A stretch of DNA of 32,000 nt from Pseudomonas aeruginosa (GCF_001457615.1 NZ_LN831024.1:2970001-3002000); one strand, 5' to 3'; positions 1 to 32,000 are shown, counted from the stretch's first letter. Notes: a model not told the origin generated them from the sequence alone. Made by a program: numbers and translations.

Positions 1-321
1 GAAAGCAGCCTGTTCGGCGAACTGGTGTGGAAGCCCGCGGAGGGCATCAGCATGGGCTGGGAAGGCATGTACCGCAGCCAGGTCTACGTCGAGGACAGCA
101 ACAGCGAAAAGGCCGCGCCGAGCTATGCGGTATTCAACTGGCGCACCCGCTTCGAGCAGCGCCTGGGAGCCTGGGCCTTCCACCAGCTGGTGCGCCTGGA
201 CAACCTGTTCGACCGCCAGTACGTCGGCTCGGTCATCGTCGGCGACGGCAACCGGCGTTACTACGAAGCGGCCCCCGGGCTGTCCTGGTACGCGGGAGCC
301 GGGGTCGAATACCAATTCTGA
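1..321 (+). CDS. TonB-dependent outer-membrane receptor, C-terminal fragment (5' part outside window)
   Basis: Frame 1 is open from base 1 to TGA 319-321. The tail ...RLDNLFDRQYVGSVIVGDGNRRYYEAAPGLSWYAGAGVEYQF has the alternating beta-strand pattern and terminal aromatic residue typical of TonB-dependent receptor barrels. Confidence 0.8.
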   Translation, partial: ESSLFGELVWKPAEGISMGWEGMYRSQVYVEDSNSEKAAPSYAVFNWRTRFEQRLGAWAFHQLVRLDNLFDRQYVGSVIVGDGNRRYYEAAPGLSWYAGAGVEYQF

Positions 322-384
322 AGTGCCGGATGCGCTTGTTCGCGCTACCCGGCCAGCCCTTGTCAGCGTCGTCAATTCCGATTA

Positions 385-400
385 CTGTATGGATGTACAG
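385..400 (+). promoter_or_regulatory. LexA (SOS) box CTGTATGGATGTACAG at the centre of a 34-bp palindrome (376-409)
   Basis: Matches the gamma-proteobacterial CTGT-N8-ACAG consensus with TA flanks (TACTGTATGGATGTACAGTA), 41 nt upstream of ATG 442. It overlaps a candidate sigma70 promoter: -35 TTGTCA 360-365, 17-nt spacer, -10 TACTGT 383-388. Confidence 0.8.
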
Positions 401-441
401 TAATCGGAAATCGCCTGCCTGCGCGACAAGGAGCACCGATC

Positions 442-729
442 ATGAGCCACAACCTTGCCGAACTGCCGCTGTCCCGACGCCGCGCCCTGGAGCGCGAGAA
501 ACAGGCCTGCCTGCGCCTCCACCTGTCCCGCAATCGTGCCAGCGAACGCCTGGAGCGCGCCGTGCGCGACGAAGTCGAGCGCCTGCTGGGTGCCCGCGAA
601 CGCCAGGGGGCCGGCTGGCCGGAGTGGGTCAGCGCGGAGCTCTGCGTGGCGGACGACCCGCTCTTCGTGCGCAAGGTGGTGGCGCGCCTGAAAGCCGCGG
701 TGGACTGGCAACGCCAGCGCGCAGCCTGA
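442..729 (+). CDS. Small (95 aa) Arg/Glu-rich, probably helical protein of unknown function; predicted SOS-inducible
   Basis: ATG is preceded by AAGGAG (428-433, 8-nt spacing), with the SOS box directly upstream. I recall the PAO1 equivalent (PA2288) being listed in the LexA regulon. No recognisable domain. Confidence 0.7.
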   Translation: MSHNLAELPLSRRRALEREKQACLRLHLSRNRASERLERAVRDEVERLLGARERQGAGWPEWVSAELCVADDPLFVRKVVARLKAAVDWQRQRAA

Positions 730-741
730 GCGTTGCTCGCT

Positions 742-1377
742 TCAGGCCCCGCTGCCGTCGCTCCCGGGCGCGCGATGATGTTGCAGGGCGCGCTGGCGAT
801 GGCCGGCGAGGATGTACCGGTAGATCAGTCGTGCGAGTGGCTCCAGCTCCATTTTCTGGCCGTTCAGCGCGGCGCCGCACAGCGCCAGCTTGACCCGCTT
901 GCCGCCGGCCACCGCGCGGGCTTCGGGGCGGGCGAAAGCCCGCGGGTCGAAACGGGCATGGCTGTCGAAGCGCGGTGCCGTGCAATCGAAGGTGGTCGCG
1001 AAGGTGAGTTCCAGCCAGCGCCCGCGCTCGATCTCCAGCGACTGGAAGGTGTACATCGGCACCTGCGGCGCGTTGGCGAAGGCGATGCTCTCCGGCGTCA
1101 GGGTGAGCGCGACCTGGCCGTGGCGCCGGTAGAGGAACACGCCCGCCAGGCAGGCGTACAGGCCGCCGCCCAGCAGCAGCGCGGCTGGCAGCCAGAACAG
1201 CCATTGGCCACTGGCCAGGCGCCAGGCGTTGGGCAGCGAAGCGAGCCAGAGACCGGTGGCGCCAGCCACCAGGCCAGCGAGCAGGGCAACGCAGGCGGTG
1301 CCCCGCGAGACCTCGCGGATCTCGCAGCGGGCTTCCAGCGGCGGCAGTTCGTCGAGGGTTTCGTCAGTTTCTTGCAT
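742..1377 (-). CDS. TM-hairpin protein, paralog C of the M48 operon (unknown function)
   Basis: ATG 1377 (alternative GTG 1389) overlaps the stop of the upstream M48 gene (1364-1366) by 14 nt. Two adjacent hydrophobic helices are followed by a beta-rich domain and a C-terminal helix. It shares the blocks KRVKLALCGAALNGQKM and LIYRYILAGHRQRAL with the ORFs at 2909-3571 and 3568-4239. Confidence 0.7.
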   Translation of the reverse strand: MQETDETLDELPPLEARCEIREVSRGTACVALLAGLVAGATGLWLASLPNAWRLASGQWLFWLPAALLLGGGLYACLAGVFLYRRHGQVALTLTPESIAFANAPQVPMYTFQSLEIERGRWLELTFATTFDCTAPRFDSHARFDPRAFARPEARAVAGGKRVKLALCGAALNGQKMELEPLARLIYRYILAGHRQRALQHHRAPGSDGSGA

Positions 1378-2908
1378 GGGGATTCTCACAGGTCTTGCCG
1401 AGCAGGTCGGCGCTGAGCGCTCGGCTCAACGCCAGGGGGGCGCCGAACCAGACGCCCAGCGCCTGGCTCGGCGGTCGTGTCGGAACGGCCCGGCCGGCGG
1501 TCCCGGCCCAGGTGCGTTCGAAGCTCTCTCCCAGCGCCGTGCAGCGCAGGCCCAGCGGAGGGTGGGTATCCTGCGGATGGACCTGGAGTCCCTCCGCCCC
1601 GGGGGCCGGTGCTTCCAGGCCGGACTGGCCCAGGTAGACGTGGATGGCGTCCACCAGGTTGTCCGGCGCGCGCGCCGGAGCGAGCAGGCAGTGTTCGAGG
1701 AACGCCCGTATCGGCGCGCCGGCCGCCGCGCTGCGCAGCAGGGCCGAGGCCATCGCCGGCGCACCGGCCAGTTGTGCGGCGCGGCGGTCGGCGGCGAATT
1801 CGCGCAGGCGGCTCCAGTGGTTCACGGCGAGGCCGAAACGTTCGAGGAAGTACCCGGCCAACAGTCGCGCCGGTTCCAGTGCCGCACGTTCGAAGACGTT
1901 GGCTTCCTGCTCCTCGATGGCGGCCAGTTGGCTCGCGGCGCCCTGGTAGATCGGCAGGAAGTGCAGGCTGTAATGGGCGTCGCGGCCGGCGAAGTGGGCC
2001 AGTTCGTGAGCGATCACTGCACTCAGTTCGGCGCGGTCCAGCAGGCCCAGCAACGGTAGCGAGAGGTATAGGCTGCGTCCTTGCAGATGCTCGCCGGAAG
2101 GTTGCAGGCAGACGCGGTTGGCGGTCACGTAGAAGCCGTCGCAGAGACCTACCAACAGGTGCTGCGGGGCTGGCGTGTCGAGGCGCGCCGCCAGCTCGCG
2201 CAGTAGCGTCCAGAGTTCCGGTGCATCCTCTTCGCCCAGCCGGCGGCCGATGACATCCAGGGCCGGCGCCGGGCGCAGGCGCAAGCGGCTGATCTTCGCC
2301 AGCATTTGCCACGCCGACGCCAGCAGGCCGAGAAGGATCAGCGCCACGCTCAGTTGGGTGCGTCCTTCGCTGACCGGAACCTGGCCGACCCGCCACAGCC
2401 CGAGGATCTCGAACGTTCCGGCACAGGCCAGGGCCAGGGCGAGCAGGCCGATCTGGGCGAGGAGCAGGCAGGGCAGCAGGCGTCGGCCCAGCTCGAACCA
2501 CAGGAGCAGGCAGCGACGCGAGCGCAGTGCGCTGCGTGCGGCGCCGGCGATGCCGGCCAGGGAGACGGCTCCCAATACGGCGACCAGCGCCGCCAGGCAG
2601 GCTCCGCTATCGGCGAGGACGGCGGCGAAGCGATTCAGGCGCTGTGCGCTTCGTGTGTCGGCGAGTCGCTCGTCGAGCCGCGCCAGGGCCAGGTCGCGCA
2701 CATAGGCCCGGCCGTCCACCCGGACGCTGGCCCTCGGCGGCAGCGCCCGCGCTTCGGCGAGCGCGCGCTCGACCCGCTGCTGCGCGGCGCCCAGTCGCTC
2801 GGCCTGCTGCTCGGCGCGCCAGGACTGCCAGGCGCCGAGCCCCGCCAGCAGCGCTGGAACCAGCACCAGGCAAAGCAGCAGCCTTCGCGGATGGACCGTG
2901 CCCTTCAC
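1364..2908 (-). CDS. Polytopic membrane M48-family Zn-metalloprotease (paralog 1, 514 aa)
   Basis: HELAH lies at 1994-2008, followed by WSRLREFAADRRAA (M48 RxxExxAD block) and a C-terminal THPP motif. The N-terminal third has about 4 hydrophobic segments. GTG start 2908 abuts the TGA of the upstream gene (2909-2911). Confidence 0.85.
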   Translation of the reverse strand: MKGTVHPRRLLLCLVLVPALLAGLGAWQSWRAEQQAERLGAAQQRVERALAEARALPPRASVRVDGRAYVRDLALARLDERLADTRSAQRLNRFAAVLADSGACLAALVAVLGAVSLAGIAGAARSALRSRRCLLLWFELGRRLLPCLLLAQIGLLALALACAGTFEILGLWRVGQVPVSEGRTQLSVALILLGLLASAWQMLAKISRLRLRPAPALDVIGRRLGEEDAPELWTLLRELAARLDTPAPQHLLVGLCDGFYVTANRVCLQPSGEHLQGRSLYLSLPLLGLLDRAELSAVIAHELAHFAGRDAHYSLHFLPIYQGAASQLAAIEEQEANVFERAALEPARLLAGYFLERFGLAVNHWSRLREFAADRRAAQLAGAPAMASALLRSAAAGAPIRAFLEHCLLAPARAPDNLVDAIHVYLGQSGLEAPAPGAEGLQVHPQDTHPPLGLRCTALGESFERTWAGTAGRAVPTRPPSQALGVWFGAPLALSRALSADLLGKTCENPHARN

Positions 2909-3571
2909 TCAGCCCTGGCTGCGCAGTTGTTGCAGGTAGCGCTGGGCGTGGGCGGCCTGGATGTAGGCGTCGAGGATCGCCGCCATGTCGTCGCAGTCCA
3001 GCTTCTTGCCATCGCTCTGCAGGCCGGCCGACATGATGGTGATGCGCGGGTCCTTGCCTTTGAAGGCCATGGCCTGGGAGGCGAACACCTGGCGTACGGC
3101 GCGATGGGTCGGCAGCGGCGTTTCGGGCCGCAGGTGGAGGGTCTGGGTGGTTTGCAGCATGTCGGCCTTGACGCTGAAATCGATGACGTCGGCCAGCTCG
3201 ACCGGAGCCGACAGGCTGTCGGCCCAGAGCTGGGTACGGGTCAGGCGCATGAAGGGGGTCTTGCCGGAGTTGCGATGCTGGTAGCCGAGGAACAGCCCGA
3301 ACAGGCCGAGCAGCAAGCCGACGACGCCGACCCCCGGCTTGCCCTGGGAGAACCACATGCCGGTCATGATGAAGGGCACGATGCTCAGCAGCGGACCCAG
3401 CACCACGTACTTGCGGGTATTGGTGAACTCGGTGGCCGGCGGTACGTTGGCGATCACCCGCTCCAGGTGGGCGATGACCTCGGCGGTCTTCGCCTGGTTC
3501 AGCTCTTCGTGTTCGGCACCGAGGGTTTCGGCGAGGTTGGAGACGAGGTCCCGGGGTTCCTGGTTGCTCAT
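2909..3571 (-). CDS. TM-hairpin protein, paralog B of the M48 operon (220 aa, unknown function)
   Basis: ATG 3571 is preceded by AAGGA and forms an ATGA overlap with the stop of the upstream gene (3568-3570). It has a helical N-terminus, two TM helices (VVLGPLLSIVPFIMTGMWF / VGVVGLLLGLFGLFLGY), then a domain with SLSAPVELADV, PRITIMSAGLQSDGKKL and a terminal helix ILDAYIQAAHAQRYLQQL. Confidence 0.8.
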   Translation of the reverse strand: MSNQEPRDLVSNLAETLGAEHEELNQAKTAEVIAHLERVIANVPPATEFTNTRKYVVLGPLLSIVPFIMTGMWFSQGKPGVGVVGLLLGLFGLFLGYQHRNSGKTPFMRLTRTQLWADSLSAPVELADVIDFSVKADMLQTTQTLHLRPETPLPTHRAVRQVFASQAMAFKGKDPRITIMSAGLQSDGKKLDCDDMAAILDAYIQAAHAQRYLQQLRSQG

Positions 3572-4239
3572 GGAAATATCCTTGGAGTTGGGAGTGAAGA
3601 GGAAGCACTGGGCGGGATCTCGCCCAGTTGGCGGAGCCGGGCCTGGGCGCGGGCGATGTCCAGGTAGAGGTCGATGACCTCCGCGGCTTCCAGTAGCGAC
3701 AGGTTGCGACCGTTGAGGCGCCAGCCGGGGGACAGCAGGCGAACCCGTGGGCCGTCCCGGCATTCGCTGACGGCACGCGCGGCGAACGGATCGAGCGGGC
3801 GCGTGGATGGTGCCGGTAGCGCCTTGCCGTGCAGTTCGAGGACTATCGCGGAGAACCAGACCCCGTCCTCCAGGCGCAGGTCGGCGACCTCCAGCAGGTC
3901 CAGCGGCGCCGACAGGCTACGGGCGCGCAGGCGCCCCTGGCCGAGGACGAGGAACGGCGCGTTCCTGGCGTTGCGCTGCAGGCAGGCCAGGCACATGAGG
4001 AGGGCGGCCGCCGCCAGCAGGCACAGCGCCGCCGCCTCATGGCCGGGACCGGGGTGGTCGCGCAAGGTCCAGGCGCCGCCGAGCAGCAGCAGGCCGAGCA
4101 GGGCGGACAGCGGCGCCGCGCCACGGGCGGCGCCGATGCTTATCCGGTTGGGGACGCTGGCGACGAAGCGCCGCAACTGCGTGGCTTCGTCGCCCCTTGT
4201 CCCGGGGGGGCAGGGCGTTTGCGCGCCCGGCGGGATCAC
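3568..4239 (-). CDS. TM-hairpin protein, paralog A of the M48 operon (about 223 aa, unknown function)
   Basis: This is the C-terminal third of the 619-aa track ORF. GTG 4239 forms a GTGA overlap with the stop of the M48 gene (4236-4238); TTG 4176 is an alternative start. It contains SLSAPLDLLEV, PRVRLLSPGWRLNGRNL and VIDLYLDIARAQARLRQL, which align with paralog B. Confidence 0.7.
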   Translation of the reverse strand: MIPPGAQTPCPPGTRGDEATQLRRFVASVPNRISIGAARGAAPLSALLGLLLLGGAWTLRDHPGPGHEAAALCLLAAAALLMCLACLQRNARNAPFLVLGQGRLRARSLSAPLDLLEVADLRLEDGVWFSAIVLELHGKALPAPSTRPLDPFAARAVSECRDGPRVRLLSPGWRLNGRNLSLLEAAEVIDLYLDIARAQARLRQLGEIPPSASSSLPTPRIFP

Positions 4240-5693
4240 CGGCTTTCCCCGTGGCCTGCATCGAGCAGGCGGTTGAGCCACTGCGTGTCGTCGGCGCTGA
4301 CGATGCGCCTTGCCTGTCGCAGCAGATCGTCGTCGAGCGCCAGGGAAAGGTCCGCGATCCGCTGGAAGGTCGGCGGGTGACTGTCGAAGGGGTGTTCCAG
4401 GCGGCGAGCGCTGTCGTGTTCGTCCAGTTCCAGGGAGTTCCCGCGCAGATGGTCGGTCAGCGCATGCACCAGGTTGCGCGTCTGCGGGCTGGCCAGCAGG
4501 CGTTCGATCAGTCCTGCAAGGGCGCAGGTGCGTAGCAGCGCGATGGCGAAGACCCGCGCGCCGGCTACCCGCGCCCCGACCTTGTCGGCGGCCAGTTCCT
4601 GGCGGCGATTCCAGTGCAGGTAGGCGCGCTCGAAGCGATCGAGGAAGTACAGCGCGGCCCACAGGCCCGGCTTGCCGAGCAGGCCGACATGCCCATCCTC
4701 GGGGGCGGCGATGCGTTCGATGCGCAGGCGCACCTGCCGCTGCAGGAGCGACAGGGATGCACCGTGGGCGGTGTCGCCGGCGGCGAAGTGGCCCAGTTCG
4801 TGGCCGATGATCGCGGCGCTTTCGGCCTCGCTCATGACCGAGGCATAGGTCAGCGGGATGTACAGGGTACGCCCCTCCAGCGGAATGCCGCGGGGCGCCA
4901 GCAGGACCTTGGCCTGGGTGACGAAGTAGCAGTGCTCGATGCCGGTGACGACATGGTCCGGTAGCGGCGCTCCGGCGCGGTCGGCGATCTGTCCCAGCCA
5001 TTGCCAGAGGCCGGGCGCGGCGACCCGGTCGAGTTCGCGGCCGAGCAGGTGGAGCACCGGTTCCTCCAGCGGCAGCAGTTCGCCGCGCAGGCGCCGCAGC
5101 ATGAGCAGGCCGCCGAGGAACAGCAGCCACAGCGGCAGCGAGAAGAGCAGGGCGACGAAGCCGTGGCTGTGCCAGTGGCTGTAGCTCCACAGCGCTTCGT
5201 AGAGCAACTGGCTGGCCAGGGCGGCGACCAGCAGGCCAGCGTGCAGCGGGACCAGTCGACCGAGGCGCCGCCAGGCCGGCGCGAGGTGGCCGAGCAGGTA
5301 GGCTTGCGAGCGCATCGAGCGGCGCCCGTCGTATTCCAGTCTCGCCAGCAAGGCGGCCGCGACCAGCGCCGACGCCAGCGCGCAGAGCTTGCCGATAGCG
5401 GCCAGCCAGCCGCGCAGAGCCAGCCAAGGATGGTCGCGGCGGATGGCCTCGGCGTCTTCGGCGAACTGGTGAAGATGACCTTCGACGCCATAGGCCGGAC
5501 GGAACAGGTGACGGGGAATGGCGCCGGCGGCGTCCGGGTCGTTGCGCACCGAGGCGCTCCAGTCGCGCATGAACTGTTCGTCGCGCAGGGTCGAGTCGAC
5601 CCGGAAGGCCTGCACGGCGGACCAGGCGTAGAGCGCCAGGGGAATCAGGAAGAGGAATGCGAGCAGCCTTACCCGCAGCGTATCGTGGCTCAT
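4236..5693 (-). CDS. Polytopic membrane M48-family Zn-metalloprotease (paralog 2, 485 aa)
   Basis: HELGH lies at 4788-4802, followed by WNRRQELAADKVGA and SHPPTFQRIADL, which is the HtpX/Ste24-type M48 signature. It has the same N-terminal architecture as 1364-2908 (TM1, about 60-aa loop, three further TMs). The ATG is 6 nt after the TAA of the upstream gene. Confidence 0.85.
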   Translation of the reverse strand: MSHDTLRVRLLAFLFLIPLALYAWSAVQAFRVDSTLRDEQFMRDWSASVRNDPDAAGAIPRHLFRPAYGVEGHLHQFAEDAEAIRRDHPWLALRGWLAAIGKLCALASALVAAALLARLEYDGRRSMRSQAYLLGHLAPAWRRLGRLVPLHAGLLVAALASQLLYEALWSYSHWHSHGFVALLFSLPLWLLFLGGLLMLRRLRGELLPLEEPVLHLLGRELDRVAAPGLWQWLGQIADRAGAPLPDHVVTGIEHCYFVTQAKVLLAPRGIPLEGRTLYIPLTYASVMSEAESAAIIGHELGHFAAGDTAHGASLSLLQRQVRLRIERIAAPEDGHVGLLGKPGLWAALYFLDRFERAYLHWNRRQELAADKVGARVAGARVFAIALLRTCALAGLIERLLASPQTRNLVHALTDHLRGNSLELDEHDSARRLEHPFDSHPPTFQRIADLSLALDDDLLRQARRIVSADDTQWLNRLLDAGHGESR

Positions 5694-5699
5694 CCGCGT

Positions 5700-6128
5700 T
5701 TATTTCTGCTCGAGGTAGTCGGTCAGGAATGCCTGGGGCTCGCCTGCGGACGACAGCGACTCGCTATAGGCGACCTGCCGCGTCTGCTGTTCGCCGGGCA
5801 GGTAGAGCTCGCCCCAGCCGTCGCGCACGATCAGGATCACATACTTGCTGCCGTTCAGTTCGGTGGAATAGCGACTGTCCCTGGCGCTCTTTTCCACCTT
5901 TACCTTGTGGATCAGGCGGTCCCAGTCGTGGTCCAGTCCTTCGACCTGCAACAGCGCTTCGTCGGCCGCCGCTTCGCCGATACGCAGGGTCCAGACCTTG
6001 AGCCCCTGCTGGCCCTGGTAGGCCACCACCTTGTCGGCGACTGGCGGCCGCGCCTCTTCGGCCTGCGCCGTGCAGGATCCCCACGCCAGTGCGCCCATCA
6101 GCAGCGCCGCAGTCCACTTTGCTATCAT
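5700..6128 (-). CDS. Small secreted/periplasmic protein (142 aa), first gene of the M48 operon
   Basis: The internal ATG 6128 is preceded by AGGGGG. The N-terminus MIAKWTAALLMGALAWGSCTAQA/EE looks like a Sec signal peptide with an AxA cleavage site. No recognisable domain. Confidence 0.7.
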   Translation of the reverse strand: MIAKWTAALLMGALAWGSCTAQAEEARPPVADKVVAYQGQQGLKVWTLRIGEAAADEALLQVEGLDHDWDRLIHKVKVEKSARDSRYSTELNGSKYVILIVRDGWGELYLPGEQQTRQVAYSESLSSAGEPQAFLTDYLEQK

Positions 6129-6325
6129 TCTCGCCCCCTTTGGCAACGCGATGTAAAAGGGGCGCATCTATTAATACAGGCGCGAGCCACGAACAACCGA
6201 GGCGGCCGCCGCTCACAGGAAAAGCGTCGTCGCCCACAGGTTCGGTTCGATCAGCGCACGGAACCATCCTGGAAAGCCGATGCCTGAACCGGTTCAGATG
6301 GTTGCGTCCCACCGATACCTACGCC

Positions 6326-7270
6326 ATGGAAAGCTGGAATCCCTACCACGACACGGAGCTCTATTTCGACGCTCCTTCACCCCTGTGCCAGTCGCAGATC
6401 CTCGACGCGCGCGAAATGCTCGGCAGCGCCACCGGTCACTACCAGGCGCGGACGGTGCGCCCGTCGATGCAGTATTTCGATTGCGACCTGAGCTTCACCG
6501 AGCCGCTGCGAACCCACAAGGTGCTGCCGGAAGGCCTGTGCATCGTGCAGATGTTCGATGGCCAGTGGCGGCACAGCGTCGACGGCGGCGAGCCTTATCT
6601 CTACAACCTGGGCGGTCCTTCGGTGCTCGGCACCGGCGAGCCGATGGAGGCCTTCGATATCCTGCCGGCGGGCAGCCGCGTGCGCCTGGGCGGGCTGCGG
6701 ATCGCCGCCAGCTATCTGGAAGAGGAACTGGAAACCGGCGATGGCGCCTTGCGGCCGCTGGCGCGGCTGAAGGGCGACGGCGCGAGCTTTACCCAGTTGT
6801 CCCGTTGCGGCGCCATCACCGCCCTGTTCGAGCGCCTCTACCAGAATCCATACCGCGGCGCCCTCGGACGCCTGCACGAAGAGAGCCTGACCCTGGGCCT
6901 GCTGGTGGAGCTGGCCGCCTACCTGGGCGGCGCGGACCTTCGTCGCGCGCGCACCCCACGCGCCCAGCGCGACCTGGCCCATGAAGCGCGCCGCCTGCTG
7001 GAGGCGAACCTCGGTGAGCCGCCGGCCAGCCTCGAACTGGCGCGCCAACTGGGGGTCGGCGAAACCACCCTGCGGCGGATTTTCAAGAACGAGTTCGGTC
7101 GCTCGATGTTGCAGTACGTCCGCGACCGGCGTCTCGAGATCGGCCGGCAGATGGTCCGCGAGGGTCGCTGGCAGATCGCGCAGATAGCCTATCGCCTGGG
7201 TTACTCCAGTCCGGAAAACTTCACCCATGCCTACCGCGCGCGCTTCGGCCATCCGCCGGGGCGCGAGTGA
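6326..7270 (+). CDS. AraC/XylS-family transcriptional regulator (314 aa), divergent from the M48 operon
   Basis: The C-terminal double HTH reads ...LARQLGVGETTLRRIFKNEFGRSMLQYVRDRRLEIGRQMV...IAQIAYRLGYSSPENFTHAYRARFGHPP. The start is taken at the first internal Met because the track start 6089 would overlap the divergent gene. Confidence 0.85.
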   Translation: MESWNPYHDTELYFDAPSPLCQSQILDAREMLGSATGHYQARTVRPSMQYFDCDLSFTEPLRTHKVLPEGLCIVQMFDGQWRHSVDGGEPYLYNLGGPSVLGTGEPMEAFDILPAGSRVRLGGLRIAASYLEEELETGDGALRPLARLKGDGASFTQLSRCGAITALFERLYQNPYRGALGRLHEESLTLGLLVELAAYLGGADLRRARTPRAQRDLAHEARRLLEANLGEPPASLELARQLGVGETTLRRIFKNEFGRSMLQYVRDRRLEIGRQMVREGRWQIAQIAYRLGYSSPENFTHAYRARFGHPPGRE

Positions 7271-7282
7271 GGCGGACGCGGT

Positions 7283-7975
7283 TCAGAGCGAACGCTGGTC
7301 GACCCGCGCGGAAAGCTGCTCGGCGCTTTCCTTGCGCTCCGAATAGCGGTCCACCAGGAAGTCCGTGCGCTCGCGCAGGAGCAGGGTGAACTTGAACAAC
7401 TCCTCCATCACGTCGACCACCCGGTCGTAGTAGGGCGATGGCTTCATCCGGCCCGCTTCGTCGAACTCCAGGTAGGCCTTGGGAACCGAGGACTGGTTGG
7501 GGATGGTGAACATGCGCATCCAGCGACCCAGCACGCGCAACTGGTTGACCACGTTGAACGACTGCGAGCCGCCGCAGACCTGCATCACCGCCAGGGTCTT
7601 GCCCTGGGTCGGGCGCACCGCCCCGAGTGCCAGGGGAATCCAGTCGATCTGCGCCTTGAATACCGCGGACAGCGCACCGTGGCGCTCGGGCGAGCACCAG
7701 ACCTGGCCTTCCGACCACTGCACCAGGTCGCGCAACTCGCGGACCTTGGGATGCTCCACCGGTGCATCGTCGGGCAATGGCAGCCCGGAAGGGTCGAAAA
7801 TCCGCGTTTCGGCACCGAAGCGTTCGAGCAGGCGTGCGGCCTCCAGCACCAGCAGGCGGCTGAAGGAGCGCTCGCGGGTCGAGCCGTAGAGCAGGAGGAT
7901 GCGCGGCCTGTGCCCGGAGACGGGGGGCGGGTCGCCGAGCAGCGCGGGATCGAGGTTGGGTAGTTGTTCGGACAT
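7283..7975 (-). CDS. arsH: ArsH, NADPH-dependent FMN reductase of the ars operon
   Basis: [45 protein letters not shown] is a typical ArsH flavodoxin-like N-terminus. It is the last gene of the arsRBCH cluster. Confidence 0.9.
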
Positions 7976-7986
7976 GCTTCCTCCGG

Positions 7987-8457
7987 TCAGAGCGAGCCGA
8001 TGCGCTCCAGCTCACGCTTGAGCTGGTCGCGATCCAGGGTAGCGAAGGGCAGGCCGAGGAAGGCTCGGCAACGCTGTTCGATGCGTGCCAGGGTGGCGTG
8101 GAACGCCGCATCCCGCAGGGCTTCGTCGCCATCCAGGGCGGAGGGATCGGCCAGGCCCCAATGGGCCTTCAGCGCTGCGCCGAGATACAGCGGGCAGGCT
8201 TCCCCCGCGGCGGCGTCGCAAACGGTAATGACGATGTCCGGCGGTGCGCCTTCGAAGGCTTCGCTGCCCTTGCTGTACAGGCCGTGGGTGGCGATGCCGG
8301 CCTGTTCGAGGGTCGCCAGGCTGCGCGGATGCACCCGCCCGCTGGGCTGGCTGCCGGCGCTGCATGCCTCGAAACCCGGCGGGGCCAGGTGGTTGAACAT
8401 GGCTTCGGAAAGAATGCTGCGGCAACTGTTGGCCGTGCACATGAACAGGACTCGCAT
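7987..8457 (-). CDS. arsC: Arsenate reductase, LMW-PTPase (thioredoxin-coupled) type
   Basis: The N-terminal [14 protein letters not shown] carries the CX5R phosphatase loop. It has ars operon context. Confidence 0.9.
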
Positions 8458-8488
8458 GGGATGCTCCTGCCGCCGTCGCCGGCGGCCG

Positions 8489-9772
8489 TCAGATGGCCAG
8501 GCGCAGGGCCAGGGCCGAAAGGGTCGCCAGCAGGACCGGCAGGGTCAGCAGGGCGCCGATCCTGAAGTAGTAGCCCCAGGTGATGCGCATGCCTTTGCGC
8601 GCCAGCACGTGCAGCCAGAGCAGCGTCGCCAGGCTGCCGATAGGGGTGATCTTCGGACCCAGGTCGCAGCCGATGACGTTGGCGTAGATCATCGCTTCGC
8701 GCACCGCGCCGGCGGTGTCGCTGGCCTGGATCGACAGGGCGCCGAGCAGCACGCTGGGCATGTTGTTCATTACCGACGAGAGGGCGGCGGAAAGCAGTCC
8801 GGTACCCAGCGCGGCCGCCCATACGCCGTGCTCGGCCAGGCGGTTCAGGAGCTGCGCCAGGAGGTCGGTGAGACCGGCGTTCTTCAGGCCGTAGACCACC
8901 AGGTACATGCCCAGCGAGAAGACCACGATCTGCCAGGGCGCTTCGCGCAGCACCCGCCGGGTCGAGATCACCCGCCCGCGCCCGGCCACCGCCAGCAGCA
9001 GTGCCGCACAGGCCGCGGCCACCGCGCTGACGGGGACGCCCAGCGGCTCCAGGGCGAACAGCCCGGCGAGCAGGACCAGCAGCATCCAGCCACCGACGAC
9101 GAAGGTCGCGCGGTCGCGGATCGCCGCCCGCGGCGGCTTCAATTGCTCCAGCGCATAGACCGGCGGCAGGTCGCGGCGGAAATAGAGGAACAGCACCAGC
9201 AGGGAGGTCGCGACGCTCACCAGGTTTACCGGCAGCATGACCGCGGCGTACTCGCCGAAGCCGAGCCCGAAGTAGTCGGCCGAGACGATGTTCACCAGGT
9301 TCGAGACCACCAGCGGCAGGCTGGCGCTGTCGGCGATGAAGCCCGCCGCCATGACGAAGGCCAGGGTCGCCGCCGGGCTGAAGCGCAGGGCCAGCAGCAT
9401 CGACATCACGATGGGCGTGAGGATCAGCGCCGCGCCGTCGTTGGCGAACAGCGCCGAGACCGCCGCGCCGAGCAGCACGCAGAAGGCGAACAGGCGCCGG
9501 CCGTCGCCGCCAGCCCAGCGCGCGACGTGCAGCGCGGCCCATTCGAAGAAGCCGGCCTCGTCCAGCAGCAGGCTGATGACGATCACCGCGATGAAGGTGG
9601 CGGTGGCATTCCAGACGATGTTCCAGACGGTCGGGATGTCGCCCGGCGCGACGCTGCCCAGCGCCAGGGCGAGCAGGGCGCCGATGCTGGCGCTCCAGCC
9701 GATGCCGAGGCCCCTGGGCTGCCAGATGACCAGGACCAGGGTGAACAGGAAGATGGCGAAGGCGATCAGCAT
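8489..9772 (-). CDS. arsB: Arsenite efflux permease ArsB
   Basis: 427-aa polytopic protein whose N-terminus [28 protein letters not shown] is characteristic of the ArsB family. It lies between arsR and arsC. Confidence 0.9.
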
Positions 9773-9785
9773 GGGGCGGCTCGCG

Positions 9786-10136
9786 CTATTGGCAGCAGGC
9801 GGAGGCGCGCTGCGGGCGGCCGTCCATGTCGCGCAGGCGCGCTGCGTCGGCTTGCAGCCAGTCGCCGTTGGCCCGCAGGGTCACTTGCAGGACTTCGTGG
9901 ATCCAGGCCGGCAGCGCAGGGTTCAGGCGGTAATACACCCACTGGCCCTGGCGACGGTCGAGGAGCAGCCCGGCACTGCGCAACTGGGCCAGGTGGCGGC
10001 TGATCTTCGGCTGGCTGTCGGCGAGGGCGCACATCAGTTCGCAGACGCACAGTTCGCCCTGGTCGACGATCAGCAGGGTGGCGCGAACACGCGTCTCGTC
10101 GGCCAGGCACTTGAACACTTCGGCGGGGCTGGGCAT
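9786..10136 (-). CDS. arsR: ArsR/SmtB-family arsenite-responsive repressor
   Basis: [11 protein letters not shown] metal-binding motif plus a winged HTH ([18 protein letters not shown]). First gene of the operon. Confidence 0.9.
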
Positions 10137-10170
10137 CGCTGGGCCTTCCTGGATATATGGAAAGCTGAAT

Positions 10171-10186
10171 ATACGGATATCCGTAT
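10171..10186. promoter_or_regulatory. Perfect 16-bp palindrome ATACGGATATCCGTAT, probable ArsR operator
   Basis: It lies 35-50 nt upstream of the arsR start (10136) in an AT-richer stretch. ArsR/SmtB repressors bind dyads of about 12-2-12 overlapping their own promoter. Confidence 0.55.
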
Positions 10187-10214
10187 GTATTGCAAGCGCC
10201 CCCGCTCCCGCCGG

Positions 10215-11105
10215 CTAGCGGCGGGCGGCCTGGACTTCCTCGCTCGGCGTGCGCCCGAAGTAGCGCTTGAACTCGCGGCTGAACTGCGAGGGACTCTCGT
10301 AGCCGACCTGGTTGGCGGCGGTACTGGCGTTCAGCCCGTCCTGCACCATCAGGCTCCAGGCCTTGTACAGGCGCACGCTCTTCAGGTACTGGAGGGGCGA
10401 GGTGAAGGTCATCGCCTTGAAGTTGTGGTGGAAGGTCGACACGCTCATGTTCGCCTCGCGAGCCAGGGTGTCGATGTCCAGCGCACTGGCGTAGTCGGTG
10501 TGGATGCGCCGCAGGGCCCTGGCCATGCGCCCGTAGCCGCTGTGCCGGCCGGCCACCGCACGCAGGGCGTTGCCCTGCTCGCTGCGCAGGGCGCGGAAGA
10601 TGATCTCGCGGACCAGTTGCGGGCCGAGGATATGGCTGTCCAGCGGGCTCTGCAGGCAGCCCAGCAGGCGCATCACCGCATCGGCCATCCCCGCGTCCAG
10701 CGGTACCGAAGCCATCGGCGCGCTGGGTGCCAGCTCATTGTCGTCGTCGCTGCCGGGAGCCTCTTCCATCTGTAGCAGCAGTTCCTTCAAGGTGCCGATA
10801 TCCACGTCGACGCTCACTCCCAGCAAGGGTTCGGCGGCGGAGGCGTGGGTTTCGCATTCGAACGGCAGGGGCACCGACATCACCAGGTAGCGTTCGGCGT
10901 CGTAGCGGTAGGTTTCGCCGCCGAGGAAACCGATCTTCTGGCCCTGGGCGAGGATGCAGATGCGCGGCTCATAGAACACCGGGCTGCGCGGATAGGCCTG
11001 TTCGGCGCGCATCAGGCGAACCCCGGGGATGCGGGTGGCGTCGAAACCCGGTTCGTCTTGCAGGGTGGCGATCAGCGACGCCATGTCGGTGGAAGTAGTG
11101 CTCAT
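10215..11105 (-). CDS. AraC-family regulator with an N-terminal AraC_N-type ligand domain (296 aa)
   Basis: The C-terminal HTH reads LAREANMSVSTFHHNFKAMTFTSPLQYLKSVRLYKA...VGYESPSQFSREFKRYFG. The start is at internal ATG 11105 (MSTTSTDMASL...); the track N-terminal extension is Arg/Cys/Pro-rich and runs into the intergenic region. Confidence 0.85.
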   Translation of the reverse strand: MSTTSTDMASLIATLQDEPGFDATRIPGVRLMRAEQAYPRSPVFYEPRICILAQGQKIGFLGGETYRYDAERYLVMSVPLPFECETHASAAEPLLGVSVDVDIGTLKELLLQMEEAPGSDDDNELAPSAPMASVPLDAGMADAVMRLLGCLQSPLDSHILGPQLVREIIFRALRSEQGNALRAVAGRHSGYGRMARALRRIHTDYASALDIDTLAREANMSVSTFHHNFKAMTFTSPLQYLKSVRLYKAWSLMVQDGLNASTAANQVGYESPSQFSREFKRYFGRTPSEEVQAARR

Positions 11106-11313
11106 GCCTTGGCTGTTTCTCCAGGAGGGGAGGCAAACGTAGCAACCCCGTGCGCGCCTGGGCAGTGGCGGCACGCAACATCGGCATGAATGGGCAAGGC
11201 TTCGACAGGAATGGACATTCTGCGGCGGCGCCCATCCGGCGAACAATTGCCCCCCGAACGGACCGCCGCCAGCAAGCCGTCGCGGCCCGCCATCCTGCGA
11301 AGAGGACACACCG

Positions 11314-12375
11314 ATGACCCTACAGATCCGCGGCTACGCCGCCCAGTCCGCCAGCACCCCGCTGACCGCCCATCGCTTCGAACGCCGCGCGCCGCGCGCC
11401 GACGACCTGGTGATCGACATCCTCTACTGCGGCGTCTGCCACTCGGACCTCCATCAGGCGCGCAACGAATGGCACAACAGCCTGTACCCGCTGGTGCCGG
11501 GCCACGAGATCATCGGCCGGGTCGCCAGCGTCGGCGAGGCGGTGAGCGGTTTCGCGGTCGGCGAACTGGTCGGCGTCGGCTGCATGGTCGACTCCTGCCG
11601 GCACTGCGCCGCCTGCTCCGAGGGCCTGGAGCAGTATTGCGCGGAATACCCGACCCTGACCTACAACGGCCGCGACCGCCACGACGGCCTGCCGACCTTC
11701 GGCGGCTACTCGGAGCGCATCGTGGTCTCGGCCAGGTTCGTCCTGCGCATTCCCCAGGGGCTCGATCCGAAGGCGGCGGCGCCGCTGCTGTGCGCCGGGA
11801 TCACGTCCTACTCGCCACTGCGTCACTGGAAGGTCGGTCCCGGCAGCCGGGTGGCGGTGGTCGGCCTGGGCGGCCTCGGTCACATGGGCCTGAAGTTCGC
11901 CAGGGCGCTCGGTGCCGAGGTGGCCCTGTTCACCCGCTCGCCGGGCAAGGAAGAGGAAGCGCGGCGGCTCGGCGCCGACCAGGTGATCCTTTCCACCGAC
12001 CCACAGCGGATGGCCGCCGTCGCCGGACGCTTCGACCTGATCCTGGACACCGTGCCGCACCAGCATGACCTCAATCCTTATCTGGCGACCCTCAAGCGCG
12101 ACGGCACCCTCGTACTGGTCGGCCTGCTCGAGCCGCTGGAGCCGGCGGTGCACGGTGCGCAACTGGTGATGGGACGCCGCTCGATCGCCGGCTCGGCCAT
12201 CGGCGGCATCGCCGAGACCCAGGAAATGCTGGATTTCTGCGCGGCCCACGGGATCGCCTGCGACATCGAGATGATCGAGATCCAGCAGATCAACCAGGCC
12301 TACGAGCGGATGCTGGCCAGCGACGTGAAGTATCGCTTCGTGATCGACATGGCCTCCCTGCAGAAGTCCTTCTGA
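11314..12375 (+). CDS. Zn-dependent NAD(P) alcohol/aldehyde dehydrogenase (cinnamyl-ADH/YahK-like)
   Basis: GHEIIGRV catalytic Zn motif, structural Zn cysteines CRHCAACSEGLEQYC, and cofactor loop VVGLGGLGH. GAGGA precedes the ATG. Confidence 0.9.
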   Translation: MTLQIRGYAAQSASTPLTAHRFERRAPRADDLVIDILYCGVCHSDLHQARNEWHNSLYPLVPGHEIIGRVASVGEAVSGFAVGELVGVGCMVDSCRHCAACSEGLEQYCAEYPTLTYNGRDRHDGLPTFGGYSERIVVSARFVLRIPQGLDPKAAAPLLCAGITSYSPLRHWKVGPGSRVAVVGLGGLGHMGLKFARALGAEVALFTRSPGKEEEARRLGADQVILSTDPQRMAAVAGRFDLILDTVPHQHDLNPYLATLKRDGTLVLVGLLEPLEPAVHGAQLVMGRRSIAGSAIGGIAETQEMLDFCAAHGIACDIEMIEIQQINQAYERMLASDVKYRFVIDMASLQKSF

Positions 12376-12399
12376 GACGGGCCGTCGGCGCCGGCGGGC

Positions 12400-12777
12400 T
12401 CAGCAGCCCTCGGCGTCGACCAGGAAGGTCTCGAAACGCACGCTTTTCGCCCCCAGCCGCCAGACGCCCGCGCTCAGCGGGCCTTGCGCGTCCTCCCGGG
12501 CCTGCCAGGCGCGTTCGCAGTCCTCGCGTGAACGCCAGCAGGTGTAGTTCAGCACGTGCTGGCCGTCCTCGCTGGGGTGCAGGCTGGCGGACAGGTAGCC
12601 CGGGCAGTTCCTGAAGCAGCGTTCCAGGCGTTGCAGGTGCGCGTTCTGTTCCAGCGCCAGCGACAACTGGCTGGCGGGTTCCACCTCGATATCGATGAGT
12701 TGCGCGTAGCACGGCGACCGCTCGCTAGCGGCCGGGCACTGATCGTCGGTGCAGCAGTAGGAGGAGGGGATGAGCAT
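12400..12777 (-). CDS. pumA: Small ABM-fold (antibiotic-biosynthesis-monooxygenase-like) protein, SoxR-regulated
   Basis: The core ...[33 protein letters not shown] fits the ABM pattern. It is divergent from soxR, with the SoxR box inside its promoter. I recall the PAO1 equivalent (PA2274) being named PumA; that is recollection. Confidence 0.75.
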
Positions 12778-12824
12778 GGCGGGTTACTCCGGGTGACTTG
12801 TGTCGAGGGCCGGCCCAGGGTAAA

Positions 12825-12844
12825 ACCTCAAGCAAACTTGAGGT
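12825..12844. promoter_or_regulatory. SoxR box ACCTCAAG-CAAA-CTTGAGGT
   Basis: The perfect 8-bp arms match the E. coli soxS operator core CCTCAAG...CTTGAGG. On the minus strand the -35 TTGACC (12842-12847) overlaps the box and an over-long spacer of about 19 nt follows, as in MerR-type promoters. The box ends 10 nt before the soxR ATG. Confidence 0.9.
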
Positions 12845-12854
12845 CAAGCCAATC

Positions 12855-13325
12855 ATGAAGAATTCCTGCGCATCTCGTGAACTGAGCGTCGGCGAACTGG
12901 CCAGGCGTGCCGGCGTGGCGGTCTCCGCCCTGCATTTCTACGAAACCAAGGGGCTGATCAGCAGCCAGCGCAACGCCGGCAACCAGCGGCGCTTCAGTCG
13001 CGAGACGCTACGCCGGGTGGTGGTGATCAAGGTCGCCCAGCGGGTCGGCATTCCCCTCGCGGAGATCGCTCGCGCCCTGCAGACCCTGCCGGCGGGGCGC
13101 AGCCCTAGCGCGGCGGACTGGGCGCGCCTGTCGGCGCAGTGGAAGGAGGATCTCACCGAGCGCATCGACAAGCTACTGCTGTTGCGCGACCAACTGGACG
13201 GCTGCATCGGTTGCGGCTGCCTGTCGCTCCAGGCCTGCCCGTTGCGCAACCCCGGCGACCAGCTGTCCGCCGAGGGGCCGGGAGCGCACTGGCTGGACGC
13301 CGAGGGCCGCGAGCCCGACGGCTAG
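12855..13325 (+). CDS. soxR: SoxR, MerR-family [2Fe-2S] redox-sensing regulator (156 aa)
   Basis: The Mer[30 protein letters not shown] and the cluster motif [12 protein letters not shown] are both present. The start is at internal ATG 12855. Confidence 0.95.
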
Positions 13326-13332
13326 GCAGCGG

Positions 13333-15030
13333 TCAGCCGTGGTGCTGGCGGTCGGCGACGGCCGGGCTGTCCTGCAGGTTGTCCGGCGGGATCGCCAGGG
13401 CGCGTAGCGATCCGGCCATGATGTCGCTGAAGGTGGGCGCCGAGACCAGGCCGCCGAAGTAGCCGATCCTGGTCGGCGAATCGATCATCACCGCCAGCAC
13501 CAGTTGCGGGTCGGACGCCGGCGCCATGCCGACGAACAGCGAACGGTAGGACTTGTCCGCGTAGCCCCGGCCCGAGGCCTTGCGCGCGGTGCCGCTCTTG
13601 CCCGCCACGTGGTAGCCCGGCACGCGGGCGCGGACCACGCCCTTCGGGTCTTCCACCACGGTTTGCAGCATCGCCCGGATGCGCCGTGCGATCTGCGGGT
13701 CCATCGCCTGGCGCACCTGGTTCTGCGGGTTGTCGCGGAGCAGGCTGAGCGGCACCAGCTTGCCGTCGTTGGCGAACACCGAGTAGGCCTGGGCCAGCTC
13801 GGCGGTGTTCACCGCCAGGCTGTAGCCGAACGACATGCTGGCGGTGGCGATGTTCGACCATTTCTCGTGGAACGGCAGGTAGCCCGGGTTCTCGCCGGGG
13901 AAGCCCAGCGACAGCGGCGCGCCGAAACCGACCCGGCCGAGCTGTTCGAGGATCGGCTTGGGTCCGATCTGCAGGGCGACCTTGCTCATGCCGATGTTCG
14001 AGGAGTTGATCAGCACCCCGGTCATGGTCAGTACGTCGCGCCGGGCGACGTCGTGGATGGTGTGCCCGTCGATGGTCATCCAGCCCGGTGCCACGCTGAC
14101 TTGACTGTTCTCGTCGAACTTGCCGGAGGCCAGCGCCGCCGACATGCTGAACGGCTTGATCACCGAGCCCGGCTCGAAGGTATCGGTGAGGGTGCGGTTG
14201 CGCATGAAGGCCGGGGCGAAGCTGGCGCGGTTGTTCGGGTTGTAGGAGGGGAAGTTGGCCATCGCCAGGATCTGCCCGCTCTTCGGGTTCACCAGGACCG
14301 CCGAGCCGGAGTGCGCGCCGAACTTGAGCACGGCCTTTTCCAGCGCCTTGTAGGCGATGAACTGTAGTCGCAGGTCGATGCTCAGGGCCACGTCCTGGCT
14401 GGCCTTGGGCGTCTTCAGCACCTTGATGCTGTTGACCAGCGAGCCGCGCGGGTTGATCGCCACCTCGCGTACCCCGTCCTTGCCGCTCAGCCAGTCGTTG
14501 AAGCCCAGTTCGGTGCCTTCCTGGCCGCGGCCGTCGATGTTGACCAGGCCGATCAACTGCGCGGTCAGCTCGGAACTGGGGTAGAAACGCTTGTATTCCT
14601 TGATCTGGTGTACCCCCGTTATGCCCAGGGCCATCACCTCGCTGGCCTCGATCGGCGACAGGCCGCGCTCGAGGTAGAGGAAGCGCTTGTTCGGGTTGGC
14701 CTGGAGCTGGGCCAGCAGCGGCGCCGCGGGGCGGTGCAGGGCGCCGGCCAGGCGCGGCACCTCGTCGAGGTGGGCGGCCATTTCCCTGGGGTTGCACCAG
14801 ATCGACGCGACTTCGGTGGATACCGCCAGCGGCTCGCCGTTGCGGTCGGTGATCATGCCGCGGGTGACCGGGATCGGCAGGTCGCGGATCGAGCGAAGGT
14901 CGCCCTGGTCGGCGAGGAATTCGTGGTCGTGGACCTGGAGATAGACCAACCGTCCGGAGACGGCCAGGGAGGCGAGGACGAACAGGGTGACGACAAGGAT
15001 GAAGCGGTAGTTTCGGCGTTGACTGCTCAT
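13333..15030 (-). CDS. pbpC: Class B penicillin-binding protein, PBP3 paralog (PBP3a/PbpC, 565 aa)
   Basis: N-terminal TM anchor plus transpeptidase motifs SVIK (SxxK), SSN and KSGT. Start is at ATG 15030 (MSSQRRNYRF...). Confidence 0.9.
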   Translation of the reverse strand: MSSQRRNYRFILVVTLFVLASLAVSGRLVYLQVHDHEFLADQGDLRSIRDLPIPVTRGMITDRNGEPLAVSTEVASIWCNPREMAAHLDEVPRLAGALHRPAAPLLAQLQANPNKRFLYLERGLSPIEASEVMALGITGVHQIKEYKRFYPSSELTAQLIGLVNIDGRGQEGTELGFNDWLSGKDGVREVAINPRGSLVNSIKVLKTPKASQDVALSIDLRLQFIAYKALEKAVLKFGAHSGSAVLVNPKSGQILAMANFPSYNPNNRASFAPAFMRNRTLTDTFEPGSVIKPFSMSAALASGKFDENSQVSVAPGWMTIDGHTIHDVARRDVLTMTGVLINSSNIGMSKVALQIGPKPILEQLGRVGFGAPLSLGFPGENPGYLPFHEKWSNIATASMSFGYSLAVNTAELAQAYSVFANDGKLVPLSLLRDNPQNQVRQAMDPQIARRIRAMLQTVVEDPKGVVRARVPGYHVAGKSGTARKASGRGYADKSYRSLFVGMAPASDPQLVLAVMIDSPTRIGYFGGLVSAPTFSDIMAGSLRALAIPPDNLQDSPAVADRQHHG

Positions 15031-15151
15031 GCAAGGGCACACTGGGGAAGAGGGAGAGCGGAAGCCCGTCCGGGGCAGTGCTGAAACATCCTGTTGCAGT
15101 TGGCAACTGTACCGTCACCCGCCACCCGCCGGTCAAGCCCTTTGCCGCCGT

Positions 15152-16265
<1,114 letters not shown>

Positions 16266-16303
16266 GCGAGGTCTCCGGGTGGCAAAGGGGCTTCAGGATA
16301 ATT

Positions 16304-16352
16304 GACATACGCTGCGTATGTCTCCATGATTTTTGACATACGCAGCGTATGT
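16304..16352. promoter_or_regulatory. Two tandem TetR-type operators (GACATACGC-T-GCGTATGTC 16304-16322; ACATACGC-A-GCGTATGT 16336-16352)
   Basis: Each palindrome is preceded by TTGACA. The direct repeat TTGACATACGCNGCGTATGT occurs at 16302 and 16333 (31-bp period) in the TetR/MFS divergent intergenic region. Confidence 0.7.
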
Positions 16353-16411
16353 TAATTTCGTCTTCTCCCATCGTCGCCGGTTCCGCTGGAGCCGGCCAGC
16401 CGAGGCTTTCC

Positions 16412-17617
16412 ATGAGCAACCCCTATCTCGAACTGTTCGCCGCGCCCGGCGCCAAGGGCTTTTCAGCCGCCGGCCTGCTGGCGCGGATGCCCCTGTCGAT
16501 GACCGGCCTGGGCATCGTCACCATGCTTTCCCAGGTGCATGCCGACTACTGGCTGGCCGGTACCGTGGCGGCCACCTTCGTGTTCTGCAATGCCTTGCTC
16601 GCGCCGCAGGTATCGCGCCTGGTGGACTGCTTCGGCCAGGGCCGGGTGCTGCTCCCGGCCGCGCTGGCCAGCGCCCTGGCGATGAGCGCGCTGTTGCTGT
16701 GTACGCACTATCGAGCGCCGAATGCCTGGCTCTACCTGTTCGCCTTGCTCGCCGGGGCGATGCCGAGCATGCCGGCCATGGTACGGGCGCGCTGGACCGA
16801 GCTGTACCGGGGCTCGCCGAAGCTGCACACGGCGTTTTCCTTCGAATCGGTGATGGACGAGGTGTGCTACATCATCGGGCCGGTGCTGGCGGTGAGCCTC
16901 AGCGTCGGCTGGTTCGCCGAGGCGGGGCCGCTGCTGGCGACGCTGTTCCTGGTCGCCGGGGTGAGCCTGTTCAGCCTGCAACGCGGCACCGAACCGCCGC
17001 TGCATGCCCATCCGCGGCGCCGCGCCGGCAGCGCGCTGGCCTATCCGGCGGTACGCGTGCTGGCGCTGGTGCTGGCCGCCATCGGGGTGATCTTCGGCGC
17101 GGTGGAAGTGGTCAGCGTGGCCTTCGCCGAGGCGCACGGCAACAAGGCTGCGGCAAGCCTGGTGTTGTCGGTCTATGCCGTCGGCTCATGTCTCGCGGGA
17201 TTGCTGTTCGGGCTGCTGCGCTGGCGCCTGGCGCTTTCCCGGCAACTGCTCTGCATGGTTACGCTGATGGCCCTGAGCCTGATGCCGCTGCTAGGGGTGG
17301 AGAGCATCCTTGCGCTTGCCCTGACCGTGCTGGTGGCCGGCTTCAGCGTGGCGCCGACGATGATCCTGGCCATGGGCCTGGTCGAGCGCGCGGTGGACCC
17401 GGCGCGCCTCACCGAAGGCCTGACCTGGGCCATCACCGGGCTGGGCATCGGCATGGCCTTGGGCTCGGCGCTGGCCGGTTGGGTGGTGGAGGGCTACGGC
17501 GCCGCCAGCGGTTTCCTCGTCGCGGTCGGCGCCGGCTGGCTGGCCTGGCTGCTGGCCCTGGCCTGCTTCCGGGTGCTGGCTCAGGACGAGGCCGGAGACT
17601 GCGCGGTGTCCGGCTGA
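16412..17617 (+). CDS. MFS transporter (401 aa), probable TetR-controlled efflux pump
   Basis: Polytopic hydrophobic protein throughout, consistent with about 12 TM segments. Internal ATG 16412 is preceded by GAGG. It is divergent from the TetR gene. Confidence 0.8.
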   Translation: MSNPYLELFAAPGAKGFSAAGLLARMPLSMTGLGIVTMLSQVHADYWLAGTVAATFVFCNALLAPQVSRLVDCFGQGRVLLPAALASALAMSALLLCTHYRAPNAWLYLFALLAGAMPSMPAMVRARWTELYRGSPKLHTAFSFESVMDEVCYIIGPVLAVSLSVGWFAEAGPLLATLFLVAGVSLFSLQRGTEPPLHAHPRRRAGSALAYPAVRVLALVLAAIGVIFGAVEVVSVAFAEAHGNKAAASLVLSVYAVGSCLAGLLFGLLRWRLALSRQLLCMVTLMALSLMPLLGVESILALALTVLVAGFSVAPTMILAMGLVERAVDPARLTEGLTWAITGLGIGMALGSALAGWVVEGYGAASGFLVAVGAGWLAWLLALACFRVLAQDEAGDCAVSG

Positions 17618-18651
17618 GCCGGGAAGGCGTATTCGCGTTCGACCCGGGCGATCCGCGCGCTGAAACCGGCGTACCAGTCGCGCCGGCCGCGCGCCTGGGC
17701 GTCGCGGTGCTCCGCGTGGCGGCTCCAGGCACGGATCGCCGCCTCGCTGTCCCAGTAGGAGACGGTGATGCCGAAACCGTCGGCGCCGCGGACCGACTCC
17801 ACGCCGAGATAGCCCGGCTGGCGGCTGGCCAGTTCCAGCATGCGCTCGGCCGCTTCGGCGTAGCCGTCGTCGACGGCGCTGCGATGGGAGCTGAAGATCA
17901 CTGCGTAATAAGGTGTCGGGCCGCGCCGGGGGCGGTCGCGGCGCTGCGTCCGGCACGCCTCGACGAATGCCTTCGGCAGTGGCGGCAGGACGCCGGCCAG
18001 GGCTGCCCGCTCGGGTTGGAACAGGGTGGCGACGAAGAACGGATGCTGTTCCAGCTCCACCGCGCGGATCGCTCCGTCGGCGCTCCAGGCGCTGGCCCGC
18101 AGTGCGCCGCCGGTAAGTTCCGCGGCGAAGCGCGGGGCGATTGCGTAGCGGCAATGGTAGTCCGCCTCGATCCAGTCGGCGGCATACGCCAGGGCCAGGC
18201 GCGAGCCGCGCAGCAGGCGGACTTCCTCGCGGGCTTCGAGCAGAGCGCAGGGCAGGGCGGCGATCACCGCCTGGTCGCTGTGCGGATGCTCCTCACCATG
18301 GGTCGCCGCCTGCCAGCCGAGGGCGTTGCGGGCGAACTCGAGGATCGTGTGCTGGAAGCCGGCGCAGGTACCGAGGAACGGCCGGCGCCGGCCCCGGGCA
18401 TGGGCGATCAGGCGCAGCACCGCGTCGGCGTCGCGATAGGGGCTGCCCGGCACGCACCAGAACCCGTCATAGCGCTCCAGCGCCGGCTCGGCGGGCAGGC
18501 GGTCGCTGGCCAGCCAGTCGAATGCGATCTCCAGGCCGAGTGCCTCGCCGGCCAGGCGCAGGGCCAGGGGAATCGCCCGGTGGGCGGTGATGTGCGGGTC
18601 GTGGTCGCCGACCAGGGCAATGCGCAGCGGCGCCGCGGGAGGGGTGGACAT
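17581..18651 (-). CDS. Fusion protein: CTP-synthase-like class I glutamine amidotransferase domain + C-terminal ABM (monooxygenase-like) domain (356 aa)
   Basis: The N-terminal domain aligns by eye with the PyrG GATase domain: GTCAGFQ vs GICLGMQ, YHCRYAI vs HRHRYEV, HPFFVATLFQPE vs HPWFVACQFHPE. The C-terminal part, PYYAVIFSS...GYLGVESVRGADGFGITVSYWDSEAAIRAW, is a typical ABM fold. ATG 18651 follows GGAG; GTG 18675 is an alternative start. Confidence 0.8.
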   Translation of the reverse strand: MSTPPAAPLRIALVGDHDPHITAHRAIPLALRLAGEALGLEIAFDWLASDRLPAEPALERYDGFWCVPGSPYRDADAVLRLIAHARGRRRPFLGTCAGFQHTILEFARNALGWQAATHGEEHPHSDQAVIAALPCALLEAREEVRLLRGSRLALAYAADWIEADYHCRYAIAPRFAAELTGGALRASAWSADGAIRAVELEQHPFFVATLFQPERAALAGVLPPLPKAFVEACRTQRRDRPRRGPTPYYAVIFSSHRSAVDDGYAEAAERMLELASRQPGYLGVESVRGADGFGITVSYWDSEAAIRAWSRHAEHRDAQARGRRDWYAGFSARIARVEREYAFPAQPDTAQSPASS

Positions 18652-18737
18652 CCGTTTTCGCTCCAGTTTCGCCACGCCGGTTGGCGGGCCCTGGCGCTCA
18701 CTCTATAGTTGCGTTTCCGCACTCGATATCGGCGCCA

Positions 18738-19634
18738 ATGCAAAAGATGAATGCACCGCTGCAATATCGCCTGGACCATGCCGATCTTGCCCTGGTCCTC
18801 GCCCTGGTTCGCGGCGGCAGCCTGGCGCGGGCCGCAGAGTTGCTCAGGGTCGATGTGTCGACGGTCTTCCGGGCCATCCGCCGGCTGGAGAAGAACCTCG
18901 GCAAGGCATTGTTCGACAAGAGCCGCAGCGGCTACCTGGCGAACCAGACCGCCCGCCGTCTGGCGCAGCAGGCGGAACTGGCGGAGCAGGCGCTGGAGGC
19001 GGCGCGCATCGGCCTCGAACTGGAGCGCGAGGTGCTCAGCGGTACCGTGCGCATGACCTGCTCCGACGCCGTCCTGCATGGCCTGCTGCTGCCGGCGCTG
19101 GCGCGCTTCATGCCTGGCTATCCGGCCCTGCAACTGGAGCTGGCGACCTCCAACGACTTTGCCAACCTCAGCCGGCGCGACGCCGACATCGCCCTGCGCA
19201 TGACCCGCACGCCGCCGGAACACCTGGTCGGGCGCAACCTCGGCGAGGTGCGCTACGTGCTCTGCGCCAGCGAACGCTACCTGGAGGGCCGCGACGCGAC
19301 GGAGCCCGCCATGCTGCACTGGATCGCCCCGGACGATTTCCTTCCCGACCACCCGAGCGTGGTCTGGCGTCGTCGACACTATCCCGGGGTGCTGCCGGCC
19401 TACCGCTGCAACGGCGTGCTGGCGGTCGCCGAGATGGCCCGCGCCGGCCTCGGCCTGGCGGCGATCCCTGCCTACCTGCTACGCGACGGCGACGGCCTGC
19501 GGGTACTGGACGCCGACCTCGAGGGCTGCGCCAGCGCCCTGTGGCTGCTGACCCGTCCGGACTGCCGGGCGTTGCGCTCGGTGGTCGCGTTGTTCGACGA
19601 GCTGGGGCGGCATGTGCGATTGGGAGATGAGTGA
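18738..19634 (+). CDS. LysR-type transcriptional regulator, divergent from the GATase-ABM gene
   Basis: The HTH reads LALVLALVRGGSLARAAELLRVDVSTVFRAIRRLEKNLGKALFDK. The start is ambiguous (ATG 18738 or 18747) and neither has a clear SD. Confidence 0.8.
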   Translation: MQKMNAPLQYRLDHADLALVLALVRGGSLARAAELLRVDVSTVFRAIRRLEKNLGKALFDKSRSGYLANQTARRLAQQAELAEQALEAARIGLELEREVLSGTVRMTCSDAVLHGLLLPALARFMPGYPALQLELATSNDFANLSRRDADIALRMTRTPPEHLVGRNLGEVRYVLCASERYLEGRDATEPAMLHWIAPDDFLPDHPSVVWRRRHYPGVLPAYRCNGVLAVAEMARAGLGLAAIPAYLLRDGDGLRVLDADLEGCASALWLLTRPDCRALRSVVALFDELGRHVRLGDE

Positions 19635-19660
19635 AGGGGTGGCCGTGCCTGGTATGGCAA

Positions 19661-19684
19661 CCCTCTCCCGCGAGCGGGAGAGGG
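19661..19684. terminator. GC-rich stem-loop CCCTCTCCC-GCGAGC-GGGAGAGGG between convergent genes
   Basis: 9-bp perfect stem with a 6-nt loop, between the LysR stop (19634) and the cytochrome c stop (19707). There is no clear U-tract on either strand, so a terminator role is uncertain. Confidence 0.35.
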
Positions 19685-19706
19685 GCTGGAATGGCAGGCC
19701 TGGCGC

Positions 19707-21026
19707 TCAGCCGCGATCCGCCGCGGCCGGTCCCGGCGGCGGAATGTCGCCCACCGCCGCCGCGCCGGTGTCCTTGCGCAGGCGCCTGACCTCGTCGACG
19801 CTGACGCTTGGCGCCTGGTTGCCCCAGCTGGTGCGGATGAAGTTGACCACGTCGGCGATCTCCTGGTCGTTCATCCGCCAGCCGAACGGCGGCATGGTGA
19901 AGCTCGACGGTGCCTGGTGGGTGGCCGGCAGGGTGCCGCCCTTGAGCACGATGTGCACCAGGGAGGTCGGGTCGCTGCCGGTCACTACCGGGTTGCCGGC
20001 CAGGGCCGGGAAGACCCGCGCATAGCCCTTGCCGTCGGTGCGGTGGCAGGCCCCGCAGTTGTCGACGTAGAGCGCCGCGCCGGTCTTGCTGTCGTCGCCG
20101 TGGAACAGTGCCTGGGCCACGCTCTCGTCGTAGACGTGCGGCTGGTCGGCGGGGTCCGCCGGCGGCAGCGACTTGAGGTAGCGGGCGATGGCGGTGAGGT
20201 CGGCGTCGGTCATGTACTGCATGCTGTGCACCACCACGTCGGACATGCCGCCGAACACCGCGCTGCGCTCGCTGCGGCCGGTACGCAGGAAGCTGACCAG
20301 GTCGGCTTCGCTCCAGCTGCCCAGTCCGGTCCGGTGGTCGCCGCGCAGGCTCTTGGCGATCCAGTTCTCCAGCGGCGCGCTGCCGGACAGGTAGGCCGCG
20401 CCATCGCTCGCCGCCAGGGCCTTCTCCTGCATGCCCAGCCCACGCGGGGTATGGCAGGCGCCACAGTGGCCAAGGCCTTCGACCAGGTAGGCGCCGCGCG
20501 CCAGCACCGGGTCCTGCCCGGCGGCGGCCTGGAAGTCCTTCACCTCGGGAGCGAAGGTCCAGCGCCAGAATGCCAGCGGCCAGCGCATCGACAGCGGCCA
20601 GGGGATGTCGCTGGCCTTGTTGGGCTGCTCCACCGGCTCCACGCCATGCATGAAGTAGGCGTAGAGGGCGCGCATGTCCGCTTCGCTGACTCGCGCGTAG
20701 GACGGGTAGGGCATCGCCGGGTAGAGCGTGTCGCCGGACCTGGCCACGCCGTGGCGCACGGCACGGTCGAAGTCCTCGAAGCTGTAGTCGCCGATGCCGG
20801 TCTTGCGGTCCGGGGTGATGTTGGTCGAGTACACCGCGCCGATCGGCGTTTCCATCGGCAGGCCCCCGGCGAACGGCTTGCCGTCCCTGGCGGTGTGGCA
20901 GGCCACGCAATCGCCGGCGCGGGCCAGGTATTCACCCTGCCTGACCAGGGCCGGGTCCGGCGCTGCGGCGGCCTGGGCGATGCCGCAGGCGAGGGCGGAG
21001 AGGGCGAGGAAGGCTGTCGGTTTCAT
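19707..21026 (-). CDS. Gluconate 2-dehydrogenase, trihaem cytochrome c subunit
   Basis: Signal peptide MKPTAFLALSALACGIAQA and three CxxCH motifs (CVACH, CGACH, CGACH). GAGGAG precedes ATG 21026. It lies immediately downstream of the flavoprotein subunit. Confidence 0.9.
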   Translation of the reverse strand: MKPTAFLALSALACGIAQAAAAPDPALVRQGEYLARAGDCVACHTARDGKPFAGGLPMETPIGAVYSTNITPDRKTGIGDYSFEDFDRAVRHGVARSGDTLYPAMPYPSYARVSEADMRALYAYFMHGVEPVEQPNKASDIPWPLSMRWPLAFWRWTFAPEVKDFQAAAGQDPVLARGAYLVEGLGHCGACHTPRGLGMQEKALAASDGAAYLSGSAPLENWIAKSLRGDHRTGLGSWSEADLVSFLRTGRSERSAVFGGMSDVVVHSMQYMTDADLTAIARYLKSLPPADPADQPHVYDESVAQALFHGDDSKTGAALYVDNCGACHRTDGKGYARVFPALAGNPVVTGSDPTSLVHIVLKGGTLPATHQAPSSFTMPPFGWRMNDQEIADVVNFIRTSWGNQAPSVSVDEVRRLRKDTGAAAVGDIPPPGPAAADRG

Positions 21027-21037
21027 CGTTGCGCTCC

Positions 21038-22813
21038 TCATGCCTGCACCAGCGGACCGGGGTTCTTCAGGTATTGCTCGCGGATCGCCTTGGCCGACCA
21101 GTAGGCCAGCGCCGCCACCAGCCCAGTGGGGTTGTAGCCGGTGCCCTGGGGGAAGGCCGAGGCGCCCATGACGAAGACGTTGTGCACGTCCCAGCTCTGC
21201 AGGTAGCGGTTGAGCACGCTGGTCTTCGGATCGCTGCCCATGATCGCCCCGCCGAGCAGGTGGGTGGTCTGGTAGACCCGTGTATTGAAGTGGTCGCCGA
21301 AGTTCTTGACGTTCACCGAGATGGCCTTCGGGTTCATCGCTTCGGCGATCTTGCGCATGTGCTCGGTGACGTAGCGGCTCATGCGGATCTCGTTGTCCTT
21401 CCAGTCGAAGGTCATGCGCAGCAGTGGCTGGCCGTAGGCGTCCTTGTAGGTCGGGTCGAGGTCGAGGTAGTTGTCGCGGTAGGTCATGTTGCTGCCGTGG
21501 GCGTCCATCGACACGGTGTGCGTGTAGGCGTCCTTGACCGCCTGTTTCCAGCCGCTACCCCAGCTCGGCGTGCCGGGCGGCACGGCGAGGCCGCCGATCG
21601 GCTTGGAGCCGGCCTGGTTGACCCACATCGGCGAGCCGCCGACGAAGCCCAGCGGTCCGTGGTCGAAGTTGTCGGCGTTGAAGTCGTCCACCGCGACGCC
21701 GCCACCGCCGGTGCCGACGAAGGGGTTGGTATGCACGTCCTTGTCGAAGAACGCCTTGATGGTGGCCATGTTCTGGTAGGCGAAGTTCTTTCCCACCACG
21801 CCCTCGCCGGTGCGCGGGTCGTAGGGCTTGCCGATGCCGGAGAGCAGCAGCAGGCGCACGTTGTGGAACTGGAAGGCGCTGATGATCACCAGCTTCGCCG
21901 GCTGCACGATCTCGCGCCCCTGGGCGTCGACGTAGGTCACGCCGGTGGCCTGCCTGCCGTCGCTGTCGAGGTTGACCTTGAGCACGTTGCAGTTGGCGCG
22001 CAGTTCGAACAGCGGGGTCTGGCGCAGCGCCGGCAGGATGTTCAGGTTCGGCGAGGCCTTGGAATACATGTAGCAGGCGTAGCCGCTGCAGAAGCCGCAG
22101 AAGTTGCACGGCCCCATCTGCACCCCGTAGGGGTTGGTCCAGGGCCCCGAAGCGTTGGCCGCCGGCAGGTCGTAGGGGTGCAGGCCGAGTTCCTCGGCGG
22201 CCTTGCGGAACAGTTGCGCGGAGTACACCTGGCGCAGCGCCGGCAGCGGGAAGTCGTCCGAGCGGTCGGCGGCGAACGGATTGCCCTTGCCGACCACCTG
22301 GCCCTTGACCGTATGCGCGGTGCCGGAGGTGCCGAAGACCTTCTCGGCGAAATCGAAGTGCGGCTCCAGCTCTTCGTAGCTGACCCCGTAGTCCTGGATG
22401 GTCATGCCTTCGGGGATGAATTTCTTGCCGTAGCGTTCCTCGTAATGGCTGCGCAGGCGCAGTTCCTCGGGCATGATCCGGAAATGCACGCCGGACCAGT
22501 GCAGGCCGGCGCCACCGACGCCGTCGCCGGGAAGGAAGGCGGAGAGCTGACGGTAGGGCAGCGCGGTGTCGTTGATCCCGTGGCGGATGCTCACGGTGCT
22601 CTTGGAGAGATTCTGGAACAGCTTGCCGCGTGTGTTGTAGGTCAGCTCGTCGAGGGTGTTCGGGTAGGCGCCGTCGGGATAGGTATCGCGGTTCTCGCCG
22701 CGCTCCAGCGCCACCACGTTGAGCCCGGCCTCGGTCAGCTCCTTGGCCAGGATCGCTCCGGTCCAGCCGAAGCCGACCACCACCGCGTCCACCGGTTTGA
22801 GTGTCGTCGCCAT
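21038..22813 (-). CDS. gad: Gluconate 2-dehydrogenase, FAD flavoprotein (GMC oxidoreductase) subunit
   Basis: The N-terminal FAD fold reads DAVVVGFGWTGAILAKELTEAGLNVVALERG. 591 aa from internal ATG 22813 (SD AGGGG), 2 nt after the gamma-subunit stop. Confidence 0.9.
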   Translation of the reverse strand: MATTLKPVDAVVVGFGWTGAILAKELTEAGLNVVALERGENRDTYPDGAYPNTLDELTYNTRGKLFQNLSKSTVSIRHGINDTALPYRQLSAFLPGDGVGGAGLHWSGVHFRIMPEELRLRSHYEERYGKKFIPEGMTIQDYGVSYEELEPHFDFAEKVFGTSGTAHTVKGQVVGKGNPFAADRSDDFPLPALRQVYSAQLFRKAAEELGLHPYDLPAANASGPWTNPYGVQMGPCNFCGFCSGYACYMYSKASPNLNILPALRQTPLFELRANCNVLKVNLDSDGRQATGVTYVDAQGREIVQPAKLVIISAFQFHNVRLLLLSGIGKPYDPRTGEGVVGKNFAYQNMATIKAFFDKDVHTNPFVGTGGGGVAVDDFNADNFDHGPLGFVGGSPMWVNQAGSKPIGGLAVPPGTPSWGSGWKQAVKDAYTHTVSMDAHGSNMTYRDNYLDLDPTYKDAYGQPLLRMTFDWKDNEIRMSRYVTEHMRKIAEAMNPKAISVNVKNFGDHFNTRVYQTTHLLGGAIMGSDPKTSVLNRYLQSWDVHNVFVMGASAFPQGTGYNPTGLVAALAYWSAKAIREQYLKNPGPLVQA

Positions 22814-22815
22814 GT

Positions 22816-23532
22816 TCAACCCCTCTCGCCGGAAATCGCCACCGGCGGGAAGGGATACTTCTCGCCGCGGTCGGCCCAGTCCATGAAGTCGGCGCGGGCG
22901 CCGGGGAAACCGACCAGCTTCCAGCCCACCAGGCCGCGATTGCCGCCGTGCTGCGGATCGGAGAAGAAGCCTTCGTGGGTGTTTTGCAGCAACTGGCCGA
23001 AGAGCAGCTTGGCCGGCAGGTCCTGCAGGTCGATCTGGCCGGCTTCCAGGCGTTGCAGGATGTCGTCCTGCGCCGACGGCTCCAGCTCGGCGAACGGCTT
23101 GCCCTGGTTGGCCTTGCTCCAGCGTTCCAGGGCGGCGATGCCGACCCGGTAGATGTCGCGTGGCACCAGCTTCAACTGATGGCCGAACTCCGGCGCGGCG
23201 TCGGTGACGAACGGCCCCTGCATGTACCAGAGTGCGCCGTGCCCGTAGGGGGTTTCCATCTGTCGGTCGATGAACTCCGGCACCCCGGCCTCGATGGCGC
23301 CGGGGCCGTTGTCGTCGCTGGGGATCAGTCGCGCCACCGCGGCGTTGACGAAAGCCCATTCGGTGTTGGTGAAGAAGCGAGGCTGGTAGCGTTCGCGGGG
23401 TTTGTCCTGCTCGGCGGCGGGCGTCTGCATGGCATGGCCGACGCCATAGCCGGCCAGGGTCACCGCCGGGATCACGGTCAGGGTCTTGCGCAGGAAGTCG
23501 CGGCGGCCGTTGACGGCCTTGTCATCGGGCAT
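22816..23532 (-). CDS. Gluconate 2-dehydrogenase small (gamma) subunit with Tat signal
   Basis: Twin-arginine motif NGRRDFLRKT near the N-terminus. First gene of the three-gene dehydrogenase operon. Confidence 0.85.
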   Translation of the reverse strand: MPDDKAVNGRRDFLRKTLTVIPAVTLAGYGVGHAMQTPAAEQDKPRERYQPRFFTNTEWAFVNAAVARLIPSDDNGPGAIEAGVPEFIDRQMETPYGHGALWYMQGPFVTDAAPEFGHQLKLVPRDIYRVGIAALERWSKANQGKPFAELEPSAQDDILQRLEAGQIDLQDLPAKLLFGQLLQNTHEGFFSDPQHGGNRGLVGWKLVGFPGARADFMDWADRGEKYPFPPVAISGERG

Positions 23533-23612
23533 GGTGGGGTCCTCTCTGGATCATCACGGTTTCGTCTTTCTGATAATGATTAGCAGGCTAATTATAAGTT
23601 CATGTGTCACGT

Positions 23613-23627
23613 TGAAAAAACGTTTCA
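23613..23627. promoter_or_regulatory. Degenerate PtxS-type operator TGAAAAAACGTTTCA upstream of the gad operon
   Basis: It has the same outer half-sites (TGAAA...TTTCA) as the two perfect TGAAACCGGTTTCA sites in this window, but is 15 rather than 14 bp with an imperfect centre. It lies 81-95 nt upstream of the operon start codon. Confidence 0.5.
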
Positions 23628-23671
23628 GCAAGGATTCAGGCAGGCCAATACCGGCAAGTGAAGCAGAACGG

Positions 23672-23695
23672 CGCGCCGGGCGTCGGCCCGGCGCG
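23672..23695 (-). terminator. Probable intrinsic terminator after kguD
   Basis: 10-bp GC stem (CGCGCCGGGC/GCCCGGCGCG) with a 4-nt loop, beginning 5 nt after the kguD stop. It is followed on the minus strand by CCGUUCUGCUU, a weak U-tract. Confidence 0.5.
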
Positions 23696-23699
23696 GCCT

Positions 23700-24686
23700 T
23701 CAGGCGCCTCGCCGTCGCGCCCAGGCCGAAGGATTGACCAGGTTCAGCGGCCGCTCGCCGGCGAGGGCGGCCAGCAGGTTGTCTACCGCGCAGCGGGCCA
23801 TGGCTTCGCGGGTTTCCTCGGTGGCCGAGCCGATGTGGGGAGTGGCCACCACGTTCGGCAGGCGCAGCAGCGGCGAGTCGGGAGACAGCGGCTCGCGCTC
23901 GAACACGTCGAGGCCGGCGGCGCGGATCCGCCGCTGGGCCAGGGCCTCGATCAGGGCCGCCTCGTCGACCACCCGGCCACGGGAGATGTTGATGAAGATC
24001 GCCTGCGGGCGCATCCGGGCGAACTGCGCGGCACCGATCAGGCCTTCGGTGGCGGCGGTCAGCGGCAGGGTCAGGCAGACGAAGTCGGATTCCTCGAGCA
24101 GCGCGTCGAGGGGGCGGTAGCTCGCTGCGTAGCGTTCTTCGACGTGGGGCTTCGGGCTATGGCTGTGGTACAGCACGCGCATGCCGAAGCCGTGGTGCCC
24201 GCGCCGGGCCAGGGCCTCGCCGATGCGGCCCATGCCGACGATACCGAGGGTCTTGCCATGCACGTCGGTACCGAACTGGGCGGCGCCGACGCTCTTCTTC
24301 CATTCCCCGGCGCGCACCCAGCCGGCCAGTTCCACTACCCGCCGGGCTGTCGCCAGGATCAGCGCGAAGCCGGTGTCGGCGGTGGTCTCGGTGAGCACGT
24401 CGGGGGTATTGCTGAGGAGGATGCCGCGGCGGTCGAGGTAGTCGATGTCATAGTTGTCGACGCCCACCGAGACGCTGGCGATGGCTTCCAGTCGCGGTGC
24501 CAGGTCGAGCAGTCCGGCGTCCAGGCGCAGGCTGGCGCCGAGCAGGCCGTGGGCCTCGGGCAGGGCGTCGCGCAGGCGGGCCAGGCCGTCGCGGCCGGGC
24601 TCCTCGACCAGGAGCACCTCGACCCGTTCGCGCAGGCGTTCCATCAGGGGCGCGGAGAGACGTTTGTAGAGAACCACTTTCTTCAT
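23700..24686 (-). CDS. kguD: D-2-hydroxyacid dehydrogenase family; 2-ketogluconate-6-phosphate reductase
   Basis: NAD loop GIVGMGRIGEALARR. Last gene of the kguEKTD cluster. Confidence 0.9.
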   Translation of the reverse strand: MKKVVLYKRLSAPLMERLRERVEVLLVEEPGRDGLARLRDALPEAHGLLGASLRLDAGLLDLAPRLEAIASVSVGVDNYDIDYLDRRGILLSNTPDVLTETTADTGFALILATARRVVELAGWVRAGEWKKSVGAAQFGTDVHGKTLGIVGMGRIGEALARRGHHGFGMRVLYHSHSPKPHVEERYAASYRPLDALLEESDFVCLTLPLTAATEGLIGAAQFARMRPQAIFINISRGRVVDEAALIEALAQRRIRAAGLDVFEREPLSPDSPLLRLPNVVATPHIGSATEETREAMARCAVDNLLAALAGERPLNLVNPSAWARRRGA

Positions 24687-24704
24687 CGGATGCTCCGGAG
24701 TCGG

Positions 24705-26012
24705 TCAGGGGTGGGCCGGCGCCGCCCGCCGCGAGGCGTGCGCGCGAGCGGCATCGGGCTCGCGCTTGTCGGCGTGCGGGTTGAGGAACACGGTGAGCAG
24801 CACCGACAGCAGCAGCGCTCCGCTCATGAACAGATAGGAAGCCCCGGGCCCGCCGGTGATGCCGTTCAGGTAGCCGACCAGCCAGGAGCCGGAGAACGAG
24901 CCCAGCGCGCCCATGCTGTTGATCAGCGCCATGGCGCCGCCGGCGACGTTGGCCGGGAGGACTTCCGGGACGATGGCGAAGAACGGTCCGTAGGGCGCGT
25001 ACATGCAGGCCCCGGCCAGCACCAGCAGGGCGTAGGACAGCCAGAAGTGCTCGCTGCCGAGGGCGTAGGAACCGTAGAAGGCGATGGACGCGATGAGCAG
25101 CGGCGGCCAGACGAAACGCTTGCGTTTCTGCAACCGGTCCGAGGCCCAGGACACCCCGAGCATGGCGATCACCGCCGCCAGGTAGGGCAGCGCCGACAGC
25201 CAGCCGGCTTCTATGATGTCGATGTTGGCGCCGTGCTTGAGGATCGACGGCAGCCAGAGGACGAAGCCATAGACGCCGATGCTCCAACAGAAGTACTGCA
25301 GCGAGAGGACGATGACCTTTGGCGAACGGAACGCCTCGCGGTAGTTCTTCACTGGCTTGATGCCCTGCTGCTCGGCGGCCAGGGCGTCTTCCAGGTCGCG
25401 TTTTTCCGAGCCGCTCAGCCAGGCGGCCTGGCGCGGGCGGTCATCCACCAGGCGCCACCAGATGAAGGCCCAGATCACCGCCGGCAGGCCTTCGATGATG
25501 AACATCCAGCGCCAGCTGAAATGCTCCACCAGGTAGCCGGAGACCACCGACATCCAGAGGATGGTCACCGGGTTGCCGAGGATCAGGAAGGTGTTCGCCC
25601 GCGAGCGCTCGGCGCGGGTGAACCAGTGGCAGAGGTAGACCAGCATCGCTGGCATCACCGCCGCCTCGACCACGCCGAGGAGGAAGCGGATGCCGATCAG
25701 CAGGTAGACGTTGGCGACCATCCCGGTCAGGGTGGCCAGCCCGCCCCAGAGGATCAGGCTGACGAAGATCAGCTTCTTGACGCTGCGCTTTTCCGCGTAG
25801 ATCGCCCCCGGCACCTGGAAGAAGAAGTAACCGAGGAAGAACAGCGCGCCCAGCAGCGAGGACAGCCCGGGAGTGATCCGCAGGTCGTCGGCCATCCCGG
25901 AGGCGGCGGCGAAGCCGTAGTTGGCGCGGTCCAGGTAGGCCAGGCTGTAGGTGACGAAAACGATCGGCATGATGTACCACCAGCGGCTGCTGGCGAGGCG
26001 AGGCATGGTCAT
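24705..26012 (-). CDS. kguT: MFS (anion:cation symporter type) 2-ketogluconate transporter (435 aa)
   Basis: Internal ATG 26012 is preceded by AGGAG. It begins MTMPRLASSRWWYIMPIVFVTYSLAYLDRANYGFAA, typical of the ACS subfamily, and has kgu context. Confidence 0.9.
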   Translation of the reverse strand: MTMPRLASSRWWYIMPIVFVTYSLAYLDRANYGFAAASGMADDLRITPGLSSLLGALFFLGYFFFQVPGAIYAEKRSVKKLIFVSLILWGGLATLTGMVANVYLLIGIRFLLGVVEAAVMPAMLVYLCHWFTRAERSRANTFLILGNPVTILWMSVVSGYLVEHFSWRWMFIIEGLPAVIWAFIWWRLVDDRPRQAAWLSGSEKRDLEDALAAEQQGIKPVKNYREAFRSPKVIVLSLQYFCWSIGVYGFVLWLPSILKHGANIDIIEAGWLSALPYLAAVIAMLGVSWASDRLQKRKRFVWPPLLIASIAFYGSYALGSEHFWLSYALLVLAGACMYAPYGPFFAIVPEVLPANVAGGAMALINSMGALGSFSGSWLVGYLNGITGGPGASYLFMSGALLLSVLLTVFLNPHADKREPDAARAHASRRAAPAHP

Positions 26013-26074
26013 GGTCGGGTATCTCCTGAGCTTGTCTTGTTCTTGTCGCAACAGGTGCCGCGTGGGCGGCGGGT

Positions 26075-27827
<1,753 letters not shown>

Positions 27828-27842
27828 TCAAGCCGTGCGAAA

Positions 27843-27865
27843 GCCGCCGGCAACGCGCCGGCGGC
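27843..27865 (-). terminator. Probable intrinsic terminator after ptxS
   Basis: GCCGCCGGC-AACGC-GCCGGCGGC forms a 9-bp perfect stem 7 nt after the ptxS stop. It is followed on the minus strand by UUUCG. Confidence 0.5.
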
Positions 27866-27871
27866 GGGCCG

Positions 27872-28894
27872 CTAGCCGCGTGGATGGGTCGAGCCGCGAA
27901 CGATCAGTTGCGCCGGGAAGGTCACCCGGCGCGCCGGCTCGCGGTCGCCTTCGAGTCGCGCCAGGAGGCGCTCGAAGGCGGTGCGGCCGATTTCGTCGGT
28001 GGGTTGGGCGAGGGCGGTGATGCCGCTGCCCACCAGTGGGTACCAGTCGAGTTCGTCCAGGGCCAGCAGGCCGACCTCATCGAACAGCCGGCAGCCGAGG
28101 TCGCGCAGTTGGCGGGTGGCGCAGAGGGTGGCGACGCCGTTGCAGGTGAACAGCGCCTTCGGCCCGGGGCCGCTGGCCGAAAGGAAGGCGCGCAGGCCGT
28201 CGCGGAAGAAGTCGTCGGTTTGCAGGACCTGGCCCTTGAGCGCCGGTCGCCGGCCGATGGAGGCATTGAAGGCCTGGACCCGCTCGATCCGCGAGCTGGT
28301 GCCGTCGAGCGGTTCGGTGACCAGCAGGATGTCGCGGAAGCCGCGGTGCTGCAGGTGGTCGAGGGCCTGTTCGACGGCGTCGGCGTTGTCCAGGCCGACC
28401 AGGTCGGTATCCAGCTCGGCCAACTGGCGGTCCACCAGCACCATCGGCAGTTCGCGGTGCAGGGCGCGCAATTCGCCGGGATGGTGGCCGAGGGTGTTCA
28501 CGATCAGTCCTTCGACGTTGTAGGACTGCAGGGCGGCCAGGTGATGACGCTCCTGCTCGTCGTCGCGGTCGGTATTGCACACCACCAGGCTGTAGCCGTG
28601 TTCGCGGCAGGCGGTTTCCACGCCATGCATGACGGCCACGGAGTAGGGGTTGAGGATGTCCGCCACCAGCATTCCGATCAGCCGTGTGCGCCCGCGCTTG
28701 AGGCCTCGGGCCATCTGGTTGGGGCGGTAGTCGAGCTGGTCGATGGCGCGCTCGATGCGCCGGGCGGTGGCATCGGCGAGCAACTGGCGGTCGCCGCCGA
28801 TATAGCGCGACACGCTGGCCTTGGAGACGCCGGCGGCCTCGGCCACCTGGTTGATGGTGACGCGGCCACGGCTGGGCAGTACTGAACCATTCAC
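27872..28894 (-). CDS. ptxS: PtxS, LacI-family repressor responsive to 2-ketogluconate (340 aa)
   Basis: LacI HTH VTINQVAEAAGVSKASVSRYI plus a periplasmic-binding-protein-like sugar domain. GTG start. It is flanked by the kgu operon and ptxR. Confidence 0.9.
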   Translation of the reverse strand: MNGSVLPSRGRVTINQVAEAAGVSKASVSRYIGGDRQLLADATARRIERAIDQLDYRPNQMARGLKRGRTRLIGMLVADILNPYSVAVMHGVETACREHGYSLVVCNTDRDDEQERHHLAALQSYNVEGLIVNTLGHHPGELRALHRELPMVLVDRQLAELDTDLVGLDNADAVEQALDHLQHRGFRDILLVTEPLDGTSSRIERVQAFNASIGRRPALKGQVLQTDDFFRDGLRAFLSASGPGPKALFTCNGVATLCATRQLRDLGCRLFDEVGLLALDELDWYPLVGSGITALAQPTDEIGRTAFERLLARLEGDREPARRVTFPAQLIVRGSTHPRG

Positions 28895-28964
28895 GGACCT
28901 GGTACCTCTTGGTGCTGTTCTTATTGGTGTGTCCGGCTGGTCTTCGCCAGCGGATGCCAGGAGT

Positions 28965-28978
28965 TGAAACCGGTTTCA
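28965..28978. promoter_or_regulatory. PtxS operator TGAAACCGGTTTCA (autoregulation)
   Basis: Second perfect copy of the 14-bp palindrome, 71 nt upstream of the ptxS start. Confidence 0.85.
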
Positions 28979-29456
28979 GAAAATACCAGAAGGCCGATGC
29001 CCGTCAACGGGAAAAAAACGCCTACCGGGGCCGAGCCAGGCATGAGGCCAGGACGTTGTTCATGAAAACCGAATAATCGTTTCGAATGATGGTTTGCAAT
29101 TATTAATGTCGAATGGAATGAATGTGCCATATCTCCATAAATAAAAAGGAAGTTTGTCCAATACTTGAGAAACTACTTTAAGAAGGTTTTGTCGGTAGAA
29201 AGCGATCAATCAGGCGAGCTTCGCTGACATGAAAAGCACCCGGCCGACCGTCTGAAGCAGTTCTCATTTATCGGAAAACGAAGGTGGCGCGCTGAAACTT
29301 ATGCGCGCCTGGCGGTCTTTATCGACGACCTGACCGCCCGGTCGCGTCATCACGCTCACCGATCGTTGCGGGTCCTGTCGAATGCCGCCGTTCCGTCGCA
29401 GCAGGATTTTTCGACAAGACCCGTCCGGACCCACTTCCCGGCTAAGGAATGACAGG

Positions 29457-30395
29457 ATGAGCGCCGCCCTGGAGCGATTGAATCATCTGAACCTGAATCA
29501 CTTGTATGCCTTCGTCGCCGTCGCCGAACACAACAGCTTCACCGCCGCGGCGGAGGCCCTGGGCTTGTCGAAATCGCTACTCAGCGAGCAGTTGCGACGC
29601 CTGGAGGCCGACCTCGGGATCCAGTTGCTGACCCGTACCACCCGTCGCATGACCCTTACCGATCGCGGCGAACTGCTGTTCGGCGTGGCCCAGCGCATGC
29701 TCGGCGAGCTGGACGGCGCGCTCTCCGATGTGCGCGACCTGCAGGGCGAGCCCAGTGGCCGGTTGCGCATCACCGCGCCGCAGGACTTCGTCAAGTGGCA
29801 CATCAGCAGCGTTTCCGCGGCGTTCATCCGGCAGTTTCCCAAGGTCCAGGTGGAAATGCTGGCCGATGACCAGTTCAGCGATCTGGTCGGCCAGCGCATC
29901 GATCTCGCAGTACGTATCGGCTGGCCGCGCGACTCCGGCCTGCATGCCAGCAAGCTGTGCGACTTCCAGCAGGTTGCCGTGGCGACGCCGGGATACCTCG
30001 CCGGCCTGCCGCCGGTGCTCCAGCCGCACGACCTGGCGCGTTGCGAATGGATCGGCCATACCCGCCTGAGCACGCCCTGGACCTGGACCTTCGAACGCCA
30101 GCGCGAGCGTGCCACGGTACAGACCCGAGGGCGCCTGCTGGCGAACAACACCCTGGCGGTGTACCGCCTGGTGCTCGACGGTGCCGGCGTCAGCGTGCTG
30201 CCGAGCTTCCTGGTGGCCCGCGAGATCGCCCGCGGGCGGCTGGTCCGGCTGCTACCTGGCTGGCACCTGCCGCAGGGCGGCATCTATGCCCTGTACCCCT
30301 CGGCGCGCTACATGCCGGTGCGGGTCAGGGCGTTCATCGAGTCGCTGCGCGAGCATCTCGGTCGCGAGCCGTTCCGCCTGGCGCAGGGCGAATGA
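29457..30395 (+). CDS. ptxR: PtxR, LysR-type transcriptional regulator (312 aa)
   Basis: HTH LYAFVAVAEHNSFTAAAEALGLSKSLLSEQLRRLEADLGIQLLTRTTR. Internal ATG 29457 is preceded by AAGGA. It sits between ptxS and the pvc cluster. Confidence 0.9.
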   Translation: MSAALERLNHLNLNHLYAFVAVAEHNSFTAAAEALGLSKSLLSEQLRRLEADLGIQLLTRTTRRMTLTDRGELLFGVAQRMLGELDGALSDVRDLQGEPSGRLRITAPQDFVKWHISSVSAAFIRQFPKVQVEMLADDQFSDLVGQRIDLAVRIGWPRDSGLHASKLCDFQQVAVATPGYLAGLPPVLQPHDLARCEWIGHTRLSTPWTWTFERQRERATVQTRGRLLANNTLAVYRLVLDGAGVSVLPSFLVAREIARGRLVRLLPGWHLPQGGIYALYPSARYMPVRVRAFIESLREHLGREPFRLAQGE

Positions 30396-30420
30396 GGCTG
30401 GGCATCCGTGCTGGGGGGCT

Positions 30421-30503
30421 GTAGGGCGAATAACGCCACAGGCGTTATCCGCCGCTGGCGTCGCGGATAGGCGGCGGATAACCGCAAGCGGTTATTCGCC
30501 CTA
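30421..30503. repeat. REP doublet (two inverted REP hairpins), copy 1
   Basis: GTAGGGCGAATAACGCC-ACAG-GGCGTTATCCGCC ... GGCGGATAACCGC-AA-GCGGTTATTCGCCCTAC. Each half is a hairpin of about 13 bp and the two halves are inverted relative to each other. Confidence 0.85.
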
Positions 30504-30550
30504 CGGATCGGGCTTCGGCAGCATCTCGGTCGCAAGCCATTCCAACTGGC

Positions 30551-30633
30551 GTAGGGCGAATAACGCCACAGGCGTTATCCGCCGCCGATGCCAGGGATAG
30601 GCGGCGGATAACCGCGAGCGGTTATTCGCCCTA
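30551..30633. repeat. REP doublet, copy 2 (130 bp downstream of copy 1)
   Basis: Near-identical 83-bp unit that differs only in the 9-nt centre and one loop base. Its last 3 nt (CTA) are the pvcD stop codon on the minus strand. Confidence 0.85.
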
Positions 30634-31278
30634 CGGCCCCAGGCTGCCCAGGTAGCCGGCGAGCGCCTGGATGTCGCTATCCTCCAGGCCGCCGGCGACC
30701 GCGCGCATGGTCGCGCTGTTGCCGCGCTTGCCGTCGCGGAAGCCGTGCAACTGGGTTGCCAGGTATTCCGCCCATTGCCCGGCCAGGCGCGGCGCCTTCA
30801 GCGCCGCCAGGCCCTGGGCGGCGGGCCCGTGGCAGGTGACGCAGGGCGGTACGCCGCGCTGCGCCAGGCCGTTCTCGAAGAGCTGGCGGCCGCGTTCGCG
30901 TTGCCTCGGGTCGGCCAGGGTCTGTTCGCCGGTACTCATGCGCTGGGCGGCGAACCAGGCGGAGACGTTGACCACGTCCGCCGCGCTCAGCTCCTCGCCG
31001 CGGCCGTTGGTGGCCGGGTTGCGCCGGCGCTGGGTCTTGAGGTCGTAGATCTGCTTGTACAGGTATTCCCGGTCGAGCCCGGCGAGCTTCGGGTAGCTGC
31101 GGTTCGGCCGCGGCCCGCCGTTGCCGTCGTCGTCGTGGCAGCGCGAGCACATTTTCTGCGCCATCGCCTTGCCGCGCGCCAGGTCGGCGGGCGCGTCCGG
31201 GCCCGGCACGGCGGCGGCCAGCGGCAGGGAAAGCAGGGCCGAGAGGCAGCCGGCCAGCCAGCGTTTGCGCTCAGTCAT
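30631..31278 (-). CDS. pvcD: Secreted dihaem c-type cytochrome (cytochrome c4-like), last gene of the pvc cluster (215 aa)
   Basis: Internal ATG 31278 lies 2 nt after the pvcC stop. Signal peptide MTERKRWLAGCLSALLSLPLAAA, two CxxCH motifs (CSRCH, CVTCH), and a c4-like C-terminus GNSATMRAVAGGLEDSDIQALAGYLGSL. The symbol is assigned from position and length as I recall PAO1. Confidence 0.8.
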   Translation of the reverse strand: MTERKRWLAGCLSALLSLPLAAAVPGPDAPADLARGKAMAQKMCSRCHDDDGNGGPRPNRSYPKLAGLDREYLYKQIYDLKTQRRRNPATNGRGEELSAADVVNVSAWFAAQRMSTGEQTLADPRQRERGRQLFENGLAQRGVPPCVTCHGPAAQGLAALKAPRLAGQWAEYLATQLHGFRDGKRGNSATMRAVAGGLEDSDIQALAGYLGSLGP

Positions 31279-32000
31279 GCTGCCAGGGCCCCCGCAGCCA
31301 GCCGTGGATGTCGTAGTCGGCCATACAGCGCTGGACCATCGCCTCGCAGTAGGCCAGGTGCCCGCGACGGCTGGCCCAGGCCAGCGAGTCGAGGCGGATC
31401 TGCTCGGCATTGCCGGAATAATGGCTCTCATAGACCGCGTGGCGCGCGCCGAACTCGCTGCCGGTGGCGTCCCAGATCAGCTTGAACAGCTTCAGGCGCT
31501 GCTCCGGCTCCAGCTCGGCACCGCGGTAGTAGCTGTCCACCAGCCGCCGCGCCTCTCCGTCGCGCAGGTCGGCGGCGCCCGAGACGGTGACCAGCGGGGC
31601 GCCGCCGAGGGCGCTTTCCAGCAGCTCGCGGACCCGCTTCCAGATCTGCGGCACCTGGATGCGCAGGGCATTGGCGTACTCCAGGCGCGGCACCGCCGAC
31701 CCGGCGGCGTTGCGCTCCGGGTCGCGGGCCATGGCGGTGGTCAGCGCCTGCAGCAGGTGCTGCAGGGCGATCAGCTCGCCGAGGGCAGCCTGTATCCCGC
31801 GGAAGCCCTGGGTGCCATTGGCGCGCACGCCGAGGGAAAGCAGGCCGATCATCAGCTCCAGCTTCACCCCGAGGCGGATGCCGGACTGGAAGTTGTACAG
31901 GTTGGCGAAGCCCGACTCGGCATAGAAACCGGTGGCGCGGCGCAGGTCGCGGTAGACCAGGACGTCCTCCCAGGGAATCAGCGCCTTGTCGAACAGCAGC
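31271..32000 (-). CDS. pvcC: HpaB-family flavin-dependent monooxygenase (oxygenase component), C-terminal part (5' end outside window)
   Basis: The frame is open from the window edge (LLFDKALIPWEDVLVYRDL...) to TGA 31271-31273. The sequence resembles the C-terminal half of 4-hydroxyphenylacetate 3-monooxygenase. Confidence 0.85.
   Translation of the reverse strand, partial: LLFDKALIPWEDVLVYRDLRRATGFYAESGFANLYNFQSGIRLGVKLELMIGLLSLGVRANGTQGFRGIQAALGELIALQHLLQALTTAMARDPERNAAGSAVPRLEYANALRIQVPQIWKRVRELLESALGGAPLVTVSGAADLRDGEARRLVDSYYRGAELEPEQRLKLFKLIWDATGSEFGARHAVYESHYSGNAEQIRLDSLAWASRRGHLAYCEAMVQRCMADYDIHGWLRGPWQHD

Follow-up and report, generated by a model that had tools for sequence, protein, structure and literature searches.

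Fusion and synteny link the M48 proteases of the Pseudomonas aeruginosa persister operon PA2282-PA2287 to its membrane-hairpin proteins

HtpX is anchored in the membrane with its catalytic site facing the cytoplasm, and in BlaR1 and MecR1 (family M56), which span the membrane with four helices, a zinc-protease domain on the cytoplasmic side acts on a regulator in the cytoplasm. In the SpoIVFB-BofA-SpoIVFA system of Bacillus subtilis the regulator of a polytopic membrane zinc protease is a small membrane protein of two helices, with which the protease forms a complex, and in bPH_2 proteins of the YdbS/YdbT type a two-helix membrane hairpin leads directly into a small domain whose seven strands precede a C-terminal helix. 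Small membrane proteins that are induced by DNA damage and inhibit division include YneA (with YlbL and CtpA, in B. subtilis), SosA (with CtpA, in S. aureus) and SidA and DidA (in Caulobacter); the division block imposed by this group is ended by proteolysis. These inhibitors have a single transmembrane helix, and the described ones target late divisome proteins or exert their effect from outside the membrane. LexA controls YneA and SosA, and the proteases that act on inhibitors of this group are serine enzymes whose genes lie elsewhere.

Here we analyse six minus-strand genes in a window (the whole stretch of DNA analysed, 32,000 nucleotides) that is core P. aeruginosa chromosome; all six exact proteins are present on more than 1000 P. 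aeruginosa contigs. A preliminary description of this DNA, made from the sequence, held that the function of the genes was unknown and that no characterised system had their composition. That statement is outdated, as the genes are the operon PA2282-PA2287, a published persister operon (PMC13041383, PMC8065639). These two papers, in the passages that they devote to it, present PA2282-PA2287 as a single operon whose expression is induced in ciprofloxacin persisters. RpoC and FtsZ are reported there as binding partners of PA2285 and PA2287, which promote persister formation and, when overexpressed, raise survival ~100-fold, and effects of the hairpin proteins on FtsZ polymerisation and on transcription are reported (PMC13041383, PMC8065639). 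The papers come from the same laboratory and, in these passages, attribute the persister results to Long et al. 2019 (J Antimicrob Chemother 74:2575), so that the binding to FtsZ and RpoC is known from a single laboratory. Overproduction of membrane proteins can give a non-specific gain in tolerance, an alternative source of the persister effect. Separately, PA14_35010, which is PA2287 in strain PA14, is among the top up-regulated genes under pine honey. The persister passages handle PA2285 and PA2287 as stand-alone persister factors; topology, a PH-like fold, fusion to M48, roles for PA2282, PA2283, PA2284 and PA2286 and an AraC-type promoter all go beyond them (PMC13041383, PMC8065639).

The six abutting or overlapping minus-strand open reading frames proposed in the preliminary description are all present where it had placed them (Table 1), and their junctions are as it had claimed, namely TAA-6 nt-ATG, GTGA (joining M48a and hpA), ATGA, a TGA that runs straight into GTG, and an overlap of 14 nt (joining M48b and hpC). 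GC3 ranges from 0.83 to 0.90 across the six frames, which is normal for true genes of this genome. Two starts have possible alternatives: a longer 155-aa g1 frame could begin at 6167, the 142-aa form being the publicly annotated one, and hpC has a second possible start, GTG at 1389. A search for sigma-70-like promoters within the operon found none, and terminator-like sites there are at chance level (3 found against 2.5 expected).

Table 1. Coordinates of the operon genes, their predicted promoter and the neighbouring regulator gene in the window.
Feature	Coordinates	Strand	Length and start	Description
g1 (PA2282)	5700-6128	-	142 aa	ORF; GGGGG Shine-Dalgarno before ATG 6128
M48a (PA2283)	4236-5693	-	485 aa	Zinc metalloprotease, Pfam PF01435
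hpA (PA2284)	3568-4239	-	223 aa, GTG start	Hairpin protein
hpB (PA2285)	2909-3571	-	220 aa	Hairpin protein; UniProt Q9I1J0
M48b (PA2286)	1364-2908	-	514 aa, GTG start	M48 protease
hpC (PA2287)	742-1377	-	211 aa	Hairpin protein; UniProt Q9I1I8
Operon promoter (predicted)	6168-6240	-		Direct repeat with -35-like and -10-like elements
AraC-family regulator (PA2281)	6326-7270	+	314 aa	Divergent from operon; HTH_18 match

The gene order had suggested a module of protease plus partner, and comparison across genomes bears this out, with M48/hairpin synteny across Pseudomonas and close relatives and with the two fused in most environmental relatives. Specifically, 80 metagenomic loci were gathered by M48 alignment, 36 of which were informative, meaning that they matched the full architecture and lay on enough contig to judge; a hairpin domain was present in all 36, fused to the protease in 27 and adjacent to it in 9. 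The hairpin family itself, collected by exhaustive HMM search, comprises 79 representatives (clusters at 50% identity) from contigs of 43% to 74% GC. At least 11 of these representatives are proteins of 629-737 aa in which the hairpin domain is C-terminal, and in all eight of the long representatives scanned against Pfam an M48 domain lies ahead of it. As judged from sequence, both P. aeruginosa modules have close fused counterparts, one joining an M48a-type to an hpB-type part (P0137) and the other an M48b-type to an hpC-type part (P0157; 47% identity over the M48b part and 44% over the hpC part), and M48b is the nearest P. aeruginosa protease to the M48 part of most natural fusions. The proteases and the hairpin proteins thus belong together because they are fused as one protein in most relatives, a link that is new here, and since no conserved neighbours of the fusion genes were found, the M48/hairpin pair is self-contained.

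The proposal that the module is repeated stands in part: there are two protease/partner modules, but they are not equivalent in conservation. The core that is broadly conserved is the hpB/hpC pair, and the single M48 of the other species is of the M48a type (orthologous). The remaining hairpin protein, hpA, is a lineage-restricted paralogue of hpB with no clear orthologue in other species, and both hpA and M48b are additions in the aeruginosa lineage. In a second set of 27 loci, each from a different species and 26 of them from Pseudomonas or its close relatives, 12 have hairpin pairs with no M48 within 8 kb, which shows that there the partners act without this protease.

Among the six proteins, a Pfam Peptidase_M48 domain (PF01435; cut-off 20.3 bits) is limited to M48a (E 1.3e-12, 48.4 bits) and M48b (E 4.2e-15, 56.5 bits), which are paralogous (BLASTP, 2e-26). 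Both keep the HEXXH motif (residues 298-302 in M48a, 301-305 in M48b) and the downstream ExxAD and HPP blocks, which the preliminary description had called intact and which are invariant in an 18-sequence alignment of the family (H298, E299, H302, E366, A369, D370, H434, P435, D437, H439 and P440); E366 is probably the third zinc ligand. Hydropathy gives each protease four N-terminal hydrophobic helices followed by the C-terminal catalytic domain, which hydropathy and positive-inside charges together predict to be cytoplasmic. The loop of ~70 residues between helices 1 and 2 is poorly conserved and mostly deleted in P. palleroniana, P. salomonii and three metagenomic relatives that keep g1 (L007, L008, L034-L036). 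HtpX models of NCBIfam match the catalytic domain weakly (E 3e-10), and assignment as an HtpX equivalog is ruled out by a best score of 39.6 bits against a cut-off of 341, the other NCBIfam HtpX models likewise being far below theirs. Also ruled out is the BlaR1/MecR1 peptidase family M56 (PF05569; E 0.075, 12.6 bits against a cut-off of 31), no sensor domain following the C-terminal catalytic domain. A phmmer search of solved structures returned no match to the proteases.

The three hairpin proteins are paralogous, as had been supposed (BLASTP; hpA/hpB 3e-17, hpC/hpB 1e-6, hpC/hpA 2e-3), the resemblance of hpC to hpA and hpB being confined to the C-terminus; hpC represents a second conserved subtype. 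Each contains two hydrophobic helices, and the family HMM matches hpA at 7e-42 and hpC at 2e-39. From its N-terminus onwards, hpB has a helix on the cytoplasmic side, a conserved strand (TEFTNTR), the pair of transmembrane helices and a putatively PH-like domain in the cytoplasm, and the N- and C-termini of the hairpin partners are both predicted to be cytoplasmic. In an AlphaFold2 model of hpB built from 6 sequences (pLDDT 76), the transmembrane hairpin is followed by seven strands and a C-terminal helix, and the top Foldseek matches of this model are all PH-superfold domains, but weak ones (best E 0.026), which makes a PH-like fold a weakly supported assignment for the cytoplasmic domain. 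The bPH Pfam models (bPH_1 to bPH_6) matched none of 50 full-length members and 33 C-terminal domains at E up to 10, and the family as a whole matches no Pfam or PDB family by sequence. A DAPLP-like loop motif, within which P154 is nearly invariant, is conserved in the family and falls in a low-confidence, exposed part of the model.

The periplasmic location of the first gene product, g1, is predicted from its signal peptide, in which the signal-peptidase-I site (AxA|E) is conserved. That g1 might be a lipoprotein is ruled out, as Cys is found only in aeruginosa and paraeruginosa and 19 other orthologues lack it and keep AxA|E. The 20 orthologues compared (52-61% identity) have the motifs KVWTLRIG, DHDW, VEKTxxDTRY and AQAFLTDYL in common; g1 is kept in five loci without M48 and is missing from all fusion loci. 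It matches nothing in Pfam, NCBIfam or PDB, and its single-sequence AlphaFold2 model is unusable (pLDDT 56.6). The preliminary description could name no domain in the four non-protease proteins, and indeed none has a sequence match in Pfam, NCBIfam, PADLOC or PDB; for PADLOC anti-phage defence components this holds for all six proteins, even at E up to 1. A type II toxin-antitoxin system would fit poorly with this composition, in which the AraC regulator is separate and the membrane proteins are 211-514 aa long.

The divergent AraC gene noted beside the operon is real and conserved with the cluster, as is the operator-like repeat between them. Its product, PA2281, matches HTH_18 (E 2.1e-20) and HTH_AraC (E 5.8e-11), and the structures of MarA, Rob and SoxS match its residues 219-312; its first 220 residues resemble no known family. 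In 18 of the 27 loci an orthologue (E about 1e-100) is encoded divergently beside g1. The promoter contains a direct repeat, cctgtgggcg (6240-6231) and cctgtgagcg (6219-6210), spaced by exactly 21 bp and abutting a -35-like ttgttc (6196-6191), with -10-like attaat/taatag following (6175-6168). A [T/C]TGTG-N4 repeat with 21-bp spacing, then TTGGCA and TTCAAT, is kept in all 19 intergenic regions compared, a pattern that predicts activation of the operon by PA2281. No LexA box (CTGT-N8-ACAG, at most one mismatch) lies within 6128-6326, and the window's sole perfect LexA box, at 385-400, lies upstream of the neighbouring gene. In the part of a UV-C study that bears on the operon, PA2284, PA2285 and PA2287 are among 18 induced genes that have no known place in the LexA, PrtR or AlpR regulons (PMC12796719).

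Drawing on the literature for stress induction, the persister phenotype and the binding of FtsZ and RpoC, we favour, tentatively and as a possibility somewhat short of probable, a stress-induced membrane complex in which a PH-like partner captures cytoplasmic clients and a protease acts on them. Besides a periplasmic protein, the operon would then encode an inner-membrane machine of two parts, present in two copies. One part would be the M48 zinc protease (PA2283 or PA2286), with its four transmembrane helices and cytoplasmic catalytic domain, and the other the two-helix hairpin with its PH-like domain, PA2284 and PA2285 pairing with PA2283, and PA2287 with PA2286. Because the two are a single polypeptide in most relatives, we infer that protease and partner act as one physical complex; consistent with this possibility, the catalytic and PH-like domains are both predicted to lie on the cytoplasmic side. 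Genotoxic, oxidative or antibiotic stress would turn the operon on through the divergent AraC-type regulator, acting at the 21-bp-spaced repeat that abuts the -35 element, with LexA uninvolved; a part for the periplasmic protein is likewise conjectural. At the membrane, the cytoplasmic domains of the partners would take hold of proteins from the cytoplasm, FtsZ and the beta' subunit of RNA polymerase being the published clients, and this capture may slow division and transcription and so give drug-tolerant cells. The protease most likely acts on the partner-held client, setting the strength or duration of the arrest, and the partner would therefore be a client-binding or regulatory module, probably an adaptor, rather than prey. 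A sequestering effector, rather than a pure adaptor, is the better fit to the hairpin pairs found without M48.

The reverse assignment, in which stress induces the hairpin proteins as membrane-anchored inhibitors of growth and division and the M48 proteases are dedicated degraders that clear them so that growth resumes, would have an analogy in Gram-positive bacteria, where damage-induced division inhibitors are removed by proteases. Hairpins occur without M48 in 12 of the 27 loci, yet M48 of this type always comes with a hairpin (36 of 36), and the protease therefore depends on the hairpin, not the reverse; the DAPLP-like loop around P154 could be a cleavage site, and in the published passages the overexpressed hairpin proteins act alone (PMC13041383, PMC8065639). 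Permanent fusion of the protease to the hairpin in 27 of 36 cases would, however, be odd for an enzyme that destroys that domain, and species without M48 would have no off-switch at all, and we regard this explanation as unlikely.

Decidedly less credible is membrane quality control, with the M48 proteins as HtpX-like housekeeping proteases for damaged membrane proteins, the hairpins as regulatory or inhibitory subunits and the persister effect as a side effect of overproduction. The weak catalytic-domain matches to HtpX models (E 3e-10) point that way but score far below all HtpX cut-offs (39.6 against 341 bits). Induction by unrelated stresses (ciprofloxacin, UV-C and pine honey) and the occurrence of the fusions as stand-alone genes with no conserved context would also suit housekeeping, whereas the protease-less hairpin pairs would be left without a role and specific effects on FtsZ polymerisation and transcription are reported in the persister passages (PMC13041383, PMC8065639). 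We think it most improbable that the operon is a BlaR1-like or regulated-proteolysis cascade, in which a periplasmic cue sensed through g1 and the M48 loop would lead to hairpin cleavage and free the PH-like domain to bind FtsZ or RNA polymerase. A well conserved periplasmic protein encoded by the first gene and a ~70-residue loop between helices 1 and 2 would serve such signalling, and the targets reported in the published passages are soluble cytoplasmic proteins (PMC13041383, PMC8065639); but the loop is poorly conserved and mostly deleted in relatives that keep g1, g1 itself persists in five loci without M48 and is missing from all fusion loci, there is no sensor domain, and the match to Pfam M56 (BlaR1) is non-significant (E 0.075).

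Returning to the capture of clients by a PH-like partner, a wider proposal, which we rate as rather unlikely, is that M48 plus hairpin makes up a widely distributed and so far undescribed class of inner-membrane proteases, bipartite or fused, in which a tethered PH-like domain recruits soluble clients (FtsZ, RNA polymerase) to the zinc protease, Pseudomonas having split and duplicated the enzyme and brought it, along with a periplasmic accessory protein, under the control of an AraC-type stress regulator. If this were true, the class would give bacteria a LexA-independent proteolytic brake on growth.

Set against YneA, SosA, SidA and DidA, the operon differs in that its reported targets are cytoplasmic (FtsZ and RpoC), its M48 protease is encoded alongside or fused, and it lacks a LexA box. 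In SpoIVFB-BofA-SpoIVFA, too, a polytopic zinc protease of the membrane has a small two-helix partner, as is proposed for the operon; SpoIVFB is, however, a site-2 protease (M50) and not M48, BofA lacks a PH-like domain, and no sequence relation to the system was detected. The modelled layout of hpB is identical to that of bPH_2 (YdbS/YdbT) proteins, but the hairpin family lacks a bPH Pfam match and has an extra conserved strand (TEFTNTR) before the first transmembrane helix. With BlaR1 and MecR1 the operon proteases share four helices and, by prediction, a cytoplasmic zinc-protease domain, although they have no extracellular sensor domain. HtpX, Ste24 and Oma1 resemble them in the Peptidase_M48 domain, HEXXH with a downstream Glu ligand, a membrane anchor and, by prediction, a catalytic site that faces the cytoplasm, whereas the operon proteases consist of four N-terminal helices and then a catalytic domain of ~290 residues, and M48 of the operon type has an obligate, putatively PH-like partner domain, found with it in 36 of 36 informative loci.

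The six minus-strand genes listed in the table form a single compact array, and all six reading frames and every junction between them match the preliminary description exactly. GC3 is 0.83–0.90 in all six frames, the neighbouring ars genes being alike in this respect, and the exact protein sequences are found on more than 1000 P. aeruginosa contigs. Scanning for sigma-70-like promoters gave none within the operon, and the three terminator-like sites in it (2.5 are expected by chance) all have poor T-tails and all lie within coding sequence. The six-gene arrangement is real and not due to chance.

Features of the PA2282–PA2287 operon and its surroundings in the window
Feature	Coordinates	Strand	Remark
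C-terminal end of apparent outer-membrane (TonB-dependent-type) receptor	25-321	+	enters from window edge
LexA box	385-400	+	CTGTATGGATGTACAG
95-aa ORF	442-729	+
hpC (PA2287), hairpin protein	742-1377	-
M48b (PA2286), protease	1364-2908	-	14-nt overlap with hpC
hpB (PA2285), hairpin protein	2909-3571	-	TGA directly followed by GTG of M48b
hpA (PA2284), hairpin protein	3568-4239	-	ATGA junction with hpB
M48a (PA2283), protease	4236-5693	-	GTGA junction with hpA
g1 (PA2282)	5700-6128	-	TAA, 6 nt, then ATG of M48a
-10-like element	6175-6168	-	attaat/taatag
-35-like element	6196-6191	-	ttgttc
Direct repeat, second copy	6219-6210	-	cctgtgagcg
Direct repeat, first copy	6240-6231	-	cctgtgggcg
14-bp palindrome	6284-6297		CTGAACCGGTTCAG
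AraC-family regulator gene (PA2281)	6326-7270	+	divergent from g1
arsH, arsC and arsB-like ORFs	7283-9772	-
Second AraC-family regulator	10215-11309	-	AraC_N domain
GC dip to 0.59	29001-30000		feature region 28900-29400

The window belongs to the core P. aeruginosa chromosome, where hpB and hpC match UniProt entries Q9I1J0 and Q9I1I8. Because the UniProt accessions run in order, because arsRBCH genes sit at about 7.3–10.2 kb, and because a related contig shows a TonB-receptor, gcd and oprB neighbourhood, we infer that the six genes are PA2282–PA2287, equivalent to PA14_35060–PA14_35010, an equivalence stated outright in PMC13041383. The earlier view that no system of this composition had been characterised is thus out of date, since the locus is a published persister operon. 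According to the summaries of Long et al. 2019 (J Antimicrob Chemother 74:2575) in PMC13041383 and PMC8065639, from the same laboratory, PA2282–PA2287 is up-regulated in ciprofloxacin-surviving cells, overexpression of PA2285 or PA2287 increases survival about 100-fold, and each of the two proteins binds RpoC and FtsZ and inhibits transcription as well as the polymerisation of FtsZ. As summarised there, the published account reports a role for only two of the six operon genes, PA2285 and PA2287. In a UV-C transcriptome, 18 genes were induced that have no known control by LexA, PrtR or AlpR, PA2284, PA2285 and PA2287 among them (PMC12796719), and PA14_35010, the PA14 name of PA2287, is among the top genes up-regulated by pine honey. 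We note that PMC3985676 calls PA2285 AmrZ, an apparent locus-tag error that is unrelated to the operon.

Among the six operon proteins only M48a and M48b match a curated family, Peptidase_M48; both score far below every HtpX cut-off, and neither matches a solved structure by sequence. Each has four hydrophobic helices within residues 1–200 and then a catalytic domain of ~290 residues, with Arg-rich stretches preceding helix 1 and following helices 2 and 4, and on the basis of this charge distribution the N-terminus and the catalytic domain are probably cytoplasmic. Both enzymes look active, because an alignment of 18 diverse relatives shows HEXXH, E366, D370 and the HPxDxHP block without variation. 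Most of the helix 1–2 segment (HMM positions about 38–91) is missing from the M48 proteins of P. palleroniana (locus L007, 6684-8000), P. salomonii (locus L008, 6630-7991) and three metagenomic loci (L034–L036), all about 438–453 aa long, and the periplasmic loop is therefore dispensable.

The hairpin proteins hpA, hpB and hpC are paralogues of one another whose termini are both predicted to be cytoplasmic. Per-member scans gave no Pfam match for any member of the family, bacterial PH families included, and profile searches with the whole protein and with the C-terminal domain alone gave no PDB sequence match; these searches yielded only transmembrane-driven or chance matches, and the hairpin partners fall in no curated family. 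In an AlphaFold2 model of hpB (from a 6-sequence alignment; pLDDT 76, pTM 0.63), the chain opens with a helix, forms a short strand at TEFTNTR, a conserved motif, passes through the two transmembrane helices and continues with seven strands and a long C-terminal helix. When this model was compared with the PDB by Foldseek the informative matches were weak (best E 0.026) and all to the PH superfold, namely Pob3/SSRP1/Spt16, the GRK2 PH domain and the CCM2 PTB domain. We therefore describe the C-terminal domain as PH-like with low-to-moderate confidence; a bPH assignment was not adopted, as there was no sequence match to bacterial PH families. The PH-like and catalytic domains are both predicted to face the cytoplasm.

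The first gene product, g1, has a signal peptide with a conserved AxA|E cleavage site and is 52–61% identical across species of Pseudomonas and relatives. Its assignment as a lipoprotein was rejected because the Cys that suggested it is not conserved. Curated-family searches and a profile search against the PDB found no recognisable relative of g1, and its single-sequence AlphaFold2 model (pLDDT 56.6) was too poor for a structure search.

Three word-index homology searches returned almost only P. aeruginosa sequences and too shallow an alignment, so an exhaustive HMM search was needed, which found only 79 hairpin-family clusters among 1.84 billion representatives. At least 11 of the 79 are proteins of 629–737 aa in which an M48 domain precedes the hairpin domain, the order seen in all eight long proteins scanned against Pfam. 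One such natural fusion, P0137, joins an M48a-type to an hpB-type sequence (43% and 39% identity) and another, P0157, an M48b-type to an hpC-type sequence (47% and 44%); the aeruginosa operon can thus be read as a pair of such fusion modules, each split into separate genes, which would comprise M48a with hpA and hpB, and M48b with hpC. No conserved neighbours of the fusion genes were found, and g1 and the AraC gene are confined to split loci of the Pseudomonas type. Two tandem fusion genes on one metagenomic contig (L042, 2735-4891 and 4986-7130) parallel these two modules.

Metagenome contigs searched with the M48 alignment gave 80 loci, half of which (40) matched over the full architecture including helix 1. 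A hairpin domain, scored independently of the M48 HMM match, was present in all 36 of these with enough contig to judge (in the same ORF in 27, adjacent in 9), a count to be read knowing that the HMM was trained partly on fusion proteins and could favour fusion-like relatives. In the other 40 the match lacked the N-terminal part; here the hairpin was present in 11, most of them truncated ORFs or shorter M48 genes of the Pseudomonas type, 7 had too little contig, and 22 had no hairpin domain. These 22 (L075–L109) are more distantly related metagenomic loci, many of them from contigs of low GC, whose match spans the catalytic domain and the last helices and several of whose ORFs are 500–600 aa long with C-terminal extensions.

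The broad hairpin alignment held no conserved stretch usable as a census query, and our genome census covered hpB-type relatives only, with one genome per species. It gave 27 hpB-type loci, of which 26 come from Pseudomonas or its close relatives, and whose architectures we derived from local HMM searches of their ORFs. P. aeruginosa and P. paraeruginosa carry AraC, then g1-M48-hp-hp-M48-hp; flavescens and alabamensis have g1-M48-hp-hp, palleroniana and salomonii g1-M48-hp, and nine putida/fulva-group species g1-hpB-hpC-M48, while five loci have g1 and one or two hairpin genes without M48 and seven have hpB-hpC alone. No M48 remnants were found in the 12 census loci that lack an M48 gene. The widely conserved core is the pair of hpB-type and hpC-type genes, the two whose proteins have published activity; where other species have an M48 gene it is a single one of M48a type, hpA and M48b having been added in the aeruginosa lineage. 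In the seven paired-hairpin loci (L005, L006, L024, L025, L027, L028 and L029) the two genes overlap, their surroundings are unrelated, and M48, g1 and AraC genes are all missing from the nearest 8 kb; the pair acts like a unit of two genes that is either mobile or useful by itself. We note that L027, on a contig labelled 'Enterobacterales bacterium', and L028, from P. entomophila, are almost equal in hpB/hpC ORF lengths, match positions and HMM scores; the L027 contig is probably mis-binned or recently transferred. Across the census and metagenomic loci the dependence is asymmetric, in that hairpin pairs can lack a protease and this type of protease never occurs without a hairpin domain.

The AraC protein has no recognisable domain apart from its DNA-binding one. 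The AraC–g1 intergenic region, 181–206 bp long in 19 loci, contains a direct repeat, [T/C]TGTG-N4, with a spacing of exactly 21 bp, immediately followed by a TTGGCA -35 and a TTCAAT -10. An AraC-family activator site classically has two direct half-sites that lie two helical turns apart and abut the -35, and because the repeat fits this arrangement we predict that it is such a site. The operon promoter region has no LexA box, for which reason SOS control of the operon was rejected, in agreement with the literature placing PA2284, PA2285 and PA2287 outside known LexA control. The perfect palindrome just upstream of the AraC start codon occurs only in aeruginosa and paraeruginosa and is absent from the other 17 intergenic regions; it was rejected as a family operator on these grounds and could be a site for a lineage-specific regulator.

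At the far end of the operon a perfect LexA box lies 42 nt upstream of an ORF that had no family match and that, by position, is PA2288, cited as one of 15 SOS genes of P. aeruginosa. This ORF is convergent with the operon; its stop codon and the hpC stop codon are just 12 nt apart, with no terminator-like site detected in the gap, so SOS-driven transcription may run antisense into PA2287. The other neighbours are ordinary. The GC dip coincides with the intergenic region between apparent LacI-type and LysR-type regulator genes, and there is no tRNA gene anywhere in the 32,000-nt window.

The sequence establishes how the genes are laid out, that the M48 catalytic motifs are intact, and that protease and hairpin partner are linked by fusion and synteny; stress induction, and the binding of FtsZ and RpoC with growth arrest, come from the literature. 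The reading we prefer, tentatively and at somewhat less than an even chance, is that protease and hairpin partner would form one membrane complex, in which the PH-like domain would be a client-binding or regulatory module and the protease would act on whatever that domain holds. We prefer it because permanent fusion is the majority state, which suits cooperating subunits better than an enzyme and its prey. These natural fusions count against an off-switch in which the proteases would degrade hairpin inhibitors, and despite the asymmetric dependence of protease on hairpin, which is in its favour, we consider such a switch unlikely. That the proteases carry out HtpX-like quality control, the persister effect being an artefact of overexpression, strikes us as distinctly improbable.

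The chance is slighter still that g1 and the M48 loop serve a periplasm-to-cytoplasm proteolytic signalling cascade, since the loop is largely deleted in the five relatives with shortened M48 proteins and since the presence of g1 goes with that of the hairpins and the AraC gene, not with M48. No model, the joint complex included, accounts for the role of g1. Of the preliminary interpretation, the link between protease and partner has held up and the headline of an uncharacterised system has not.

PA2282–PA2287 is already known as a persister operon; what appears to be undescribed is the obligate coupling of this M48 clade to a hairpin domain, with natural fusions for both aeruginosa modules, together with the modelled PH-like fold of the hairpin partners and the predicted AraC-type promoter. 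Relapsing P. aeruginosa infections are driven by persister cells, and this is one of few loci reported to raise persister frequency, about 100-fold; the link, the fold and the promoter turn that observed phenotype into several testable mechanisms. If proteases and hairpin proteins are one enzyme, as the fusions indicate, then the intervention target changes, as does the logic of dormancy entry and exit, and an M48 membrane protease family without a studied member gains its first functional handle. The findings point as well to a circuit that responds to DNA damage yet lies outside the three known LexA-like regulons, and that PA2281 may run.

A role in anti-phage defence was rejected, PADLOC giving 0 matches. 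The closest known item is the PA2282–PA2287 locus itself, as published. Its proteases belong to M48, not HtpX, and its regulator is of the AraC/XylS type. By mode of action the operon resembles YneA, SosA and SidA, damage-induced membrane division inhibitors controlled by proteases, and it also resembles membrane zinc proteases with small two-helix regulatory partners, such as SpoIVFB, which is regulated by BofA; it is a member of neither group.
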